64,000 bases of DNA from Rikenellaceae bacterium (GTDB lineage: Bacteria > Bacteroidota > Bacteroidia > Bacteroidales > Rikenellaceae), in assembly GCA_045613745.1 (NCBI GenBank), contig JAZLBP010000010.1, forward strand, positions 87,136-151,135, written 5' to 3'. Below the pieces are notes generated by a model that was not told where the DNA came from, made no database searches, and was given only the letters and a program-made list of their open reading frames with translations. This document shows positions 1-64,000 of this stretch, piece by piece. Positions within the stretch are counted from its first letter, which is position 1, and every line of letters begins with the position of its first letter. The position numbers were made by a program, and so were the translations under genes.

Positions 1-1
1 G

Positions 2-157
2 GAGCGCATCATTGAGACTGCGGTTAACTATGCCGTTCAGTTCGATATGCTCGTTCCTCCCTACGAAAAGGTGAAACGTGTGAACGTCGAGCCCTTCAAC
101 ACCAAGGACGAGACCCCCAAAATCCCCACCGGCAAACGCATTAACCACGAGTTTTAG
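2..157 (+). CDS. C-terminal fragment of an unidentified protein (gene starts upstream of the window)
   Basis: Open frame from the window edge to TAG at 155-157 (...GKRINHEF*), ending 3 nt before rnhA. No family recognised from 51 aa. Confidence 0.4.
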   Translation, partial: ERIIETAVNYAVQFDMLVPPYEKVKRVNVEPFNTKDETPKIPTGKRINHEF

Positions 158-160
158 ACT

Positions 161-616
161 ATGCCCGCTCCCATCACAATCTACACCGACGGCTCATCGA
201 GGGGTAACCCCGGACCGGGTGGCTATGGTGTTGTGTTGATTTGTCCGCCATACCGCAAGGAGCTCAGCGCGGGCTATCGTCGCACAACCAACAACCGTAT
301 GGAGCTGCTGGGTGTGATTGTAGGCTTGGAGGCGTTGAAGTTCGAAGGTTCGGACGTAACCATTTACAGCGACTCGAAATATGTGGTCGATGCTGTGAGT
401 AAGGGTTGGGTCTATGGCTGGGAGCGCAAAGGCTTTGCCGGCAAGAAGAATCCCGACTTGTGGGCTCGTTTCCTACGCGTGTTCCGCCGACACAAGGTAC
501 GTTTCGTGTGGATTAAGGGTCACGCCGACAATGTCGAGAATGAGCGTTGCGACCGCCTTGCAGTTGCCGCCGCCGAGGGTGGGAATCTGCTTGAAGACTT
601 CGGCTACGAGGAATAA
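161..616 (+). CDS. rnhA: Ribonuclease HI
   Basis: 151 aa. IYTDGSSRGNPGPGGYG..., TNNRMEL, YSDSKYV and KGHADNVENERCD are typical RNase H type 1 motifs. Confidence 0.92.
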   Translation: MPAPITIYTDGSSRGNPGPGGYGVVLICPPYRKELSAGYRRTTNNRMELLGVIVGLEALKFEGSDVTIYSDSKYVVDAVSKGWVYGWERKGFAGKKNPDLWARFLRVFRRHKVRFVWIKGHADNVENERCDRLAVAAAEGGNLLEDFGYEE

Positions 617-736
617 TGTGCCTAATAAGGTGATTTCTGCGTTAAGCTCGTTCTTCAAATCCTCACATACGCCCAAGTATGGTGCGGTTTGTCGAACATC
701 GCAAGCCTTGAAATCCCTCTTATTATACACATTATT
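612..736 (+). repeat. Structured ~120-nt 3'-UTR repeat, copy A (after rnhA)
   Basis: Conserved core shared with 11125-11248, 19197-19320 and 43031-43147 (reverse-complemented there). Outer arms AATAATGTG/CACATTATT pair perfectly and include the rnhA stop codon (614-616). The strand given is that of the upstream gene. Confidence 0.8.
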
Positions 737-751
737 AAATAACAGCTAAAC

Positions 752-788
752 AAAAGGACTATCCACACAAGGACAGTCCTTTTATTTT
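752..788 (+). terminator. Intrinsic terminator after rnhA and repeat A
   Basis: AAGGACTATCC-loop-GGACAGTCCTT hairpin followed by a T-run. Confidence 0.6.
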
Positions 789-857
789 AATGTATATAAT
801 AAGAAGAGCGCTAGTTGCGATGCAACTAGCGCTCTCTTATTTTAGCCGTGGGCTAAA

Positions 858-2099
858 TTATTTTGTGCGGATCTTGTGACCAGCTACTGCGAAGTAGAGG
901 ATGAACAAGAAGCAAGGCAAGCACAGCCAGTAACCTACTTGTGCGCTGAAAGCCGATGCCAACAGACCGAACAGGGGAGGGAATACTGCACCACCTGCGA
1001 TACCCATAGTCAGCAGAGCCGAACCGTTTTTGGTAAATTTACCGAGGTCTTTGAGCGACAAGGGCCAGATAGCGGGAGCACCCATCGAGCAACCGAATGC
1101 TACAACCAGCAGCAACCAGGGAGCCATCTCGGGGAACAGGATAATACCCAGCGAACCCAGAGCACCAATCGACGAGCAGAGTTTCAGAGCTGTCTCTTGG
1201 CTCATAACTTTGGGGATGCAGATTACACCCAGGATGTAACCGAGCATCATACCGAAGCTGGGGAACCAGATAAGCAGCGAGTTGCCCAGAATCTTGATGT
1301 TATCCAAAGTCTCGTTCATACCTACGAACTCCGAAGCGGTGTTCAGCGACATAGTCTCAACGCCGGTGTAGATAAACAGAGCCAAAGCACCCATAATAGC
1401 GTGGGGGAATTGAGTAATCTTGGTTTTGCCAGCAGCGTAGCCACTCTCAGCAACCGACGACTCCTCGCCCTCACCCTCAGCTTTAACCTCGGGAAGGGGT
1501 GCAATCAGAGTCAGAACACCCAGCAGGATGAAGATACCCATAATAATAAAGAAGGGGGTAACCATTTGCGAGGGAGCGGTGATTTTCTCGCCAATGCCCA
1601 GAACTTGCATCAGGAACGAGAAGAATACGATTGCTACGGGGTAAGCCAGCTTGTTGCAGATACCCATAACGCAGATACGTTTTGCAGCAGTGTCGATGGG
1701 GCCGATAACCGAGATGTAGGGGTTAGCGGTTGCGTTCAGGAACGCGTTACCGATACCACCAACAAATGCCGACACATAGAACAGAATCAGACCCGATTGA
1801 CCGAGTTTAGCAGCCCAAGCGTACAGAGCGAACGATACGGCAAAGAAAACAAACGACAGAGCCATTGTTTTTTGGTAGCCGATTTTTTTGATGGTTGCAG
1901 TCGCAGGCATAGCGAACAGCAAGAACGGCAGGAACGACAGACCCAGTACCAGGTAACCGAGCGATTTGTTGATACCGTAGAGTGCATTCAGAGGACCAGC
2001 CAAGAAGCCGTTGATACCGAACGCGAAGCCAATAGCAAAGAACATCAGACCGATGAACGCAATAGCCAGGCCAAAGCTTTTTTGTTTAGCTTGTGTCAT
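858..2099 (-). CDS. MFS sugar transporter (FucP / glucose-galactose permease family)
   Basis: 413 aa, about 12 TM segments. The N-terminus SFGLAIAFIGLMFFAIGFAFGINGFLAGPL is typical of FucP/GluP-type MFS permeases. Confidence 0.8.
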   Translation of the reverse strand: MTQAKQKSFGLAIAFIGLMFFAIGFAFGINGFLAGPLNALYGINKSLGYLVLGLSFLPFLLFAMPATATIKKIGYQKTMALSFVFFAVSFALYAWAAKLGQSGLILFYVSAFVGGIGNAFLNATANPYISVIGPIDTAAKRICVMGICNKLAYPVAIVFFSFLMQVLGIGEKITAPSQMVTPFFIIMGIFILLGVLTLIAPLPEVKAEGEGEESSVAESGYAAGKTKITQFPHAIMGALALFIYTGVETMSLNTASEFVGMNETLDNIKILGNSLLIWFPSFGMMLGYILGVICIPKVMSQETALKLCSSIGALGSLGIILFPEMAPWLLLVVAFGCSMGAPAIWPLSLKDLGKFTKNGSALLTMGIAGGAVFPPLFGLLASAFSAQVGYWLCLPCFLFILYFAVAGHKIRTK

Positions 2100-2140
2100 A
2101 ATCTTTTGATAATAGGTTTATGAATTAGTTGAATTGTTTC

Positions 2141-3325
2141 TTACTTGATGCCAAGTTTCTTTTTGATATCTTTGGGCAGTGCGTTTTTGTTAACTACGTA
2201 GTTCAGAGTACGCAGAGCCACATAGGGTTTCGAAGCGTAGAAGTAACCGCCATAGATGTGGCCGTCGGTACCCCACGAGTTTTTAACCTTGTAGTACTCG
2301 GTGCCGTTTTGGTCGGTAGCCAGACCTACGATGTGCATACCGTGGTCATCGGTAGTGTCGTAGTTGTCGAAGCTCTCTTGACGCATCTCTTGGGTAATGG
2401 TTTTCTCTTTGCCGGGTTTGTCGAGTTTGTAGAGCTCGCGTTGTTTCTCGGCAGCGGTCAGAGCTACCCAACGGCTCAACTCGGTACCCTCCATGCTCTC
2501 GGTGTCTGCATCGGGCACAACGGCAAAGCCTTTACGCCAAGCGAAACCGGGGTCGCTAACGTCTGCACCCCAAGCGATGGTGTAGCCATTGTTCAGAGCG
2601 TGGTCCATAACTGCCATAAACTCGTCGATGGGCAGGTTGTACGACAGACCCCATTGGGTGTTGTCGGGAACCTCAATAGCAAAAGCTGTGTAGAAGGGGT
2701 GGTGAGTGTACGAAGTAATCGAGATGAAATCGTCGAAGTTAACACCCAGGCTCTCGGCAAAAGCTGCGGGAGTGTACTCCTTGCCCTCGTAGGTGAAGGT
2801 CTCGGGGCTCTCGCCAAGGTAAGCATCGAAGATACCAGCCAGACCTTGTTTCCAAACGGGAGTCAGGGTCTTCATAGGAGCTTTAACAATTACACCAACG
2901 TAAGCTTTAACCAGCGCGTCGAGCTCAGCGTGTTTGTGCAGGTCGGTGCCGTAGTTCAGACCTTTGTAAGCCTCCTCGGTAACGATACCTTTCTCTTTGA
3001 TGGTGTTGAAAACGTCGCAGAATGCGCCACCTGCCGAGCAGTTGGCATTGCCGTGCATACGAACATAGCGCTCGGCACGTTTCTCATAAGCGTGGCGAAC
3101 CACATACATATCGGCCAAGTCGAGCTCGGGGCCGCCGGCACGCATAATTTCCGACTCAACGAACGAGATACCGGAGAACGACCAGCAGGTACCGCTGCTT
3201 GCTTGGTTTTTAACCGAAGTAGCCTTCATCACTTTGGTGTCGGTGAATTTGTAGCCTTCGTTGTCTTGTGCCGAGAGCGAGAACACGCCCAATGCACATA
3301 CGACTGCGATTAGAAGTTTTTTCAT
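2141..3325 (-). CDS. C1-family cysteine peptidase (aminopeptidase C / bleomycin hydrolase-like), secreted
   Basis: QASSGTCWSFSG active-site Cys motif. Start moved to the internal ATG (3325), which gives the signal peptide MKKLLIAVVCALGVFSLSAQ. Confidence 0.85.
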   Translation of the reverse strand: MKKLLIAVVCALGVFSLSAQDNEGYKFTDTKVMKATSVKNQASSGTCWSFSGISFVESEIMRAGGPELDLADMYVVRHAYEKRAERYVRMHGNANCSAGGAFCDVFNTIKEKGIVTEEAYKGLNYGTDLHKHAELDALVKAYVGVIVKAPMKTLTPVWKQGLAGIFDAYLGESPETFTYEGKEYTPAAFAESLGVNFDDFISITSYTHHPFYTAFAIEVPDNTQWGLSYNLPIDEFMAVMDHALNNGYTIAWGADVSDPGFAWRKGFAVVPDADTESMEGTELSRWVALTAAEKQRELYKLDKPGKEKTITQEMRQESFDNYDTTDDHGMHIVGLATDQNGTEYYKVKNSWGTDGHIYGGYFYASKPYVALRTLNYVVNKNALPKDIKKKLGIK

Positions 3326-3499
3326 AGTTATTATTTTTCGTTTATTGGTTTCAATATTGCCACAAAGATAGCATTTTTTTTGATTATAATATAAAAAAGG
3401 TAACAAAACTCCCAAATACCCCAAACATTTCAGTAGCATAGTTTATCTTCTAACTTTCTGTATTATTGAGATTTCAAACATCAAAAACAAAAACAGATT

Positions 3500-4525
3500 C
3501 TAAATATCAATTGGCACGGGATCGTCGTAGAGATGTTGGTCTGTATGAAGAATCTTCGCTCCACCGTATCGCTCCACCGCGTAGTAGAATTCATTATAGT
3601 GGTTTGACTCCACACCGTGACAGAGTTCGTGCACGATTACTGCGTCAACTTGCAGAGGTGTGCATTTCATCAGGTGCATCGAGAGGTCAATATGCTTGTC
3701 TTCGGGGTAAAAGCAACCAAGCGTTGAGGTGCCGCGCGAGATATGGCAATATGAGTAGCCAAGGCCGATGCGCTCCGAGATAGTTTTAAGTCGTTGGGGA
3801 AGATACTCCTCGGCGGCTAATTTCATTAGTTTTAGGCCATATCGGATAATCGCCTCGCGCGAAATGCGCTCCTCAAAACGAATCGTGCTCGGAGCAATAA
3901 TTGTGTAGCGCATACCCTCGCGTCGGTAACTAAACGTATTATCGCCTCCTCGCTCTAAACGGAGTTGAAAGAGAGGATAGTCACGGCTGAGTGTTTCGTC
4001 GAGTACCTCAGGCAGATGGCTTTGACACTCTGCGCGTTTCTGCTCACGCACTTGTAAATCATTCCACAGCCACGCAACAGCCATATCATAGGGTCGCTCT
4101 TTGTCGATGGTCACCTCGGCATAATCCTCTTGGATGCGGCAACTATACACTCCACCCCTCTTGATTTTCACACGCCCTATGCCCCACACACGCATCTCGT
4201 CGGGCGTGGGTTGCGGTTGCGGTTTTTCGGCCTCCAAGTTGTCAGCGAGTGTCTTAATCCATTCGCCGTTTGGGTCTTTATAGCGCAACCCAAGCACCGC
4301 TAAACGATACCACTTCAGGGCAGTATAGGAGTCTTGAACGACCCCACGTCCGTTATTGTGCGCCCAACCCAACCAAGCAGCCACAACAGGTCGCATCTGA
4401 AATCTGTAAATTGATTCATATAGTGACCGATACAGCAAGGCAACAGCCTCACTATCGTGCATCTTGTCGGCCCGAAAGAGGTCAACGGCCCGCTGGAAAT
4501 ATGATTTCGGGTTGTTCATCTTCAA
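3500..4525 (-). CDS. YgjP/DUF45-type (M48-like) zinc metallopeptidase with an N-terminal Sel1-like repeat region
   Basis: C-terminal VHELCHGVESNHYNEFYY (HExxH...H) in a DUF45-like context. The N-terminal AAWLGWAHNNGRGVVQDSYTALKWYRLA resembles a Sel1 repeat. Confidence 0.7.
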   Translation of the reverse strand: MKMNNPKSYFQRAVDLFRADKMHDSEAVALLYRSLYESIYRFQMRPVVAAWLGWAHNNGRGVVQDSYTALKWYRLAVLGLRYKDPNGEWIKTLADNLEAEKPQPQPTPDEMRVWGIGRVKIKRGGVYSCRIQEDYAEVTIDKERPYDMAVAWLWNDLQVREQKRAECQSHLPEVLDETLSRDYPLFQLRLERGGDNTFSYRREGMRYTIIAPSTIRFEERISREAIIRYGLKLMKLAAEEYLPQRLKTISERIGLGYSYCHISRGTSTLGCFYPEDKHIDLSMHLMKCTPLQVDAVIVHELCHGVESNHYNEFYYAVERYGGAKILHTDQHLYDDPVPIDI

Positions 4526-4780
4526 TCAAACAAAAACATAGTCTTACAAAGATACGAAAAACTTACCAACGCCCACTCTCACAATTGCATTTAAACAAAA
4601 AAAAGACGACCATTCCATCACGGATAAGTCGTCCTTCGAAAGAAATTCAAAAGATTAATATGGCGGAAAGAAAAGTCAGAAGACTCCCCTACTCCATTCA
4701 CAAAATATGCCACACAGCCCCGCAGAGCCCCGAAACTCAAAATTATATGGGCAAAAGCGGACAATCCCCGCCTTTTTTAC

Positions 4781-4788
4781 TATATTTG
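4781..4788 (+). promoter_or_regulatory. Bacteroidetes-type -7 box (TATATTTG) upstream of the 5AR operon
   Basis: Matches the TAnnTTTG consensus, about 50 nt upstream of the ATG at 4838. Confidence 0.45.
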
Positions 4789-4837
4789 CAGGTTGATTTG
4801 CAACTTTTCAGAAACCGAAACATCCACGTAGTGGATA

Positions 4838-5638
4838 ATGCAAACATTTTATCAAACTATGATGACACTTGACGGATTTTATACTTTCCTGACGGTAATG
4901 GCAGCCATTGCCGCAGTTGTTTTCGTGGTACTCTTCTTTGTGGATGCAGGCTACGGAAAATTCCTCAACCCCAAATTCGGCCCCACCATTCCTAACCGCA
5001 TCGGATGGGTACTGATGGAGTGCCCCGTATTCATTGCAATGACCATCGTATGGTTGCTCTCGGAGCGCACCTGGGAGGTTATGCCGCTGGTATTCTTTGC
5101 GATTTTCCAAACACACTACTTCCAACGCTCGTTTATCTTCCCGATGCTGATTCGCGGCAACGGTCGTATTCCTATCAGTATCATGTTGATGGGCGCAACT
5201 TTCAACACCCTCAACGCGCTGATGCAGGGTGGTTGGATCTTCCACTTCGGAGCGATGGTAAACCCCGCGATGTATGAGATTAGCTGGTTGTGGTCGTGGC
5301 AGTTTATCGTAGGTACTTTGATGTGGGCTGCGGGCTTCTTTGTGAACCTGCAAAGCGACTACATCATCCGCCACCTACGCAAACCCGGCGACACCCGTCA
5401 CTACATCCCCCGCGGAGGTATGTTCCGCTATGTGTCGAGCGCCAACTATTTTGGCGAGTTTATGGAGTGGTGCGGATTTGCCCTTCTGACTTGGAGCCCC
5501 GCGGGTGCAGTGTTCGCAATTTGGACATTTGCAAACCTCGGTCCTCGTGCCAACTCCATCTATCATAAATACGAAAAAGAGTTCGGCGAGGAGTTTTCCA
5601 AACTCAAACTGAAAAGAATGATTCCTTTCATTTACTAA
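4838..5638 (+). CDS. 3-oxo-5-alpha-steroid 4-dehydrogenase (steroid 5-alpha-reductase, SRD5A) family membrane protein
   Basis: 266 aa and polytopic. The C-terminal GGMFRYVSSANYFGEFMEWCGFALLTWS matches the SRD5A-family signature. Confidence 0.8.
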   Translation: MQTFYQTMMTLDGFYTFLTVMAAIAAVVFVVLFFVDAGYGKFLNPKFGPTIPNRIGWVLMECPVFIAMTIVWLLSERTWEVMPLVFFAIFQTHYFQRSFIFPMLIRGNGRIPISIMLMGATFNTLNALMQGGWIFHFGAMVNPAMYEISWLWSWQFIVGTLMWAAGFFVNLQSDYIIRHLRKPGDTRHYIPRGGMFRYVSSANYFGEFMEWCGFALLTWSPAGAVFAIWTFANLGPRANSIYHKYEKEFGEEFSKLKLKRMIPFIY

Positions 5639-5662
5639 GCAAAAACAAAATCACACAATAAA

Positions 5663-6898
5663 ATGAGTAACACCAAAGATTCTCTGCTGTTTACCCCCTA
5701 TCAACTGGGTAACACTACCCTGCGCAACCGCACCATCCGTTCGGCTGCGTTCGAAGGAATGGGCAAAGATTTCAATCCCACTCAAAAACTCAAAGACTAT
5801 CACGTCAGCGTTGCACGCGGCGGTGTAGGTATGACCACTCTGGCCTATGCCTCGATTAACCGTAGCGGTATTTCGTTCAACTCGCAACTCTGGCTGCGCG
5901 ACGAAGTTGTTCCCGCGCTCCGCGATATTACCGACGCAATCCACGCCGAGGGTGCTGCTACAAGCATCCAAATCGGCCACTGCGGAAATATGACCCACTG
6001 GTCAACCGCAGGCAGCTTCCCCGTGTCGGCATCCAATGGTTTCAACCTCTACTCGCCCACCTTCCACCGCCGTATGTCGTACGACGAGATTCGTCAGACT
6101 GCCAAGGACTTCGGCACCGCAGTGCACACCGCCCACGAGGCAGGTTTCGACTGTGTGGAGGTACACGCAGGTCACGGCTACCTGATTTCGCAATTCCTGT
6201 CGCCGTGGACCAACCGCCGTCGTGACGAGTTCGGTGGCTCGCTCGAAAACCGCATGCGTTTTATGAAGATGTGCCTTACCGAGGTTATGGAGGCTGCTGC
6301 CAAAGAGGGAATGTCGGTGCTGGTGAAACACAATATGGAGGATGGCTTCCGTGGCGGTATCCAAATCCCCGAGAGCATCGAAATCGCCAAGGAGATTGAG
6401 AAATTCGGTGTAAACGGCATCGTACTGTCGAGCGGCTTTGTAAGCCGTGCGCCTATGGCCGTTATGCGCGGACGTATCCCGACCAAGACTATGAGCTACT
6501 TTATGGGTTGGAACGAGTGGCTGCAAAAGATTGTGGTTGACCTGTTCGGCCAATGGCTCATCAAACAATACGACTTCGAGGAGTGTTTCTTCTTGGAGAA
6601 CGCCAAGAAGTTCCGCGCCGCGCTCAAAGGCCCGCTGGTGTATGTGGGTGGTATCGTGAGCCGCGAGGGTATCGAGAAGGTACTCGACAGTGGTTTCGAG
6701 ATGGTACAAATTGCGCGCGCGCTCATCAACGACCCCAACTTTGTGAACAACCTCAAAGCGGGCGATATGTCAACCCGTTCGCGTTGCGACCACAAAGACT
6801 TCTGCATTGCGCGTATGTACTCCAAAGATATGATGTGCTGCCACAACTGCACCGAGGAGCTGCCCAAGCGCGTACGCAAAGAGATTGGACTGTTGTAG
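5663..6898 (+). CDS. NADH:flavin oxidoreductase, Old Yellow Enzyme / 2,4-dienoyl-CoA reductase-like TIM barrel with a Cys-rich tail
   Basis: HAGHGYLISQFLSPWTNRRRDEFGGSLENRMRF OYE motif. The C-terminal CDHKDFC...CCHNC cluster is present, but there is no FAD/NAD(P) C-terminal domain. Confidence 0.85.
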   Translation: MSNTKDSLLFTPYQLGNTTLRNRTIRSAAFEGMGKDFNPTQKLKDYHVSVARGGVGMTTLAYASINRSGISFNSQLWLRDEVVPALRDITDAIHAEGAATSIQIGHCGNMTHWSTAGSFPVSASNGFNLYSPTFHRRMSYDEIRQTAKDFGTAVHTAHEAGFDCVEVHAGHGYLISQFLSPWTNRRRDEFGGSLENRMRFMKMCLTEVMEAAAKEGMSVLVKHNMEDGFRGGIQIPESIEIAKEIEKFGVNGIVLSSGFVSRAPMAVMRGRIPTKTMSYFMGWNEWLQKIVVDLFGQWLIKQYDFEECFFLENAKKFRAALKGPLVYVGGIVSREGIEKVLDSGFEMVQIARALINDPNFVNNLKAGDMSTRSRCDHKDFCIARMYSKDMMCCHNCTEELPKRVRKEIGLL

Positions 6899-6901
6899 GC
6901 T

Positions 6902-7729
6902 ATGCTGGGACGTATCGAAAAGGGAAGCCGCACGGCACTCGTAACGGGTGGCGGTAGCGGTATCGGCAAGCAGCTGGCGCGTCAGTTGGCACGCCGTGGC
7001 TTCAACCTTCTGTTGGTGAGCCGCAATAGCGAGCGCCTGCAAGCCGCTGCCGACGAAATCAAAGCGGAATTTGGTGTCGAGACCGCAACTTACAGCCTCG
7101 ACTTGGCTGTACAGGACTCGGCCTACCGACTCTACGACTACTGCAAGGAACAGGGCCTCACCATCGACCTGCTGATAAACGACGCGGGTATGTTCATCTA
7201 CAACGACGTGCTCAAATGCGACACCAAGCGCATTGAGGACATTCTGAACCTGCACGTTGTGACCCTCACGCTGATGTGCCGTCTGTTTGGCAAGGATATG
7301 GCAGAGAGAGGTTGCGGATGGATTCTCAATCTGGCGTCATACTCCAAGTGGATGTGCTGGCCCGGTTTGAGCGTGTATAGCGCAAGCAAAAACTATGTAG
7401 AGAGCTTCTCGAAGGCGTTTGCTGCCGAGATGCGCGAGAGCGGTGTGAAGGTTATGGCTGTGTCGCCTGCGGGTGTTACAACCGACCTTTATGGCCTGCC
7501 CGAGAATCTGCAAAAGGTGGGTCTGTACTGCGGTGTACTGTGGACTCCGAGCCTGATTGCCAAGGTGACGCTCAACGCGCTCTTCTTTGGCCGTCGCAAG
7601 GGCCTTGTAATGGCAATCCGCAGCTATGTACCCGGCCTGCTGAATGTGGTGGTAATTCCGCTGCTGACGATTCTTCCCCGCAGCATTGTGTGGGTTATGC
7701 GTCAGTGCACCAAATCGTTACAAAGATAA
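6902..7729 (+). CDS. Short-chain dehydrogenase/reductase (SDR)
   Basis: TGGGSGIGKQLA (TGxxxGxG) and YSASKNYV (YxxxK). Starts 3 nt after the OYE stop codon. Confidence 0.88.
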   Translation: MLGRIEKGSRTALVTGGGSGIGKQLARQLARRGFNLLLVSRNSERLQAAADEIKAEFGVETATYSLDLAVQDSAYRLYDYCKEQGLTIDLLINDAGMFIYNDVLKCDTKRIEDILNLHVVTLTLMCRLFGKDMAERGCGWILNLASYSKWMCWPGLSVYSASKNYVESFSKAFAAEMRESGVKVMAVSPAGVTTDLYGLPENLQKVGLYCGVLWTPSLIAKVTLNALFFGRRKGLVMAIRSYVPGLLNVVVIPLLTILPRSIVWVMRQCTKSLQR

Positions 7730-7738
7730 ATCGGATAT

Positions 7739-8368
7739 ATGGCAAAAGTTAAGAACCTGCTGTTCGACCTCGGCGGAGTGCTGGTCGATTTGTGGTTGGA
7801 GAAGTGCTTGAAGGCATTTCACGACCTCGGCTTCGAGGGTATTGACAACGAGCTGCTCAACCCCTACCACACCGACGGAATGTTTGGCAACAGCGAGCTG
7901 GGTCTGGTGTCGGAGGATGAACTGCGCAACTATGTGCGCGAGCAGGCGGGAAACCCGAGTATCACCGACAAGCAAATTGACGACGCCTACTATGAGTTCA
8001 TCGGCGAGATTCCCGAGTACAAGCTCCAAATGCTGGCCGAGCTCAAAAAACACTATAATATCTATATGCTGAGCAACACCAGCTCGTTTGTATATCCCCG
8101 CATCGCGCGCCAGGAGTTTACCAAACTGGGCGCAACGGTGGAGGATTACTTCGACGGCATCTACTTGTCGTATGAGTTGCATTTGGCCAAGCCCGACCCC
8201 AAGGTGTTTGAGCACATTTTGGAGGACGCAGGCATCCGCGCCGAGGAGACTCTGTTCTTCGATGATAGTCAGGTAAACCTTGACGCAGCAGCAGAGCTCG
8301 GCTTCCAAACCTATCTGGTTGATGTGCAAGAGGATTTCCGCCACGTATTTGAGGAGTTGGAAAAATAG
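7739..8368 (+). CDS. HAD-superfamily hydrolase (subfamily IA-like)
   Basis: LLFDLGGVLVDL motif I and FFDDSQVNLDAA motif IV. Starts 9 nt after the SDR. Confidence 0.8.
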   Translation: MAKVKNLLFDLGGVLVDLWLEKCLKAFHDLGFEGIDNELLNPYHTDGMFGNSELGLVSEDELRNYVREQAGNPSITDKQIDDAYYEFIGEIPEYKLQMLAELKKHYNIYMLSNTSSFVYPRIARQEFTKLGATVEDYFDGIYLSYELHLAKPDPKVFEHILEDAGIRAEETLFFDDSQVNLDAAAELGFQTYLVDVQEDFRHVFEELEK

Positions 8369-8379
8369 AGTTTGCAAAG

Positions 8380-8486
8380 TCCGAAAAAAGGATTAACTTT
8401 GCGGTCGCAAAATCGCCTCACAAGGGGCTGAAATTGCAAAAGTTGTATTATGAGGGCGAGCAAAATTCAAAAAGCACCTTGTAAGA
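8380..8486. repeat. Degenerate relative of the ~120-nt structured repeat (copy E)
   Basis: Same length and shared blocks with copy B (AAGGATT, TTGCG, TGAGGGCGAGCAAAA at the same offset, AAA..CACC), but the central hairpin and closing helix are not preserved. Confidence 0.3.
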
Positions 8487-8499
8487 CAGCTTTCAAGTT

Positions 8500-8574
8500 C
8501 GGGGTGTAGCGCAGCCCGGTTAGCGCACCTGCTTTGGGAGCAGGGGGTCCCGCGTTCGAATCGCGGTACCCCGA
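8500..8574 (+). tRNA. tRNA-Pro (anticodon TGG)
   Basis: CGGGGTG acceptor pairing with TACCCCG, anticodon loop CTTTGGGAG, T-loop GTTCGAATC. Followed by a terminator hairpin. Confidence 0.9.
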
Positions 8575-8728
8575 CACAAAAGAAAGGCCTATCCAAGTTT
8601 TGGGTAGGCTTTTTTAGTATGTTGATTTTCAGCCCAATAATAATAATACAAAAAGCCGCTGAAATATTTGGAATTACTACTCCTTATTACTATTTTGGGG
8701 GAAAATAATCAACCTAACACACTTTACT

Positions 8729-9295
8729 ATGGAACGCAAAATCACAACTCCGTTTATAATCGCAGGCTTGGCAGTGGCATTTGCGGCCGTGTCGGCGTGG
8801 GTATGGCTCAGTGGTGGCAAAAATGCACGCGCAGTACGCACAAAATTCAAAATCGGCGGTATGCTCCTCACCCTTACCACCGCTGTGGCCACACAATCGT
8901 GCTTTGATATTAACAATGCTACTTGCTACGCCCCTGCATCAACACCATATTGCGACCTTTTTGACGAGGATATGAAATTCGCCAATGGCGACACACTACG
9001 GATTTATGCCTCATCCTACGACTACAAATACTACTCCTTCAATATCGTTGACAAAGAGAACAACGTACTACAAGAGGAGAAATTATCACGTCCCTATCCA
9101 TTGAGAGAGAACCCCGTGATTGTTGCCGTGGGTAACTATGTGGGTGAGGCCAAAGTAAATGTATATGGAGGTGGCGACGAGAACGCAGTCGCACAAGAAA
9201 ATCATATCAAGAGTTTCGACATCACAATCGAGGCTGTGGCAACACTCCCCGAGGACACAACCGAAACCGAAGAGAACACCGACAATGTCGAGTAA
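8729..9295 (+). CDS. Membrane-anchored / putative lipoprotein partner of the radical SAM enzyme (unknown function)
   Basis: 188 aa. It has a TM helix, then a second hydrophobic stretch ending ...TAVATQSC, then the Cys cluster CFDINNATCYAPASTPYC and an acidic C-terminal tail. The stop codon overlaps the next gene. Confidence 0.7.
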   Translation: MERKITTPFIIAGLAVAFAAVSAWVWLSGGKNARAVRTKFKIGGMLLTLTTAVATQSCFDINNATCYAPASTPYCDLFDEDMKFANGDTLRIYASSYDYKYYSFNIVDKENNVLQEEKLSRPYPLRENPVIVAVGNYVGEAKVNVYGGGDENAVAQENHIKSFDITIEAVATLPEDTTETEENTDNVE

Positions 9296-10310
9296 ACTAT
9301 CGCTCGGGCTGGTCGTATTTGAGACTACCGACGCGTGCAACCAGCGTTGCAAATTCTGTTACAACCACTGGAAGGCCGACGGCGATGTGTCGGCCGACGC
9401 ACCCGATTTTCGCCTTGCGCGTCGCACACTGCGCACCCTCTTGTCGCAGGCCGAGGTGACGCAAATCTCGATGTCGGGTGGCGAGCCCTTGCTTGTGCCC
9501 CGACTGCACGACCTGATATGGAGTGCGCGGTGGGCCGGTTCGGCGGTAAACGTGCTTACCAACGGCACTCGAATGAAGCCCGACACCCTTGCCATTTTGC
9601 ACGACTTGGGGGTACAACACATTCAGATACCCATCTTGGCCGACAATGCCGCCCTGCACGACTCCATTACGGGACTTGAAGGGTCGTGGCAGAGGTGTAC
9701 CGACACGGCGCGCCAAGTGGCCGAGATGCGCAAGGATTGGCTGACGCCCGTATTCATCCTATCAAGGCTCAACCGCGACAACATTGCGCCCACGCTCCGA
9801 TTGTACAGCAGTTTGGGGTGCAGGATTGCGATGTTCAACCGCTTTAACATCGGCGGCTTGGGTATTCACCACGCTGGGGAGCTGACATTGAGCAATGCGG
9901 AGTTGCAGGATGCTTTCGCTGTGGCAAGTCGCACCGCAACCGAACTAAATATGCTGCTCCACAACGGTGTATGCTCGCCAATGTGCGTACTCGACCCGAG
10001 CAAATATCCGCACATCATCTTCTCGCACTGCAACACCGACATCAAAAATCGCCCGCTAACCATCAACTATCGCGGTGACGTGCGTTTCTGCAACCACTCG
10101 CCACGCGTATTGGGCAACATCCACCAAAAGCCCTTGGCAGAGATTTTGGACGCCACACACATCGGCAACTTCTATGGCGGCACTCCCGACTATTGCAAAA
10201 GTTGCAAGCTGTGGGAGGTATGTCGAGGGGGTTGTCGCGCCGCATCGGAGCAACTCTACGGCACATTCAACCGCGTGGACCCGATTGTCGAGCAAACCGA
10301 CGCCGAATAA
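9285..10310 (+). CDS. Radical SAM / SPASM-domain protein (peptide/protein-modifying maturase type)
   Basis: CNQRCKFC (CxxxCxxC) near the N-terminus and SPASM-like C..CKSCKLWEVCRGGC at the C-terminus. Start set to the ATG at 9285 (MSSKLSLGLVVFETTDAC), which overlaps the upstream ORF by 11 nt. Confidence 0.85.
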   Translation: MSSKLSLGLVVFETTDACNQRCKFCYNHWKADGDVSADAPDFRLARRTLRTLLSQAEVTQISMSGGEPLLVPRLHDLIWSARWAGSAVNVLTNGTRMKPDTLAILHDLGVQHIQIPILADNAALHDSITGLEGSWQRCTDTARQVAEMRKDWLTPVFILSRLNRDNIAPTLRLYSSLGCRIAMFNRFNIGGLGIHHAGELTLSNAELQDAFAVASRTATELNMLLHNGVCSPMCVLDPSKYPHIIFSHCNTDIKNRPLTINYRGDVRFCNHSPRVLGNIHQKPLAEILDATHIGNFYGGTPDYCKSCKLWEVCRGGCRAASEQLYGTFNRVDPIVEQTDAE

Positions 10311-10348
10311 AAGAGCCCCGAAAATTTGGTTTTTCGCGGGTAATTCCC

Positions 10349-10356
10349 TAATTTTG
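10349..10356 (+). promoter_or_regulatory. -7 box TAATTTTG upstream of ppa
   Basis: TAnnTTTG match 22 nt upstream of the ATG at 10379. Confidence 0.45.
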
Positions 10357-10378
10357 TAGGAACTAAACAAAATCCATC

Positions 10379-11062
10379 ATGGGAAACAAAATCAACGACC
10401 CTATCGCGCGACTGATGGGACTGCGATACAAATCGCACCCCTGGCACGGAATCGAAGTGGGCGACGACGCACCTAATGTCATCACCGCTTTCATCGAAAT
10501 GGTGCCTACCGACACCGTAAAATACGAACTCGACAAGGTGAGCGGTTACATCAAAATCGACCGACCGCAAAAGTACTCGAACGTTATCCCCGCACTATAT
10601 GGTTTCGTTCCGCAAAGTTTCTGCGGCGAGAGCGTGGCAAGCTACTGTATGCAGCAGAGCGGACGCGAGGACATCGTTGGTGACAGCGACCCGCTGGATA
10701 TCTGCGTGCTGACCGAAAGGGACGTTTCGCACGGCGACATCATCGTCAACGCCCGCCCCATCGGAGGTTTCCGTATGTTGGACGGCAACGAGGCCGACGA
10801 CAAAATCATCGCAGTGTTGAGCCACGACGTAACTTACAGCGGCTACACCGACATCTCGGAACTGCCCCGAGGCGTGGTAAACCGTCTGAAACACTACTTC
10901 CTGACCTACAAGGATATGCCCGACGCAGGCGAAAACCAAAAGAAGAAGGTTGAAATCATCGACACCTACGGCCGCGACGAGGCTTGTGAAATCATCAACC
11001 GCTCGCTCGAAGACTACAAGTGTCACTTCGATAGTTTGGACGACATCCTCCGCCGCGTGTAG
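10379..11062 (+). CDS. ppa: Inorganic pyrophosphatase (family I)
   Basis: HPWHGIEVG, VKYELDK and DPLDICVL motifs. Confidence 0.88.
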   Translation: MGNKINDPIARLMGLRYKSHPWHGIEVGDDAPNVITAFIEMVPTDTVKYELDKVSGYIKIDRPQKYSNVIPALYGFVPQSFCGESVASYCMQQSGREDIVGDSDPLDICVLTERDVSHGDIIVNARPIGGFRMLDGNEADDKIIAVLSHDVTYSGYTDISELPRGVVNRLKHYFLTYKDMPDAGENQKKKVEIIDTYGRDEACEIINRSLEDYKCHFDSLDDILRRV

Positions 11063-11080
11063 GATACAAAATTCAATAAC

Positions 11081-11109
11081 AAAAGGCTGCCCCTCGGGAC
11101 AGCCTTTTT
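11081..11109. terminator. Bidirectional terminator between ppa and zupT
   Basis: AAAAGGCTGCCCCTCGGGACAGCCTTTTT hairpin with A/T runs on both sides. Confidence 0.6.
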
Positions 11110-11124
11110 CGTTTATTTCTTATT

Positions 11125-11248
11125 TAGAAATTGTATAAGAAGAGGATTTTCAAGGCTTGCGAAGCCCGAAAATGCGCAGTTTACTTGGCGTAAATGAGCA
11201 TTTTGAGGGCGAGCATAACGTAGAAAATACCTTTTTATACGATTTCTA
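11125..11248 (-). repeat. Structured ~120-nt 3'-UTR repeat, copy B (after zupT)
   Basis: Outer arms TAGAAATTG/CGATTTCTA (8 Watson-Crick pairs plus 1 G-U). The central hairpin TTTAC/GTAAA is a compensatory variant of CATAC/GTATG. Ends 2 nt from the zupT stop codon (11250-11252). Confidence 0.8.
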
Positions 11249-11249
11249 C

Positions 11250-12050
11250 CTACATCATCAAAATCACACTCACCGCCATAATCGCCATACCCGCAATCAA
11301 GCCATACATCTCGATATGGTTTTCGCCATACTCGCGGGCGGCGGGAAGCAGCTCGTCGAGCGAGATGTAAATCATAATACCCGACACCGCAGCCAACACA
11401 ATATTCATCGTCAGCGCCGACAGCAAGGGCATAAGCACTACAAATCCGACCAGCGCGCCCACAGGCTCGGCCAGACCCGATGCAAACGAGTACCAGAAGG
11501 CTTTGCGACGGTTGCCCGTAGCCGCAAGGATAGGCACCGACACCGCTACGCCCTCGGGGATGTTGTGGATTGCAACCGCAACGGCAACAGCCAGGCCCGT
11601 AGTAGCCGACTCATAGGCCGACATAAAGGTGGCGATACCCTCGGGGAAGTTGTGGATTGCGATGGCGAGAGCCGTAACCAAGCCCATACGTTGCAGTTTA
11701 TGGTGGTTATTAGCGTCGTTAAGTTCCTCGACCGAGTGCAGTTCGTGAGGGTTTTGCACCTCGGGCACAAGGCGGTCGATAATCATCGCAAGCAGCAGTC
11801 CTCCGAACATTGCAAGCACAGCATAGGTTGTGCCCGTCTGCTGGCCGAACTGCTCTTCGAGCGCCGATTGCGAGTCGGCAAAGAGTTCGCAAAACGACAC
11901 ATAGAGCATAACGCCCGCCGACAGACCCAACGCAAACGAAATGAAGCGTCGGTTGGTCGAACGAGTCAATATGGCAATCAGACTGCCCACGCCCGTAGCC
12001 ATTCCGGCAAAGAGCGACAGCACCAAAGCATATACAACAGCCGAGGTCAT
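11250..12050 (-). CDS. zupT: ZIP-family zinc transporter
   Basis: 266 aa. HNFPEGIATF and HNIPEGVAVS are ZIP signature repeats. Confidence 0.88.
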   Translation of the reverse strand: MTSAVVYALVLSLFAGMATGVGSLIAILTRSTNRRFISFALGLSAGVMLYVSFCELFADSQSALEEQFGQQTGTTYAVLAMFGGLLLAMIIDRLVPEVQNPHELHSVEELNDANNHHKLQRMGLVTALAIAIHNFPEGIATFMSAYESATTGLAVAVAVAIHNIPEGVAVSVPILAATGNRRKAFWYSFASGLAEPVGALVGFVVLMPLLSALTMNIVLAAVSGIMIYISLDELLPAAREYGENHIEMYGLIAGMAIMAVSVILMM

Positions 12051-12085
12051 AGTGTGGGGTTGGGAAAGCGACTAAATGCGTGTGA

Positions 12086-12598
12086 TTAGTTGACCTTCAT
12101 AGGCATCTCGACCTTACACAGATCGTCGTTTGCCTTGTCAATTTTGGCAGCCAGCTCCGCTTTGAACTTAACGATTTTCTCGCGCAGGGTTGCATCACCG
12201 TTAGCCATAATTTGGCAAGCGAGGATAGCAGCGTTGCGTGCGCCGTCCAGAGCTACGGTTGCCACGGGAATACCTGCGGGCATTTGGAGAATCGACAGAA
12301 TGCTGTCCAATCCCTCAATCGAGTTCGACGAACGGATGGGTACACCGATTACGGGCAGAGGGGTCGAGGCAGCAATTACACCGGGCAAGTGAGCTGCGCC
12401 ACCTGCACCTGCGATGATAACCTCGATACCGCGCTCGGCAGCGGTCTCGGCAAACTCCGCCACGCGACCGGGAGTGCGGTGAGCCGACAGAGCCAATACT
12501 TCGTAGGGAACCTCCATCGAGTCGAGCAGCTCGCAAGCGCCCTGCATAACCTTCAAATCCGAGGTACTTCCCATAATAACTGTTACACGTGCTTTCAT
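12086..12598 (-). CDS. purE: 5-(carboxyamino)imidazole ribonucleotide mutase
   Basis: [17 protein letters not shown] and [10 protein letters not shown] motifs. Confidence 0.92.
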
Positions 12599-12679
12599 AA
12601 TTTCGTACTATTTTTGGTTAAAATTTTTCTATTCGAGTTATAATTATTAACTTCGCAAAGTTAATTCTTTTTTGGCGAA

Positions 12680-13264
12680 ATGCCATATAGAAGAACTATT
12701 ATTATGACAACCGCGACAAAGAAACGAGTTACCCTCTACGACAAAACATTCGAAGTGATGATTCCCTTCGAAGAGTTGGATCAACACATCGAGAAGATTG
12801 CCGAACGCATAAACCGCGATTACAGCAACACCCCCCAGCCCCCCGTTGTGCTGGCTGTGCTGAACGGCTCATTTATGTTTATGGGCGATTTGATGAAGAA
12901 AATCGAGTTCAACTGCGAGGTACAGTTCATCAAGGTAGCGTCGTACGACGGAGGCCAAAGCACAGGCAAAGTACGCGAACTGATTGGTCTGAACGGCTCA
13001 TTGGAGGGTCGCGATGTGATTGTGGTCGAGGATATTGTCGAAACGGGCAACAGCATTGCACACATATTCGCCCTACTCCAAGCGCAAGGCGTGGCAAGCG
13101 TGGCTGTGGCAACAATGTTCTTCAAGCCCGAGCTCTACAACAAGGAGTTCGAGATTAAATACCCCGCAATGGTTATTGGCAACGACTTTATCGTGGGCTA
13201 TGGTTTGGATTACGACCAACTCGGCCGCAACCTTAAAGATATTTATGTTATTGTAAATGAGTAA
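12680..13264 (+). CDS. hpt: Hypoxanthine phosphoribosyltransferase
   Basis: VIVVEDIVETGNS PRPP-binding motif. An alternative start exists at the ATG at 12704. Confidence 0.88.
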   Translation: MPYRRTIIMTTATKKRVTLYDKTFEVMIPFEELDQHIEKIAERINRDYSNTPQPPVVLAVLNGSFMFMGDLMKKIEFNCEVQFIKVASYDGGQSTGKVRELIGLNGSLEGRDVIVVEDIVETGNSIAHIFALLQAQGVASVAVATMFFKPELYNKEFEIKYPAMVIGNDFIVGYGLDYDQLGRNLKDIYVIVNE

Positions 13265-13880
13265 ACCTGACTACAAAGACGGGCGACTGCTGCCGCTTGT
13301 CGAGGAATTCTATACGCTGCAAGGCGAGGGCTACCACACAGGTGTGGCCGCATATTTCATCCGCTTGGGCGGTTGCGATGTGGGTTGTCGCTGGTGTGAT
13401 GCCAAATACACTTGGAATGCTGCAGCGCATCCGCTGACCGAGGCCGATCAGATTATTGAGCGCGCTGCCTCCTACCCCGCACGTTCGATTGTGATTACGG
13501 GCGGAGAGCCACTGCTCTATCCGCTGGACTACCTGACCGGTGGTCTACACGAGCGCGGTTTGGAGATTTTCTTGGAGACATCGGGCTCGCACCCTTGGAG
13601 TGGCAACTTCGATTGGGTGTGTCTGTCGCCCAAGCGCCAAATGCCGCCGCTGGACGAAGCCTTTGAGCGTGCCGACGAGCTGAAAGTTATCATCGAGAAG
13701 CCCGAAGATTTGGAGTGGGCCGAGAGTTGCGCTGCGCGTGTGGGCGAAAAGTGCCGTCTGTACCTGCAACCCGAGTGGAGCCGCTTTGCCGAGATTATCC
13801 AACCCATCGTGGAGTATGCAATGAACAATCCCAAATGGAAGGTTTCGGTGCAAACCCACAAGTATATGAACATTCCCTAA
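13257..13880 (+). CDS. queE: 7-carboxy-7-deazaguanine synthase (radical SAM)
   Basis: EEFYTLQGEGYHTGVAAYFIRLGGCDVGCRWCD motif. Overlaps hpt by 8 nt. Confidence 0.88.
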   Translation: MSKPDYKDGRLLPLVEEFYTLQGEGYHTGVAAYFIRLGGCDVGCRWCDAKYTWNAAAHPLTEADQIIERAASYPARSIVITGGEPLLYPLDYLTGGLHERGLEIFLETSGSHPWSGNFDWVCLSPKRQMPPLDEAFERADELKVIIEKPEDLEWAESCAARVGEKCRLYLQPEWSRFAEIIQPIVEYAMNNPKWKVSVQTHKYMNIP

Positions 13881-13886
13881 CCAACG

Positions 13887-14174
13887 ATGAGTCTTTTACG
13901 AGAGAAAATAAATGAGTTGTCGCTGCGTGCCAAGATTTTGGGTGCGCTGATATTGTTGGTGGGTATAATCGTCATCGGCAACGAATTCATAACGATGATT
14001 CGCTTGCGTTTCGAGATTGCCGAGCTGCGCGACCGCATCGAATACTATCAGGAGCGTCTGCAACAAGACAGCCTGCTGATACAGCGTTTGGAGTCGCCCG
14101 AATACTTGGAGCGCTATGCCCGCGAGAAGTATTTTATGCACGCCAAAGACGAGGACATTTATATAATCCGCTAA
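13887..14174 (+). CDS. Septum formation initiator family protein (FtsB/DivIC-like)
   Basis: 95 aa with one TM segment followed by a coiled coil, ending ...YAREKYFMHAKDEDIYII. Confidence 0.7.
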   Translation: MSLLREKINELSLRAKILGALILLVGIIVIGNEFITMIRLRFEIAELRDRIEYYQERLQQDSLLIQRLESPEYLERYAREKYFMHAKDEDIYIIR

Positions 14175-14235
14175 AAGATAGTTCGTAAAATAAAACAACA
14201 AAGGTCGCAACCCGTTTGGTTTGCGACCTTTGTTG

Positions 14236-14321
14236 TACTCGGAGCGGGAATCGAACCCGCACGGGCATTTCTGCCCACAGGATTTTAAGTCCGGCGTGTC
14301 TACCTATTCCACCATCCGAGC
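14236..14321 (-). tRNA. tRNA-Leu (anticodon TAA)
   Basis: The reverse complement reads GCTCGGATGGTGGAATAGGTAGACACGCCGGACTTAAAATCC...GGTTCGATTCCCGCTCCGAGTA. It is a class II tRNA with a long variable arm. Confidence 0.9.
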
Positions 14322-14496
14322 CTGTTTGAAAACGTGTGCAAAGATACTATCAAATTTTGAAAGTGCAAACATTATCGAATCTTTCCGCCGTCAACACGCC
14401 GCAATCAACGCCCACAATGGCACAATATTAGCCACCTAGGCCACGTTTGTAGAGTAAAAAAAAAGCGCGCGCGGTAGAAAATCTTATCTTTTTTTG

Positions 14497-14504
14497 TATT
14501 TTTG
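14497..14504 (+). promoter_or_regulatory. -7 box TATTTTTG upstream of the lipoprotein gene
   Basis: TAnnTTTG match 31 nt upstream of the ATG at 14536. Confidence 0.45.
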
Positions 14505-14535
14505 CCGAATGTACAACGCAAAACCACAAAGTATT

Positions 14536-15849
14536 ATGCTGAAAAATATACTCAAAGCTACAATAACACTGCTCGCGGTTGCGATTGCGATGATTGGTTG
14601 TGCCGACGACGATTTGGTTATCACAAGCTTCTCGCTCGAAGGCTCGCAGAATGTCTATTTCGAGCCCGGACAGACCATCAAAATCTCGTACAAAAAGCAA
14701 CGTATCTCGAAAATCGAAATCACCGAGGCGCCCGCAGATTGGACTGTTGTCAATCGCAACAACTCCTACTTGGAGGTAACCGCGCCCAACGTCCTCCGCA
14801 CCGAGGCCGAGGTTATCGAGGTTAAGGGTACTTCGCCCGAGGGCACATCCAACTCCGACAAGATTACCGTTCAGGTACTCATTGCCGAGAGCATTTCGGA
14901 GGCAGGTGCCGCCAACTGCTACATTGCGCCCACCGAGGGTCGTTTCTCGTTTGACGGAACAACTATTGCAGGTAGCGACAAAAAGATTGAGTTCGCCAAG
15001 GCCGAACTGTTGTGGTGCGCACCCAAGAAAGCTGTTCATTCGGTACAAACACTCGACGACAACATCTCGTTCTCGACTTCTGGCACCGATGGCAACGCTG
15101 TGATTGCAGTACGCGACAGCAAAGATAACATTCTGTGGAGCTGGCACATCTGGGTTGCCGACTACAACCCCACAGAGAGCGCCATCGAGGGTATGATGTC
15201 GCGCAACATTGGCGCAAGTGCCGACCTTGCCGACACCGACGAGGAGGCTTGGATGGCAAGCGGCCTCTACTACCAATGGGGACGCAAAGACCCGTTCGTG
15301 GGTGGCAAATACTATATGTCGACCGTTGACCAAAATATGTACGACGCCGAGGGCAACTGGGTTGGTATCACCTATCTGCAAACCGCAAAATCGCGCGGAA
15401 CCATCGCCTACACAATCGCCAATCCCCTCACCTATCTGTATGGCGCCGAGAGCACCGGCTACGACTGGATGTTTGCCGAGCGCAACAACAAGTTGTGGGG
15501 TGGCGCAACCAAAAGTATGTATGACCCCTGCCCTGCCGGTTGGAGAGTAGCTTCGGCCAGCGCTTTTGATGGTGCAAAGATGGATGCCGCTGTGGGTGAC
15601 TACCTGCGTGGCTGGGAGGTTTCGACCGCAGAGGGCGAAAACTACCTTGTAGCAGCAGGTCGTCGCAGTTTTGCCGACGGACAGCTCACCAATGTGGATG
15701 TGACAGGCTATCTGCCCGTTGGTTTCATCTGGACTGCCGACACCAACGAAGGCAAAGCTACCGCTGTGGAGTTCACTCCCACAAGCCTTGGTATGGGTAC
15801 TGCATATCGCTCGAACGCCTGCCCCGTAAGGTGCTGCAAAGAGAACTAA
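14536..15849 (+). CDS. Lipoprotein with a C-terminal FISUMP-like domain (YQWGRKDP / DPCPAGWRV motifs)
   Basis: Start set at MLKNILKATITLLAVAIAMIGC (lipobox). The motifs LYYQWGRKDPF and YDPCPAGWRVAS are recurrent in Bacteroidales surface lipoproteins. The family name is uncertain. Confidence 0.7.
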   Translation: MLKNILKATITLLAVAIAMIGCADDDLVITSFSLEGSQNVYFEPGQTIKISYKKQRISKIEITEAPADWTVVNRNNSYLEVTAPNVLRTEAEVIEVKGTSPEGTSNSDKITVQVLIAESISEAGAANCYIAPTEGRFSFDGTTIAGSDKKIEFAKAELLWCAPKKAVHSVQTLDDNISFSTSGTDGNAVIAVRDSKDNILWSWHIWVADYNPTESAIEGMMSRNIGASADLADTDEEAWMASGLYYQWGRKDPFVGGKYYMSTVDQNMYDAEGNWVGITYLQTAKSRGTIAYTIANPLTYLYGAESTGYDWMFAERNNKLWGGATKSMYDPCPAGWRVASASAFDGAKMDAAVGDYLRGWEVSTAEGENYLVAAGRRSFADGQLTNVDVTGYLPVGFIWTADTNEGKATAVEFTPTSLGMGTAYRSNACPVRCCKEN

Positions 15850-15870
15850 TCAAGCGTGCACAAAGATTTA

Positions 15871-15914
15871 ACATTCGGGTCTGTCGGGAATCACCGACAG
15901 ACCCGAATGTTTTT
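15871..15914 (+). terminator. Intrinsic terminator
   Basis: 17-bp stem ACATTCGGGTCTGTCGG/CCGACAGACCCGAATGT followed by TTTTT. Confidence 0.75.
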
Positions 15915-16290
15915 AATATATGCAGAATGAAAAAGGCCAAATTGTTTGGCATAAGTCGTTTTATGACCAAAGAAAAAAGCCATACGCCAATAAAGGGGTA
16001 CAGCTTTATAATAAGTCATTAGAGGGCGGCGTTTCCTCTATTATTCGTACCGAATACTCGCCATCGACCGCAGGGTATTCTAACCTTTTGCCATCCTACG
16101 ATGGTATTGTATATTCTCATTTTGTCATTTAATAGAAACCAAACATAGGACGCAACTGTCTATTAAACAATCAGCCATACCCCTTTATGGGATATGGCTG
16201 ATTGTTTTTCCGCCGGTCTGCGGTGGCATAGCCACTTTTGCTACTGCCGTTCTAACCCCTGAACTTTTGGGATAAGGGCGGCAGCCAAAT

Positions 16291-16332
16291 CCGCCGGCTT
16301 GCGGCTGGTTCTTTTTGATGACTCAAAAAGAA
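16291..16332 (-). repeat. Two-hairpin module (GC hairpin plus the perfect palindrome TTCTTTTTGA-N4-TCAAAAAGAA), copy 1, after ubiA-like
   Basis: A near-identical module occurs at 30022-30070 in the same orientation relative to its upstream gene (yidD). Confidence 0.65.
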
Positions 16333-16336
16333 TATA

Positions 16337-17218
16337 TTACAGCACCATTGCAAGAATGGCGAAGGTGGCGAATACCAAACTTGCGATACCGTTCAAAGTT
16401 CCAAATGCGATACCGATATTTTTTTGTTGGGTGGGGGTTACGAGCAGGTGTTCGAGCACCAGAACTGCGCCAAACAAACCTGCGCCAATCCAATACCAAA
16501 GACCAAATCCGCACAACAGTCCGAAAAGGGCTACTGCGCCAAGGCTTATAACGTGCAGGGCAATGCTGATGGAGAGTGCGCCCCAACCCGAGAAACGTGC
16601 GGGGATAGAGTGCAGGCCGCGAGCGCGGTCAAACTCTGCATCCTGCATCGCATAAATGATGTCAAATCCGCCAACCCAAGTGAGTACCAGCGCCGATAAC
16701 ACCAAAGGCTCTGCAGCAAACTGACCCGTAACGGCAATGTAGGCACCCACAGGAGCGATTCCGAGCGCAAGGCCCAACACGATGTGGGCGAGTGCAGTAA
16801 AGCGTTTGCAGTAGCTGTATCCCATAACCACGAGCAGCGCCACGGGCGACAGGCACAAGGTCAGAGGGTTGATGGTTGCGGTCACGGCAACGAACAGCAA
16901 GGCATTAACAATCACAAAGGTGAGGGCTGCGCGAGGCGAAATCTGTCCCGACGGAATCTCACGCGAAGCGGTGCGGGGATTCTCGGCGTCGATGTGTCGG
17001 TCTGCCCAGCGGTTGAATCCCATTGCGGTGTTACGCGCCAGCACCATACAGGCCACAACCTGCACCAACAGCACCCAATCGAACACAGCCGAGGTAGAAG
17101 TCAGTGCCCAAGTGTAGCCCACCAGAGCAAAAGGCATAGCAAAGATGGTGTGCGAGAATTTCACCATCGACAGGTATTTACTTATTGTAGAGGTCATAAT
17201 GATTTTAATTTCCGACAA
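16337..17218 (-). CDS. UbiA-family aromatic polyprenyltransferase (4-hydroxybenzoate polyprenyltransferase-like)
   Basis: 293 aa, about 8 TM segments. NTAMGFNRWADRHIDAENPRT and YAMQDAEFD are Asp-rich UbiA motifs. Confidence 0.8.
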   Translation of the reverse strand: MSEIKIIMTSTISKYLSMVKFSHTIFAMPFALVGYTWALTSTSAVFDWVLLVQVVACMVLARNTAMGFNRWADRHIDAENPRTASREIPSGQISPRAALTFVIVNALLFVAVTATINPLTLCLSPVALLVVMGYSYCKRFTALAHIVLGLALGIAPVGAYIAVTGQFAAEPLVLSALVLTWVGGFDIIYAMQDAEFDRARGLHSIPARFSGWGALSISIALHVISLGAVALFGLLCGFGLWYWIGAGLFGAVLVLEHLLVTPTQQKNIGIAFGTLNGIASLVFATFAILAMVL

Positions 17219-17225
17219 AAATAAT

Positions 17226-17233
17226 TAACTTTG
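17226..17233 (+). promoter_or_regulatory. -7 box TAACTTTG upstream of lepA
   Basis: TAnnTTTG match 20 nt upstream of the ATG at 17254. Confidence 0.45.
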
Positions 17234-17253
17234 TGCTGTTTTAGAGAAAATTT

Positions 17254-19041
17254 ATGAAAAATATACGCAATTTCTGCATCATCGCCCATATCGACCACGG
17301 CAAGAGTACACTCGCCGACCGTATGATTGAAAAGACTAACACTCTGTCGGAAAGAGAGTTGCAAAGCCAAGTATTGGATGATATGGACCTCGAACGTGAG
17401 AAAGGTATCACCATCAAGAGCCACGCCATCCAGATGGAGTACATCAAGGACGGACAAAAATATGTCCTCAACCTGATTGACACTCCTGGACACGTTGACT
17501 TTTCGTATGAGGTGTCGCGTGCCATCGCTTCGTGCGAGGGTGCGTTGCTGGTTGTGGACGCCACACAAGGTATTCAGGCACAAACCATCTCGAACCTCTA
17601 CTTGGCGCTGGAAAATGACCTCGAAATCATCCCCGTGCTCAACAAAATCGACGTTGACTCGGCAATGGTGGATGAGGTGAAGGACCAAATCGTCGATCTG
17701 ATTGGCTGCAACCCCGACGACATTCTGCTGGCAAGTGGTAAGACAGGTCAAGGCGTTATGGAGGTGTTGGACGCTATCGTGGAGCGCATCCCCGCCCCCA
17801 AAGGCGACGAGGAGGCACCCCTGCAAGCGCTGATTTTCGACTCGGTGTTCAACTCTTTCCGCGGTATCATCGCCTACTTCCGTGTGATGAACGGCACCCT
17901 GCGCAAAGGCGACAAGGTGAAGTTTGTCAACCTCGGAAACGAATACACAGCCGACGAAATCGGTGTGCTGAAACTCAAACTCAGCCCCCGCGACGAGGTG
18001 AAAGCTGGTGACGTAGGATACATCATTTCGGGTATCAAGAACTCGGCCGATGTGAAGGTGGGTGACACCATCACACACGTTGCACGCCCCTGCGACGAGG
18101 GTATCGACGGTTTCGAGAACGTGAAGCCTATGCTCTTTGCAGGTGTCTATCCCGTTGACACAAGCGAGTATGAGGACCTGCGTGCATCTATCGAAAAGCT
18201 GCAACTCAACGACGCATCGCTCACCTTTGAGCCCGAGAGCTCGCTGGCGCTGGGATTCGGTTTCCGTTGCGGTTTCTTGGGTCTGCTTCACCTGGACATT
18301 ATTCAGGAGCGTCTGTACCGCGAGTTCGATATGGACGTTATCACCACCGTACCCAACGTTTCGTATCGCGTGACCACAACCAAAGGCGAGGTCAGCGAGG
18401 TACACAACCCCTCGGGACTGCCCGAGCCCACGCTCATTCAGAAGATTGAAGAGCCCTACATTATGGCTCAAATCATCACCAAGTCGGACTATCTGGGTAG
18501 CGTAATCAAGCTGTGTATCGACCGTCGTGGCACTCTTCTGAACCAGACATTCCTCACCCAAGATCGTGTGGAGGTGAACTTCGAGATGCCGTTGAGCGAG
18601 ATTGTGTTTGACTTCTACGATAAGCTCAAAAGCCTCTCGCGTGGCTATGCGTCATTCGACTACCACACAACAGGTTACAAGGATAGCAAACTCGCGAAAC
18701 TCGATATTCTGCTCAATGGCGAGCCCGTGGATGCGCTCAGTTCGCTTATCTACTACGACCACGCCTACGACTTCGGTCGCCGTATGTGCGAGAAGCTCAA
18801 AGAGCTCATCCCGCGCCAACAGTTTGACGTAGCAATTCAGGCTGCCATCGGCTCGAAGATTATCGCTCGCGAGACCGTGAAGGCTGTGCGTAAGGACGTA
18901 ACCGCCAAGTGTTATGGTGGTGACATCAGCCGTAAACGCAAACTGCTGGAGAAACAGAAGAAAGGTAAGAAACGTATGCGCCAAATCGGTAACGTAGAGG
19001 TGCCTCAACAAGCGTTCCTTGCCGTGCTTAAAATGGATTAA
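17254..19041 (+). CDS. lepA: Elongation factor 4
   Basis: [28 protein letters not shown] and NKID GTPase motifs. The 595-aa length is typical for LepA. Confidence 0.95.
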
Positions 19042-19090
19042 TTCTACTGTACTTTTGGACGCCCAAAAAGCGGGCGCAAACCGCCAGATA

Positions 19091-19144
19091 AAAAGTCATC
19101 CCTACCTCGCTTGTGAGGTAGGGATGACTTTTTTATGAATATTT
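19091..19144. terminator. Terminator between lepA and rlmH
   Basis: AAAAGTCATCCCTACCTC-loop-GAGGTAGGGATGACTTTTTT. Confidence 0.7.
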
Positions 19145-19196
19145 ACCATTCTCATTCTGTTCTGCGACACCCAACAGCACAATAGAACTAAAAATA

Positions 19197-19320
19197 TAAA
19201 ACGCGCATAACAAGAGGAAATTCAAGGCGCGCGAGCGTGAGAAACCGCAGCATACTTGGGCGTATGTGAGGATTTTGAAGGCGAGCGCAACGCCGAAGTT
19301 GCCTTGTTAGGCGTGTTTTA
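19197..19320 (-). repeat. Structured ~120-nt 3'-UTR repeat, copy C (after rlmH)
   Basis: Outer arms TAAAACGCG/CGTGTTTTA. The right arm contains the rlmH stop codon (19318-19320). Confidence 0.8.
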
Positions 19321-19791
19321 CTCGTGGTGGTATGGTTCGCCGCGGAGAATGGTAAACGCGCGATAAAGTTGCTCTGTAAAGATGGGACGGATGATTTGGT
19401 GCGAGAAGGTCATTCGGCTGAGCGAGAGTTTCTCGGCGGCGCGGGCGTAAACCTCCTTCGAAAAGCCATAGGGGCCACCCACGATGAACACCACGCGCTT
19501 GACACCGCTGTTCATACGCTTCTGCATCCACGAGGCAAACTCCAACGATGTGGGTTGCGCACCCTTGTCGTCAAGCAACACAACATAGTCGTCGCCCGAA
19601 AGCTGACGCAAAATCATCTCGCCCTCGGCACGTTTCTGCGCATCCTCGCTCATATTCTTGGAGTTACGAATGTCGGGCAGCTCGGTCAGGGTAAACTTGA
19701 TGTAGCGCGAAATACGACCTGCGTACATTCGCGTCAACTCGGCCACCTGCGCAGAGTCAGTTTTGCCTACGACAAGAAAATCGATGCTCAT
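19318..19791 (-). CDS. rlmH: 23S rRNA (pseudouridine1915-N3)-methyltransferase
   Basis: 157 aa SPOUT protein ending GGPYGFS...LSLSRMTFSHQIIRPIFTEQLYRAFTILRGEPYHHE. Confidence 0.9.
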   Translation of the reverse strand: MSIDFLVVGKTDSAQVAELTRMYAGRISRYIKFTLTELPDIRNSKNMSEDAQKRAEGEMILRQLSGDDYVVLLDDKGAQPTSLEFASWMQKRMNSGVKRVVFIVGGPYGFSKEVYARAAEKLSLSRMTFSHQIIRPIFTEQLYRAFTILRGEPYHHE

Positions 19792-19794
19792 AAT

Positions 19795-21168
19795 CTATTC
19801 CAATACTTCGGGATTAGGCAACACAAGGTCGTTGTTCCACTCGCCCTCGGCAAAGCGATAGACCGCGGGACGAAGGGTATCCAATTCGTGGAGCAGTTGA
19901 TACGATTTGTAGAGGTTGTAGCCATTGCCACCGCCCGCTGCAAGACTCCACGCCACAACACACGAATGGTTGCGGGTGCGACGTTGCATTGCGAGGGTGC
20001 GATAGAGCACCTCGTCGAGATAGTCGGGGTTGTTGAGCACAGTGCCGTTGTGACGAGCGCGGCTGCCACCCTTGGCGTCGGCATTAATCGCGGGGCAGTC
20101 GATGACATACATGCCCACTTTGTCACACGCACGATAGAACGCAATCTGCGCAGGCATCGAAAGAACAATGGTGTTGTAACCCTTGCGTTTGAGTTGGCGC
20201 ACCTGCTCCTCCATCGGAATATTGTAGTTGGGAGCAAACTCCACAGCACGCATCTCAACGGGCTCGTCGTTACGCATAAGCACGCCCGACGCATTGGCTG
20301 TACGAGCAGTGTAAGTAGTTGTACCCCAGCCTACTGACCAAGGCACATACTCCGTAATGCTGCCATATTGTTTGATATACATTGTCAGCGCGTAGAGGTT
20401 GGGGTTCTCGGCGCTCCAAAGGTATTTGGCAGTCGAATAGATGATGTTGTGGAAACGTACGGTGTCGCGCTTGCCGGGAGCCATATCCAGCTCGCGCAGG
20501 TCGTAGGTTTTGAGTTTACCCTTGGGGTCGTAGATGTCGAAACCAACCGAGAGATGTTGGTCGGCACGCGACGAGTTACGCACCACGATATGCAAATCCA
20601 AAAGGCCGTGATTGGCGGTCGAATCGGGCGAGGTTTTGAGGTCGAAATCCTCGATATAAACCTTGGGTTGCGACATAATGTGGCAGTTGCCGCCCATAGC
20701 AAGCAGACCACCCTTGTACATAGCCTCAATGGGTTGCACAGCACCCGCCTCGCAAGCCTCAATTCGGATACTGTTTTGGCCGTCGATAAGGAAGGGCGAG
20801 ATGCACACCTCCGAAGGGGTATAGGCATCGGACGAACTACCCGCAAGGCGGTCATTTACAAAAAGTTGATAAGCACCCGCACCACCCTCGCTACGGAAGA
20901 ATACATTGCGGTCACCATAGGCATAAGGAGCGTAAAATCGCACCGCACACACGCCGTTTTGATTGGCGTCGGCAGGAATGCTATTGAAGTATTGCGAATT
21001 GATGATTGCGCCAGCGGCAGCGTCCTCGCGGAGCTCATAGCTAAAAAACTCTGTGCGCGGAGGTTGAACCGAAGGGTTGGCCACCTGCTGCGCAGAAGCT
21101 CCGTTATGGGTCGCGGCCATAAACAAAAAGGCCGTCGAAAGTATCAAAATAAGTCTTGTATGCGACAT
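19795..21168 (-). CDS. GH2-like (beta-galactosidase N-terminal half) secreted protein lacking catalytic residues
   Basis: Collinear with LacZ through ...[17 protein letters not shown]...LRPAVYRF, then stops. WSLGNE is replaced by WSLAAG. Start set at [27 protein letters not shown] (signal peptide). Confidence 0.7.
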
Positions 21169-21297
21169 CTTGCTCGTATTTTGGGCAAATATACCGATAA
21201 AAAATGGGAGAAAGGTGATTTTTCTCAAAAAAAATTCGGATATTTGCGTTTTGTATTACCCCTTAGTGGCAAGAAAATTCTAAAAATTACAGATACT

Positions 21298-22695
21298 ATG
21301 CTCAATGCAGACAAAAGAAGAATCGCAGAGATACTCCGCTCCGAGGAGCGCAACTGCGATGTTACCGTAAAAGGTTGGGTACGCACCAAACGTGGTAACA
21401 AAAACGTGGCGTTCATCGCCCTGAACGACGGCTCGTGCGTAAGTAACATTCAAGTGGTTGTGGATGTAGCTCAATTTGACGAGGAGTTGCTCCGCCGCAT
21501 CACCACAGGCGCTTGCCTGCGCGTGGATGGCACTCTGGTCGAGAGTATGGGTTCGGGACAACCCGTCGAGGTTCAAGCCAAAGCTATCGAAATCTATGGC
21601 ACCGCTGACCCCGAGAGCTACCCCCTCCAAAAGAAAGGTCACTCGCTCGAATTCCTGCGAGAAATCGCCTACCTGCGCCCCCGCACCAACACCTTTGGTG
21701 CAATCCTGCGCATCCGCCACAATATGGCTTACGCAATCCACAAATACTTCAACGATCGTGGTTTCTACTATATGCACACCCCCATCATCACCGCTTCGGA
21801 CTGCGAGGGCGCGGGTGCAATGTTCCAAGTAACCACAATGGATATGAACAACCTGCCTCGTACCGAGGAGGGCGCTGTGGACTATTCGCAAGACTTCTTC
21901 GGCAAACCTTGCAGCATGACCGTATCGGGTCAGTTGGAGGGTGAGCTGGGCGCCTTGGCTCTGGGTCGCATCTACACCTTCGGCCCCACCTTCCGTGCCG
22001 AGAACTCCAACACTCCCCGCCACTTGGCAGAGTTCTGGATGATTGAGCCCGAGATGGCATTCTATGAGCTGGAGGACGATATGGAACTGGCCGAGGATTT
22101 CCTCAAATATCTGATCCGCTATGCTCTGGACAACTGCGCCGAGGATCTCGAATTTATGAACAAGATGTGGGACAACGGCCTTATCGAGCGTCTGAAATTC
22201 GTTGTTGACAACGATTTCGTTCGCCTGAACTACACCGAGGGTATCGAAATTCTCAAAGCAAGCGGTCGCAAATTTGAGTTCCCCTGCGAGTGGGGTTGCG
22301 ACCTGCAAAGCGAGCACGAGCGCTACCTGGTGGAGGAGCACTTCAAGAAGCCCGTTATCCTTATCAACTATCCCAAGGAGATTAAGGCTTTCTATATGAA
22401 ACAAAACGAAGACGGCAAGACCGTACGCGCAATGGACGTATTGTTCCCCAAAATCGGCGAGATTATCGGCGGTTCGGAGCGTGAGGCCGACTACGAGAAA
22501 CTCACCACTCGTGTTAAAGAGCTGGGTATGAGCGAGCGCGAGTTGTGGTGGTATCTCGACACCCGTCGTTGGGGTTCGGCTCCCCACAGCGGTTTTGGCT
22601 TGGGATTTGAGCGTTTGTTGCTCTTCGTTACCGGTATGGCCAACATCCGCGACGTGATTCCGTTCCCCCGTACTCCGGGCAACGCCGAATTCTAA
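21298..22695 (+). CDS. asnS: Asparagine--tRNA ligase
   Basis: Start at [13 protein letters not shown]... Class II aaRS motifs are present ([28 protein letters not shown]). The long N-terminal extension in the track is antisense to the GH2-like gene. Confidence 0.93.
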
Positions 22696-22875
22696 TAAGC
22701 GGGGCGCTCCACAAGGGGCGTTTCGGACTACTACTATCAGCAAATTATTTGGGGGCAGCAATTCCATATTGCACCCCCAATAATTATAAATAAACCAACA
22801 CCAGAAGCTTATTTGCGTGAAGACACTATAATTTTAATTAACATTACTTCGTTACTAAAACAAAAAGGTGTCATT

Positions 22876-24300
22876 ATGTCAAACATCGGTCAATTTCAGC
22901 AACAGCGTCTGTCGCAGAGTCTGTCGCCGCAGCAAATCCAAATGATAAAACTGCTGGAGCTGCCCGCCATTCAACTCGAACAGCGTGTCAAACAGGAAAT
23001 CGAAGAGAACCCCGTATTGGAGGACGAGCCCGCAATCAACGACGAACGCGGTGAGGAGTGCGAGCCCAAGGAGATTTCGGTCGAGGAGTATCTCAAAGAG
23101 GACGACACGCCGCACTACAAGATGCGCACAAACAACTACTCGAAGGATGACCCGCAGCGAAGTGTGCCCATCACGGGAGGACGTTCGTTGCAGGAGTATC
23201 TGGTCGAGCAGTTGGGTTATCGTGACCTGACCGAACGCCAAAGTGTCATTGCCGAATACATCGTGGGCAGTCTGGATGAGGATGGTTACCTGCGCCGAGA
23301 TATGCTGTCGCTGTCGGACGACTTGGCCTTCACACTGGGTATCGAGGCCTCGGAGGCGGAGTTGGAGGAGTTGCTGGCAGTGATTCAGGACTTGGAGCCC
23401 GCGGGCATTGGTGCGCGCAACCTGCAAGAGTGTCTGCGACTGCAACTCGACCAAGTGGAGATGACGAGCAAGGCGCGCCGCTTGGCACGCAAGATTGTGA
23501 CCAGCCACTTCGAGGACTTTTCGAAAAAACACTACGAAAAGCTACTCGCCCGTCTGGGTGTGGATGAGGAGTTGTTCCGCGATGCTATTGGCGAAATCAA
23601 AAAGCTGTCGCCCAAGCCGGGCAACCTCTATCTTGATGCAGGCTCGGATACTATTCCTTATATTATTCCCGACTTTGTATTGGACTACCGCGACGGAGAG
23701 TTTGAGTTGTCGCTCAGTTCGGCCTCTATTCCCGAAATCCGCGTAAACAAACGTTATGTCGAGATGATTCGCCAAATGGCGGGTCAGGGAGGAAGTGCCG
23801 ACCGCGAGGCGATGCAGTTTGTCAAAAACAAGTTGGACTCGGCCAAGTGGTTTATCTCGGCAATCAAACAGCGTCACGACACACTGCTGCGCACAATGAC
23901 CGAGATGCTGGACTACCAACGTGAATACTTCAAGGATGGCGACAAGAGCAAACTGCGTCCGATGATTCTCAAAGATATTGCCGACCGCACGGGGTTGGAT
24001 GTTTCGACCATTTCGAGGGTTGTCAACAGCAAGTATGTACAGACCCACTTTGGAATTCTGTCGCTCAAACAGCTCTTCTCGGAGGCTATGCAGACCAACG
24101 ACGGCACCGAGGTGTCGAGCTACGAAATCAAGCAGATTTTGGAGGAGTGCATCGATGCCGAGGACAAGCGCAAACCCCTGACCGACGAGACACTGATGGA
24201 GATTCTCAACGACAAGGGCTATCACATCGCGCGACGCACCGTAGCTAAGTATCGCGAAATGCTCGGAATCCCCGTAGCACGACTTCGAAAACAGATTTAA
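22876..24300 (+). CDS. rpoN: RNA polymerase sigma-54 factor
   Basis: The N-terminus QQQRLSQSLSPQQIQMIKLLELP (region I) and the C-terminal ARRTVAKYRE RpoN box. Confidence 0.93.
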   Translation: MSNIGQFQQQRLSQSLSPQQIQMIKLLELPAIQLEQRVKQEIEENPVLEDEPAINDERGEECEPKEISVEEYLKEDDTPHYKMRTNNYSKDDPQRSVPITGGRSLQEYLVEQLGYRDLTERQSVIAEYIVGSLDEDGYLRRDMLSLSDDLAFTLGIEASEAELEELLAVIQDLEPAGIGARNLQECLRLQLDQVEMTSKARRLARKIVTSHFEDFSKKHYEKLLARLGVDEELFRDAIGEIKKLSPKPGNLYLDAGSDTIPYIIPDFVLDYRDGEFELSLSSASIPEIRVNKRYVEMIRQMAGQGGSADREAMQFVKNKLDSAKWFISAIKQRHDTLLRTMTEMLDYQREYFKDGDKSKLRPMILKDIADRTGLDVSTISRVVNSKYVQTHFGILSLKQLFSEAMQTNDGTEVSSYEIKQILEECIDAEDKRKPLTDETLMEILNDKGYHIARRTVAKYREMLGIPVARLRKQI

Positions 24301-24328
24301 CAAACCTTCTAAAAACCTATAAACTACT

Positions 24329-24808
24329 ATGGATAGCAAGAAAAAATACATTTGGAGAGCCGTAAAATACTTCATCCGTCTGATGTTGTTGTTTGTCGTA
24401 CTGTTCGGCATTATGCTCGCTACGAACACCACCACTCTGTCGGCTGAAAACTTCTTTGCAGAGTTCTTCGGCTCGCAAAGGGGACAAATCTTCACCGCCA
24501 TCGTACTGATTTGGTGTATATTCTACCCTCGCGTGGAGTTTGTGGCTATGCCCATCGGCATCCGTCTGACAGACCACAAAAGCAGCATCAACGAGGCTAT
24601 GCAGTCGCTGGGTATGGCACTGGTCGAGGAGCGTGAGGATGCAATGGTGTTCCGCGCCACCAACAAATTGAGCCGCGCTTGGCAGATGTGGGAGGACGCT
24701 GTGGAGGTACGCACCTCGGCAAACGGCGGAATCGAGGTAGCAGGTTCGCGCAAGAACGTGTCGAACGCGCTGTTCAAAATCAAACTCTATGCAGAGCGTG
24801 AAGCGTAG
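24329..24808 (+). CDS. Hypothetical membrane protein
   Basis: 159 aa with two N-terminal TM segments. No family recognised. Confidence 0.55.
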   Translation: MDSKKKYIWRAVKYFIRLMLLFVVLFGIMLATNTTTLSAENFFAEFFGSQRGQIFTAIVLIWCIFYPRVEFVAMPIGIRLTDHKSSINEAMQSLGMALVEEREDAMVFRATNKLSRAWQMWEDAVEVRTSANGGIEVAGSRKNVSNALFKIKLYAEREA

Positions 24809-26453
24809 AACACTCAAAATAGCTGCCATTGCGGCAGCAGCCACTCTGTGTGTGGGATTCACATCGGTTGCGGTACGCGACGCCCGCCTCGGACGAAACA
24901 TCGAGGTGCTGGTGGGTATGTTCCGCGACCTGTCGCTATTTTATGTCGATGATGTGAACACCGACAAACTGCTCAAAGATGCCGCCAAAGGTATGGCTGC
25001 GTCGCTTGACCCCTACACCGAACTCTACACCACCGAGGGTGTCGAGGAGTTGGAGATGATGACCACAGGCAAGTATGGCGGTATCGGTTCGGTAATCCGT
25101 GCCGACAGCGACTATGTGCGCATTGCCGAGCCCTATCGTGGTTCGCCTGCCGACCGCGCAGGACTCCAAATCGGCGACAAAATCCTCAGCGTCGATGGCA
25201 AAGACTTGAAGGGCGCAACCACCCAAGAGGTGAGTTCGCGTCTGAAAGGCGAGCCCGGAACAACACTCCGACTGACCGTACGTAAGTTCCGCACGGGTGA
25301 GGTACAAAAACTCACCATCCGTCGCGAGCGCATCGCAATCCCCGCCCTGCCCTACTATGGTATGCTGGGCGACTCGCTGGGTTACATCCACCACAACGAC
25401 TTTACCGAGGGGTGTTCGGGTCAGATGCGCAAAGCCATCGAGGAACTTCGCAAGCAGGGAGCACGAGGCCTTATCCTCGACTACCGAGGCAACGGCGGAG
25501 GTATCGTTCAAGAGGCTATCAGCATACTCTCGATGTTCGTTCCGTCGGGCACCGAGGTGCTGGTTATGAAGGGCAAGGTTGAGGAGGCTGGCAAGGTATT
25601 CCGCACAACCGAGGAGCCCATTGCACGCACACTGCCGCTGGTAGTGCTGGTGGATAATTACACAGCATCGGCAGCCGAGATTGTGGCAGGTGCCATTCAA
25701 GACCTCGACCGAGGAGTGGTAGTGGGTCAGCGCACCTTTGGTAAGGGCTTGGTACAATCCACCCGTCCGCTGGGCTACGACTCATTCCTGAAACTCACCA
25801 CCGCAAAATACTACACTCCGAGCGGACGCTGCATCCAGTCGTTCGACTACTCGGACAAGGGTCGCAAGGGCGGCTCGCACATCCCCGACTCACTTATCAA
25901 CGAATTTAGCACCGCCGCAGGACGCAAAGTGTATGATGGCGGAGGTATCACACCCGATGTGGTGCTGACACCCGAGTACATCAACAAGTTCCCGATGATG
26001 CTCTATGCCACAGGCATTTTGGACGACTATGCCGACCTCTACACTCTCAAAAATGGTGTGGAGGGTATTGATATTGACTCTTTTGCACTCACCGACGCCG
26101 ACTACGACGACCTTGTTGCAATGGTTGGCAACCGCCCGCTGGACTATGAGTCCGAAACCCGCGCGGTAATCAAGGCTCTGCGCGAAGTCTCGACAGAGGA
26201 GGGTTACGCCGCTGAGATTACTACCGAGTTAGAGGCTTTGGAGCGTAAGGTGGCAAGCGACAACGAGACTCTGCTCCGTCGCCATCGCTCGCAAATCAGC
26301 GATATGATTGAGGAGTGCATCGTGTTGCGTGCGGCATACAGCGAGGGTGTGGCACGTCATAGTCTGCACAAGGACACCACTGTGGCCGAAGCTGCACGTC
26401 TGCTGTCGGACAGCGAGGCCTACGCCAAAATCCTGACCCCCCAAGCCGAATAA
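24789..26453 (+). CDS. S41-family C-terminal processing peptidase (PDZ-containing)
   Basis: GGIGSV...PADRAGLQIGDKILSVDG (PDZ), LDYRGNGGG and TASAAEIVAGA (S41 catalytic region). Confidence 0.88.
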   Translation: MQSVKRRTLKIAAIAAAATLCVGFTSVAVRDARLGRNIEVLVGMFRDLSLFYVDDVNTDKLLKDAAKGMAASLDPYTELYTTEGVEELEMMTTGKYGGIGSVIRADSDYVRIAEPYRGSPADRAGLQIGDKILSVDGKDLKGATTQEVSSRLKGEPGTTLRLTVRKFRTGEVQKLTIRRERIAIPALPYYGMLGDSLGYIHHNDFTEGCSGQMRKAIEELRKQGARGLILDYRGNGGGIVQEAISILSMFVPSGTEVLVMKGKVEEAGKVFRTTEEPIARTLPLVVLVDNYTASAAEIVAGAIQDLDRGVVVGQRTFGKGLVQSTRPLGYDSFLKLTTAKYYTPSGRCIQSFDYSDKGRKGGSHIPDSLINEFSTAAGRKVYDGGGITPDVVLTPEYINKFPMMLYATGILDDYADLYTLKNGVEGIDIDSFALTDADYDDLVAMVGNRPLDYESETRAVIKALREVSTEEGYAAEITTELEALERKVASDNETLLRRHRSQISDMIEECIVLRAAYSEGVARHSLHKDTTVAEAARLLSDSEAYAKILTPQAE

Positions 26454-26465
26454 AACTACCAGAAG

Positions 26466-27629
26466 ATGTTGGGACGTATATTAAATAAGGTGACGGCTAT
26501 GTTCCGCAACAGCGCATTTGTACTTGTACTGTGGGCCATTGTGAGCATTGTGAGTATGATCGCATCAAGCGTGATGGTGAATGTTTTGCGCCAAAAGGAG
26601 ACCTACTACGTTTCGTTGTGGAGCTACGCAATGGGACGCCTGGGTGTGTTCGACGAAAACGACCCGCTCATCACCGAGATAATGAAGCATAACACCATTC
26701 CGTTTGTGATTACCAACGAGCGCTTGCAGGTCAAATACTACCACCTTGTGCCCGACGCAATCATCGACCACCCCACCCGACTCCGCAATCTGATTGACAA
26801 CTATTCGGGCGACGGCAACACGATTATCATCCAGTCGTGGGACGGCGGCAAACACTATGTATTCTATGACGAGAGTCTGGTTTTGCGTATGCTAAAATAC
26901 TTCCCCATCGGTCAGATGTCGCTGTTTGTGATGTTGCTGCTGCTGGGCTATAATGTCTATCGCGTGTCGAACGACAGCCGTCAAAATCGCGTGTGGGTGG
27001 GACTTGCCAAGGAGACAGCCCACCAGCTCGGAACACCCATCTCGTCGCTGCTCGGATGGATTGAGTACCTGCGCTCGCAGGGTATCGACCCCGACGTGGT
27101 GGCCGAGATGAACAAGGATGTCACACACCTGCAAAAAATCACCGACCGTTTCTCGAAAATCGGCTCGCAAACCGAACTCACACCCGCCAACATCAACGAA
27201 CTTGTGGGCGAGAGTGTGATGTACTTCCGTCGCCGCATCCCGCGCAACGTGTCGCTGGACTACAACGGCTTGGCTATGGCTCCCGTGCAGGCGAATGTCA
27301 ACAGCGCGCTGTTTGAGTGGGTAATCGAAAACCTACTCAAAAACTCGCTCGACGCACTGCAAGGCAAGGGACGCATCGAGGTTGAAATCTCGGCCTCGCA
27401 AAACTGGATTAACATCGATGTGCGAGACACTGGCAAAGGTATGCCCAAGAGCAACTTCAAGAAGGTGTTTGAGCCCGGATTCTCGACCAAAACCCGCGGT
27501 TGGGGATTGGGTCTTTCGCTCAGCCGCCGCATTGTCGAGGACTACCACTCGGGAAAAATCTTTGTGCTCGAATCCGAAATCGGTAAGGGCACAACCTTCC
27601 GCGTACAACTCAAACGATACTATGCCTAA
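26466..27629 (+). CDS. Sensor histidine kinase (HisKA/HATPase_c)
   Basis: H-box AHQLGTPISSLLGW, the N/G boxes NLLKNSLDA and DTGKGM, and GWGLGL. Confidence 0.85.
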   Translation: MLGRILNKVTAMFRNSAFVLVLWAIVSIVSMIASSVMVNVLRQKETYYVSLWSYAMGRLGVFDENDPLITEIMKHNTIPFVITNERLQVKYYHLVPDAIIDHPTRLRNLIDNYSGDGNTIIIQSWDGGKHYVFYDESLVLRMLKYFPIGQMSLFVMLLLLGYNVYRVSNDSRQNRVWVGLAKETAHQLGTPISSLLGWIEYLRSQGIDPDVVAEMNKDVTHLQKITDRFSKIGSQTELTPANINELVGESVMYFRRRIPRNVSLDYNGLAMAPVQANVNSALFEWVIENLLKNSLDALQGKGRIEVEISASQNWINIDVRDTGKGMPKSNFKKVFEPGFSTKTRGWGLGLSLSRRIVEDYHSGKIFVLESEIGKGTTFRVQLKRYYA

Positions 27630-28429
27630 TGACCGACTCTCTGAAATATAACCTCGCAAGCCAGCTCGCAACGCAAGCCGATACGCTCACTCCCGCAACA
27701 AACATCGTGGAGTGTGCCGACAGCGTGTGGATTGGCGGCAGTGCTGTTGCCACCGAGGCTATACCTACGCTCCGCACATCGTTGGAGGTGTTGCTTGCCG
27801 ACCCTCTGATGCAGAGTGTACTGCTTGTGCTGACACTTACCTACCTGACCATTATGTGTCGCCGCTTTGGCGAGGCTATTGAGATGTCGTCGTGGCTATT
27901 CCTACCCTCGGCTACCACCGTATGCGAGGAGCACGCCGACCGAAGGATGGGTCTGTCGTGGCGATTGCTCGGACTCGCAACCCTGGGTTGCTTTGCCACA
28001 ATGCTGTTCTACAAGACCATTGACACAGAGCTGAATCTACGCTCGTGGGTGGTTATTGCGGCCATCATCGCAGGGGTTACTTTGGTGTGGGGAGCACAAG
28101 AGTTGATACTGAGTTTTTCGGGCGAGGCAGTGCTTCAACATCGCTTCACACGAACCCTGACCGCAGTACGTTGCTACACGGTCGAAATGGCAGGCGTATG
28201 GCTCACCCCGCTGGTGGTGGGATGTGCACTGAGTAGCGGCGCTATGTCGGTGATACTTTGGTGGATAGTTGTTGTAATAGGCTCTATATTAATTCTGGTT
28301 CACTTATTAAAAATTTTAAATTTATTTATGGGTGCAGGATTTTCAATTTTCTATTGGATTTTATACCTTTGCGCCGTCGAAATTTTTCCAACGAGCCTTG
28401 CAGTAGCTGTAACGCTCAGAATATTATAA
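27629..28429 (+). CDS. Polytopic membrane protein (DUF4271-like)
   Basis: 266 aa, about 6 TM segments. TAATG overlap with the kinase gene, and it lies upstream of a hemD-like gene, as I recall for DUF4271. The family name is from memory. Confidence 0.6.
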   Translation: MTDSLKYNLASQLATQADTLTPATNIVECADSVWIGGSAVATEAIPTLRTSLEVLLADPLMQSVLLVLTLTYLTIMCRRFGEAIEMSSWLFLPSATTVCEEHADRRMGLSWRLLGLATLGCFATMLFYKTIDTELNLRSWVVIAAIIAGVTLVWGAQELILSFSGEAVLQHRFTRTLTAVRCYTVEMAGVWLTPLVVGCALSSGAMSVILWWIVVVIGSILILVHLLKILNLFMGAGFSIFYWILYLCAVEIFPTSLAVAVTLRIL

Positions 28430-28442
28430 AGTTATAAGAAAA

Positions 28443-29318
28443 GTGAAGATTACATCAGTACTTGTATCGCAACCACGACCCGCGGCTGTCGAGAAGTCGC
28501 CTTTCTATGAAGTTTCACAAAAATGTGAGCTGGAAATCGAATATTCGCCCCTGATCAAAGTCGAGGGTGTTTCGCTCAAGGAGTTCCGCTCACAAAGGAT
28601 TGAGGTGTTGGACCACACGGCTCTGATTTTCACCAGCCGTACTACTGTGGATAGTTTCTTCAAAGTGTGCGAACAGGCCCGTATCACCGTGCCCGAAACA
28701 ATGAAATACTTGTGCAGCACTGAGGCTATCGCTTTGTATCTCCAAAAATACATCGTATATCGCAAACGCAAAATCTCGTTTGCCGACGGCTCCTTCACTG
28801 GACTGATGGACCTTATCATCAAACACAAAACCGAGAAATTGCTGCTCACACTCACCGAGCCTCACAAACCCGAGTTGATTCAGACTATGGAGAAACTCAA
28901 AATCAAATTCGACAAAATCGTGTTGGCACACACCGTGAGCGCCGACCTCTCGGCTATCGACCCTGCAAAGTATCAACTCGCAGTGTTGTACAGCCCCGCC
29001 GAGGTAACCGCATTTATGAACGGTTGGAGCGAGGAGAAACGCCCTATGATTGCAACTTTTGGCGACGGTACAACCCGCTTCGCCATCAACAACGGACTCA
29101 ACGTAAGCGTTATGGCACCCACTCCCCAAGCGCCCTCGATGGCCAAAGCCGTTGAGTTGTTCGTAAGCAAAATCAATGCGGGCGAGGAGGTTGAGCCCAT
29201 TGTTTTGGAGGACAACCACCAAGCCGAGGATTTTGTAAAGGCAGTTCAAGCCAAGGACAGCCGTCGTTACAAAACCAAAAAGTCCACAACAACGGCAACT
29301 ACCACAACAAAAAAATAG
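28443..29318 (+). CDS. hemD: Uroporphyrinogen-III synthase-like protein (HemD family)
   Basis: The HemD-like N-terminus is SVLVSQPRP...IEYSPLIKVE...ALIFTSRTTVDSFF. The ORF has a GTG start and a Thr/Lys-rich tail. Confidence 0.7.
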   Translation: MKITSVLVSQPRPAAVEKSPFYEVSQKCELEIEYSPLIKVEGVSLKEFRSQRIEVLDHTALIFTSRTTVDSFFKVCEQARITVPETMKYLCSTEAIALYLQKYIVYRKRKISFADGSFTGLMDLIIKHKTEKLLLTLTEPHKPELIQTMEKLKIKFDKIVLAHTVSADLSAIDPAKYQLAVLYSPAEVTAFMNGWSEEKRPMIATFGDGTTRFAINNGLNVSVMAPTPQAPSMAKAVELFVSKINAGEEVEPIVLEDNHQAEDFVKAVQAKDSRRYKTKKSTTTATTTTKK

Positions 29319-29334
29319 AAGGGTCTTAAACAAG

Positions 29335-29799
29335 ATGACTCTGTCGCACATAAATGAAAACGAGATTCTACCTCCCCGCGAAATGCATGAATCATTCTGC
29401 GAGGAGGTAGAACTTTGCAACTCGCTCTCCAAGCGCGAGATACTGCGCACACCCGCCGTCATCGACTCGCTGTTTGCAAAGGGACGCAGGGGCACCGTGG
29501 CACCCATTCGTTATGTGTGGCAAGTAATTCGTGGCACCGAGCAAACCTCCGCCGAGGGTGTGGGTATTATGTTCTCGGTACCCAAAAAGTTCTTCAAGCG
29601 TGCCAACAAGCGCAACCTGTTGCGTCGTCGCATGAAGGAGAGCTATCGTCAGGCAAAGCACGACCTCGTTCGCGAGGCTGCCGAGAAGGGCATCTCACTC
29701 AACATCGCCCTGATTTACACATCAAAAGAGATTTCAGATTACAACACCATCAACAATGTCGTGTGCAGAATTTTGGAGCAGATTCGCGAGCGTCTGTAA
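29335..29799 (+). CDS. rnpA: Ribonuclease P protein component
   Basis: [26 protein letters not shown] motif. The true start may lie further downstream. Confidence 0.85.
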
Positions 29800-30016
29800 A
29801 CGTATATTGGTGTTTCCCGCCATCGCACTGGTACGTTTCTACCAGCTATGCATATCACCTCTGACACCTCCGTCGTGTCGATTCACCCCAACGTGTTCAC
29901 AATACGCCATCCAGGCCCTGCGCAAGCACGGCATATTCAAAGGCGGATGGCTCACAATAAAACGCATAGCTCGTTGCCACCCTTGGGGCGGCAGCGGCTA
30001 CGACCCCGTGCCGTAG
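29756..30016 (+). CDS. yidD: Membrane protein insertion efficiency factor
   Basis: [23 protein letters not shown]...[13 protein letters not shown] motif. Confidence 0.9.
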
Positions 30017-30021
30017 TGCAT

Positions 30022-30070
30022 GTTCTTTTTGAGTCATCAAAAAGAACCAAAAAATGACCCGCAGACCGGG
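30022..30070 (+). repeat. Two-hairpin module (palindrome GTTCTTTTTGA-N4-TCAAAAAGAAC plus a GC hairpin), copy 2, after yidD
   Basis: Starts 6 nt after the yidD stop codon and matches 16291-16332 in reverse complement. Confidence 0.65.
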
Positions 30071-30076
30071 GGTGTA

Positions 30077-30118
30077 AATACAAAAGGAGTCCCACTTTGC
30101 AGGACTCCTTTTGTATTT
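30077..30118. terminator. Bidirectional terminator between yidD and mtaB
   Basis: AAATACAAAAGGAGTCC-loop-GGACTCCTTTTGTATTT. Confidence 0.7.
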
Positions 30119-30169
30119 ATATAAACCACGGACGGGACATTTTGATTCATTGACAAATCAAATGAACAA

Positions 30170-31438
30170 TTACAACACAATATTATCCTCGGTCAAGGTT
30201 ACATCTACAATAGTATTAGCCAGCGACTTATCGTAGGGAATGGCGACTTTGACGTAGTTACCCGTAAAGCCTGTCATAAGACCATTTTTGGAGGCGTTTT
30301 CGAACAGCACGGGCAGGGTGCGACCTACCTGCGAGAGGCAGAACTCGCGGTGCAGACGCTGACACAACTCATCAAGACGTGCAGCGCGCTCGGTCTTAAC
30401 ACTCGCCTTCACTTGACCCTTCATCGAGTAGGCGGGGGTGCCTGGACGTGCCGAGAAGGGGAAAATGTGCAGATAGGCGGGGTGCAAACGCTCCAACAAC
30501 AAGTAGGTAGCCTCAAACTCCTCGTCGGTCTCGCCGGGGAAACCGACAATAACATCAATACCGAAGAATGTGTCGGGCATAAGGCTGCGTACCTTGGCTA
30601 TGCGGTCGGCAAAACGCTCGGTGTTGTAGCGACGACCCATACGTTCCAACACGGTGTCAGAACCACTCTGAATAGGAATATGGAAGTGGGGTTGGAACTT
30701 CGACGACGCGGCGCAGAACTCGGCAACCTCGTCGGTGAGCAGGTTAGGCTCGATGGAGGAGATGCGATAGCGGTCGATACCCTCGACGGTGTCCAACGCA
30801 CGAATAAGGTCGATGAAACTCTCGCCCGTAGAGTGGCCGAAGTCACCCACATTGATACCCGTCAGGACAATCTCGCGAACACCCGATGCGGCAATCTCGC
30901 GTGCTTCCTCTACCAGCTGCGCAATGGGAGCATTGCGGCTCGAACCACGCGCGTAATGTATTGTGCAATAAGCACATTTGTAATCGCATCCGTCTTGCAC
31001 TTTTAGGAACGATCGGGTGCGGTCGCCTTGCGAGAAGGCGGCAAAAAAGTTTGTCAGTTCGGAAGTTTCACAACTCAAAACCTTGGCCTCGGAGCGCGCT
31101 CCCAGAGCCATAACCTCGTCGAAGAGGTCGGCCTTGCTGCGGTTCGACAACACGATATCTACACCCTCGATGGCTGCAATTTCGTGGGGTTTGAGTTGGG
31201 CATAGCAACCCGTCACTGCGATTATGGCCTGCGGATTGCGCGTGTGGCAACGTCGCACAATATTACGACACTTTTTGTCGGCGTGCTCGGTGACCGAACA
31301 GCTGTTAATCACATAGACATCAGCCTCGGCCGCAGGGGCTACGCGGACATAACCTGCCGACTCAAAACGGCGGGCAAGAGTGGAAGATTCGGCGAAGTTG
31401 ACCTTGCAACCGAGAGTATGGAATGCGACTCGTTTCAT
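30170..31438 (-). CDS. mtaB: tRNA (N6-threonylcarbamoyladenosine-37) methylthiotransferase, MiaB-like
   Basis: FHTLGCKVNFAES (UPF0004 domain) and the CDYKCAYC radical SAM motif. 422 aa. Confidence 0.88.
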   Translation of the reverse strand: MKRVAFHTLGCKVNFAESSTLARRFESAGYVRVAPAAEADVYVINSCSVTEHADKKCRNIVRRCHTRNPQAIIAVTGCYAQLKPHEIAAIEGVDIVLSNRSKADLFDEVMALGARSEAKVLSCETSELTNFFAAFSQGDRTRSFLKVQDGCDYKCAYCTIHYARGSSRNAPIAQLVEEAREIAASGVREIVLTGINVGDFGHSTGESFIDLIRALDTVEGIDRYRISSIEPNLLTDEVAEFCAASSKFQPHFHIPIQSGSDTVLERMGRRYNTERFADRIAKVRSLMPDTFFGIDVIVGFPGETDEEFEATYLLLERLHPAYLHIFPFSARPGTPAYSMKGQVKASVKTERAARLDELCQRLHREFCLSQVGRTLPVLFENASKNGLMTGFTGNYVKVAIPYDKSLANTIVDVTLTEDNIVL

Positions 31439-31518
31439 AGTTAATGTGCGAATTTGTCGCTACGAAAGTACAAAAACCGCGAGAATCAAGCAAAAAGGAT
31501 AGGATTTTTTGCGCAAAA

Positions 31519-32388
31519 ATGGTAAATTTGCGCGCATTAATTACAGAAGGATTGGAAACACTCATCGAGATATTGGGCTATCGCTTTATGCAGAACGCAC
31601 TTTTGGCGGCTCTGTTTTCGGGCGTAACCTGCGGAATTATCGGCTCATACATCGTGGCACGACGCAATGTTTTTCTGAGCGGCGGCATCACACACGCCTC
31701 GTTTGGCGGTATCGGCCTTGCATACTACACGGGACTCAATCCCATACTTGGAGCTACCATCTTTGCCGTAGCGGCAGCACTCGGAATCGAACTTTCGACA
31801 CAGAGGGGAGGCATCCGACAAGACTCGGCAACGGGTATTGTGTGGAGCGTGGGTATGGCTCTAGGTATCATCTTCATTCACCTCACACCCGGCTACACTC
31901 CCGACGCTACGGGCATCCTGTTTGGAAATATTTTGGCTGTAAGCCGACCGACCATTGTGGCCGCGGCTGTGCTTACAGCGGTGGTAATCGCAATTTTCGC
32001 CATCTGGCAACGAGCAATATTCTATGCCGCCTTCGATGGCGAGTTTGCGCGCAGCCAGGGTGTCAACACTTCGCTGATTTCGTACGGAATGGCCGTGCTG
32101 ACGGCGCTGACCATCGTTCTGTCGATTCAGGCGGTGGGTATCGTGCTGTTGATTTCGCTGCTCACGTTCCCCGCAACCATCGTAGGACAAGTCACCAAAT
32201 CGTACAGCAAAATCACTTGGTGGAGCGCCGCAGTAGCCGTTGTGGCGGGCGTTGCAGGCCTTGCAGCAAGCTACCAAATGAATATTCCCGCAGGTGCAGC
32301 GACAATATTTGTGCTGGCGGCTTCGCTTATTGTGGTAAAATTATTAACTTTGTGTTTTAAACACACCTCGACCTTGAAATGTAAATGA
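31519..32388 (+). CDS. Metal ABC transporter permease (ABC-3 / ZnuB-MntB family)
   Basis: Polytopic, with ABC-3-like sequence throughout. No cognate ATPase or binding protein occurs in the window. The start is uncertain (31519, or a later Met). Confidence 0.75.
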   Translation: MVNLRALITEGLETLIEILGYRFMQNALLAALFSGVTCGIIGSYIVARRNVFLSGGITHASFGGIGLAYYTGLNPILGATIFAVAAALGIELSTQRGGIRQDSATGIVWSVGMALGIIFIHLTPGYTPDATGILFGNILAVSRPTIVAAAVLTAVVIAIFAIWQRAIFYAAFDGEFARSQGVNTSLISYGMAVLTALTIVLSIQAVGIVLLISLLTFPATIVGQVTKSYSKITWWSAAVAVVAGVAGLAASYQMNIPAGAATIFVLAASLIVVKLLTLCFKHTSTLKCK

Positions 32389-33842
32389 AAACCATAGATA
32401 AATTTACACTCCGTTCGTTTCTGGGCCCGCTACTGGCGTCGTTCTTCATCATCATGTTCGTGTTGATGATGAACGCGGTGTGGCGTTTCATCGACGATCT
32501 GGTGGGCAAGGGACTCGGACTCGGAACAATCGCCGAGTTGATTTTCTATGCGATTGCCAACCTTATTCCGCTTGGTCTGCCCCTTGTGGCGCTGTTTGCC
32601 GCCATCCTGACTATGAGTAATATGGGCGAGAGCTACGAACTGCTGGCTATGAAGTCGGCAGGTATGAGTCTGCCGCGAATTATGCGACCGCTGATTGTGG
32701 TGGCTGCGCTGTTCTCGATAGGCAGTTTCTTTGTGGCAAACAACTACGTTCCCTATGCCAACCAGCAGATGATGTCGATTCTGTATGACATCAAACAACA
32801 GAAACAGGAGATGGAGTTCAAGGACGGCGCCTTCTTCAACGGTATCGACGATATGAGTATCCGCGTGGAGCACCAAGATCCCGAGACCAAGTGTCTGTAC
32901 AAGGTGCTGATTTACGATAACCGCGACAAGAAGGGCGCAATGACCGTAACTCTGGCGGACTCGGGTTATATCCGTCTGTCGGAAAACAAAAAATTCCTGC
33001 TGGTGACGCTGTTCAATGGCGAGACCTACGAGGAGACTCGCGGCAAGGAGTGGGTAACGGGTGCTATGCGCCACCACAAATTTGCAAAGCAGGATGGCTG
33101 TATCCCCACATCGGGTTTTGTTGTCGAGAAGAGCGACCGCTCGATGTTTGGCGGCAGTCAGACCAAAAATATGGAGGAACTCGACAAGGACATCGACTCG
33201 CTGGAGCACACCGTAAACGTTGTGACCGCCAAGTCGTATGAGCCTCTGCTCAAAAACTACGTCTTCACCAACGACCCTCTGCGCATTATCGCACCCGACA
33301 GCTCGGCACGTGATGGCGAGATTAGAGTATTGGCTGACCTGCGCGACAGCATCAAACGCCGCAGTATCGACGACAAGGTGCGCATCCTCAACGACGCCTA
33401 CCGCAATGCTATGAGTTCGAGCAACGTGGTTACCTACGACGAGTATTCGAGCAAGGAGGCACTCAACCAGCTCTACCGCTCGCGCATCGAGTGGCACCGC
33501 AAGTTGGCGCTGCCCGTATCGGTAATGATTTTCTTCTTGATTGGCGCGCCGCTGGGAGCTATCATCCGCAAGGGTGGTCTCGGTATGTCGGTGTTGATTT
33601 CGGTAATCTTCTTTGTGATTTACTATGTAATCATCCTGATGGGCGAGAAGATGGCCCGCGACGGCGTTATGCCCGCCTACGTCGGAATGTGGATTTCGAC
33701 CTACATACTATTCCCGATAGCAGTTTATCTGACATACAAGGCTACCACCGACTCCAACCTCATGAGTGGCGACTGGTACTACAACCAATGGATTCGCCTT
33801 CGCGAGTGGGCCGAAGAACACGGACTGAAAAAACGAAAATAA
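32385..33842 (+). CDS. LptF/LptG-family permease (YjgP/YjgQ)
   Basis: IDKFTLRSFLGPLLASFFIIMFVLMMN is a typical N-terminus. ATGA overlap with the upstream permease. Confidence 0.85.
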   Translation: MKTIDKFTLRSFLGPLLASFFIIMFVLMMNAVWRFIDDLVGKGLGLGTIAELIFYAIANLIPLGLPLVALFAAILTMSNMGESYELLAMKSAGMSLPRIMRPLIVVAALFSIGSFFVANNYVPYANQQMMSILYDIKQQKQEMEFKDGAFFNGIDDMSIRVEHQDPETKCLYKVLIYDNRDKKGAMTVTLADSGYIRLSENKKFLLVTLFNGETYEETRGKEWVTGAMRHHKFAKQDGCIPTSGFVVEKSDRSMFGGSQTKNMEELDKDIDSLEHTVNVVTAKSYEPLLKNYVFTNDPLRIIAPDSSARDGEIRVLADLRDSIKRRSIDDKVRILNDAYRNAMSSSNVVTYDEYSSKEALNQLYRSRIEWHRKLALPVSVMIFFLIGAPLGAIIRKGGLGMSVLISVIFFVIYYVIILMGEKMARDGVMPAYVGMWISTYILFPIAVYLTYKATTDSNLMSGDWYYNQWIRLREWAEEHGLKKRK

Positions 33843-33857
33843 AAAACATAACAAGAT

Positions 33858-35093
33858 ATGAGCGAACAAATTGTACTCAACACCATCGAAGAGGCATTGG
33901 AGGATTTCCGTGCCGGTAAGATAATTATCGTAGTGGACGACCCCGACCGCGAGAACGAAGGCGATTTTGTGTGCGCCGCCGAACTTATCACACCCGAAAC
34001 CGTAAACTTTATGTTACACCACGGTCGCGGTGTGCTGTGCGCCCCCATCACCGAAGACCGCTGCAAAGAGCTGGAGCTCGGAATGATGGAGAGCAACAAC
34101 ACCTCGCTGCTGGGTACACCCTTCACCGTTGCGGTTGACCTTCTGGGCGACGACTGCACCACAGGTGTGTGTGCCACCGACCGCGCCAAAACCATCCGCG
34201 CGTTGGCAAACCCCGCAACCCGTCCCGCAGACTTGGGACGCCCCGGCCACATCTTCCCCTTGCGTGCACGCAACAAAGGCGTACTGCGCCGCCCCGGACA
34301 CACCGAGGCTGCGGTGGACCTGGCCCGTCTGGCAGGACTCTATCCCGCAGGTGCTCTCATCGAGATTATGAACGAGGACGGAACTATGGCCCGTCTGCCC
34401 CAACTGATGGAGATTGCTGCCAAGTACGATATGAAAATCATCTCGATTGCCGACCTGATTGAGTATCGCCTGCGCACCGAGACCATCGTTGAGAAGGGCG
34501 AGATTGCCGAGATGCCTACCGAGTGGGGTTACTTCAAGATTATCCCCTTCCGCCAAAAGAGCAACGGCTTGGAGCACATTGCGCTGGTTAAGGGCGAGTG
34601 GGCAGAGAATGAGCCTGTGCTGGTTCGTATGCACTCGTCGTGCGCTACGGGCGATATCTTCGGTTCGTGCCGCTGCGACTGCGGTGAGCAACTCCACCAA
34701 GCAATGCGTATGGTTGAGCAAGAGGGCAAGGGTGCCATCGTTTATCTGAGCCAAGAGGGACGCGGCATCGGTCTGTTCAACAAGATTTCGGCCTACAAGC
34801 TCCAAGAGCAAGGTATGGACACTGTGGAGGCTAACTTGGCTCTCGGATTCAAGGCCGATGAGCGTGACTATGGCGTAGGTGCAAGCATCCTGCGCGAGTT
34901 GGGTATCAACAAGATGCGTCTGATGACCAACAACCCGCTTAAACGTGTGGGCTTGGAGGGTTACGGCCTGTCGATTGAGGAGATTGTTCCCATTGTGATT
35001 GCTCCCAACAAGTACAACCGCGACTACCTCAACACCAAAGAGACTCAAATGGGTCACACCCTGGGTTTGTGTAGCAAACAAAACAAACAATAA
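33858..35093 (+). CDS. ribBA: Bifunctional 3,4-dihydroxy-2-butanone-4-phosphate synthase / GTP cyclohydrolase II
   Basis: [12 protein letters not shown] (RibB) and [18 protein letters not shown] (RibA zinc site). Confidence 0.95.
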
Positions 35094-35106
35094 GGAGCAC
35101 ACAGGT

Positions 35107-36075
35107 ATGAGCGGCAAGGATTTGAGAATCGTGTTTATGGGCACACCCGAATTTGCGGTGCACTCGCTTCGTGCGCTTGTCGAGGGTGGCTACAACATTG
35201 TGGCTGTGGTTACCACACCCGACAAACCCGCAGGTCGTGGCCAGAAGATGCACCAAAGTGATGTGAAGGTGTATGCCGAAAGCGTAGGACTGAAAGTGTT
35301 GCAACCCGTAAAACTCAAAGATGAGGAGTTTGTCGAGGAGTTCCGCGCACTGAATGCCGACCTTGGAGTGGTGATTGCGTTCCGTATGCTGCCCGAGGTT
35401 ATTTGGTCGATGCCCCGCTTGGGTACTTTCAACCTGCACGCCTCGCTGCTGCCCCAATATCGCGGCGCCGCCCCCATCAACTGGGCGGTAATCAATGGCG
35501 ACAAGGTGAGCGGTATCACAACCTTTATGCTCAAACACGAGATTGACACAGGCGATGTCATCGAACGCCGCGAGGTGGAGATTACCAACAATGATACCGC
35601 AGGCACCCTGCACGACAAACTGATGGAGGTGGGACGCGACGCAGTGCTCTCAACCGTCGAGAAGATTGCAGCCGGCGACTACGAGGCTATTCCGCAAGAC
35701 AACCTCACCGAAGGTGAGCTTCGTCCCGCGCCCAAAATCTTCAAGGAGGATTGCCGCATCGATTGGAAAAACGAAGGTGAGAAGATTGCCTTGCTCATCC
35801 GCGGACTTTCGCCCTACCCCGCTGCGTGGACACCTCTGTTCGACGCCGAGGGTAGCGAGTGTGGTTCTATCAAGATTTTCAAAGCACAATTTGTGGCGGG
35901 CGGAAGCCTTGCCGTAGGCGAAATAAAAGCTGACACACGCACTCTCGAAATTGGTTGCGCCGATGGCCGACTCTCGATTCTCGAACTGCAAATGGCAGGC
36001 AAACGTCGTATGGGCGTGGAGGATTTCCTGCGTGGAGTGCGCGACGTGGAGCGTTACAGCGCCCAGCAAAAATAA
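35107..36075 (+). CDS. fmt: Methionyl-tRNA formyltransferase
   Basis: RIVFMGTPEFAV and NLHASLLPQYRGAAPINWA motifs. Start set at the ATG at 35107. Confidence 0.93.
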   Translation: MSGKDLRIVFMGTPEFAVHSLRALVEGGYNIVAVVTTPDKPAGRGQKMHQSDVKVYAESVGLKVLQPVKLKDEEFVEEFRALNADLGVVIAFRMLPEVIWSMPRLGTFNLHASLLPQYRGAAPINWAVINGDKVSGITTFMLKHEIDTGDVIERREVEITNNDTAGTLHDKLMEVGRDAVLSTVEKIAAGDYEAIPQDNLTEGELRPAPKIFKEDCRIDWKNEGEKIALLIRGLSPYPAAWTPLFDAEGSECGSIKIFKAQFVAGGSLAVGEIKADTRTLEIGCADGRLSILELQMAGKRRMGVEDFLRGVRDVERYSAQQK

Positions 36076-36099
36076 CAACACAACAAAGCGAAAACCACT

Positions 36100-36891
36100 A
36101 TGAATATCAAGTTCAATAAGTTTCGTTTGAACACCGCAAACATCCGAATCAAAAGTCTGCGCAGCAAAGTTATGCTGGGCTTCCTCGGATTGGTTGTACT
36201 ACTGCTCTTTTCGAGCGCCATCTCGCTGTTTGAGTTGCGCCACATCGGCTGGCAAACCCAAACCATCCTGGCAGAGAGCAACCGCAATATGACACTGGCG
36301 GGCGACCTGCTTGACGCCGTAGAGGAGCAAAACCACGCACTGCAACAGATGTTTCTGCGTGGCGATATGACCTACGATACGGTCTATTCCAAACGTCTGT
36401 CGGATCTGTCGGCGCGCCTCACTCTGGCTCGCGAGCAACAGACCGCAGGTATCGACTCGGTGGAGAGCGCTTTTGAGAGCTACACCGAGGTGGCCAAGTT
36501 CTATCGCATCCGCAGCGCCATTGGCGACGTGGAGTGGTATTCGACCGACTATGCCGAGGCCTATCGCAAACTGATTGCTGCCATTCGCGACTATATGGAG
36601 TCATCGCAGGTGGCTCTCGGTCCGCAAGCCCTGGCTATTGAGCATAACGCCTATCGCGCCATCACCCCGAGTGTGATTACCATTGGTGTGATTCTGATTA
36701 TTGTACTGATGTTGTGGTACTTCCTTGATATGTACGGCGTGCAGACCGTAACCAAGGTAAACCGCGCTTTGGGCGAATACCTCAAATACGGCATACCCTA
36801 CAACGCCAAAGTCAAAGGCAACGACGACATCGAAGAGCTCAGTGCCCGCATCGAGGAGTTGATTGCACGAACCGAAAAGAAAAACCGATAA
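36100..36891 (+). CDS. Membrane protein with an N-terminal MCP-type four-helix-bundle-like sensor region
   Basis: TM1, a helical ectodomain and TM2, with a short cytoplasmic tail and no output domain recognised. Confidence 0.55.
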   Translation: MNIKFNKFRLNTANIRIKSLRSKVMLGFLGLVVLLLFSSAISLFELRHIGWQTQTILAESNRNMTLAGDLLDAVEEQNHALQQMFLRGDMTYDTVYSKRLSDLSARLTLAREQQTAGIDSVESAFESYTEVAKFYRIRSAIGDVEWYSTDYAEAYRKLIAAIRDYMESSQVALGPQALAIEHNAYRAITPSVITIGVILIIVLMLWYFLDMYGVQTVTKVNRALGEYLKYGIPYNAKVKGNDDIEELSARIEELIARTEKKNR

Positions 36892-36912
36892 AGACCAAAC
36901 ACTCATCCCACT

Positions 36913-38346
36913 ATGAGAGCCAATATAGTAATGCGATATATGGGTTATGTGATGTTGCTCAACGCAGCCTTTATGCTGTTGTCGGCAGCCACAAGCCACT
37001 ACTTCGGCGACACGGCACTCTATCCGCTGTTGCTGTCGGGCGTACTGACGGCAGCCGTCGGAGCCATACCCATTATGTTCGTTCCGGGTGGCGAGAAAAT
37101 CAGCAACAAGGAGGGCTACTGCATTGTCGTTGGCTCGTGGATGATGTCGTGTCTGGTGGGTATGATGCCCTATCTGCTGTGGGGCGGAGAGTTCACGTTG
37201 GTCAACGCGTGGTTTGAGAGTGTGTCGGGCTACACCACAACGGGAGCCTCGATTCTCAAAAACATCGAAGCCGTACCCAAAGGACTGCTCTTCTGGCGCT
37301 CGGCGACCCACTGGATGGGAGGTATCGGCGTAGTTATGTTCGCGCTGGTGATTCTGCCCTCCATCGGCAAAACCAAGATGACAATTTCGAGTGTGGAGAT
37401 TTCTAACCTCGCCAAAGACAATTATCAGTACCGCAGCAACGTTATTATGCATATCCTGCTGTGGTGCTATGTGACTATGACGCTGGTCTGCACCGTGCTG
37501 TTGAAGATTTGCGGTATGAACTGGTTTGACGCAGTGAATCACGCATTCTCGGCAGTGGCTACGGGTGGTTTCAGCACCAAAAACCTGAGCGTCGGTGCAT
37601 TCCACAATGGCTGGGCAGAGTTGGTTTTGGCCTTCTTTATGTTGCTGTCGTCGATTCACTACGGAGTAATCTTCGCAACCATTACGGGCAAACACAACAA
37701 CCTGTTCCGCTCGGAGGTGGTGCGCTACTTCTTGGGATCGGTGGTCGTGTGTGGAGTTATCTGCGCCGTCAGCACCCGTTTGGGCGGATTGTACGACTCG
37801 TTTGGTCAGGCTCTGCGTGCGGGACTTTTCCAATGCGCATCGCTTGTGACCACAACGGGATTCGCCACCACAAATGTCTTTGCGTGGGGCTCCATTGCAA
37901 TGATGGCACTGCTGTTTATGTCGATTCAGTGCGGTTGCGCGGGCTCGACAAGTGGAGGACTCAAAGCCGACCGCGTGGTGCTGGCCTTCAAGGTGTTCAA
38001 GATGCGTATCAAACAACAGCAACACCCCAACGCTGTGATTCGTATCAAACTCAACGGACAGATTCAGGAGTCGGGCGTGGTGGACTACGCAATGCAGTTT
38101 GTTGTGGCATACGCATTGATGATTGCCGTAGGCGCTGTGGTATTTGCTATGTGCGGCTTCTCGTTCGACGGAGCAGTGTCGGCGTCGGTGGCAAGTATCG
38201 GCAATGTGGGTATGGAGGTGTGCGACTTCGGTGGCTTCCCCAATGCGCCCTCGTTTGTTAGATTCTTCTCGCCCGTACTGATGTTGTTCGGTCGTTTGGA
38301 GATTTTCGGATTCATTCAGTTGTTCTTGTTAAGTACTTGGAAATAA
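36913..38346 (+). CDS. trkH: TrkH/KtrB-family potassium uptake protein
   Basis: 477 aa and polytopic, with the repeated selectivity-filter-like motifs TTTGAS, ATGGFS and TTTGFA. Confidence 0.88.
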   Translation: MRANIVMRYMGYVMLLNAAFMLLSAATSHYFGDTALYPLLLSGVLTAAVGAIPIMFVPGGEKISNKEGYCIVVGSWMMSCLVGMMPYLLWGGEFTLVNAWFESVSGYTTTGASILKNIEAVPKGLLFWRSATHWMGGIGVVMFALVILPSIGKTKMTISSVEISNLAKDNYQYRSNVIMHILLWCYVTMTLVCTVLLKICGMNWFDAVNHAFSAVATGGFSTKNLSVGAFHNGWAELVLAFFMLLSSIHYGVIFATITGKHNNLFRSEVVRYFLGSVVVCGVICAVSTRLGGLYDSFGQALRAGLFQCASLVTTTGFATTNVFAWGSIAMMALLFMSIQCGCAGSTSGGLKADRVVLAFKVFKMRIKQQQHPNAVIRIKLNGQIQESGVVDYAMQFVVAYALMIAVGAVVFAMCGFSFDGAVSASVASIGNVGMEVCDFGGFPNAPSFVRFFSPVLMLFGRLEIFGFIQLFLLSTWK

Positions 38347-38356
38347 TTTTAGAGAG

Positions 38357-39925
38357 ATGTTACGCAAGTTTACCATACTGACCCTGCTGGTCGTGGCTAC
38401 ACTCGGGCTTTTGGCACAAAACCCCGAGGTGAAGGCACGTGTCAAAGGGTTGGAAAACAATAAAGAGTATATGGAGTTGTTGCACCAAGAGAAAAACTTG
38501 GAGAGGCAGAGCGACTCCATTCAACAACAGGTTGCCGTGTTCCGTCAGGAGTATCGCACCGATACCCTCAATCGTGCCGCGCGCGCTGTGCAAATCCTCG
38601 AAATTGAGGAGGTGCTGTTTGACTTGCGCGACCGTCTGGGCGAGTTGAGCAACCGCATCAACATCATCGAGCAGGATTGGATTCTGCAACACCTCAACGA
38701 CAATGTGGCCGAAGCACCCGCCGACACCACCGAGGCCGACGCGGCCGATGTAGTAGCTTCGCCCGACTCGCTGATTGCCGAGGTCAAGGACACCACAAGC
38801 CGCAACCTGCTCTACAACGAGCGTCTTGCAGCCGAGCTTGACGCCGAAGATATTGCCGCCATCCGCGCGGGACAAGAGGTGGAGATTCGCCTTGTGAACG
38901 ACGCCAAGGAGTATGCAAAGTACCACCATCTGCTGCTCGACCTGAAAAACCGCCACTCGATGGCCGACAGTGCATCGCTTGCAACCCGTCTGTTCGAGGA
39001 GTTTACCGACGTCACCGAGAACAACCTCGAAATCGAGAGCCGCATTGCCGACGATTGGAACGAAGTGTTCGACAACAAGTCGTACACCTACAACTATCTG
39101 CTCGACAAACTGGGCAACACCTCGCTGCGCGACTCGTTTAACCTACGTCTTAACAACATTGCCGCACGCGTAATTGACAGCGACGTTCCCTCGGCCGCCG
39201 TGCTGAACTATGCCCTGCAACGTCGCGCCCTGACCGAGTATGAGTTGGCTATCGCTCGTTCGCTGGGATTGGACAACGCCGCCGACTCGCTGGCCGCACA
39301 ACTCGCAGCAGATGACTACCAAACACTCGTGGCGCTGTCGCCCATTGGCCGAATTGCCGAGCGTGTGTTCCTCAACTACGAGGACATCACTACTCACAGT
39401 AGCTCTCCCTACAACTCGCGCAACCCCATCCCCGAGTGTGAGATATATCCCAAAGGTACAATCTATCGTATCCTTATTGGTACCTTCTCGTCGGAGCAGT
39501 CGCCCACCATCTTCCGCGGCGCGGCACCTCTGTACGTTCAGCCGATTATGGGCAAGTATCGCTACTTCCTTGGTGGTTTCGCCTCGGACAGCACAGCCTT
39601 TGCCGCCGCCGAGCAGTGTCGCAAAATCGGTTTCCGCAAACCCGAGGTCGTGGTGTGGGTCGATGGCCAATACTTCAACCTGAGCGAGGAGGCCGAAGGC
39701 GAGGAGGAGAGCCGCCGTTTCCGCATTGTGATTGACAGCGAGGAGCCGCTCAGCGAAGAGCTTGTGCGACAAATCAAGGAGAGCACCAACAATGCCGACA
39801 TCGTCAAGATGGGTAACTCCTACTCTATCGACAACATCGAGGGCAATCTGAATGCCCTGCGAATCAAAGAGGGCATCGAGGCTGTGGGAAAAATTCCCGC
39901 CCGAATCGAGGAGATTGGAAATTAA
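38357..39925 (+). CDS. Secreted coiled-coil protein with C-terminal SPOR-like domain(s)
   Basis: Signal peptide present. IYRILIGTFSSEQSP...YRYFLGGFASDSTAFAAAEQCRKIGF resembles a SPOR repeat. Confidence 0.65.
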   Translation: MLRKFTILTLLVVATLGLLAQNPEVKARVKGLENNKEYMELLHQEKNLERQSDSIQQQVAVFRQEYRTDTLNRAARAVQILEIEEVLFDLRDRLGELSNRINIIEQDWILQHLNDNVAEAPADTTEADAADVVASPDSLIAEVKDTTSRNLLYNERLAAELDAEDIAAIRAGQEVEIRLVNDAKEYAKYHHLLLDLKNRHSMADSASLATRLFEEFTDVTENNLEIESRIADDWNEVFDNKSYTYNYLLDKLGNTSLRDSFNLRLNNIAARVIDSDVPSAAVLNYALQRRALTEYELAIARSLGLDNAADSLAAQLAADDYQTLVALSPIGRIAERVFLNYEDITTHSSSPYNSRNPIPECEIYPKGTIYRILIGTFSSEQSPTIFRGAAPLYVQPIMGKYRYFLGGFASDSTAFAAAEQCRKIGFRKPEVVVWVDGQYFNLSEEAEGEEESRRFRIVIDSEEPLSEELVRQIKESTNNADIVKMGNSYSIDNIEGNLNALRIKEGIEAVGKIPARIEEIGN

Positions 39926-40005
39926 TTACTATCTTTATGGTGCGAACTATTATATAATAGGTAGTCGCACCTAAACACAACCCTCACACAAAAAACACAG
40001 CGCGT

Positions 40006-40467
40006 ATGTGGATTATCATTTTTCTTTTGCTTCTGGGTACCCTGCTCCTGCTGAGTGAGTTGCTGATATTTACGGGCACAGCCATTGCGGGAATCCTCTC
40101 GGTGGTGGCCTATGGCGTGGCAGCCGCAATGTCGTGGCAGCTGAATGGTTGGACAGGACTTGCCATAACTCTCGGCGTAATCATCGTAATCTCGCTGGCT
40201 ATGGCGGCGATTTTCCTGCGCTCGGGAATGTGGAAGAAGCTGACCTTGGCTGACAGCATCGACAGCGTATCGCAAGCCGCCCCCCAACAAAATGTGGCAG
40301 TGGGCGACCGAGGCATCACAACTACACGCCTTGCACCAAGCGGCAAAGTCCTAATCAACGGCCAAACCTTCGAGGCACGCAACAACGAAGCCTACACCGA
40401 GCCACAAACCCAAGTCGAAGTGATTGGGTTTGACAACTTCACCATTCTGGTCAAAACAGTCGAATAA
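40006..40467 (+). CDS. NfeD-family membrane protein
   Basis: N-terminal TM segments and a C-terminal OB-like GDRGITTTRLAPSGKVLINGQTFEAR. Lies upstream of floA. Confidence 0.8.
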   Translation: MWIIIFLLLLGTLLLLSELLIFTGTAIAGILSVVAYGVAAAMSWQLNGWTGLAITLGVIIVISLAMAAIFLRSGMWKKLTLADSIDSVSQAAPQQNVAVGDRGITTTRLAPSGKVLINGQTFEARNNEAYTEPQTQVEVIGFDNFTILVKTVE

Positions 40468-40488
40468 CATCAAAAAAAACGATAAGCT

Positions 40489-41451
40489 ATGTTTGAGTCA
40501 TCACCCGTAAGTTTGATTGTCATCGCGGTATTGAGCATCATACTGCTGTGGATTATTCTCTATTATGTACCCGTAGGCCTGTGGTTCTATGCCATCATCT
40601 CGGACGCCAAGGTAGGTCTGCTGCAACTTGTGTTTATGCGCTGGCGTAAGGTTCCGCCCACAGTCATCGTGTCGTCGATGGTCGAGAGTACCAAGGCGGG
40701 ATTGCGACTGAATGCCAACGAGTTGGAAGCGCACTATCTGGCAGGAGGTAACGTAACCAATGTTGTTCACGCCCTTGTGTCGGCACAAAAGGCCGGTATC
40801 GCACTCGACTTCCAAATGGCAACCGCCATCGACCTGGCAGGTCGTAACGTATTGGAGGCTGTACAGATGTCGGTTAATCCCAAGGTAATCAATACTCCGT
40901 CGGTTGCTGCGGTGGCCAAGGATGGTATTCAGCTTATTGCCAAGGCGAGGGTTACCGTGCGTGCCAACATCCGTCAGTTGGTGGGTGGTGCCGGCGAGGA
41001 GACTATTTTGGCTCGCGTAGGCGAAGGCATCGTGTCGAGTATCGGTTCGAGCGAAACCCATAAAGTGGTATTGGAGAACCCCGACGTGATTTCGAAAACC
41101 GTATTGGCAAAGGGTCTGGACGCAGGTACTGCGTACGAAATTCTGTCGATTGACATTGCCGACATCGACGTTGGTAAAAACATCGGCGCCGAGCTGCAAA
41201 TCGACCAAGCAAATGCCGACAAGAACATTGCCCAAGCCAAGGCAGAGGAGCGTCGTGCTATGGCTGTGGCTTTGGAGCAGGAGAACATCGCCAAGGCGCA
41301 AGACGCGCGCGCGAAGGTTATCTTGGCCGAGGCCGAAGTACCCCTTGCAATGGCAGAGGCTTTCCGCAACGGCAACCTCGGCATTATGGACTACTACAAG
41401 ATGCGCAACATTCAGGCTGACACCTCGATGCGCGAAAAGATTGGTAAGTAG
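40489..41451 (+). CDS. floA: Flotillin-like protein FloA (SPFH, UPF0365)
   Basis: [31 protein letters not shown] and the Ala/Glu-rich C-terminus. Confidence 0.88.
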
Positions 41452-41507
41452 CGCCGTGCCACTGAAACTAAAAGAGCTGTACTTCCGATGGGAGTACAGC
41501 TCTTTTT

Positions 41508-42107
41508 TTAGTAGTCAGTTACATCAATCAACTTATTGAGGATTGCATAGACCGTAAGACCTGATATTGAATTAATACCCAACTTGTGGGAAATGTTCTT
41601 GCGGTGGGTAATGACTGTGTGTACCGAGAGGTTGAACTCGTCGGCTATCTCCTTGTTGGTTTTACCACGAGCAACGGCGGTCAGGATGTCGCGCTCTCGG
41701 GCCGACAGTTCATCGCTTTCGGTGCGCAAAGGTGAGCCAGCATTTTGCTCAACCACCGACGACAGGCGCGCAAGGATGGTTTCGGAACTGTCGTAAAGTC
41801 CCACAACGCCATCGAAGCTGCGGACAAGCGACTCATCGAGCGGTAGACCGCAATTCAGCGCCAACACGGGAACTCCGCGACCACTCAATCGGCGGCGCAA
41901 CTCACCACGCTCGTCCCACGACGCAACGGCGGGATCCACCAGCACGACATCGCACGCGCCAAACTTGGCATCGGAGTAGAAGTCGAGATTGGGGAGCGTT
42001 CCGCAGGGGACAAACTCGCGACTGCGCAACAAAATCTCGCTCACACCCGCCGCAACAATCTCGGAGGGAGTGATGATAAGTACATTGTATTTGGTGCGGC
42101 TATTCAT
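41508..42107 (-). CDS. LuxR-family HTH regulator with a degenerate receiver-like N-terminal domain
   Basis: LSARERDILTAVARGKTNKEIADEFNLSVHTVITHRKNI motif. The N-terminal domain lacks the DD pocket, and the conserved T/S and K positions look substituted. Confidence 0.8.
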   Translation of the reverse strand: MNSRTKYNVLIITPSEIVAAGVSEILLRSREFVPCGTLPNLDFYSDAKFGACDVVLVDPAVASWDERGELRRRLSGRGVPVLALNCGLPLDESLVRSFDGVVGLYDSSETILARLSSVVEQNAGSPLRTESDELSARERDILTAVARGKTNKEIADEFNLSVHTVITHRKNISHKLGINSISGLTVYAILNKLIDVTDY

Positions 42108-42798
42108 CCTTTTCGAGTTTTGCTACCAGCGGAATGAGTATTCGGTTTTCTATTTCGGTGTGGCGGTCGAGGTCCTTCTCGATGCGGAAGATGTCCTCCA
42201 ACACCGCGTGACGCTCGGTAACGGCCGAACTCTCGGGCAGGTATTTAAGTACAATATTTTTGATGTCATTGAGTTTGTCCTCGATGTTGCCGTGATTGTG
42301 GCCAAACTGGTCGATGTTGTAGCCATCGACACGCGCGCCACCCGAAATAAGCGACTCAATGTAGGGGAATACGGTCTCCTCCTCATAGGCAAAGTGGTTG
42401 TCAACCTCGGCCTGATAGTCGTCGAAGAAGCGGTCGATTACGCGGCGGTTGGTGACATCCAGCGATGCAACCATTGCGTGGATATGCTCGTGCAGACGGG
42501 GGAAACACACCTCGGCATAGTAGCGGTGCGAAGCGCGCAGGTAGGCCACCAAATGAGGTAGGTCCTCGCGGCGAAGCTCCTCGATGTGAGGCACATATCC
42601 ATCAAAAGAATAGACATTGCAAATCATCAGAAACAGTTCGGGCGACAGGCCATAGCGGCGGCAGATGTCGTCAACAGTGGCATCGCCAAAACCCAGACGG
42701 ATACCCAATCGCTCGACGATTCCGAGCAACATCAGTTCGGCTGAAATCATATCGGCGAGTTTGCATCGTCGGTTGTATGGAGCAAAACGTATTGTCAT
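42100..42798 (-). CDS. Hemerythrin (HHE) domain protein, RIC/ScdA-like
   Basis: H...YY..E, HEHIH, EEETVFPYIE, HNHGNIE and HTEIEN are His/Glu ligand-like motifs. Overlaps the luxR-type gene by 8 nt. Confidence 0.7.
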   Translation of the reverse strand: MTIRFAPYNRRCKLADMISAELMLLGIVERLGIRLGFGDATVDDICRRYGLSPELFLMICNVYSFDGYVPHIEELRREDLPHLVAYLRASHRYYAEVCFPRLHEHIHAMVASLDVTNRRVIDRFFDDYQAEVDNHFAYEEETVFPYIESLISGGARVDGYNIDQFGHNHGNIEDKLNDIKNIVLKYLPESSAVTERHAVLEDIFRIEKDLDRHTEIENRILIPLVAKLEKDE

Positions 42799-42985
42799 TG
42801 TGTGTGTCGTATTTTTGCAAAGTTAGTGTTTTTTTTCGAAACTCCGACTCACAATATTGAGGTATTCGGCGGTGTCAAATACCAACATCGTGCGATTGTG
42901 CGGCACGCGCCAAGGCCCTATCTTTGCAGTGTTATTTTAGTTGAATGGTGATTTTGATTATTCTGTTGGAATCTTGATTCCATCG

Positions 42986-43020
42986 AAAAAGAGTTGTCGG
43001 GATGACAACTCTTTTTGTTT
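42986..43020. terminator. Bidirectional terminator downstream of feoAB and repeat D
   Basis: AAAAAGAGTTGTC-GGGAT-GACAACTCTTTTT, followed by GTTTT. Confidence 0.7.
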
Positions 43021-43030
43021 TATATAATAA

Positions 43031-43147
43031 GAACGTGTATAAGAAGAGGGCAAGGCTTGCGAAACGCGAGAAACCGCAGCATACTTGGGTGTATGTGAAG
43101 ATTTCGAGCGAAAACGTAACGCAGAAATCACCCTCTTAGGCACGTTC
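43031..43147 (-). repeat. Structured ~120-nt 3'-UTR repeat, copy D (after feoAB)
   Basis: Outer arms GAACGTG/CACGTTC abut and overlap the feoB stop codon (43147-43149). Confidence 0.8.
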
Positions 43148-45525
43148 TACATAAATAAGCCAGCGATTATAAATGTAAGCCAAGCCATTAACCAAGCAAT
43201 AGCAGTGTTGTAAAGCACCGTAAACCACGCCCATCGGCGGCTTCCCGTTTCGTGGCGCACCGTAGCCACTGTGGCTATGCACGGGAAGAACAGCAGCACG
43301 AAGATCATAAACGACAGTGCCGAGGCGGGGGTAAAGCCGCTTGACGAGGCAAGCGAAGTGGCAAGTCCCTCTTCGGAGTCGGCACCACACAATACGCCAA
43401 GTGTACTCACCACCAGCTCCTTGGCGGGGATGCTTGTCAACAGGGCCACACTTGCGCGCCAGTCGAGTCCGAGGGGTTTCATTATGGGTTCGATAACTCG
43501 GCCCACGCGACCCACAAACGAGTACTCTTGTTGTGCGGCTACGGGATCAGTCGAAGCATCGAGGGTTGCAGCATCCAAGCGAGGGAAGTAGCCCAGCACC
43601 CATATTATAATGGTAGCCAGCAGAATGACCGTACCGATTTTACGCAGGTATTGTTCGCACTTGTCCCACATATGTTTGAGGGTAGCCAAGAGTGTCGGCA
43701 CGCGATAGGGCGGAAGCTCCATTACAAAGGGTGTTTCGTCCTTATGGAACTTAATGGCGCGTAACAGACGGGCCGTAATACCCGCAACCGCGATACCGCA
43801 AAGGTACAATCCCACCAACACCAGCGGAGCCGCATCGGGGAAGAATGCACCAGCAAGCAGAATATAGACGGGGAGTCGCGCACTGCACGACATAAACGGA
43901 GTGATGAGGATTGTTATGAGTCGGCTGCTACGGCTCTCGATGGTGCGCGTCGCCATAATCGCGGGCACGTTACATCCGAAGCCCATCAGCAAGGGGATGA
44001 ACGACTTGCCGTGCAGACCCATTCGGTGCATCACCCTATCCATAATGAATGCCGCGCGAGCCATATAGCCCGAGTCCTCCATCAGCGAGATAAACAAGTA
44101 TAGTATCAAGATATTGGGCAGGAACACAGCCACGCTTCCCACACCGCCGACAATTCCATCGACCAGCAGGCTACGCAGCCAACCCTCGGGTACAATCGCC
44201 CCCAGCCACTCGCCAAGCAGGGCAAAAGCCATCTCAATCCACGCCTGCGGATATGCACCAAGCTTGAAGGTGGCAAAGAACATCAGCCACATCACAAAAA
44301 CAAAAATCGGGAAGCCCAGCCATTTGTTGGCAACCAGACGGTCGATACGGCGGGTACGGCGATTGGTGTCACGCGTGGGCTCGGTCATAGTCTCGGCCAG
44401 TGCACCCGCAATGAAACCATACTTTGCGTCACTGACTGCCATCTCGACATCCTTGCCCGTGCGTCGTTCGACAATCGCGGCCGCCTTGACACCCTCGGCA
44501 ACCCACTCATCGAAATTGCGGCACGCCGACAGTACCGACAGCGCCTCCTTGTCACCCTCAATAAGTTTGACAGCCCAATAGCGGACGGGAAACTGCTTTG
44601 GCAGGTCGTCGCACGGACGAATCATTGCTGCAAGCTCGGCTATCTGCTCCTCCATCACACTGCCATAGCCGATGTGGATGTGGCGGGCAACGGAGTTGGT
44701 ACCCTCGAACATCTCGATTACGGTATCGAGCAGCTGTTCCAAACCTCTGCCACTGCGCGCAACGGTGGGCACCATAGGCACACCCATCATAGCGCCAAGC
44801 GTTTGGTAATCAAGCGTAGCACCGCTTGCGGCCAACTCGTCGTACATATTGAGAGCCACCACGGTACGTTGGTTCAGGTCGATAAGTTCGGTTGTGAGGT
44901 AGAGGTTGCGCTCGACATTGGAGGCCACCACCGAGTTTACAATAACGTCGGGCATCTGTTCGTAGAGGTGACGACGCACATAGACCTCCTCGGGCGAGTA
45001 GGCCGACAGCGAATAGGTACCCGGCAGGTCGGTGATATTAATTTTATAGCCCTTGTAGGAAAAGTGTCCCGTTGTGGCATCCACCGTCACGCCGCTATAG
45101 TTGCCGACGTGTTCGCTTGCACCCGACAGAGCATTGAACAGCGAGGTCTTGCCACTATTGGGATTGCCGACCAGCGCCACATTGATTACGTTTTGGCGTG
45201 TAGCCTTGCGCATTCGGCGGAAACAATCCACCACCGAACACTCGCCACACATCGAGTCGCAGCCCACGGTAGCCACAGCCTCAACTTGAAGTTGAGCCTC
45301 GGCCTCGGGCAACACCTCGATCATTGCGGCCTCGCTACGGCGCAACGACACATCGTAGCCCATAACGGTATATTTCACAGGGTCGCTGAACGGCGAGTCG
45401 AGCACCGACAACACCTTTTGTCCTCGCACGAAGCCCATCTCCATAATGCGCTTGCGAAAACCTCCGTGTCCCGACACTCGGACAATTACGGCAGATTCGC
45501 CGTTTTTGAGTTCCGACAGTTTCAT
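43147..45525 (-). CDS. feoB: Ferrous iron transporter, fused FeoA-FeoB
   Basis: N-terminal FeoA (LSELKNGESAVIVRV), G-domain GNPNSGKTSLFN, and a polytopic C-terminus. Start set at the ATG at 45525. Confidence 0.93.
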   Translation of the reverse strand: MKLSELKNGESAVIVRVSGHGGFRKRIMEMGFVRGQKVLSVLDSPFSDPVKYTVMGYDVSLRRSEAAMIEVLPEAEAQLQVEAVATVGCDSMCGECSVVDCFRRMRKATRQNVINVALVGNPNSGKTSLFNALSGASEHVGNYSGVTVDATTGHFSYKGYKINITDLPGTYSLSAYSPEEVYVRRHLYEQMPDVIVNSVVASNVERNLYLTTELIDLNQRTVVALNMYDELAASGATLDYQTLGAMMGVPMVPTVARSGRGLEQLLDTVIEMFEGTNSVARHIHIGYGSVMEEQIAELAAMIRPCDDLPKQFPVRYWAVKLIEGDKEALSVLSACRNFDEWVAEGVKAAAIVERRTGKDVEMAVSDAKYGFIAGALAETMTEPTRDTNRRTRRIDRLVANKWLGFPIFVFVMWLMFFATFKLGAYPQAWIEMAFALLGEWLGAIVPEGWLRSLLVDGIVGGVGSVAVFLPNILILYLFISLMEDSGYMARAAFIMDRVMHRMGLHGKSFIPLLMGFGCNVPAIMATRTIESRSSRLITILITPFMSCSARLPVYILLAGAFFPDAAPLVLVGLYLCGIAVAGITARLLRAIKFHKDETPFVMELPPYRVPTLLATLKHMWDKCEQYLRKIGTVILLATIIIWVLGYFPRLDAATLDASTDPVAAQQEYSFVGRVGRVIEPIMKPLGLDWRASVALLTSIPAKELVVSTLGVLCGADSEEGLATSLASSSGFTPASALSFMIFVLLFFPCIATVATVRHETGSRRWAWFTVLYNTAIAWLMAWLTFIIAGLFM

Positions 45526-45553
45526 CTTTTGTTTATCACTATTTTTGCTGATG

Positions 45554-45561
45554 CAAAAATA
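45554..45561 (-). promoter_or_regulatory. -7 box TATTTTTG upstream of feoAB
   Basis: TAnnTTTG on the minus strand, about 28 nt upstream of the ATG and embedded in a direct repeat. Confidence 0.45.
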
Positions 45562-45670
45562 CCCACTTTTGGAGTGTGCATCAATACCCACATTTAGGTA
45601 TTTTAGGTGGTAATGCTATTGAATTTCGCGAAAAAGATGTAACTTTCGGGCACAAAACAAAACATTACAA

Positions 45671-45964
45671 ATGAATTTCGAGGGATTAATCGCAGGAGTC
45701 TGCACGTTTCTTATAATCGGATTGTTTCACCCCATTGTCATCAAAGCGGAGTACTATTGGGGCGTGCGTTGTTGGTGGATTTTTCTGCTTGCGGGCATAG
45801 GAGCCGCTGTGGCTTCGTTGTTGGTCGAAAGTCTTATGATTTCGACACTGCTGGGTGTGTTTGCCTTCTCATCGTTTTGGAGCATTCACGAACTCTTTGA
45901 GCAGCGCGAACGTGTGCGCAAAGGGTGGTTCCCCAAAAATCCCAAACGCAAGGAACGCAGTTAA
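45671..45964 (+). CDS. Small membrane protein (DUF4491-like)
   Basis: 97 aa with 3 TM segments. The family name is from memory. Confidence 0.55.
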   Translation: MNFEGLIAGVCTFLIIGLFHPIVIKAEYYWGVRCWWIFLLAGIGAAVASLLVESLMISTLLGVFAFSSFWSIHELFEQRERVRKGWFPKNPKRKERS

Positions 45965-47328
45965 TCACGCAGTCGAAGCACCATTGCAAGGTCGCGTTCG
46001 GGCTCTCCTGTACCGAGGTCAAAGGTTGAGTGGGCGCCCGTAAAGCACTCTTCGCCAAGGCGGTCGCCACCACGCGAGCCAAACGACATCGCAAAGCGCT
46101 CGTCGGCAAATCCAAACTTCGCATACAGCGCTCGCAGACTCTCGTCAGCAGGAATCACACACACGGCATCGAACTCGCCACCCCACCCCTCGCGGACTTT
46201 GGTAAGCGCGTCAGTTATAACCCTGCGTGCGAGGCCGCGACCACGAAACGACTCATCCACCGCCACGGCATAGAGATAGGCAGTGCGTCCGAGGTCGGTA
46301 GTGAGCGGCACGATGTGCGCCATAGCCACAACTTGCCCCTCCTCGCTGTGGGTAAAGCATAGTTGCGGATCGTAGAAACGTGCCAGAAAGCTATCAACCC
46401 ACGCAGGTTGGTCGCCAAACACACGGCACCACAGCGCGCGAACTCCTCGCAAGTGGTCGTCAAGTTGCAGGGCGGTATATTTGCGAAGTAACATCGCGGG
46501 ACGGTACGACAACTTGGCACGGCGCAGGCCCTCGATACCCAAATCTTCCTCGCGATTGATGTAGCGTATAGTGTCGGGAAGTTGAAGCGCCATCATCCGA
46601 TTGACCACGGCATAGGCTCCGTCGAAGTTGGTGTCGGCCTTCTCGCAATGGACGCAAAAAGTGTCATCGGTGAGTTGTGAGCCAAAGGTAAAAGCCACCA
46701 CGCGGCCATCCACTCGCAGCACCACTCCTCGCAAATCTAACTCCGCAAAGCAGTGCAACTTACGGCGCAAGGCAAGGGCCTCGGCTGCATCAGTTGAGCC
46801 GCGTCGGAGGCGCCACTCGGCATCCACCGAAAGGCACTCCTCGATGTTGTCGGAGGTCAGCGGCTCGACAGTATAATTATAGCGACTCTCGAAGCGCGCA
46901 ATGTGGTTGCGTTTGGTCTTGAAACCACTGCCCGAAAGTTGCGCCAACTCGTCGCGGTGATAGATGTAGTCGCACGCATCGCGGTTGCAATCCACTGCCC
47001 AGCAGTCGGCGTCAAGCTGTTCCACACCACTACCATCCAACATCAGTCGCAGGGGTTGTCCCTCGCGTCGGGCATCCTCGGCCAAGAGCGGCACAAGGGG
47101 CATAAAATCGGCACTTCCCAGAGGTTGCATATAGGCAGTGCGAGGCAGGCCATCGATGCGGTATTTGAGAACTAGCCACTCACCCAGCTCAGCCACACGG
47201 CTGTCGAAGAGGTGCAGCCAGCCGAAAATGTTGGCAAACGACAGGTCGCAGCTACGCACGCCTGCCGCACTCACTCGGTTCTCAATCAGCGCCTTATGAC
47301 GCATCTCTATCTCTTTAAAACTCAACAT
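45961..47328 (-). CDS. DUF2156 (MprF C-terminal-like) domain fused to a GNAT acetyltransferase
   Basis: The N-terminal FANIFGW... region is DUF2156-like. The C-terminal AVAVDESFRGRGLARRV is GNAT motif A. Confidence 0.7.
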   Translation of the reverse strand: MLSFKEIEMRHKALIENRVSAAGVRSCDLSFANIFGWLHLFDSRVAELGEWLVLKYRIDGLPRTAYMQPLGSADFMPLVPLLAEDARREGQPLRLMLDGSGVEQLDADCWAVDCNRDACDYIYHRDELAQLSGSGFKTKRNHIARFESRYNYTVEPLTSDNIEECLSVDAEWRLRRGSTDAAEALALRRKLHCFAELDLRGVVLRVDGRVVAFTFGSQLTDDTFCVHCEKADTNFDGAYAVVNRMMALQLPDTIRYINREEDLGIEGLRRAKLSYRPAMLLRKYTALQLDDHLRGVRALWCRVFGDQPAWVDSFLARFYDPQLCFTHSEEGQVVAMAHIVPLTTDLGRTAYLYAVAVDESFRGRGLARRVITDALTKVREGWGGEFDAVCVIPADESLRALYAKFGFADERFAMSFGSRGGDRLGEECFTGAHSTFDLGTGEPERDLAMVLRLRD

Positions 47329-47419
47329 ACACTCGTCCGCAACGGGTTAATCAAAAATTCAACTGCAAATATACACATCGTGCGCAAAGTTTTGGCTTTA
47401 TAAATTCAGAAAAAATAAG

Positions 47420-47427
47420 TAACTTTG
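47420..47427 (+). promoter_or_regulatory. -7 box TAACTTTG upstream of mrcA
   Basis: The TAnnTTTG match overlaps the TTG start used in the ORF track, which supports the ATG at 47449 as the true start. Confidence 0.45.
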
Positions 47428-47448
47428 TCGGATAAATTGCACAAAACT

Positions 47449-49845
47449 ATGGCAAGAAATACGACAAAACGCGCAAGCAGCACCCCGCAAAAGAAAGAAT
47501 CAAACCGAGCAAAGCGTTCAAGATTAATTCGTTGGGCGTGGGGCATAGTGTATATTCCGGTGGCAATGCTCGCCATTGTTCTTACACTGACCGCTTTCGG
47601 AGTGTTCGGCAAACTGCCCACCTTCGAGGAGTTGGAGAACCCCAAAAGCGCACTCGCAACCGAAATATACTCCGAGGACGGAAAGTTGCTCGGCTCGTTT
47701 TTTATCGAAAACCGCTCGAATGTGGAGTACGATGAGCTGGCACCCGCACTGGTGGCTGCACTCGTAGCAACCGAGGATGCGCGTTACTACTCGCACTCGG
47801 GTATCGACTTCATTTCGCTGGCGCGTGTGGCGGTCAAAACTCTGGTGGGTGGCGACTCGTCACAAGGTGGCGGTAGTACCATCACCCAACAGCTGGCCAA
47901 AAACCTTTTCCCTCGCGGAATCAACTCGGCAAGCACCTCTCTGGGTCGTAAAATCAAACTCGTAAGCTCGAAATTCAAGGAGTGGATTGTGGCCGTAAAG
48001 CTCGAACACAACTACACCAAAGAGGAGATTGTGGCAATGTACTTCAACACTATGGACTACGGCAGCAACGCTGTGGGTATCAAGTCGGCAGCACAAACCT
48101 TCTTCGGCAAACTCCCCTCGGAACTGTCGATTCAGGAGTCGGCAATGCTGGTGGGCGTGCTCAACGCAACAACCCGTTACAGCCCCGTGCGCAACTACGA
48201 CAATGCCATCAAACGACGCAACCTTGTGCTCAACCGTATGAAGGTGAACGGCTCGCTGACCAAGGCACAATGCGACTCTATCTCGGCAATGCCCATCGAA
48301 CTGAACTATCGCCCCATCTCGCAAAACGAGGGTATGGCTCAATACCTGCGTGGTATGATTCGTCAGGTGATGACCGCGCGTGAGCCTCAACGTCGCAACT
48401 ACTGGAGCGAGTACGACTACAAATACGAGCTCGAACGTTGGAACAACAACCCCCTCTACGGCTGGTGTCACAAGAACAAAAAGCCCGACGGCACAAACTA
48501 TAACCTCGACATCGATGGTCTGAAAATCTACACCACCATCAACTCGGTGATGCAGGCCTATGCCGAGGAGGCTGTGGTACAGGAGCTCGCCAAAACACAA
48601 AAGGCGATGGACGCACAAGTGCGCTCGACCAAACAGCTCTTTGTGGACACCACTCCCGAACAACGCGACAAGATTATCCAAAGCGCAATGCGTACCAGCG
48701 ACCGTTGGCGCGAGATGAAAAACGATGGTTACACCACCGACCAAATCACCGCATCGTTCAAGGTTCCCTGCAAGATGCGTATCTTCACCTACAAGGGTAT
48801 CAAAGATACGGTGATGACCCCGCACGACTCGATTATGCACCACAAACGCATTATGCGTGGTTCGTTTATGGCCGTTGAGCCCCAAACAGGATACGTCAAG
48901 GCCTATGTCGGCGGTCCCAACTACCGATACTTCAAGTACGATATGGCAAAGCAGAGCAAGCGTCAGCCCGGCTCGACCATCAAGCCCTTTATCTATACCT
49001 TTGCCATCGACCACTTGGGATTCACCCCTTGCACAATGGTGCCCAACCTGCCCGTAACAATCGAGACCTATACGGGTGAGCCCTGGACTCCCAAAGAGGC
49101 GGGCAAGGTGGAGTACACAGGCGAACCCAAACCTCTGAAATGGGGCTTGGCCAACAGCCGCAACAACTACTCGGCGTGGATTATGAAACAAGCCAAACAG
49201 CCCGAGGCGGTGGCTGACTTCCTACACAATATGGGTATCCGTTCGTTCATCGATCCGGTGTATGCAATGTGTCTGGGTTCGAGCGAGGTGTCGCTCTTTG
49301 AGATGACAGGCGCCTTTGCAACCTTCGCCAACCACGGTGTAAACATCGAGCCTATCTTCGTAACCCGCATCGAGGACCGTCAAGGCAACCTCCTGGCAAG
49401 TTTCGTACCCACAAGCAACGACGCAGTGAGCGAGGAAACTGCCCACACAATGCTCGGTATGTTGCAGAATGTTATCAACGCAGGTACGGGTGGCCGTCTG
49501 CGCTGGCAGTATGGTTTCCGCGGCGAAATGGGTGGTAAGACAGGTACCTCGCAAGAGAACCGCGACGCGTGGTTTATCGGCGTAACACCCAAACTTGTAG
49601 CTGGTGTATGGGTCGGCGGCGAGGATCAGAGTGTCCACCTGCTGCGTGGCGGCGAGGGCTCTCAACGTGCACTGCCCATCTTCGGCGAATTTATGAAGCG
49701 TGTCTATGCCAACCCCCGACTGGGCGTGTACGAGACCGACTCGTTTGGTATTCCGCCTTCGCAACTCTATCTGAACTGCGAGGAGGAGGAGCTGCAACAA
49801 GCAACCACTCCCTCAATCAGCGAGGACGACGAATTCTTTGACTAA
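47449..49845 (+). CDS. mrcA: Penicillin-binding protein 1A (bifunctional glycosyltransferase/transpeptidase)
   Basis: EDARYYSHSGID and GGSTITQQLAKN (GT51 domain), plus SKRQPGSTIKP (SxxK). Confidence 0.93.
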   Translation: MARNTTKRASSTPQKKESNRAKRSRLIRWAWGIVYIPVAMLAIVLTLTAFGVFGKLPTFEELENPKSALATEIYSEDGKLLGSFFIENRSNVEYDELAPALVAALVATEDARYYSHSGIDFISLARVAVKTLVGGDSSQGGGSTITQQLAKNLFPRGINSASTSLGRKIKLVSSKFKEWIVAVKLEHNYTKEEIVAMYFNTMDYGSNAVGIKSAAQTFFGKLPSELSIQESAMLVGVLNATTRYSPVRNYDNAIKRRNLVLNRMKVNGSLTKAQCDSISAMPIELNYRPISQNEGMAQYLRGMIRQVMTAREPQRRNYWSEYDYKYELERWNNNPLYGWCHKNKKPDGTNYNLDIDGLKIYTTINSVMQAYAEEAVVQELAKTQKAMDAQVRSTKQLFVDTTPEQRDKIIQSAMRTSDRWREMKNDGYTTDQITASFKVPCKMRIFTYKGIKDTVMTPHDSIMHHKRIMRGSFMAVEPQTGYVKAYVGGPNYRYFKYDMAKQSKRQPGSTIKPFIYTFAIDHLGFTPCTMVPNLPVTIETYTGEPWTPKEAGKVEYTGEPKPLKWGLANSRNNYSAWIMKQAKQPEAVADFLHNMGIRSFIDPVYAMCLGSSEVSLFEMTGAFATFANHGVNIEPIFVTRIEDRQGNLLASFVPTSNDAVSEETAHTMLGMLQNVINAGTGGRLRWQYGFRGEMGGKTGTSQENRDAWFIGVTPKLVAGVWVGGEDQSVHLLRGGEGSQRALPIFGEFMKRVYANPRLGVYETDSFGIPPSQLYLNCEEEELQQATTPSISEDDEFFD

Positions 49846-49882
49846 CGAAATAATTATAAACTAACACCATAAAAATAGAGAA

Positions 49883-50881
49883 ATGAATGTAGCTATTGTT
49901 GGCGCAAGTGGCGCAGTGGGACAAGAGTTCCTGCGTCTGCTGGCCGAGAGAGAGTTTCCCATCGACACCCTGACACTGTTTGGCTCGGAGCGTAGCGCAG
50001 GTCGCGTGTATGAGTTCAAGGGACAACAACTGACCGTGAAACTGTTGCAACACAACGACGACTTCAAAGGTATCGACGTAGCCTTTGTAAGCGCCGGCGG
50101 CGGCACCTCGAAGGAGTTCGAGAAGACCATCACCAAACACGGTGCACTGATGATTGACAATTCGAGCGCATTCCGTATGGACGAGGATGTGCCCCTGGTA
50201 GTACCCGAAGTGAACGGCGAGGATGCTCACAACACCCCCCGCAACGTGATTGCCAACCCCAACTGTACAACCATCCAAATGGTAGTAGCGCTGAAAGCCA
50301 TCGAGGATTTGAGCCACATCAAACGTGTACACGTTTCGACCTACCAATCGGCAAGTGGCGCAGGTGCAGCCGCAATGGACGAGCTGGTTGAGCAACACGC
50401 ACAAATGGCACGCGGCGAGGAGCCTACCGTAAACAAATTCGCATACCGTTTGGCCTACAACGTGATTCCCCACATTGATGTATTCACCGACAACGGCTAC
50501 ACCAAAGAGGAGATGAAGATGTTCCACGAGACTCGCAAGATTATGCACTCGGATGTGTCGGTGAGCGCAACTTGTGTTCGTGTACCCGTACTCCGCAACC
50601 ACTCGGAGAGCATCTGGGTTGAGACCGAGCGCCCCATTTCGGTGGAGGAGGCACAAGCAGCTTTCGCCGCAGCACAAGGCGTAACCCTGTGGGACAAACC
50701 CGAGGAGAAGTTCTACCCTATGCCTCTGAACTTGGAGTCGTGCGACGACGTGTATGTAGGTCGCGTGCGTAAAGACCTCGCAAACGAGAATGGCCTGACC
50801 TTCTGGACTGTGAGCGACCAAATCCGTAAGGGTGCCGCTCTGAATGCCGTTCAAATCGCCGAGTACCTCTTCAAAAAATAG
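49883..50881 (+). CDS. asd: Aspartate-semialdehyde dehydrogenase
   Basis: [14 protein letters not shown] and [10 protein letters not shown] (active-site Cys). 332 aa. Confidence 0.93.
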
Positions 50882-50932
50882 AGCGCACAAGTATTAAAGT
50901 TTGGGTTAGTAGTTTTAGAGCAATCCCCAAAC

Positions 50933-50976
50933 AAATAAGAGCTGCCCGACCGAAAATGGTTGGGCAGCTCTTATTT
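50933..50976. terminator. Bidirectional terminator after asd
   Basis: AAATAAGAGCTGCCC-loop-GGGCAGCTCTTATTT. Confidence 0.7.
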
Positions 50977-51013
50977 GTTATCGTGTCGCGGAGAGTTTGG
51001 GTGCGAAAGCAAG

Positions 51014-51114
51014 GCTCTCGCCGCTCGGGTTGTCCGAACCGTACCCTACCCTCCCCACACAAAAAAAATAGTCGCAAACCAAATGATTTGCGACCCTTAG
51101 TAGCGGGAGTGGGA
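51014..51114 (-). repeat. Unit 1 of a tandem duplicated [tRNA 3'-end 15-mer + terminator + conserved box]
   Basis: GTAGCGGGAGTGGGA at 51100-51114 equals 51266-51280. Hairpin at 51071-51094. The box at 51014-51060 is similar to 51179-51228. Confidence 0.6.
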
Positions 51115-51178
51115 TTGACTGCGCTTCGCTTGTCTTCAATCCGTCGCAACTCGGCATAGCTCGTGCAAGCACAGCTCT

Positions 51179-51266
51179 GCTCTCGCTGCTAGGATTGTCC
51201 GAACCTGTGGTTCTCGTCCCCACGAAACAAAAAAAAGGACTAATCTTGCGATTAGTCCTAACTGTG

Positions 51267-51280
<14 letters not shown>
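51179..51280 (-). repeat. Unit 2 of the tandem duplicated [tRNA 3'-end + terminator + conserved box]
   Basis: Includes the true 3' end of tRNA-Met, the terminator hairpin at 51236-51259, a T8 run and the box. Confidence 0.6.
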
Positions 51281-51340
<60 letters not shown>

Positions 51341-51423
51341 ATGTTTGATGGTGCAAAGGTAAGCATTATTTTTGAATCTCCAAAAATTTGGACAAAAAAA
51401 TATTTTTTCTTACCTTTGAGGTT

Positions 51424-52098
51424 ATGACTAAACATTGGACTATCATCGTTGCAGGCGGCACAGGAATGAGAATGGGAGCCGAAATCCCCAAGCAATTTCT
51501 CACTCTTGCAGGCAAGCCTATTCTTGTTCACACTCTGGAAGCATTCCACAATGCCGACCCCAATATGGGGCTGGTTGTGGTGCTCCCCCAAGCACACATT
51601 GATATGTGGAACGACATCTGCAAAACCTATGCCACCCCCGCCCACACGATTGCAGTGGGAGGTGCCTCGCGCTTCGACTCCGTAGCGTCGGGTTTGGCCG
51701 CCGTGCCCACCGAGGCCGAGGTCATTGGTGTGCAGGATGGCGTGCGCCCCTTTGCATCGAAGGAGCTTATTGAACGCTGTTTCGCGCAGGCGGCGCAGAG
51801 TGGCTCGGCAATCCCCGTAGTTGCGGCTGTGGACTCGTTCCGCGCGGTGCGCGAGGACGACACTTCGGAGATTGTGGACCGCAGTGTTTTGCGCGCAGTG
51901 CAAACCCCTCAGGTATTCCGTGCCGAGTTGCTGCGAAGGGCCTATGCCGAGTGTAGCGGTGGCGCAGGATTCACCGACGACGCATCGGTTGTCGAGGGTG
52001 TGGGCGCGAGCGTAACCCTTGTCGAGGGCGAGCGCTTCAACATCAAAATCACCACCCCCGAGGACCTTCTTATCGGCGAGGCAATCAAAGAAATGTAG
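51424..52098 (+). CDS. ispD: 2-C-methyl-D-erythritol 4-phosphate cytidylyltransferase
   Basis: IIVAGGTGMRMG...PKQF and VQTPQVF motifs. Start set at the ATG at 51424. Confidence 0.9.
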   Translation: MTKHWTIIVAGGTGMRMGAEIPKQFLTLAGKPILVHTLEAFHNADPNMGLVVVLPQAHIDMWNDICKTYATPAHTIAVGGASRFDSVASGLAAVPTEAEVIGVQDGVRPFASKELIERCFAQAAQSGSAIPVVAAVDSFRAVREDDTSEIVDRSVLRAVQTPQVFRAELLRRAYAECSGGAGFTDDASVVEGVGASVTLVEGERFNIKITTPEDLLIGEAIKEM

Positions 52099-52129
52099 CC
52101 CGAAGCAAGTTTTTTAGGCCAAAGATATT

Positions 52130-52137
52130 TATCTTTG
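52130..52137 (+). promoter_or_regulatory. -7 box TATCTTTG upstream of the orphan lipoprotein
   Basis: TAnnTTTG match 33 nt upstream of the ATG at 52171. Confidence 0.45.
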
Positions 52138-52170
52138 CGCTCCCAAACAAGCAAAAAAAAGAACACAGAT

Positions 52171-53841
52171 ATGAAAAACAACAAATTCAGCAAAGCGATT
52201 TTGAGCCTTCTGCTCGGCGCAATGGTAGCACTCGCAGGCTGCGGCAACGGAGAGTCTATAATTACCAACGTGGGAAGCGACAACGGAGATTTTGGCGACA
52301 ACGACCTCTATCAAATGAGTGTAAGACCCGTGGGACTTGATATGAAAGGAGTCAAGGGTTTTGCCGTGTTGGGCAACCACGACGTCACGAGAGCAGATAT
52401 GGAGTCGGGCAACGGAGAGATTGATGAGGAGGTGAATGACGAGGTCATCCAAGAGCCCATCAATATTCCTGCGCCCTACTCGCTGTATAGTATCAACGAG
52501 AATAACGAAATCAGCCTCTCGGTGTTCTATTTCGAGGCAACCACCACCAACCAAGGTCTGCAAGAGATTATCGAAAACGAGTTAAAAGGCGTCATTCAAG
52601 TTGTGCCCTCGCTGCTGACCGACCTCGGCAAATACATTCTGTTCTCGGGTTGCCAATTCCATGTTTGCAAGGCAGGCCTTTCGGATGAGTTGCAACAGAT
52701 TTGCGATGCGATTATCGAGAATCAACGATTAAAGTATAACGGTTACAACCAAGAGTACCTGCTTCGCAAGTCCGACGGCGCGCTGTTCGATATCACCGAG
52801 CAAGAACTCTTCACATTCTATACCAATACTGCCTATGGTGGAGTTTCGTTTGAAGTTACAAGCAGCAAATGGAGCTCCTCGCTCGAAGCGATTGTTCCTA
52901 ACTCATACTTTATCCACAAAGACAATATCTATGTGATGACTCCTCTCTGCGTCCTTCAAAAACTCGAGGATAATGGTGATGCCATAGATGTATCGAGAGT
53001 TACCCAAGGGGGACTTTGTCGAACCGCACTCCTCGACAAAGATGATAACATCTTTGCTCTGATGGAAGATGGATTGCATATCTATCGTGCCGAAGGTGGA
53101 TTCAATATCCTCTACTTTGGTAATGGCGAGGAGCTTGTCAGTCTGGGAAAAGATAACCAAGGCAATGCATATCTCTTCACCAAAGAGTATAACAATGGCT
53201 TTATGGTAACCTCGTTGGCTAATGGTAATCCTCAAAAGATTTTCACCTCGGGCAAAGAGTTTTGGGATGAATACCACCCTCAATACGGACATCTCGAACT
53301 CTGTCATCAATACCTCACCTATGGCCCCAAAGACAGCGCTTATGGCGACAGTGGCTTCTCTTACTCGTTAGGTTACAACAATGGCACTTTTAGGTGGTTC
53401 TTTGGATATGAAGATTTCTTGACCTCGGATTATAGTGTCTACGTACCATACATAGTGCAGTATGTACCCGCCAAAAACGAAGTCGAGTTCGTAGAGATAC
53501 CCGCCAATGTCAAGGCCGCGCTTGAAGATCAATATGACTATATGGCATTAGGTGCAATTTGTTACGGCATCAAGGTTGATGGCATCAATATCGAAGTTAC
53601 CAAGATTGATATCTCTAACGAGGCTGTCACCACTAACTCCTTCGTGGTAGAGCCCATCTCGTCAATCGTAGGTCGCAAATACCAAATAGCGCAGTTTGCC
53701 ACCCCCACCCTCTATGTGTCGGGACGCAACAACATCAATGGTGCCCCTGCGATGGTTTCGATTAACCTGCTCACGGGCGACAACAGCGCATCGTTCGCAG
53801 GCGACGCTCGCAGCGTAGTAACCCTGCTGCGCATCAACTAA
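52171..53841 (+). CDS. Orphan lipoprotein, unknown function (lower GC than flanking genes)
   Basis: MKNNKFSKAILSLLLGAMVALAGC lipobox. 556 aa and beta-rich, with no family recognised. By-eye GC is about 38-47% over most of the gene, against about 55-60% in neighbours. Confidence 0.7.
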   Translation: MKNNKFSKAILSLLLGAMVALAGCGNGESIITNVGSDNGDFGDNDLYQMSVRPVGLDMKGVKGFAVLGNHDVTRADMESGNGEIDEEVNDEVIQEPINIPAPYSLYSINENNEISLSVFYFEATTTNQGLQEIIENELKGVIQVVPSLLTDLGKYILFSGCQFHVCKAGLSDELQQICDAIIENQRLKYNGYNQEYLLRKSDGALFDITEQELFTFYTNTAYGGVSFEVTSSKWSSSLEAIVPNSYFIHKDNIYVMTPLCVLQKLEDNGDAIDVSRVTQGGLCRTALLDKDDNIFALMEDGLHIYRAEGGFNILYFGNGEELVSLGKDNQGNAYLFTKEYNNGFMVTSLANGNPQKIFTSGKEFWDEYHPQYGHLELCHQYLTYGPKDSAYGDSGFSYSLGYNNGTFRWFFGYEDFLTSDYSVYVPYIVQYVPAKNEVEFVEIPANVKAALEDQYDYMALGAICYGIKVDGINIEVTKIDISNEAVTTNSFVVEPISSIVGRKYQIAQFATPTLYVSGRNNINGAPAMVSINLLTGDNSASFAGDARSVVTLLRIN

Positions 53842-53975
53842 CTGCGCGCGACATAACTCCGCCCACACGCGGAGTTCCCACCCTACGAGGCTATCGGCAA
53901 GCAGCACCGACGGCCTCGTTTTTGTCTGCGCCCAAGATGTCGTAGTGCGATGTTGCTTTTTGAAAGAAAAAATCG

Positions 53976-53983
53976 TAACTTTG
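53976..53983 (+). promoter_or_regulatory. -7 box TAACTTTG upstream of the LytS-type kinase
   Basis: TAnnTTTG match 33 nt upstream of the ATG at 54017. Confidence 0.45.
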
Positions 53984-54016
53984 CCATAATTGGGAAGAAG
54001 TGAAATCCTACCGAGT

Positions 54017-55381
54017 ATGAAAAAGAATCACGTTTTATTGAGCCTGATTGTCGCAACGGCGGTCAGCCTGATTGTAAATTTCGCCTATCTGCTCTCTATC
54101 TGGGTTGTTAACGACAACAACACAGCCAGCGACGAGAAACCGCGTCCCGAAATCACCTTTGAGGGCGTGGCACACATCAATGCCGACGGCTATGGCTACA
54201 TCCTGACCACAGTCGTAGATGAGAGTGCATTGGAGGAGGCCGAGAGCGCCGAAGACACACTCCGCCCGAGCCTCGTTCAACATAGTTTCGACTCGGTGTA
54301 CATTTCGAGCAACCGCGCCCACCGTTTGGGAGTGCGCGATGGTATGACCATTACGGGTACTGCCGAGCCCGCACGACGCCCCGATGCGCGACCTGTGCTG
54401 ATGCGAATCGACACCATCAACGGCGAGGAGTTCGATTACTCGGCTCTGTTCAAACGCCCCGATGACAATCTGCTGGCAGCCATTCAGGTGGGATTCTATC
54501 TGCTGGTAGCATTCTTGATGTGTCTGATTTTCACACACAACACACAGGGCAATCAACGCAAACACATTGACTTCTTCACTCGTCTGGGATTGTGTGTCGT
54601 GGTGGCTGCTGTGGCCTTCCTGCTGGCACCCGTTGTGGAGCGCTACTCGGGCGAGATTCGCCTCAACATAATGAGCTATAATACGTTCAATCCGATGGTG
54701 ATGTTGCAGTGTACATTTGCGCTTGTGGTGTGTGCGCTGTATGGCCTGACTTGGAGGATGATGGTTCATCAGAGCGCCATCAGCGTCGAGATGGAACGAT
54801 TGAAAGGCGAGGCTTTGGCGGCACGTTACGATGTGCTGGTGGGACAAATCAACCCCCACTTCCTGTTTAACTCGCTCAACTCGCTGTCGATGTTGGTGCG
54901 CGAGGGCAACACCGAGGGTGCACTCAAATACATCGACCAACTCTCCTACACCTTCCGCTATACCATCCGTCCCGACGGCCGAAATATGGTATCGCTGGAA
55001 GAGGAGCTCAAATTCCTGAACGCCTATCGCCACCTTTTGGAAGTGCGCTATGCCGACAAACTCTTCTTTGACATCCGCATCGACGAGGCTATGCGCGAGT
55101 GGTTAATGCCCGCGCTGTCGTTGCAGCCGCTGGTGGAGAATGCTGTCAAACACAACAGCATTACCTCGGCCTGCCCGCTCACAATATCAATCTACACCGA
55201 GGGTGACAACCTTGTCATCAGCAATCCCATCGTGCCCAAGCTCACAAGCGAGGAGAGCACCGGCATCGGTCTGCACAACCTGACCGACCGCTGGTCGATG
55301 TTGGTGGGTCGCCGCGTCGAGGTATCGAAGGATGGCGGCGTGTTCCGCGTTGTGTTACCCCTAATTCACGAAGCACGATGA
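54017..55381 (+). CDS. LytS/YehU-type sensor histidine kinase with a Rho-N-terminal-like OB domain in the first extracytoplasmic loop
   Basis: GQINPHFLFNSLNS (His_kinase PF06580-type H-box) and LQPLVENAVKH. There are 4 predicted TM segments. Residues about 45-138 (counted from the ATG at 54017) resemble the Rho RNA-binding domain. Confidence 0.85.
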   Translation: MKKNHVLLSLIVATAVSLIVNFAYLLSIWVVNDNNTASDEKPRPEITFEGVAHINADGYGYILTTVVDESALEEAESAEDTLRPSLVQHSFDSVYISSNRAHRLGVRDGMTITGTAEPARRPDARPVLMRIDTINGEEFDYSALFKRPDDNLLAAIQVGFYLLVAFLMCLIFTHNTQGNQRKHIDFFTRLGLCVVVAAVAFLLAPVVERYSGEIRLNIMSYNTFNPMVMLQCTFALVVCALYGLTWRMMVHQSAISVEMERLKGEALAARYDVLVGQINPHFLFNSLNSLSMLVREGNTEGALKYIDQLSYTFRYTIRPDGRNMVSLEEELKFLNAYRHLLEVRYADKLFFDIRIDEAMREWLMPALSLQPLVENAVKHNSITSACPLTISIYTEGDNLVISNPIVPKLTSEESTGIGLHNLTDRWSMLVGRRVEVSKDGGVFRVVLPLIHEAR

Positions 55382-56127
55382 GAGCAGTAATCATTGAGGA
55401 CGAAACCGCAGCAGCTCGCAACCTACAAGCGCTGTTGCAAAGTGTGGTGCCCGACATCGAAATCTGCGCCACCCTCGAAAGCATTGCCGAGAGCGTGCAG
55501 TGGCTGAATGCCAACCCCCAACCCGATGTGCTGTTTATGGATATTCACCTGGCCGATGGCGATTCGTTCAGGATCTTCGACTTGGTTAGCATTGAGTGTC
55601 CCATAATCTTTACCACCGCCTACGACCAATATGCACTCAAAGCGTTCAGCGTAAACAGCATCGACTATCTGCTCAAACCGATTGCCCAGAGCGACCTGGA
55701 GCGTGCAGTGACCAAACTCCGCAGGCTTACCCCCTCGGAGCGCACGGAGATGCGTCGCAAAATCGACCGCGTGGTGGAGGAGGAACGTCCGCGCTCGTTC
55801 TTGGTACAGGTCAAGGATCGTATCATTCCGTTGAAGATAGAGGAGGTGGCCTACTTCTACACCTGCGCCGAAAAGGTGTGGGCTTACACCGACGAGGGCC
55901 GTACCTATATAATAAATCGCACACTCGACAAACTCTCGGCACAACTTCCACCCGAGGAGTTCTTCCGTGCCAACCGTCAGTTTATAGTTGCGCGCCGAGC
56001 AGTGCGAGATATTTCGGTGTGGTTTGGCAGCCGCGTAGCAGTCAATGTTATGCCCGAAGCACCCGAAAGAATCGTGGTCAGTAAGGAGCGCAGCGGCGAA
56101 TTCAAGCGCTGGCTCGCACAAGGATAG
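55378..56127 (+). CDS. LytTR-family response regulator
   Basis: The REC domain has IIEDE and FMDIHLADG. A C-terminal LytTR DNA-binding domain is present. 4-nt overlap with the kinase gene. Confidence 0.88.
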   Translation: MRAVIIEDETAAARNLQALLQSVVPDIEICATLESIAESVQWLNANPQPDVLFMDIHLADGDSFRIFDLVSIECPIIFTTAYDQYALKAFSVNSIDYLLKPIAQSDLERAVTKLRRLTPSERTEMRRKIDRVVEEERPRSFLVQVKDRIIPLKIEEVAYFYTCAEKVWAYTDEGRTYIINRTLDKLSAQLPPEEFFRANRQFIVARRAVRDISVWFGSRVAVNVMPEAPERIVVSKERSGEFKRWLAQG

Positions 56128-56417
56128 TTCCGTTCAAACCGCCATTTGGTCGGTTCACCGCCCAAAAATTCCGTTTCACCCGACACAGTGTATGTGTCGG
56201 GTTTTTTATTACTAATTTTGTTCTCAGAAAAAGCAACCAAACACAATTCCAAACAATGAAACGCTTATACCAAATAGTACGATGCACGGCCACGGGGCTG
56301 ACGACGACGCAAACGCGCCGCTAATCCCCGCACACTCCGTATCCCCGTCCAACCCTCGGGTCGGACACAACAACATCACACATTATTTAGTATAACACAC
56401 AAAAAACACAAGAAACT

Positions 56418-57041
56418 ATGAAAAAGATTGTAATGGCGGCAATGGCATTGGTAGTAATCCTCTCCGCATCGGTTGTAAACGCTAACGCACAAATGCGACA
56501 CCTGTCGCCCGAACAAATAGCCGAGATTCGCTCGGATCGTATGGCTCGTGAACTGCACCTCAGCGCAGCACAATACGCAAAACTGTATAAACTCAACCTC
56601 CGAGAGGCTCGTCGAATGGATCGCCACGGCGCATACTTCTTCGACTGCGAGGATTACAGATGCGACCTGCTCCGAATCATTGGCGATATTAATTACAGAT
56701 TGTACGAATCGATGGTGCACAACCACCGCAAAAACCACAGAGGACACCTGCACGCACAAGCGCCACACGTTGCGCCTCACGTTGCGCCTCACGCAGTGCA
56801 TCATCAAGCACACGTAGCGCCACACGTTGCACCGCACGCGAAACCCCACGTCGAGGCTCACAAAGCACACGTAAAGCCTCACGCGGAGCCCCACGCAAAA
56901 CCTCACGCAGCGCCCGCTCCTAACAAGGGTGGCGCAAGCAAACCCGAGGTAGGCAAGCCCGGTGCAGGTAAACCCGAGGCAGGCAAACCCGGTGGTGGCA
57001 ATGGCGGACCCCAAAATCGTCCCCAATTCAGAATGAAGTAA
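56418..57041 (+). CDS. Secreted His-rich repeat protein with a Spy/CpxP/ZraP-like (LTxxQ-type) N-terminal region
   Basis: Signal peptide MKKIVMAAMALVVILSASVVNANAQ. The helical region contains LSPEQIAEI and LSAAQYAKL. It is followed by (A/K)PH(V/A) tetrapeptide repeats and then a GKP-rich tail. Confidence 0.75.
   Translation: MKKIVMAAMALVVILSASVVNANAQMRHLSPEQIAEIRSDRMARELHLSAAQYAKLYKLNLREARRMDRHGAYFFDCEDYRCDLLRIIGDINYRLYESMVHNHRKNHRGHLHAQAPHVAPHVAPHAVHHQAHVAPHVAPHAKPHVEAHKAHVKPHAEPHAKPHAAPAPNKGGASKPEVGKPGAGKPEAGKPGGGNGGPQNRPQFRMK
56718..56909 (+). repeat. In-frame 12-nt periodic coding repeat (His-x-x-Pro type tetrapeptides)
   Basis: HNHRKNHRGHLHAQAPHVAPHVAPHAVHHQAHVAPHVAPHAKPHVEAHKAHVKPHAEPHAKPH. 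I count 19 His in 64 residues. Confidence 0.8.
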
Positions 57042-57201
57042 CTCTCGAAAGAGTCGCACCCCCCTGGCCGAGTACACTACTCAGTTTTATATATCCCCAG
57101 TTTTCGGAGTGGGAGGTTTCGGTCGGATTATTATTTGTTGGTCGAGGACCCGATTAGAGTTGGTCGGGTCCTCCTTTTTTGCATATTAAAGAGCATAATT
57201 A

Positions 57202-57209
57202 TATCTTTG
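57202..57209 (+). promoter_or_regulatory. -7 box TATCTTTG only 4 nt upstream of the OMP start codon
   Basis: The TAnnTTTG match implies a leaderless or near-leaderless mRNA if it is used. Confidence 0.35.
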
Positions 57210-57213
57210 CTGA

Positions 57214-60210
57214 ATGAAAAAGATTTTCTTGACACTTATCTTCGCCGCGACAACGCTGATTGCTGTGGCTCAAAGCGGTAGCATTACCGGTAGAATCATT
57301 GACTCCACAACAAGCGAGGCAATCCTCGGTGCTGTGGTTGAGGTGGTTAATGCAAAGGACTCATCAAGCGTCAAAGTTGTGGCTTCGGGCCTCGAAGGAC
57401 GCTTCTCGACTTCGGGAGTGCCCTCGGGTGACTATATGCTGAGAGTAAGATACCTCGGCTACAAATCGCCCGACCTGCAATTCAAGGTCGAAAAGGGCAA
57501 AGCCGAGCTGGGCGATGTAAAACTCGTTCAGGGTATTGCCATCGAGACCGTTGTCAAGGAGGTTGAGGCACTGCGTACCACCCAGAATGGCGACACGCTG
57601 ATTTATAATGCCGACGCGTTCAAGGTAGCCCAAGACGCAACCGTCGAGGGTCTGCTCAAAAAGATGCCCGGTGTTGAGGTGTCGGATGGCGAGGTAAAAG
57701 CACAAGGCGAGACCATCAAGAAGATTCTGGTGGATGGCAAGGAGTTCTATGGCGAGGATGTCAAGAGTGCTATTTCGACCCTGCCTGCCGAGGCTGTCAA
57801 GAACATCGAGGTATTCAACAAGTTGAGCGACAACGCCGAGTTTACCAAACAGGACGACGGCGAGAGCTATAAGGCTATCAATATCGTAACAAAAATCAAC
57901 GTCCGCAAAGGTCAATATGGCCAATTCTCGGGATTGTATGCCCTCGGACTCGGCGCCCAAAACAAGTGGGAGAACTACTTTATGGGCGGTGGTTACATCA
58001 ACATCAACAACAATGACGCCCGTATCAGCATCAATGGTATGGCCAACAATATGAACGTTCGTCGTTACAACGAGAACGACCTGCTGGGTGCTGTGACTGC
58101 AAGCGGCGGTAGCGGTGGTGTGGCCCACACCGCCAACATCGGCGCCAACTATAGCGACACTTGGGGCAAAAAGGATCAGGTTGAGTTCTCGGGTAGCTAT
58201 GGCTTCAACATCAGCAACACCAACAACGAGCGCATTACCGACCGCGACTACTTCTCGGACTCGGTGACTCAAAACCTTTACAGCAAACTCTATCAGGTAA
58301 ATACCTCTACGTCGCGCAACTACAACCACAACCTGAACGCCAACATCCGAGCTAAATTTGGCCAAAAGGCTCAACTGCGCGTACGCCCCTCGTTCGGCTA
58401 TCAATACAACTCGTCGGCAGGTGCAACAACTTCGACCTACACCCCGACTCAAAGTGTTGACAGGTTGGTACAAGAGATTCTCAACAGCCACAACAACCGA
58501 CTCAGCTCGGGTTGGAACTCGGGATTGAACGTGAACTACAACCAAAAAATCACCGACAAACCCGGCCGCGCGCTGAACGTGAACTTCAACGGCTCGTACT
58601 CGCGCAACAATGGCGATGGCAACTCGCTGTCGCAAACCGAAAACCTGCCCGACAGCGTAGGTATGGACTCGCCGCTGTATGGCGACTTCTTCAAGAACCA
58701 AGATTGGTTGCAAAACTCCTACAATTACAGCATTCGCGGAGGCGCGACCTACACCGAGCCTTTGAGCAAGGAGATGTCGCTGAGCGTGAACTACGAAGTG
58801 CAATATCGCTACTCGGATGCCGACAAGAAGACCTACTTGGGTGAGTGGAATCCCACCGACTCGACTTGGACTTATATGGTTGATTTCGATCCGCAATACT
58901 CGAACACCCAAAACAGCGGCTACCTGATTAACCGCATTGGCCCCGGCTTCAACTACTCGAAGAGCGGTACCAACATCAACCTGCGTGTGTACTACCAAAA
59001 CGCAGTATTGAGTGGCGAGCGTCAATTCCCCCAAGAGGTGCACTTCTCGCCCCGTTCGTTCAACGATGTGACCTACTCGGCAAACTTCCGCATCAAGATC
59101 GACAACACCAATAGCGTCCGCATCCGCGTAAACTCATCGACCTCGAACCCCTCGATTACCAACCTGCAAGATGTTGTGGACATCTCGAACGTACAAGCAG
59201 TGAGCTGCGGTAACTCGGCGCTCAAACCCTCGTACTCGCACAATATGTTCACGCACTACATCCGCTCGAACATCGAGAAAGGTCGTACATTTATGATTGG
59301 TGGAGGTTTCAACATCACTCAAAACAGTATCGTAAACCAAGTGATTCGCAACTCGCCCGGCTACGAAGTTAAAGACCCCATCACAGGTCAGCCTCTGGCC
59401 AAACTGTCGAGCACCGCAACCTTCTCGTCGCCCATCAATATGGATGGCAACTGGAGTGTGAACGGTATGATTAGCTATGGTATGCCGTTGTCGTTTATGA
59501 AGTGCAACCTCAACATGTCGGCCAACGTAAGCTACCGCCAATCGCCCACCGTAACCGGTGTGATGACCGATGCGGCAACCCAACACGTTGAGTACACAAC
59601 CAATATTTCGAAAAACCTCAGTCCCGGCGGTAACATTACCATCGGTAGCAACATCAGCGAAAATGTGGACTTCTTTGTAGGTTATCGCGCCAACTACAAC
59701 CACGTTCGCAACACCTTCAACCTGAGAAACAACAACGACTACCTGAGCCACTCGGCGTGGGGTAATGTCAAGGTTATTCTGCCGCTCGGATTCACCATTG
59801 CGTCGGATGTCACCTACACCCAAAACTTCGGCTTGAAGGGCAGTGACTTTGATGTAGCCTACACAATGTGGAATATCAGCATTGGTAAGAAAATCTTCCG
59901 CAACAATCGTGGCGAGGTCAACCTGTTTATGAACGACATCCTCGACCAAAACCGCAGTTTCCAACGTCAATGGAACTCGCTCTATATGCAGAACGTAACC
60001 AACACTTCGATTGGTCGTTACGTTGGTATCAGCCTGACCTACAACCTGCGTAACTACGGCAGCAAAGAGGAGCGCGAAAATATGCGCGGCAACTTTGAGA
60101 GTCTGCGTGACGGACGTCCCGAAGGTATGCCCGCGCCTCCCGCAGGAATGATGCGTGGCGGTTTCGGCGGACCTCCTCCCGGAGGCTTCGGCGGCGGTCG
60201 TCCGATGTAA
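57214..60210 (+). CDS. Outer-membrane beta-barrel protein with an N-terminal CarboxypepD_reg-like domain and plug-like region (TonB-dependent-receptor-like)
   Basis: Signal peptide, then GSITGRIIDSTTSEAILGAVVEV. 998 aa with alternating beta-strand patterns and the C-terminal tail ...GMPAPPAGMMRGGFGGPPPGGFGGGRPM. Confidence 0.8.
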   Translation: MKKIFLTLIFAATTLIAVAQSGSITGRIIDSTTSEAILGAVVEVVNAKDSSSVKVVASGLEGRFSTSGVPSGDYMLRVRYLGYKSPDLQFKVEKGKAELGDVKLVQGIAIETVVKEVEALRTTQNGDTLIYNADAFKVAQDATVEGLLKKMPGVEVSDGEVKAQGETIKKILVDGKEFYGEDVKSAISTLPAEAVKNIEVFNKLSDNAEFTKQDDGESYKAINIVTKINVRKGQYGQFSGLYALGLGAQNKWENYFMGGGYININNNDARISINGMANNMNVRRYNENDLLGAVTASGGSGGVAHTANIGANYSDTWGKKDQVEFSGSYGFNISNTNNERITDRDYFSDSVTQNLYSKLYQVNTSTSRNYNHNLNANIRAKFGQKAQLRVRPSFGYQYNSSAGATTSTYTPTQSVDRLVQEILNSHNNRLSSGWNSGLNVNYNQKITDKPGRALNVNFNGSYSRNNGDGNSLSQTENLPDSVGMDSPLYGDFFKNQDWLQNSYNYSIRGGATYTEPLSKEMSLSVNYEVQYRYSDADKKTYLGEWNPTDSTWTYMVDFDPQYSNTQNSGYLINRIGPGFNYSKSGTNINLRVYYQNAVLSGERQFPQEVHFSPRSFNDVTYSANFRIKIDNTNSVRIRVNSSTSNPSITNLQDVVDISNVQAVSCGNSALKPSYSHNMFTHYIRSNIEKGRTFMIGGGFNITQNSIVNQVIRNSPGYEVKDPITGQPLAKLSSTATFSSPINMDGNWSVNGMISYGMPLSFMKCNLNMSANVSYRQSPTVTGVMTDAATQHVEYTTNISKNLSPGGNITIGSNISENVDFFVGYRANYNHVRNTFNLRNNNDYLSHSAWGNVKVILPLGFTIASDVTYTQNFGLKGSDFDVAYTMWNISIGKKIFRNNRGEVNLFMNDILDQNRSFQRQWNSLYMQNVTNTSIGRYVGISLTYNLRNYGSKEERENMRGNFESLRDGRPEGMPAPPAGMMRGGFGGPPPGGFGGGRPM

Positions 60211-60291
60211 TAATACAAAACAAACGAAATAATAAGGGGGCTTCGGCCCCTTTATTCGTTGTAGAAAGCGAGGTAATATCAAAAAGTTTTG

Positions 60292-60299
60292 TATATTTG
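60292..60299 (+). promoter_or_regulatory. -7 box TATATTTG, about 230 nt upstream of the flavoprotein gene
   Basis: The TAnnTTTG match predicts a long structured leader. Confidence 0.4.
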
Positions 60300-60531
60300 C
60301 GTAATATATAGGCGTATTGTGGCCATTAAAAAGCGCTCCGCAACAGCCTTAATAATGGATTTGGTCTTAAAACTCGTTCGGAGCCGTAGGCGACAAAGTC
60401 CCCTCCGAGGAGGGGATTTAGGGGAGGGTCAGACTTACTGACGCGGCGGTGCGCCGCGAAACCTCCGCCTAAAACAGAACCAAGGTTTTTGAGTGAAGTA
60501 AAGCAAACGCCAAAGAAAAAAGTTTTTGATT

Positions 60532-61788
60532 ATGTACGATTTGGTTGTAATAGGCGGCGGTGCCGCAGGTATGATGGCAGCAGGATGGGCCGCAAAGAAT
60601 GGCTCAAAGGTGTTGCTTATCGAAAAAATGGAGAAACTCGGACGCAAGGTGCGTATCAGCGGCAAGGGACGATGCAACATCACCAACAGTTGCACACCCG
60701 AGGAGTTCGTTGAGCGTCTGCGCACGGGCAAAGAGTTCTTCCGTCCCGCATTCAAGGCCTTCAACAACCGCTCGGCTGTGCGTTTCTTCGAACGTATGGG
60801 CGTGCGCACCGTCGAGGAGCAAGGTGGTCGTATCTTCCCCAAAAGCGGCAACGCGTGGGATGTGGCCGATGCGCTGATGTACTGGTGCCGCGACAACGAG
60901 GTCGAAATCCAACTCAACACCAAAGTAACAAACATTTTGACCGCCGCAAACACAATCTACGGCGTGGAATTCGAGAATAAACGAGGATTCAAGCGCAGAG
61001 TTGAGACCCGCAACGTAGTTATCGCAACGGGTGGTGTGACCTATCCGCTGACAGGCTCGACAGGTGACGGCTACGATTTTGCCGACCGCGCAGGACACTC
61101 CATCGTACCCCTGCGTCCGTCGCTTGTGCCCCTTGTGCCCGACGTCAAGGACATCGACCTGCTGGTAGGTCTCAAACTCAAAAACGTAAACGTAGAGCTG
61201 ATTGTCAATGGCAAGAGTACCGCTGCGGAGTTTGGCGAGATGAGTTTCTCGGCTCGTGGAGTTGAGGGTGCTGTGGTGTTGCGACTGAGCCGCGACGCTG
61301 TGGATGCGCTGTGCGACGACAAGAAGGTGGCACTCAAAATCGACCTCAAACCCGCCCTCACACCCGAAATCATCAAGGCACGCATTGAACGCGAACGTGG
61401 CGATATGGCCGACGACGCATTCTTCGGCGATTTGTTGCGCCGACTCGCTCCGCCCCAACTTGTGGTATATATCGCAGGATGGCTGGGTATTCCCACCACA
61501 ACATATCTTTCGAAAATCACCGACAAGCAAGTGGATATGCTTATCGACACGCTCAAATGTCTGGTGATTCCGATTGCCGACTTCCGCCCGATGAGCGAAG
61601 CTATCGTTACGGCCGGCGGTGTGTCGCTCGACGAGGTTGACCCCGAGTCGATGCAGTCGCTCAAAGTCAAAGGATTATACTTCGCCGGCGAGGTGCTCGA
61701 CCTTGACGGCAACACAGGAGGTTTCAATCTCCAAATAGCATTCTCGACGGGATATCTCGCCGGACAACTTAAAACCAGAAGCCTATGA
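60532..61788 (+). CDS. HI0933/BaiN-family NAD(P)/FAD-dependent oxidoreductase
   Basis: YDLVVIGGGAAGMMAA...ISGKGRCNITN and the C-terminal GGFNLQIAFSTG. Start set at the ATG at 60532. Confidence 0.85.
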   Translation: MYDLVVIGGGAAGMMAAGWAAKNGSKVLLIEKMEKLGRKVRISGKGRCNITNSCTPEEFVERLRTGKEFFRPAFKAFNNRSAVRFFERMGVRTVEEQGGRIFPKSGNAWDVADALMYWCRDNEVEIQLNTKVTNILTAANTIYGVEFENKRGFKRRVETRNVVIATGGVTYPLTGSTGDGYDFADRAGHSIVPLRPSLVPLVPDVKDIDLLVGLKLKNVNVELIVNGKSTAAEFGEMSFSARGVEGAVVLRLSRDAVDALCDDKKVALKIDLKPALTPEIIKARIERERGDMADDAFFGDLLRRLAPPQLVVYIAGWLGIPTTTYLSKITDKQVDMLIDTLKCLVIPIADFRPMSEAIVTAGGVSLDEVDPESMQSLKVKGLYFAGEVLDLDGNTGGFNLQIAFSTGYLAGQLKTRSL

Positions 61789-62330
61789 AAAGACCCAAAA
61801 ACATCCGCCGCAATGTGATGCGTGGGTACTACTTTGTGCGTAATATGATGCGCGTCAAACACTATCGAGGTTATGGCGTGCACTCGCCCTTTGTCTATGG
61901 CCTTGTGCGCAACTCGGTAATGATGAAAACATCGATTGTGGGCGATGATTGCACAGTCTTCAACGACTTGTGCGAAATCGGAGTGCCCCAAAAGCGCGCC
62001 ATCCAACTGCAAAATATGTTCAACTGGGCGGGCTATAAAAGCGCAGTCTATCTGACAAGCACCGACAGCAAGGTGGAGGTCTCGGAACTCAACGACCGCA
62101 CAGTGTGCTTTGTGACTCCCGACTACCCGATGGAACAAACCCTCAAACTGTGTGCTACCTGCGCCGAGAGCGAGGCTGTGCTGTGCATCCTGAAGCCCTA
62201 TGACTCGCGCCTGCGTTCGAAGGCTTGCCTCGACATCATCCGCACACACAAACACACAAGCGTGGACAACCGTGGTTTCCTACTGCTGTTCTTCAATCCG
62301 CGCCACCCCAAACAACACTTCAAGTTGTAG
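61785..62330 (+). CDS. Hypothetical protein (181 aa)
   Basis: ATGA overlap with the upstream flavoprotein gene. No family confidently recognised. Confidence 0.55.
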   Translation: MKRPKNIRRNVMRGYYFVRNMMRVKHYRGYGVHSPFVYGLVRNSVMMKTSIVGDDCTVFNDLCEIGVPQKRAIQLQNMFNWAGYKSAVYLTSTDSKVEVSELNDRTVCFVTPDYPMEQTLKLCATCAESEAVLCILKPYDSRLRSKACLDIIRTHKHTSVDNRGFLLLFFNPRHPKQHFKL

Positions 62331-62336
62331 CAGACT

Positions 62337-62885
62337 ATGGCAATCTACACCAAAACAGGCGACAAGGGCACAACCGCGCTTATTGGCGGCGAACGTGTAG
62401 CCAAATTCGACCTCCGCGTGGAGGCCTATGGCACAGTTGATGAGCTGCAAGCGCAGATGGCTCTGCTGGGAGATATGGTCGAGGAACACCTCGCCGACTC
62501 GCCCACAAGGGAGTGGATTGAGCGCATCGTGTGCGAACTTATGACCGTCGAGAGCCTGCTGGCCCAAGGCGAGGGAGTTAATTATATCGCTCCGCTGGGT
62601 GCCGAGAGTGTGGCTCGTTTGGAGCAACAAATTGACTATATGACCGAACGCCTGCCCCGCATCGACAAGTTTACCGTGCCGGGTGGAAATGTGGCCTGCT
62701 CGCAGTGTCACGTTGTGCGTACGGTGTGCCGCCGAGCCGAGCGACGCGCTGTGGAGGCTGCCGAGGTGCACCATATCAACGAGAGCGCGCTGATCTACCT
62801 GAACCGCCTTTCGGATTGGCTGTATGCCTTTGGCCGCTATCTGTATGTGTGTTTAGGAGTTGCCGAGAAGTTGTGGATTCCGTAA
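62337..62885 (+). CDS. ATP:cob(I)alamin adenosyltransferase, PduO type
   Basis: MAIYTKTGDKGTT...RVEAYGTVDEL and FTVPGG motifs. Confidence 0.88.
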   Translation: MAIYTKTGDKGTTALIGGERVAKFDLRVEAYGTVDELQAQMALLGDMVEEHLADSPTREWIERIVCELMTVESLLAQGEGVNYIAPLGAESVARLEQQIDYMTERLPRIDKFTVPGGNVACSQCHVVRTVCRRAERRAVEAAEVHHINESALIYLNRLSDWLYAFGRYLYVCLGVAEKLWIP

Positions 62886-62936
62886 GGGTTCGAAGCAAAA
62901 AAGAGGTGTAATTATTGATTTTTAGATATTTTTTAA

Positions 62937-62944
62937 TACTTTTG
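62937..62944 (+). promoter_or_regulatory. -7 box TACTTTTG inside a ~37-bp palindrome upstream of the DUF2795 gene
   Basis: TAnnTTTG match. The palindrome spans 62933-62971. Confidence 0.4.
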
Positions 62945-62991
62945 CGCTTTCGAAACGCGACAAAGTATTAATAATTAATTGAAATAGAACT

Positions 62992-63213
62992 ATGTACTGG
63001 ACATTGGAACTTGCATCGAAATTGGAGGATGCACCCTGGCCCGCAACCAAAGAGGAGCTGATTGACTATGCTGAGCGTACCGGCGCTCCCCTCGAAGTAA
63101 TCGAGAACTTGGAGGAGATCGAGGACGAAGGCGATATCTACGAGAGCATCGAAGACATCTGGCCCGACTACCCCAGCAAAGACGACTTCCTGTTTAACGA
63201 AGAGGAGTATTAG
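62992..63213 (+). CDS. DUF2795-like small acidic protein
   Basis: 73 aa. DAPWPATKEELIDYAERTGAP...VIENLEEI motif. Confidence 0.7.
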   Translation: MYWTLELASKLEDAPWPATKEELIDYAERTGAPLEVIENLEEIEDEGDIYESIEDIWPDYPSKDDFLFNEEEY

Positions 63214-63401
63214 TAGTTTTTATCAGTCAGCACACTGGTAATCAAAAAGAGAAACAAGCACTTGCTTGTTTCTCTTTTTTTTTGTTGCAGTTGTCTTTTG
63301 TGAGGAGTGGGTTGTTTGACAAAAAATCACTATCTTCGTTGTAGCCAACACGAGGCAGAGGCCGCGCGGAGGATTGGGGATAATTTAAGCAATTTGCAGG
63401 T

Positions 63402-63833
63402 ATGACGATAACCAAGGAACTGTTGAAAGAGCTGTATCAAGAGTATAATGCCAAATATTTTGACAACCAGTTAGGCAAGTGCGAGTTCTCGTTCTTCTCT
63501 AAAAACATAACACACTTAGGGTGGTATTGCGCCAAAGAGGATAAGAAAGGACGAGCAAAAGATAAAATTTGGATTGGAACATGCATCTATTGGGATGAGG
63601 AGATACTCAAACGCATATTGATTCACGAGATGATTCATATGTATGTCCACCGCGTCGAGGGGCACAAATACGACGGTCTGTTGGGTCACGGCAGGCGTTT
63701 CAGAAGGCAATGCAAGCGCATTAGAGAGCAATACGGCATCGAGACACTGAAACTGCCCAAGGTGGAGTTCATAAACAAAAAGCACGAGCCCAAATTATGG
63801 GAGCGAGTTGTGTTATGGATAATCGATAGATAG
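63402..63833 (+). CDS. SprT-like zinc metallopeptidase domain protein (low GC)
   Basis: ELYQEYNAKYFDNQL and LIHEMIHMYV (HExxH). By-eye GC is about 37-40%. Confidence 0.7.
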   Translation: MTITKELLKELYQEYNAKYFDNQLGKCEFSFFSKNITHLGWYCAKEDKKGRAKDKIWIGTCIYWDEEILKRILIHEMIHMYVHRVEGHKYDGLLGHGRRFRRQCKRIREQYGIETLKLPKVEFINKKHEPKLWERVVLWIIDR

Positions 63834-64000
63834 CCAAGGGAACAACCATCAGGCGATTACCCACGCCCAAGGCAATAGTAAAAAAAAGAGCTTGTCCGAA
63901 GTGGACAAGCTCTTTGTGGTTGGGGCGATGCGGCGTGCACGGCCCCGTATGCCTAATGCAAATTGGTTACACGAAGGGGAATTTAACCACCTCGGCTTTG

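Follow-up and report, generated by a model that had tools for sequence, protein, structure and literature searches.

A family of palindromic repeats in gut Rikenellaceae with unusual rules of strand and position

Several described families of bacterial repeats and recombination sites resemble, in part, the element analysed here. REPINs, which occur with RAYT in Pseudomonas and E. coli, are built from paired 20-40-nt REPs with a GTAG/CGTC 5' tag; they are extragenic and non-coding, reach many copies per genome, and are believed to act as single strands. ERIC/IRU sequences are 127-bp imperfect palindromes of Enterobacteriaceae and Vibrio, found in both orientations in transcribed intergenic DNA near gene ends. 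Compensatory evolution has been reported for ERIC, and the constraint on these sequences is usually read on the mRNA. The Correia/NEMIS elements of Neisseria and the RUP and BOX elements of Streptococcus are small, non-autonomous and present in high copy number, with conserved terminal inverted repeats, and they are often co-transcribed with neighbouring genes; Correia elements also show a TA duplication. The attC sites of integrons are hairpins of 57-141 nt located 3' of an ORF (about 120 nt in the VCR-type sites of chromosomal integrons), in which sequence varies and structure is conserved. Their bottom (template) strand is favoured for folding through base skew, and they carry the conserved motifs R' 5'-RYYYAAC-3' and R'' 5'-GTTRRRY-3' with a near-invariant AAC/GTT triplet (PMC5027507).

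The window (the whole 64-kb stretch of Rikenellaceae DNA that was analysed) had been described in an initial annotation, made from the letters alone, as holding four copies of a structured repeat of about 120 nt, together with a fifth, degenerate copy of the same length at 8380-8486. All four full copies were recovered at the positions given for them, both by nhmmer with a profile of the copies (E = 1e-38 to 1e-41) and by a covariance model built from 48 full copies of the family (114-140 bits). The profile made from the four copies matched exactly those four sites and, weakly and in part, the fifth. The 33-nt core, with up to 3 mismatches allowed, occurred 3 times in the window and not once in 100 dinucleotide-preserving shuffles. 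Pairwise identity among the four window copies was only 71-78%. The copies are listed below with their scores and predicted folds.

607-741, minus strand: copy A, hairpin at about 612-736; covariance model 135.3 bits, nhmmer E = 1.5e-41; fold -42.6 kcal/mol, z = -3.8
8432-8500, plus strand: copy E, internally deleted; covariance model 29.1 bits, E = 2e-4
11120-11253, plus strand: copy B, hairpin at about 11125-11248; covariance model 139.7 bits; fold -49.2 kcal/mol, z = -7.9
19192-19325, plus strand: copy C, hairpin at about 19197-19320; covariance model 125.5 bits; fold -51.4 kcal/mol
43024-43154, plus strand: copy D, hairpin at about 43030-43148, 4 nt short of the family consensus; covariance model 114.5 bits; fold -44.3 kcal/mol, z = -5.5

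The similarity proposed for the fifth copy was real, and its extent was not: in place of a full-length copy at 8380-8486, the covariance model placed an internally deleted one at 8432-8500, from which 67 model positions are absent and in which the outer arms and the 3' third are retained. Its partial nhmmer match (8446-8493, E = 0.003) covered profile positions 84-131, and it is located directly 5' of a tRNA-Pro gene (8500-8575). One other weak covariance-model match, at 15866-15915, was an ordinary terminator hairpin and was rejected as a copy.

Beyond the window, a degenerate pattern of the core, searched in one genome per bacterial species, placed the family at no fewer than 118 loci. Among the loci listed, nearly all hosts were MAGs assigned by name to Alistipes, Rikenellaceae or Tidjanibacter, and ruminant guts were their main source. 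At least 14 of the first 80 loci listed began at the very start of a contig, as expected of a repeat at which assemblies break. The RlmH protein of the window shared 99-100% identity with proteins named 'Rikenellaceae bacterium' and about 66% with that of Alistipes finegoldii. The covariance model gave 131 matches in the window and 99 of these loci. The search pattern fixed much of the apical region (model positions 56-84), so the conservation seen at the centre of the element is biased by how the copies were gathered; strain variants with a different loop do occur, for example ACTAATGCGT in the loci L141-L143. This is a real, large and previously undescribed structured repeat family of gut Rikenellaceae.

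The initial annotation had also judged the element to be non-coding and to belong to no familiar RNA family, and both judgements held. The aligned copies differ by indels and share no conserved reading frame. Genes were called with a codon model trained on the loci, which separates Pfam-confirmed genes from shadow ORFs in the window. ORF 414-749, which lies over copy A, had a codon score of -0.31 and was non-coding. ORF 473-730, on the minus strand, scored 0.126, slightly above the coding cut-off, and is considered non-coding because of the indels between copies and not because of its codon score; ORF 42958-43143 was below the length scored by the model. With Rfam 15 at gathering scores, the whole window yielded three tRNAs only, and in permissive scans of copies C and D (E up to 10) the element was again unmatched. 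The family was likewise unmatched by blastn in plasmid and phage collections. A Neisseria-type uptake sequence or Correia element was rejected because the window lacks DUS and USS motifs.

Each full window copy folds as one long imperfect hairpin (-43 to -51 kcal/mol, z = -3.7 to -7.9) of about 120 nt and about 43 pairs, which takes up the whole length of the element. Mutual information from 116 distinct copies placed every strong pair on one diagonal (i+j = 135 or 136), from model positions 8/127 to 65/71, and many of these pairs occurred as three or four Watson-Crick types (pair 11-124, for instance, as GC 45, AT 35, TA 19 and CG 8). In the 131-sequence alignment, 87.5% of the cells of the 43-pair hairpin were able to pair, as compared to 65.2% after shuffling and 38-47% in slid registers. 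Compensatory changes on both sides were present in 39 of the 43 pairs, and the covariation score was 0.519 (vs 0.170), a value that 0 of 500 shuffles reached. The outer arms, GAAGTTGTATAACAAGAGG / CCTTGTTAGACAACTTC, form inverted repeats of about 20 nt, and pairing beyond one flanking A-T pair was at background level.

These results bear out the earlier view of a true repeat family with covariation, which proved abundant in a larger alignment and was tested against shuffles. Both compensatory changes cited for the window copies were correct. Copy B has TTTAC/GTAAA as its apical stem where copies A, C and D have CATAC/GTATG, and at the variable pair of TAAnAAG/CTTnTTA copy A has T-A, copy C has C-G, copy D has G-C and copy B has G·T. 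The two segments had been described as two helices; their covariation stands, but they are not separate, being the apical and basal parts of one hairpin that spans the whole element.

The mismatches left in the hairpin differ sharply between the two strands. On the folding strand there were 338 G·T mismatches vs 58 A·C, and 374 G·A vs 18 C·T, with tandem GA/AG at positions 49-50/86-87 in 56 copies. A ratio of this kind would be hard to attribute to mutation bias, and therefore the single-stranded form of the folding strand is probably under structural selection. Free energies favoured the same strand in 105 of 113 copies under RNA parameters and in 112 of 113 under DNA parameters; it is the strand on which the initial annotation had read the element, and by its preference for G·T over A·C and by its free energies that choice was the right one. 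The mRNA-sense strand folds too, at -39 to -41 kcal/mol (z = -4 to -5). The structural constraint acts on one strand only, and judged from the sequences ssDNA and RNA would fit alike.

The position of the element relative to genes was equally regular. None of the 112 full copies was inside a gene, and 85 of the 112 had the end of an opposite-strand gene on their 3' side. In 62 copies the stop codon of that gene was -12 to +27 nt from the last paired base (mode 0 to +1), and in 20 of those 62 it overlapped the element. On the 5' side, the nearest same-strand gene end to any of the 112 full copies was 54 nt away, and with none closer than this the stop-adjacent orientation is therefore 62 to 0. 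Because the stop codon at the 3' end belongs to the opposite strand, the folding strand is antisense to the abutted gene and serves as its template, and the weaker complementary hairpin is carried by the mRNA of that gene. The rule of stop adjacency was obeyed by all four full copies in the window, whose abutted genes and terminator-like hairpins are as follows.

161-616, plus strand: RNase H gene (RNase_H Pfam match); its TAA stop, 614-616, is overlapped by the 3' end of copy A
748-787, unstranded: terminator-like hairpin with A-tract, stem and T-tract, on the side of copy A away from the RNase H stop
11081-11109, unstranded: terminator-like hairpin AAAAGGCTGCC..GGACAGCCTTTTT, -16.6 kcal/mol, between the pyrophosphatase gene (10379-11062) and copy B
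11250-12050, minus strand: ZIP transporter gene (Zip Pfam match); its TAG stop, 11250-11252, is 2 nt past the end of copy B
about 19089-19134, unstranded: terminator-like hairpin GTCATCCCTACCTC..GAGGTAGGGATGAC with A/T tracts, between lepA (17254-19041) and copy C
19318-19791, minus strand: rlmH (SPOUT_MTase Pfam match); its TAA stop, 19318-19320, is overlapped by copy C
42986-43016, unstranded: terminator-like hairpin 14 nt from copy D
43147-45591, minus strand: feoB (FeoB Pfam matches); its TAG stop, 43147-43149, is overlapped by copy D

The hairpin at 11081-11109 was unflagged by a simple terminator scanner, and the coordinates of the one near lepA, about 60 nt from copy C, were counted by hand. 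The hairpin at 42986-43016 could serve feoB only, because the next gene (42100-42798) is on the minus strand as well. Across the family, a terminator-like hairpin was present within 40 nt on the side away from the stop codon in 39 of 96 copies; it was GC-rich, and in many cases an A-tract preceded and a T-tract followed it. With a terminator hairpin across from the stop codon, the element fills a short 3' UTR. A related contig that carries no element (L139) has a 15-nt 3' UTR before the same terminator.

Other explanations of the orientation were tried and rejected. Three of the four abutted window genes are on the minority strand, which had suggested that replication sets the orientation; on 99 copies, with the majority strand of the genes of each locus as a proxy for replication direction, 40 copies were in the same orientation and 59 in the opposite one. 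Orientation does not follow this proxy and is tied to the neighbouring gene. A three-frame stop trap was rejected as well, as all three frames are closed within 36 nt in only 12 of 113 copies and in many a frame stays open. A promoter of the element's own on the folding strand was rejected because the Bacteroidota -7 motif, TAnnTTTG, was unenriched upstream (14 in 93 flanks, and likewise 14 on the reverse strand).

The genes next to the copies pointed to no shared function and no resident enzyme. The 145 neighbouring genes carried 207 Pfam families, none of which occurred more than 3 times, and the element is not a cis-regulator of one gene class. No transposase or integrase was found among the Pfam families shown for these 145 genes, and no transposase or recombinase in the 46 of 50 predicted window genes that were scanned with Pfam, where every gene with a match was a housekeeping gene. 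A RAYT gene was absent from the window genes and from the 145 neighbours. An integrase-bearing insertion in L132 starts about 6 nt past the orthologue of copy A; an association was rejected, because this integrase has no homologue near any other copy. A search of about 0.9 Mb of collected loci for a parent element with the same arms found no case of a 5' arm and a 3' arm 0.2-4 kb apart around an ORF.

Comparison of orthologous sites showed that the element turns over. Copies 96-99% identical to each other were present at different loci of one genome (L030/L042/L056, L004/L058, L008/L073 and L029/L060). Behind rlmH, the window, L120 and L121 carry the family element; L119, L122 and L123 carry an unrelated hairpin element of about 150 nt, element X, which starts at the same base between flanks that are about 95% identical; and in L148 and L149, whose RlmH proteins are 92% and 83% identical, the site is empty. 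At the locus of copy B, L141-L143 have an identical pyrophosphatase, near-identical flanks and an element of another subfamily, with about 30 differences, of which those in the inner stem, compared by eye, were compensatory. Different subfamilies also stand between identical flanks in L150 and L151. Orthologous copies in different species exceeded their flanking genes in identity, with 99% vs 84% in L075/L081 and 97% vs 87-92% elsewhere. A tandem array of 4.3 units of 139 nt was found in L046, the covariance model detected truncated copies in the family, and short stretches like the stop-side arm could be read by eye in the flanks just past some full copies.

No consistent target duplication accompanied the copies. 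TA is frequent at the stop-codon end, which had suggested a TA duplication, but it was present on both sides in 15 of 107 copies against about 14 expected, and the suggestion has no statistical support. The same-species contigs found all carry either the element or element X, so that no empty/filled allele pair was recovered within a species; an empty locus A was absent from the metagenome pattern scan, and empty sites were obtained only in more distant relatives. Without a clean pair of this kind, the ends of the element, its target site and its lack of duplication rest on family statistics. Subfamily replacement, over-conserved orthologues, arrays and truncated copies are compatible with sites being targeted repeatedly, with paralogues undergoing gene conversion, or with both. 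Gene conversion or homologous exchange between strains, and not transposition, could also account for the replacement at fixed sites. The low identity among the window copies (71-78%) means that the family may be inactive in this genome.

In working mode, the closest analogues of the family are REPINs with RAYT and integron attC sites, both of which are recognised as hairpins of one strand of ssDNA, although it fails to belong to either on their defining features. The likeness to REPINs consists of an extragenic and non-coding location, many copies per genome, a long imperfect hairpin kept by compensatory change, the lack of target duplication, clusters or tandem arrangements, and the retention of copies at orthologous sites. 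In contrast to REPINs, the unit of the family is a single hairpin, about 120 nt long, whose internal loops are conserved, its ends show no GTAG/CGTC tag that could be recognised by eye (uncounted), and its host is in the Bacteroidota. We know of no report of so strict a stop-codon-adjacent, antisense orientation in REPINs. ERIC is closest in size and shape, being of nearly equal length, an imperfect palindrome throughout and likewise found near gene ends, but it is unrelated in sequence and belongs to another phylum; the ERIC2 primer sequence matched nowhere in the window, even with 3 mismatches allowed. Whereas ERIC occurs in both orientations and its constraint is read on the mRNA, the constraint on this family is on the strand complementary to the mRNA. 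With Correia, RUP and BOX elements the family shares small size, high copy number, inverted-repeat ends and the lack of functions of its own for movement, and differs in arms that covary where theirs are conserved, in the absence of duplication and in its fixed orientation.

How the family should be explained depends largely on which strand is thought to act. It could be a cis-acting element of the mRNA 3' UTR that protects the 3' end, aids termination or modulates the termination of translation, as REP and ERIC do in enterobacteria. The order stop codon, element, terminator-like hairpin is the commonest arrangement and would suit such a role, as would an orientation that follows the neighbouring gene and not the replication proxy, orthologous copies that are better conserved than the flanking genes, and an mRNA-sense fold that is still good at -39 to -41 kcal/mol (z = -4 to -5). 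The constraint is nevertheless on the other strand: the mRNA would hold the mismatches as A·C (338 cells) and C·U (374 cells) and has the weaker fold in 105 of 113 copies. As the neighbouring genes also have no common feature, and the site is empty or holds an unrelated element in close relatives, we regard this explanation as unlikely. Independently transcribed small antisense RNAs, made from the folding strand and overlapping and regulating the stop region of the convergent gene, would put the acting molecule on the correct strand, and the covariation with G·U and tandem G·A pairs does look RNA-like; 62 copies have a 3' end complementary to the neighbour's stop-codon region. We find such RNAs distinctly unlikely, given that TAnnTTTG is unenriched upstream (14 in 93 flanks, as on the reverse strand), that many copies have a terminator-like hairpin and T-tract 8-17 nt upstream, that the upstream neighbour is a divergent gene start in 48 copies, and that no consistent T-tract follows the hairpin; tandem arrays and truncated copies also suit repeats better than genes. 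For the discrete structured RNA suggested in the initial annotation, the structure and covariation stand, but the element is antisense to the abutted gene, located behind a terminator-like hairpin and without the Bacteroidota promoter motif. The reading as a structured RNA is only partly supported and that as a discrete RNA is not, and the family resembles small mobile DNA more than an RNA gene in its behaviour.

Among mobile elements, a classical MITE would be a deletion derivative of an IS, moved as dsDNA by a DDE transposase that recognises terminal inverted repeats. The inverted-repeat arms of about 20 nt, the frequent flanking TA, the near-identical copies at separate loci and the retention of the arms in the internally deleted copy E are all features of that kind. 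A MITE is quite improbable here all the same, as TA on both sides is at chance level (15 of 107) with no consistent target-site duplication, the arms covary freely (pair 11-124, for example) where conservation would be expected, pairing extends over the entire element but is maintained on one strand only, the orientation next to stop codons is without exception (62 to 0), and the collected loci hold no parent element with these ends. The initial annotation had allowed that the family might be reclassified as IS- or MITE-like. Near-identical copies at different loci, presence, absence and replacement at fixed sites, tandem arrays and assembly breaks carry it part of the way, being hallmarks of mobile or concertedly evolving repeats, but no known family or mechanism was matched. 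An attC-like integron site, at which a tyrosine recombinase would recognise the bottom-strand hairpin and exchange the DNA behind stop codons, would agree with an imperfect hairpin that is about 120 nt long and placed immediately 3' of an ORF, with the greater stability of the bottom strand, with a sequence that varies around a conserved structure at the length of VCR-type sites, and with the replacement of whole elements at fixed sites. In the main subfamily, and in that one only, the top strand GTCTAAC...GTTATAC also resembles RYYYAAC...GTTRRRY in its core-like and inverse-core-like heptamers. The details argue against it and leave an attC site very improbable. The AAC/GTT triplets are unconserved, with the C-G pair (20-115) in only about one third of copies and covarying (AT 40, CG 38, TA 18). 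When the pair registers were compared, seven further pairs were found outside the heptamers that resemble an 'R box', and the single-base register shifts alternated between the arms, so that bulges are read on both; the canonical attC layout, with extrahelical bases on the L'' arm and an unpaired central spacer beside a 7-bp R box, seems not to be matched. There are no cassette arrays, attI or intI; the copies are 8-24 kb apart behind RNase H, ZIP, rlmH and feoB, and the adjoining genes are conserved housekeeping or core genes in conserved synteny and not cassettes. No integrase was found among the 46 window genes scanned, and the integrase insertion beside the copy A orthologue in L132 is unique.

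The explanation we favour, to which we give about an even chance, is that the repeats are non-autonomous mobile hairpin repeats, REPIN/ERIC-like with attC-like geometry, that propagate through one folded single strand. Copying or recombination would act on the element in its folded, single-stranded form, in the simplest case ssDNA, and the agent would be a trans-acting enzyme that recognises structure and is encoded elsewhere in the genome. Candidate enzymes are an HUH/Y1 transposase, as for REP/REPIN with RAYT and for IS200/IS605, and a tyrosine recombinase, as for integron attC. Fixed orientation and position would result from the target choice of this machinery together with purifying selection in a compact genome. 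The host mRNA would carry the element passively, as a weaker 3'-UTR hairpin that may protect the 3' end somewhat. A further proposal, unlikely in our estimate, is an undescribed recombination or transposition system specific for single strands, which would insert or exchange template-strand hairpins between the stop codon and the terminator, with unrelated families (this one and element X) competing for sites. If true, such a system would resemble that of integrons or of RAYT, with the 3'-UTR modules of Bacteroidota core genes as its substrate.

Alistipes and other Rikenellaceae are abundant gut bacteria whose non-coding DNA has hardly been explored. Four full copies occur in the 64 kb of the window, and if this density applied genome-wide there would be on the order of 100 or more copies per genome. 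In practice, repeats of this kind break metagenome assemblies, lead gene callers to place spurious ORFs over them, and mark strain-level variation at fixed sites. The family consists of palindromic extragenic repeats whose rules of strand and position are unusual, and no classical bacterial repeat family compared here has all three of its features, namely covariation over the whole length, constraint on the strand complementary to the mRNA, and an absolute orientation relative to the stop codon. The combination points either to a new mechanism of ssDNA mobilisation in Bacteroidota or to widespread antisense RNA.

A second structured repeat, here called repeat X and unrelated to the hairpin family (the imperfect-hairpin elements of about 120 nt that lie behind stop codons), was found to start 0-3 nt past stop codons. 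Its core reads GTTCTTTTTGAGYCATCAAAAAGAACC...AAAAAATGRCCCGCAGACCGGSGG and is followed by a GC hairpin, and it matched nothing in Rfam at gathering scores. Its copies in the window and in two loci of other genomes were as follows.

Window 30020-30110, + strand, repeat X behind ORF 29756-30016
Window 16110-16335, - strand, repeat X behind the UbiA gene 16337-17218
L119:1973-2135, repeat X
L122:1228-1385, repeat X

The site behind rlmH holds copy C of the hairpin family in the window, and repeat X at exactly the same place in other strains. At another orthologous site (L067:7469-7605 versus L080:6184-6316), a hairpin-family element is present in one species and a different palindromic sequence, …AATGAGACCAATGGG…CATTGGTCTCATT…, lies behind the same gene end in the other. 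Short GC hairpins of the type GGGAGTGTCTAAAAAACTTGTTAGACACTCCC, whose loop is conserved, were also observed in different species 8-10 nt past the hairpin-family element on its terminator side, away from the abutted stop codon (L086, L034, L054, L065, L099, L020 and others). A clear T-tract is often absent from these hairpins; they represent a further, third family of repeats or else one conserved type of terminator.

In one strain, foreign DNA begins ~6 nt past the end of copy A, the copy behind the RNase H gene (L132:2085-3456, orthologous to the window from ~745 onward), and encodes an integrase with Arm-DNA-bind_5, Phage_int_SAM_5 and Phage_integrase domains; no homologue of this integrase was found near other copies in the loci compared. 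Three copies (L032, L035, L094) are cut near position 100 of the family's covariance model, and the same sequence, ...CGATGGGCTGTAC..., interrupts or follows each. This sequence resembles the terminus of a different mobile element that has landed in or beside the hairpin.

Two weak hairpin-family matches (47-48 bits) came from MAGs assigned to other phyla, a Deltaproteobacteria MAG (L017) and a Holosporales MAG (L044). Mis-binned contigs or chance similarity are a more likely source of these matches than real spread to other phyla.

Many Rikenellaceae loci have recurring short tandem motifs, such as GCTAATGGCTAATAGC... and GGGAGTTTAGGGAATTTAAGG..., in the DNA upstream of gene starts.

L056, L005, L050, L086, L063, L059, L089, L091 and L048, tandem motifs between the terminator and the next gene

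Long shadow ORFs face real genes in the window (in the regions 858-2123, 11157-12089, 19324-20337 and elsewhere); the MFS gene at 858-2099 (-), for instance, has shadow ORF 876-2123 (+) on the opposite strand. The two were told apart by a codon model together with Pfam, and ORF lists by themselves are misleading for this genome.

What the first reader, a model, noticed from the sequence alone, without database searches (positions are those of the whole stretch)
54017..55381. LytS-type histidine kinase with a predicted periplasmic domain resembling the Rho N-terminal (cold-shock-like OB) RNA-binding domain
The kinase core is ordinary (H-box GQINPHFLFNSLNS, partnered with a LytTR regulator that overlaps by 4 nt). 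Between TM1 (LLSLIVATAVSLIVNFAYLLSIWVV) and TM2 lies the segment 54149-54430. It reads ITFEGVAHINADGYGYILT...[acidic insert]...FDSVYISSNRAHRLGVRDGMTITGTAEPARRPDARPVLMRIDTINGEEF. This parallels the E. coli Rho primary RNA-binding domain: GVLEILQDGFGFLR...[44 protein letters not shown]. Shared positions are GV..I..DG[FY]G[FY][IL], D.[IV]Y[IV]S, R..[LV]R.G.TI[ST]G, P...R...L.[KR][IV]..[IV]N. The positive-inside rule (N-terminus MKKNH; a basic loop after TM2; four TM segments before the cytoplasmic kinase) places this OB-like module outside the cytoplasm. A Rho-type OB fold used as an extracytoplasmic sensor is not an architecture I know. It could bind extracellular nucleic acid, oligosaccharide or another polyanion.
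Basis: partly seen in the sequence, partly recalled or inferred. Interest (0 to 1): 0.65.

Follow-up and report, generated by a model that had tools for sequence, protein, structure and literature searches.

The report
Sensor kinase with periplasmic Rho-like domain
A gut-bacterial (Rikenellaceae/Alistipes) membrane sensor kinase carries, on its predicted outward-facing loop, a real copy of the RNA-binding module of the transcription terminator Rho, a sensor type I found described in no paper, and it appears to switch on a neighbouring envelope chaperone and outer-membrane barrel.

Summary
ORF 54017-55381 is a LytS-type histidine kinase (PF06580). A LytTR regulator overlaps it by 4 nt. Residues 46-139 are a true homologue of the Rho primary RNA-binding OB domain. 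They pass Pfam's PF07497 cut-off. A 16-sequence family profile hits E. coli Rho at E=6e-12. The AlphaFold model's 50 listed best PDB matches are all Rho.

Four hydrophobic helices and charge statistics over the query plus 120 homologues place the OB domain in the periplasm. The family has one architecture and is essentially confined to Rikenellaceae/Alistipes. Its members are named only "histidine kinase", and I found no paper on it.

Beyond the finding, the kinase-regulator pair is always followed by a Spy/CpxP-like periplasmic protein (DUF4890, with a Cys/His-rich tail) and a CarboxypepD_reg/OMP_b-brl_3 outer-membrane barrel. A conserved LytTR-type operator precedes them: 9-bp repeats CGnTTSACC in 21-bp phase, 32-33 nt upstream of a TAnnTTTG box.

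The domain keeps Rho's exposed aromatic platform (DG[Y/H]GY and Y95). It has lost the base-reading residues, and in this window it is strongly acidic. The ligand is unknown. I favour an envelope signal over nucleic acid. This is a new variant of a known kind.

The parts
54017..55381 (+). Sensor histidine kinase gene (454 aa, LytS/YehU type)
   Evidence: ORF. PF06580 at E=1e-21 plus PF07497 at 29.9 bits. 4824 homologues were found; the 120 listed are 431-534 aa and cover 94-100% of the query.
54032..54106 (+). TM1 (residues 6-30), with the family-invariant motif N21-F22-x-Y24-x-L26
   Evidence: Hydropathy peak at residues 10-28. N21, F22, Y24 and L26 are invariant in 25 diverse members. The motif [AG][VI]S[LVM][IV][VA]NF[AS]Y retrieved the family from genomes.
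54152..54433 (+). Rho-type OB domain (residues 46-139), predicted periplasmic
   Evidence: PF07497 above its cut-off. Family profile against PDB Rho at E=5.9e-12. AF2 model pLDDT 83, with strands at model residues 3-11, 17-21, 50-53, 68-74 and 84-91. The 50 listed best Foldseek PDB hits are all Rho. DG[Y/H]GY, DSVY and the RR-x-G-A-H-P segment are conserved.
54209..54286 (+). Acidic, low-confidence insert in the loop after the DGYGY hairpin (residues about 65-90)
   Evidence: Present only in the window, P0001 and P0002. Other lineages carry unrelated inserts at the same loop. pLDDT is 47-55 there.
54419..54460 (+). Conserved motif next to the membrane, NGxEFDYxxLFxRP (residues 135-148), before TM2
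   Evidence: G136 is invariant. Y141 is nearly invariant in A2. F145, R147 and P148 are invariant in A3. A short helix at residues 141-144 appears in the full-length model.
54464..54760 (+). TM2-TM4 bundle (residues 150-248), with a basic cytoplasmic TM2-3 loop and a short periplasmic beta-hairpin in the TM3-4 loop
   Evidence: Hydropathy. AF2 helices at 150-173, 182-203 and 226-276, and strands at 205-207 and 214-216. The TM2-3 loop is net +3.3 over the query plus 120 homologues.
54821..55366 (+). Cytoplasmic kinase core: His_kinase (H281 in NPHF) and a GHKL-type ATPase (ENAVKHN, GIGL)
   Evidence: PF06580 over residues 269-349. HATPase_c is weak (E=0.16) over residues 369-449.
55378..56127 (+). 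LytTR-type response regulator, overlapping the kinase stop by 4 nt
   Evidence: PF00072 at E=3e-12 and PF04397 at E=3e-18. BtsR and LytR are the best NCBIfam matches, both below their cut-offs. It sits next to the kinase in all 80 loci where it could be seen.
56130..56180 (+). Predicted LytTR operator: CGGTTCACC (56151-56159) and CGTTTCACC (56172-56180), 21 bp start-to-start, plus a degenerate copy at 56130-56138
   Evidence: It is the only match in the 64-kb window; 0.06 are expected. The same repeats are conserved in relatives. The strict pattern gives 57 sites in 45 of 80 loci, all just after the regulator gene and none elsewhere in 1.8 Mb. The degenerate copy is my reading of the sequence.
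56178..56208 (+). Hairpin plus T-run (possible terminator of the kinase-regulator unit) between operator and promoter box
   Evidence: A 10-nt perfect inverted repeat at 56178-56187 / 56193-56202, followed by TTTTTT. The hairpin is degenerate in L004, so its role is uncertain.
56213..56220 (+). TAATTTTG, a Bacteroidota-type -7 promoter box (TAnnTTTG)
   Evidence: Sequence. A TAnnTTTG box lies 32-33 nt after the proximal repeat in 38 of 46 sequences, and 54-55 nt (one more 21-bp phase) in the other 8.
56418..57041 (+). DUF4890 periplasmic protein (Spy/CpxP/ZraP-like) with a His-rich tail; predicted target of the regulator
   Evidence: PF16231 at E=2.4e-4. Weak CpxP hit. The ortholog profile hits Spy (3oeo) at E=0.001. 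LTXXQ matches 4 of 18 orthologs and Metal_resist 3 of 18. Orthologs have Cys/His-rich tails.
57214..60210 (+). Outer-membrane beta-barrel protein (CarboxypepD_reg + OMP_b-brl_3); predicted target of the regulator
   Evidence: Pfam. It lies downstream of the kinase-regulator pair in every locus long enough to show it.

Best explanation
This is a lineage-specific two-component system of Rikenellaceae, a family of gut Bacteroidales. Its input module is a Rho-type OB domain displayed in the periplasm.

**Shown here**
- The loop between TM1 and TM2 is homologous to the Rho primary RNA-binding domain and is predicted to fold like it.
- The kinase core is of the LytS type, and the partner is a LytTR regulator.
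- The gene pair is invariably followed by an outer-membrane barrel. In most loci a Spy/CpxP-like periplasmic protein lies in between.
- Those genes are preceded by phased 9-bp repeats at a fixed distance from a promoter box.

**Inferred**
- The OB domain is held close to the membrane by short linkers. It binds a ligand in the cleft that corresponds to Rho's RNA site. The exposed aromatic residues are kept there (Y or H at 59, Y61, Y95), together with R103 and an RR-x-G-A-H-P loop.
- Binding shifts TM1 and TM2 within the four-helix bundle. The shift travels along TM4 into the H-box and sets autophosphorylation of H281.
- The phosphorylated LytTR regulator binds the repeats at 56130-56180 and activates the DUF4890/barrel operon.

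**What is sensed**
- The circuit looks like the Cpx, Bae and Zra envelope-stress systems: a kinase, a regulator and a Spy/CpxP/ZraP-type periplasmic protein.
- I therefore think the most likely signal is an envelope-derived cue. Candidates are a periplasmic protein or peptide, possibly the DUF4890 protein itself as a feedback partner, or a metal or cation load.
- I think free nucleic acid is less likely.

**Rough probabilities**

| Claim | Probability |
|---|---|
| Homology to the Rho OB domain | about 0.97 |
| Periplasmic location | about 0.9 |
| Regulator drives the DUF4890/barrel operon through the repeats | about 0.8 |
| Signal is an envelope or metal cue rather than nucleic acid or glycan | about 0.45 |
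For: **Homology and fold**
- PF07497 scores 29.9 and 35.2 bits against a cut-off of 27, and no other OB family matches.
- The family profile hits Rho at E=5.9e-12 in register with Rho residues 49-120.
- The AF2 domain model has pLDDT 83. The 50 listed best Foldseek PDB hits are all Rho, with best E=5e-6 and TM-score 0.59 normalised to the query.

**Topology**
- There are four hydropathy peaks.
- The full-length model shows TM1 at 2-37, the OB domain at 46-134, TM2 at 150-173, TM3 at 182-203, and TM4 from 226 running continuously to the H-box.
- Charge statistics over the query plus 120 homologues agree with this orientation.

**Cleft conservation (121 sequences)**

| Rho residue | Kinase family |
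|---|---|
| F62 | H in 77, Y in 42 |
| F64 | Y in 121 |
| Y80 | Y in 120 |
| R88 | R in 112 |
| D60-G61 | invariant |

**Circuit**
- The gene order kinase, regulator, (DUF4890), barrel is conserved.
- The operator occurs once in the window, against 0.06 expected.
- The strict pattern gives 57 sites in 45 of 80 loci. All lie within -30 to +300 of the regulator's stop codon, and none lies elsewhere in 1.8 Mb.
- The -7 box sits 32-33 nt downstream of the proximal repeat in 38 of 46 sequences.
- From established knowledge: LytTR regulators such as AgrA and ComE bind pairs of 9-bp direct repeats separated by 12 bp. That is the same 21-bp phasing.

**Envelope-stress reading**
- The DUF4890 ortholog profile hits Spy at E=0.001.
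- Some orthologs match the LTXXQ and Metal_resist families.
- There is a weak CpxP match.
- Nearly all orthologs carry Cys- or His-rich C-terminal tails.
Against: - No experiment supports the topology, the ligand or the regulon.
- About a dozen of the 80 loci have no DUF4890 gene between regulator and barrel. The OB domain therefore cannot depend on that protein everywhere.
- The histidines that could suggest metal binding are common in Alistipes but absent from the window's own protein: H59 (77 of 121), H122 (70) and H125 (108) are Y59, P122 and R125 here.
- The kept aromatic platform also fits nucleotide or sugar stacking.
- The barrel could be an uptake channel. That would make this a nutrient-sensing circuit rather than a stress circuit.
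- The Spy/CpxP similarity of DUF4890 is weak. The window's own copy scores below Pfam's cut-off (22 bits against 29.7).
- The hairpin between operator and -7 box could be only a terminator, and the repeats could serve another protein.
Confidence: 0.6

Rival explanations
1. **Extracellular or periplasmic nucleic-acid sensor.** The OB domain still binds single-stranded RNA or DNA, oligonucleotides or nucleotides by stacking bases on Y59, Y61 and Y95, as Rho does. The system would switch on an outer-membrane channel when such molecules appear.
For: - The domain is a true Rho RNA-binding domain homologue.
- The RNP1-like motif DGFGF is kept as DG[Y/H]GY, with D, G, G and Y invariant or nearly so. 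Y80 and R88 are also kept.
- A conserved RR pair lies in the loop that corresponds to Rho residues 105-106.
- The output includes an outer-membrane barrel that could be a transporter.
Against: - The residues that read the cytosine in Rho are replaced: R66 becomes V/I/L, D78 becomes S, R109 becomes A/G, and Y110 becomes H/N/R. That R66 and D78 read the base is established knowledge of Rho-RNA structures.
- The window's loop carries 12 K+R against 23 D+E, with an acidic insert next to the cleft.
- The co-regulated periplasmic protein resembles a chaperone or metal-stress factor, not a nuclease or a nucleoside-uptake component.
- No nuclease or nucleoside transporter is linked to the module.
Confidence: 0.2
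2. **Carbohydrate (oligosaccharide) sensor for nutrient uptake.** Exposed Tyr and His residues stack on sugar rings. The barrel would be the importer induced by its substrate, as in Bacteroidota polysaccharide-utilisation regulation.
For: - OB folds bind oligosaccharides in other proteins (established knowledge).
- A conserved Tyr/His platform with arginines is present.
- The output gene has the N-terminal CarboxypepD_reg domain. That domain is typical of Bacteroidota TonB-dependent transporters (established knowledge).
Against: - No SusD-like gene, glycoside hydrolase or other glycan-utilisation gene is consistently linked. The flanking genes differ between lineages.
- No Plug or TonB_dep_Rec family matched the barrel protein.
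- The partner gene is Spy/CpxP-like.
Confidence: 0.12
3. **The OB domain is a structural relic.** It would act as a spacer or dimerisation element with no ligand. Signals would be sensed in the membrane by the four-helix bundle, for example through the invariant TM1 motif NF-x-Y.
For: - TM1 is unusually conserved: N21, F22, Y24 and L26 are invariant.
- Many LytS-type kinases sense through membrane domains (established knowledge).
- Long, variable, low-confidence inserts are tolerated in one OB loop.
Against: - Solvent-exposed aromatic and basic positions of the former RNA cleft are among the most conserved residues of the whole protein.
- That pattern is hard to explain without a binding partner.
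Confidence: 0.07
4. **The segment is cytoplasmic, or the similarity to Rho is chance.**
For: No membrane-topology predictor or experiment was available here. The topology rests on hydropathy, charge bias and an AF2 model.
Against: - With four TM helices and a kinase that must be cytoplasmic, a cytoplasmic OB domain is topologically impossible. The charge bias agrees.
- Chance is excluded by E=5.9e-12 and by the Foldseek result.
Confidence: 0.03

Closest known systems
Primary RNA-binding (OB, cold-shock-like) domain of transcription terminator Rho (Pfam PF07497; PDB 1A62, 2A8V)
   Same: - Homologous sequence and predicted fold, in register with Rho residues 49-120.
- The RNP1-like hairpin DGFGF is kept as DGYGY. 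The D-x-[IV]-Y-[IV]-S strand, the R-R-[FL] helix and the G-D/M-x-[IV] strand are also kept.
   Different: - There is no Rho_N domain and no RecA-type ATPase, and the protein is not a hexameric helicase.
- The domain lies between two TM helices and is predicted to be periplasmic.
- The base-reading residues R66, D78, R109 and Y110 are replaced.
- A family-specific tail, NGxEFDYxxLFxRP, links the domain to TM2.
LytS/LytR, BtsS/BtsR (YehU/YehT) and YpdA/YpdB: LytS-type kinases with LytTR regulators
   Same: - PF06580 H-box and a GHKL ATPase.
- An overlapping LytTR regulator gene.
- BtsR and LytR are the regulator's best NCBIfam matches.
   Different: - Those kinases sense through a 5TMR-LYT membrane domain, often with a GAF domain.
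- Here there is no 5TMR-LYT match. Instead there is a 1+3 TM arrangement with a large periplasmic OB domain.
- The regulator scores far below the equivalog cut-offs, so it is not an ortholog.
CpxA/CpxR/CpxP, ZraS/ZraR/ZraP and BaeSR/Spy envelope-stress circuits
   Same: - A kinase-regulator pair lies next to, and probably controls, a Spy/CpxP/ZraP-like periplasmic helical protein with LTxxQ-type motifs.
- The Cys/His-rich tails recall metal-binding ZraP.
   Different: - The kinase class differs (LytS type, not EnvZ or NtrB type). The regulator class differs (LytTR, not OmpR or NtrC).
- The sensor fold differs (OB, not PAS-like).
- An outer-membrane barrel is co-regulated.
- The similarity of DUF4890 to Spy is weak.
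AgrA/ComE-type LytTR operators
   Same: Two to three 9-bp direct repeats with 12-bp spacers lie directly upstream of the promoter. That architecture is established knowledge for AgrA, ComE and PlnC.
   Different: - The repeat sequence is CGnTTSACC.
- The promoter is of the Bacteroidota type (TAnnTTTG at -7).
- Binding has not been tested.
Periplasmic OB-fold (BOF) proteins such as YgiW/VisP, encoded next to the two-component system QseBC
   Same: An OB fold in the periplasm associated with two-component signalling. One V. cholerae example appeared in the literature search (PMC5636140, title and abstract only).
   Different: - Those are separate soluble proteins of a different OB family.
- Here the OB domain is of the Rho type and is fused into the kinase as its sensor loop.

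Membership tests
Rho_RNA_bind domain family (PF07497) | Score above Pfam's curated gathering cut-off (27 bits) | tested here: met
   29.9 bits in the whole protein and 35.2 bits for the domain alone. Most listed homologues carry PF07497 in precomputed annotation.
Rho_RNA_bind domain family (PF07497) | Five-stranded OB barrel with a helix between strands 3 and 4, superposable on the Rho N-terminal domain | tested here: met
   AF2 model pLDDT 83 with the expected strand and helix order. The 50 listed best Foldseek PDB hits are all Rho (E from 5e-6 to 6e-4, probability 1.00). This is a predicted structure only.
Rho_RNA_bind domain family (PF07497) | RNP1-like aromatic hairpin (DGFGF) and the Y80 platform | tested here: met
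   Of 121 sequences: D57 in 121, G58 in 121, position 59 is H in 77, Y in 42 and F in 2, G60 in 120, Y61 in 121, Y95 in 120.
Rho_RNA_bind domain family (PF07497) | Base-contacting residues of the Rho primary site (R66, D78, E108, R109, Y110) | tested here: not met
   R66 becomes V/I/L, D78 becomes S, E108 becomes G, R109 becomes A/G, and Y110 becomes H/N/R. RNA binding cannot be inferred from homology alone.
Transcription terminator Rho (the whole protein) | Rho_N domain plus OB domain plus RecA-type ATPase with Walker motifs | tested here: not met
   There is no PF07498 or PF00006 match. The rest of the protein is TM helices plus PF06580. Rho equivalog models score 17 bits against cut-offs of 315-509.
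LytS/YehU-type sensor histidine kinase | PF06580 His_kinase domain with the conserved His in N-P-H-F | tested here: met
   77.4 bits against a cut-off of 25.2, over residues 269-349. N279, P280, H281 and F282 are invariant.
LytS/YehU-type sensor histidine kinase | GHKL ATPase domain | tested here: inconclusive
   HATPase_c reaches only E=0.16. N-box-like ENAVKHN and G-box-like GIGL motifs are conserved in the alignment. I recall that such weak Pfam scores are usual for this kinase class; I did not test that.
LytS/YehU-type sensor histidine kinase | 5TMR-LYT membrane sensor domain | tested here: not met
   No PF07694 match. Only sub-threshold MASE4 and WLS-like TM hits appear. The protein has four TM helices in a 1+3 arrangement.
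LytS/YehU-type sensor histidine kinase | Adjacent cognate LytTR response regulator | tested here: met
   Response_reg + LytTR, overlapping the kinase by 4 nt. The pairing is conserved in all loci where it could be seen.
LytTR-regulated promoter | Pairs of 9-bp direct repeats with a 12-bp spacer, immediately upstream of the promoter | tested here: met
   Window site at 56151-56180, against 0.06 expected by chance. 57 sites in 45 of 80 loci, all after the regulator gene and none elsewhere. The distance to TAnnTTTG is fixed at 32-33 nt. Protein binding is not testable here.
Spy/CpxP/ZraP (LTXXQ) periplasmic proteins, for the DUF4890 gene | Significant profile match to LTXXQ/CpxP/Spy | tested here: inconclusive
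   The ortholog profile hits Spy (3oeo) at a whole-sequence E=0.001, but the single domain reaches only E=0.29. LTXXQ matches 4 of 18 and Metal_resist 3 of 18 orthologs. The window's copy hits CpxP at E=0.007 and DUF4890 below its cut-off.
Extracytoplasmic sensor domain of a histidine kinase | Location between two TM helices, on the opposite side of the membrane from the kinase | tested here: met
   Hydropathy, AF2 helices and charge bias. No dedicated topology predictor or experiment was available.

The most novel reading that the evidence does not exclude
The periplasmic Rho-type OB domain still binds single-stranded nucleic acid, or oligonucleotides released in the gut or by periplasmic nucleases. 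These Alistipes kinases would then be the first two-component receptors that sense extracellular nucleic acid directly. They would have been built by capturing the RNA-binding module of a housekeeping transcription factor, possibly the Bacteroidota rho gene itself. Bacteroidota Rho OB domains share the DGYG hairpin and an ING-x-x-P-D-Y tail that resembles the kinase's NG-x-E-F-D-Y.
Probability: 0.17. Interest if true: 0.85.

Novelty: new variant of a known kind. Interest (0 to 1): 0.6.

Why it matters
**A new kind of sensor fold.** Known extracytoplasmic sensor domains of histidine kinases are mostly PAS/Cache, four-helix-bundle, NIT, CHASE or periplasmic-binding-protein folds (established knowledge). 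A 2021 review of kinase sensor diversity does not mention OB folds at all.

**Rho's domain outside Rho.** The Rho RNA-binding domain is generally treated as diagnostic of Rho. A 2024 survey of 2730 genomes describes the Pfam model as specific. Here the same domain has been moved across the membrane and fixed in a whole bacterial family. That family includes Alistipes, an abundant human gut genus (established knowledge). So a cytoplasmic nucleic-acid-binding module can be re-used as an environmental receptor.

**A testable system.** The circuit is compact: one kinase, one regulator, one mapped operator and two output genes. That allows a direct search for the ligand.
- If the ligand is a nucleic acid, this would be a new sensory modality.
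- If it is an envelope or metal cue, it would define a Bacteroidota counterpart of the Cpx/Zra systems. To my knowledge those are poorly understood in this phylum.

Tried and rejected
**Searches and computations that led nowhere**
1. Chance or generic OB similarity was rejected. At E<=10 the isolated domain matches only PF07497, not CSD, S1 or OB_RNB.
2. The viral structure library gave only weak generic OB/CSD matches, with best E=2.6e-3.
3. The genome scan with the OB-only alignment A1 failed because no stretch was conserved enough. It was repeated with an N-terminal alignment. The pattern used was therefore the TM1 motif, so OB-containing kinases with a different TM1 would have been missed. 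The exhaustive profile search found no such kinases among its best 150.
4. PDB sequence searches gave nothing for the barrel protein and only noise for the single DUF4890 protein. The DUF4890 ortholog profile was needed to reach Spy.
5. The literature searches found no description of this architecture. The terms were Rho_RNA_bind plus histidine kinase; PF07497; OB-fold/LytTR; DUF4890; OMP_b-brl_3; Alistipes plus LytTR; and Rho RNA-binding domain plus sensor.

**Hypotheses considered and dropped**
6. The upstream 568-aa lipoprotein gene (52135-53841) was considered as part of the system and rejected. It has no family match. It is absent next to the kinase in all fetched loci.
7. Autoregulation through the same operator is not supported. 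No second site exists in the window.
8. Metal binding by a His cluster in the cleft was considered as the general mechanism. It was not adopted, because the histidines are absent from the window's own lineage.
9. The origin of the domain was explored but left open. Bacteroidota-type Rho OB domains are among the best-scoring Rho hits (about 52-58 bits). They do not score clearly better than those of other phyla.

**Routine checks**
- tRNA and Rfam scans of the window showed only three tRNAs.


Full report
**1. What is in the sequence**

ORF 54017-55381 (+) encodes a 454-aa protein. An alternative TTG start at 53990 would add nine residues, but homologues begin at the MKKNH-type N-terminus.

Pfam finds PF06580 His_kinase at E=1e-21 over residues 269-349. 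It also finds PF07497 Rho_RNA_bind over residues 82-138 at 29.9 bits, above the curated cut-off of 27. When residues 34-148 are scanned alone, PF07497 scores 35.2 bits. It is the only family reported even at E<=10, so the match is specific to Rho and not to cold-shock or S1 domains in general. NCBIfam's whole-Rho models match the same stretch weakly, far below their cut-offs. That is as expected for an isolated domain.

The next gene, 55378-56127, overlaps by 4 nt and encodes a Response_reg + LytTR regulator.

**2. Is the similarity to Rho real?**

A search of 5.8 billion proteins gave 4824 homologues. The 120 listed are 41-99% identical and cover 94-100% of the query. Nearly all are 431-467 aa. 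The majority carry the precomputed pair PF07497 + PF06580.

I aligned the loop from 16 diverse members (alignment A1). As a profile it hits the E. coli Rho RNA-binding domain (PDB 1a62) at E=5.9e-12, aligned to Rho residues 49-120. Every significant hit is a Rho structure.

AlphaFold2 on A1 gives a confident model (mean pLDDT 83, pTM 0.71). It has the OB strand order and a short helix after the third strand. Only the lineage-specific insert is of low confidence. In the Foldseek search of the PDB, the 50 listed best matches are all Rho chains. The best has E=5e-6, probability 1.00 and a TM-score of 0.59 normalised to the query. The disordered insert lowers that TM-score.

Homology to the Rho OB domain is therefore established as well as sequence and predicted structure allow.

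**3. Where is the domain?**

Hydropathy shows four strong peaks, at residues 10-28, 153-171, 190-208 and 227-245. The full-length AlphaFold2 model (alignment A2; model) has these elements:

| Element | Residues |
|---|---|
| TM1 helix | 2-37 |
| OB domain | 46-134 |
| Short helix | 141-144 |
| TM2 helix | 150-173 |
| TM3 helix | 182-203 |
| Small hairpin | 205-216 |
| TM4, continuous into the H-box region | 226-276 |

I measured charge bias over the query plus 120 homologues:

| Segment | Net charge |
|---|---|
| TM2-TM3 loop (3.5 K+R in 13 residues) | +3.3 |
| N-terminus | +0.9 |
| 15 residues before TM2 | -1.5 |

The kinase core must be cytoplasmic and there are four TM helices. The loop between TM1 and TM2 must therefore be periplasmic, and the charge bias agrees. 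This remains a prediction. No dedicated topology program or experiment was available.

**4. How widespread is it?**

A scan of one genome per GTDB species used the invariant TM1 motif as the search pattern. It gave 92 confirmed hits and kept the best 80. Nearly all of these are titled Rikenellaceae or Alistipes. A few are labelled only Bacteroidales, Bacteroidetes or uncultured bacterium.

An exhaustive HMMER search of 1.84 billion representative proteins with the OB profile found 2591 proteins at E<=0.001. Among the best 150, two groups dominate:
- kinase-type proteins with the same TM1 motif and the OB domain at residues about 50-135;
- ordinary Rho proteins or Rho fragments.

A handful of cytoplasmic non-Rho proteins make up the rest (section 10). 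A divergent kinase cluster, P0149, is still named Alistipes sp. by its source.

This is one family with one architecture. It occurs at one detected locus per species genome and is restricted to one bacterial family.

**5. What has changed relative to Rho?**

I used the register and counted residues in 121 kinases.

| Rho residue | Kinase family (of 121) |
|---|---|
| D60, G61, G63 | D in 121, G in 121, G in 120 |
| F62 | H in 77, Y in 42, F in 2 |
| F64 | Y in 121 |
| Y80 | Y in 120 |
| R88 | R in 112 |
| R66 | V, I or L |
| D78 | S in 120 |
| E108 | mostly G |
| R109 | A or G |
| Y110 | H in 108, otherwise N, R or K |

In Rho, F64 and Y80 stack on the two bases of the bound dinucleotide. R66 and D78 read the cytosine. 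This is established knowledge from the Rho-RNA crystal structures.

So the exposed aromatic platform and part of the basic rim are under strong selection. The base-specific contacts are gone. The conserved positions of the kinase domain fall in three segments: residues 57-61, 92-95 and 119-126. These are the three segments that build Rho's primary binding cleft. I infer that the cleft is still a binding site, now for a different or less specific ligand.

The window's own protein departs from the Alistipes majority. It has Y59, P122 and R125 instead of His. It also carries an acidic 25-residue insert next to the cleft. Its whole loop has 12 K+R against 23 D+E. That does not favour polyanion binding in this particular protein.

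**6. The circuit around it (new relative to the finding)**

In Alistipes finegoldii contigs, and in all fetched loci long enough to show it, the gene order is the same. The kinase and LytTR regulator come first. A small gene follows in most loci, and then a barrel protein of about 990 aa with CarboxypepD_reg + OMP_b-brl_3 domains. Upstream neighbours differ between lineages.

The small gene is DUF4890. Its orthologs have a signal peptide, two L-[ST]-x-x-Q-like motifs and C-terminal tails rich in Cys or His. Their profile reaches the periplasmic chaperone Spy (PDB 3oeo) at E=0.001. Individual members match Pfam LTXXQ (4 of 18) and Metal_resist (3 of 18). The window's copy weakly matches CpxP. 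About a dozen loci lack this gene, and there the barrel gene follows directly.

**7. A conserved LytTR-type promoter**

Just after the regulator's stop codon the window has two repeats, 21 bp start-to-start: CGGTTCACC at 56151-56159 and CGTTTCACC at 56172-56180. A degenerate third copy lies one phase upstream. The same repeats are conserved in the four closest relatives, although the surrounding sequence has diverged.

| Test | Result |
|---|---|
| Pattern in the 64-kb window | 1 match, against 0.06 expected |
| Strict pattern across 80 loci | 57 matches in 45 loci |
| Position of those matches | all within -30 to +300 of the regulator's stop, same strand |
| Matches elsewhere in 1.8 Mb | none |
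| Loci without a strict match | visibly degenerate copies |
| TAnnTTTG box after the proximal repeat | 32-33 nt in 38 of 46; 54-55 nt in the other 8 |

TAnnTTTG is the Bacteroidota -7 element (established knowledge). In the window it is at 56213-56220. Pairs of 9-bp direct repeats with 12-bp spacers just upstream of the promoter are the classical binding architecture of LytTR regulators such as AgrA and ComE (established knowledge).

I therefore infer that the regulator directly activates the DUF4890/barrel operon. Binding itself is untested.

A hairpin and T-run at 56178-56208 lie between operator and box. They may terminate the kinase-regulator transcript. The hairpin is not conserved in L004.

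**8. Most likely mechanism**

*Shown.* The kinase has a Rho-type OB domain in the predicted periplasmic loop. It has a LytS-type kinase core and a LytTR partner. The target operon and operator are conserved.

*Inferred.* A ligand binds in the former RNA cleft. Binding displaces TM1 and TM2 within a four-helix bundle. The invariant TM1 motif N21, F22, Y24 and L26 suggests tight helix packing. The change passes along TM4 to H281. The phosphorylated regulator then occupies the repeats and turns on the Spy-like protein and the barrel.

The output resembles the Cpx, Bae and Zra envelope-stress circuits. I therefore rank an envelope-derived cue first, at about 0.45. Candidates are a periplasmic protein or peptide, possibly DUF4890 itself as a feedback partner in the way CpxP acts on CpxA, or a metal or cation load. 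The remaining probability is spread as follows:

| Alternative | Probability |
|---|---|
| Nucleic acid or nucleotide sensing | about 0.2 |
| Glycan sensing | about 0.12 |
| A ligand-free structural role | about 0.07 |
| Wrong topology or chance similarity | about 0.03 |
| None of these | the remainder |

The ligand is the main unknown.

**9. Comparison with what is known, and novelty**

As a domain, the loop is a member of PF07497. Its score, fold and aromatic hairpin all meet the family's features. It fails the base-contact residues, so RNA binding cannot be carried over from Rho.

As a protein, it is not Rho. It is a LytS-type kinase that lacks the usual 5TMR-LYT sensor.

I found no paper that mentions this architecture. 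A 2024 survey of Rho diversity treats PF07497 as specific to Rho. A 2021 review of kinase sensor domains contains no mention of OB folds.

The domain pair is visible in automatic Pfam annotation of public proteins, which are named only "histidine kinase". I rate it a new variant of a known kind: a two-component system with an unprecedented, well-supported sensor fold.

I set interest at 0.6. The relocation of a Rho RNA-binding module to the periplasm would surprise specialists. The compact circuit also makes the ligand question directly testable. However, nothing yet shows a new sensory modality.

**10. Side observations**

- The Rho OB domain also occurs in cytoplasmic non-Rho proteins. Examples are ECF sigma factors with two C-terminal copies, Clp_N fusions and multi-OB proteins.
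- Bacteroidota Rho OB domains share the DGYG hairpin and an ING-x-x-P-D-Y tail that resembles the kinase's NG-x-E-F-D-Y. This hints at, but does not prove, capture from a Bacteroidota rho gene.
- A 22-codon ORF is conserved in the DUF4890 leader of the window's closest relatives.

Noticed in passing
window 56256-56324 (+); also L004 and L005, in the interval between regulator and DUF4890: A small ORF of 21-22 codons (MKRLYQIVRCTATGLTTTQTRR*) lies in the roughly 190-nt leader between the predicted promoter and the DUF4890 start. The reading frame is kept in L004 and L005 despite a 3-nt indel. L006 and L007 have shorter leaders and lack it. It could be a leader peptide, a small protein or simply a conserved RNA element.
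   Followed up: partly
window 56418-57041 (+), C-terminal half; orthologs in L001-L083: The DUF4890 protein of the window ends in a long His-rich repeat (HVAPHVAPHAVHHQAHVAPHVAPHAKPHVEAHKAHVKPH...). Alistipes orthologs instead end in Cys-rich tails (CPKDCPRKDCPRKK, CCDKPCPKK and others). Both suggest metal binding or redox chemistry in the periplasm, as in ZraP.
   Followed up: partly
window 60090-60210 (+), C-terminus of the barrel protein: The CarboxypepD_reg/OMP_b-brl_3 protein ends in a Gly/Pro/Met-rich, low-complexity tail (…GMPAPPAGMMRGGFGGPPPGGFGGGRPM). To my knowledge this is unusual for an outer-membrane barrel, whose last residues normally form the final strand.
   Followed up: no
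proteins P0145, P0148, P0164, P0259, P0161, P0150, P0178, P0226: The Rho RNA-binding domain (PF07497) occurs in other non-Rho proteins. These are ECF sigma factors with two C-terminal copies, some of which also carry Clp_N and a bifunctional-nuclease domain; a two-copy protein with a C-terminal Sigma70_r4_2 domain; and proteins with three or four copies. None has a predicted TM helix, so they are probably cytoplasmic.
   Followed up: partly
L004 about 8050-8130 and L005 about 3560-3640 (just after the regulator stop): Tandem heptamer repeats (AATTCAC, about 5-6 copies) are followed by an inverted partial copy (ATTGTGCATTGTGA). They were inserted between the regulator gene and the operator in the two closest relatives and are absent from the window. 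The TTCAC core resembles the operator half-site.
   Followed up: no
window 52135-53841 (+): A 568-aa predicted lipoprotein (signal peptide ending in LAGC) has no match in Pfam or NCBIfam. It sits directly upstream of the kinase. It is not found next to the kinase in any fetched relative, so it is probably unrelated to the system.
   Followed up: partly
window 45961-47328 (-): A 455-aa protein combines an LPG_synthase_C domain (the C-terminal domain of phosphatidylglycerol lysyltransferase) with a GNAT acetyltransferase domain. It was not checked for the membrane flippase part of MprF. It is a soluble-looking variant next to a class A penicillin-binding protein gene.
   Followed up: no
Bacteroidota-type Rho fragments (e.g. 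P0158, P0165, P0171, P0181): Bacteroidota Rho OB domains read DGYGF and end in ING-R-x-P-D-[YF]. This resembles the kinase family's DGYGY and NG-x-E-F-D-Y more than E. coli Rho does (DGFGF, VNFDKPEN). It hints that the kinase domain was captured from a Bacteroidota rho gene. Bit scores do not separate phyla clearly.
   Followed up: partly
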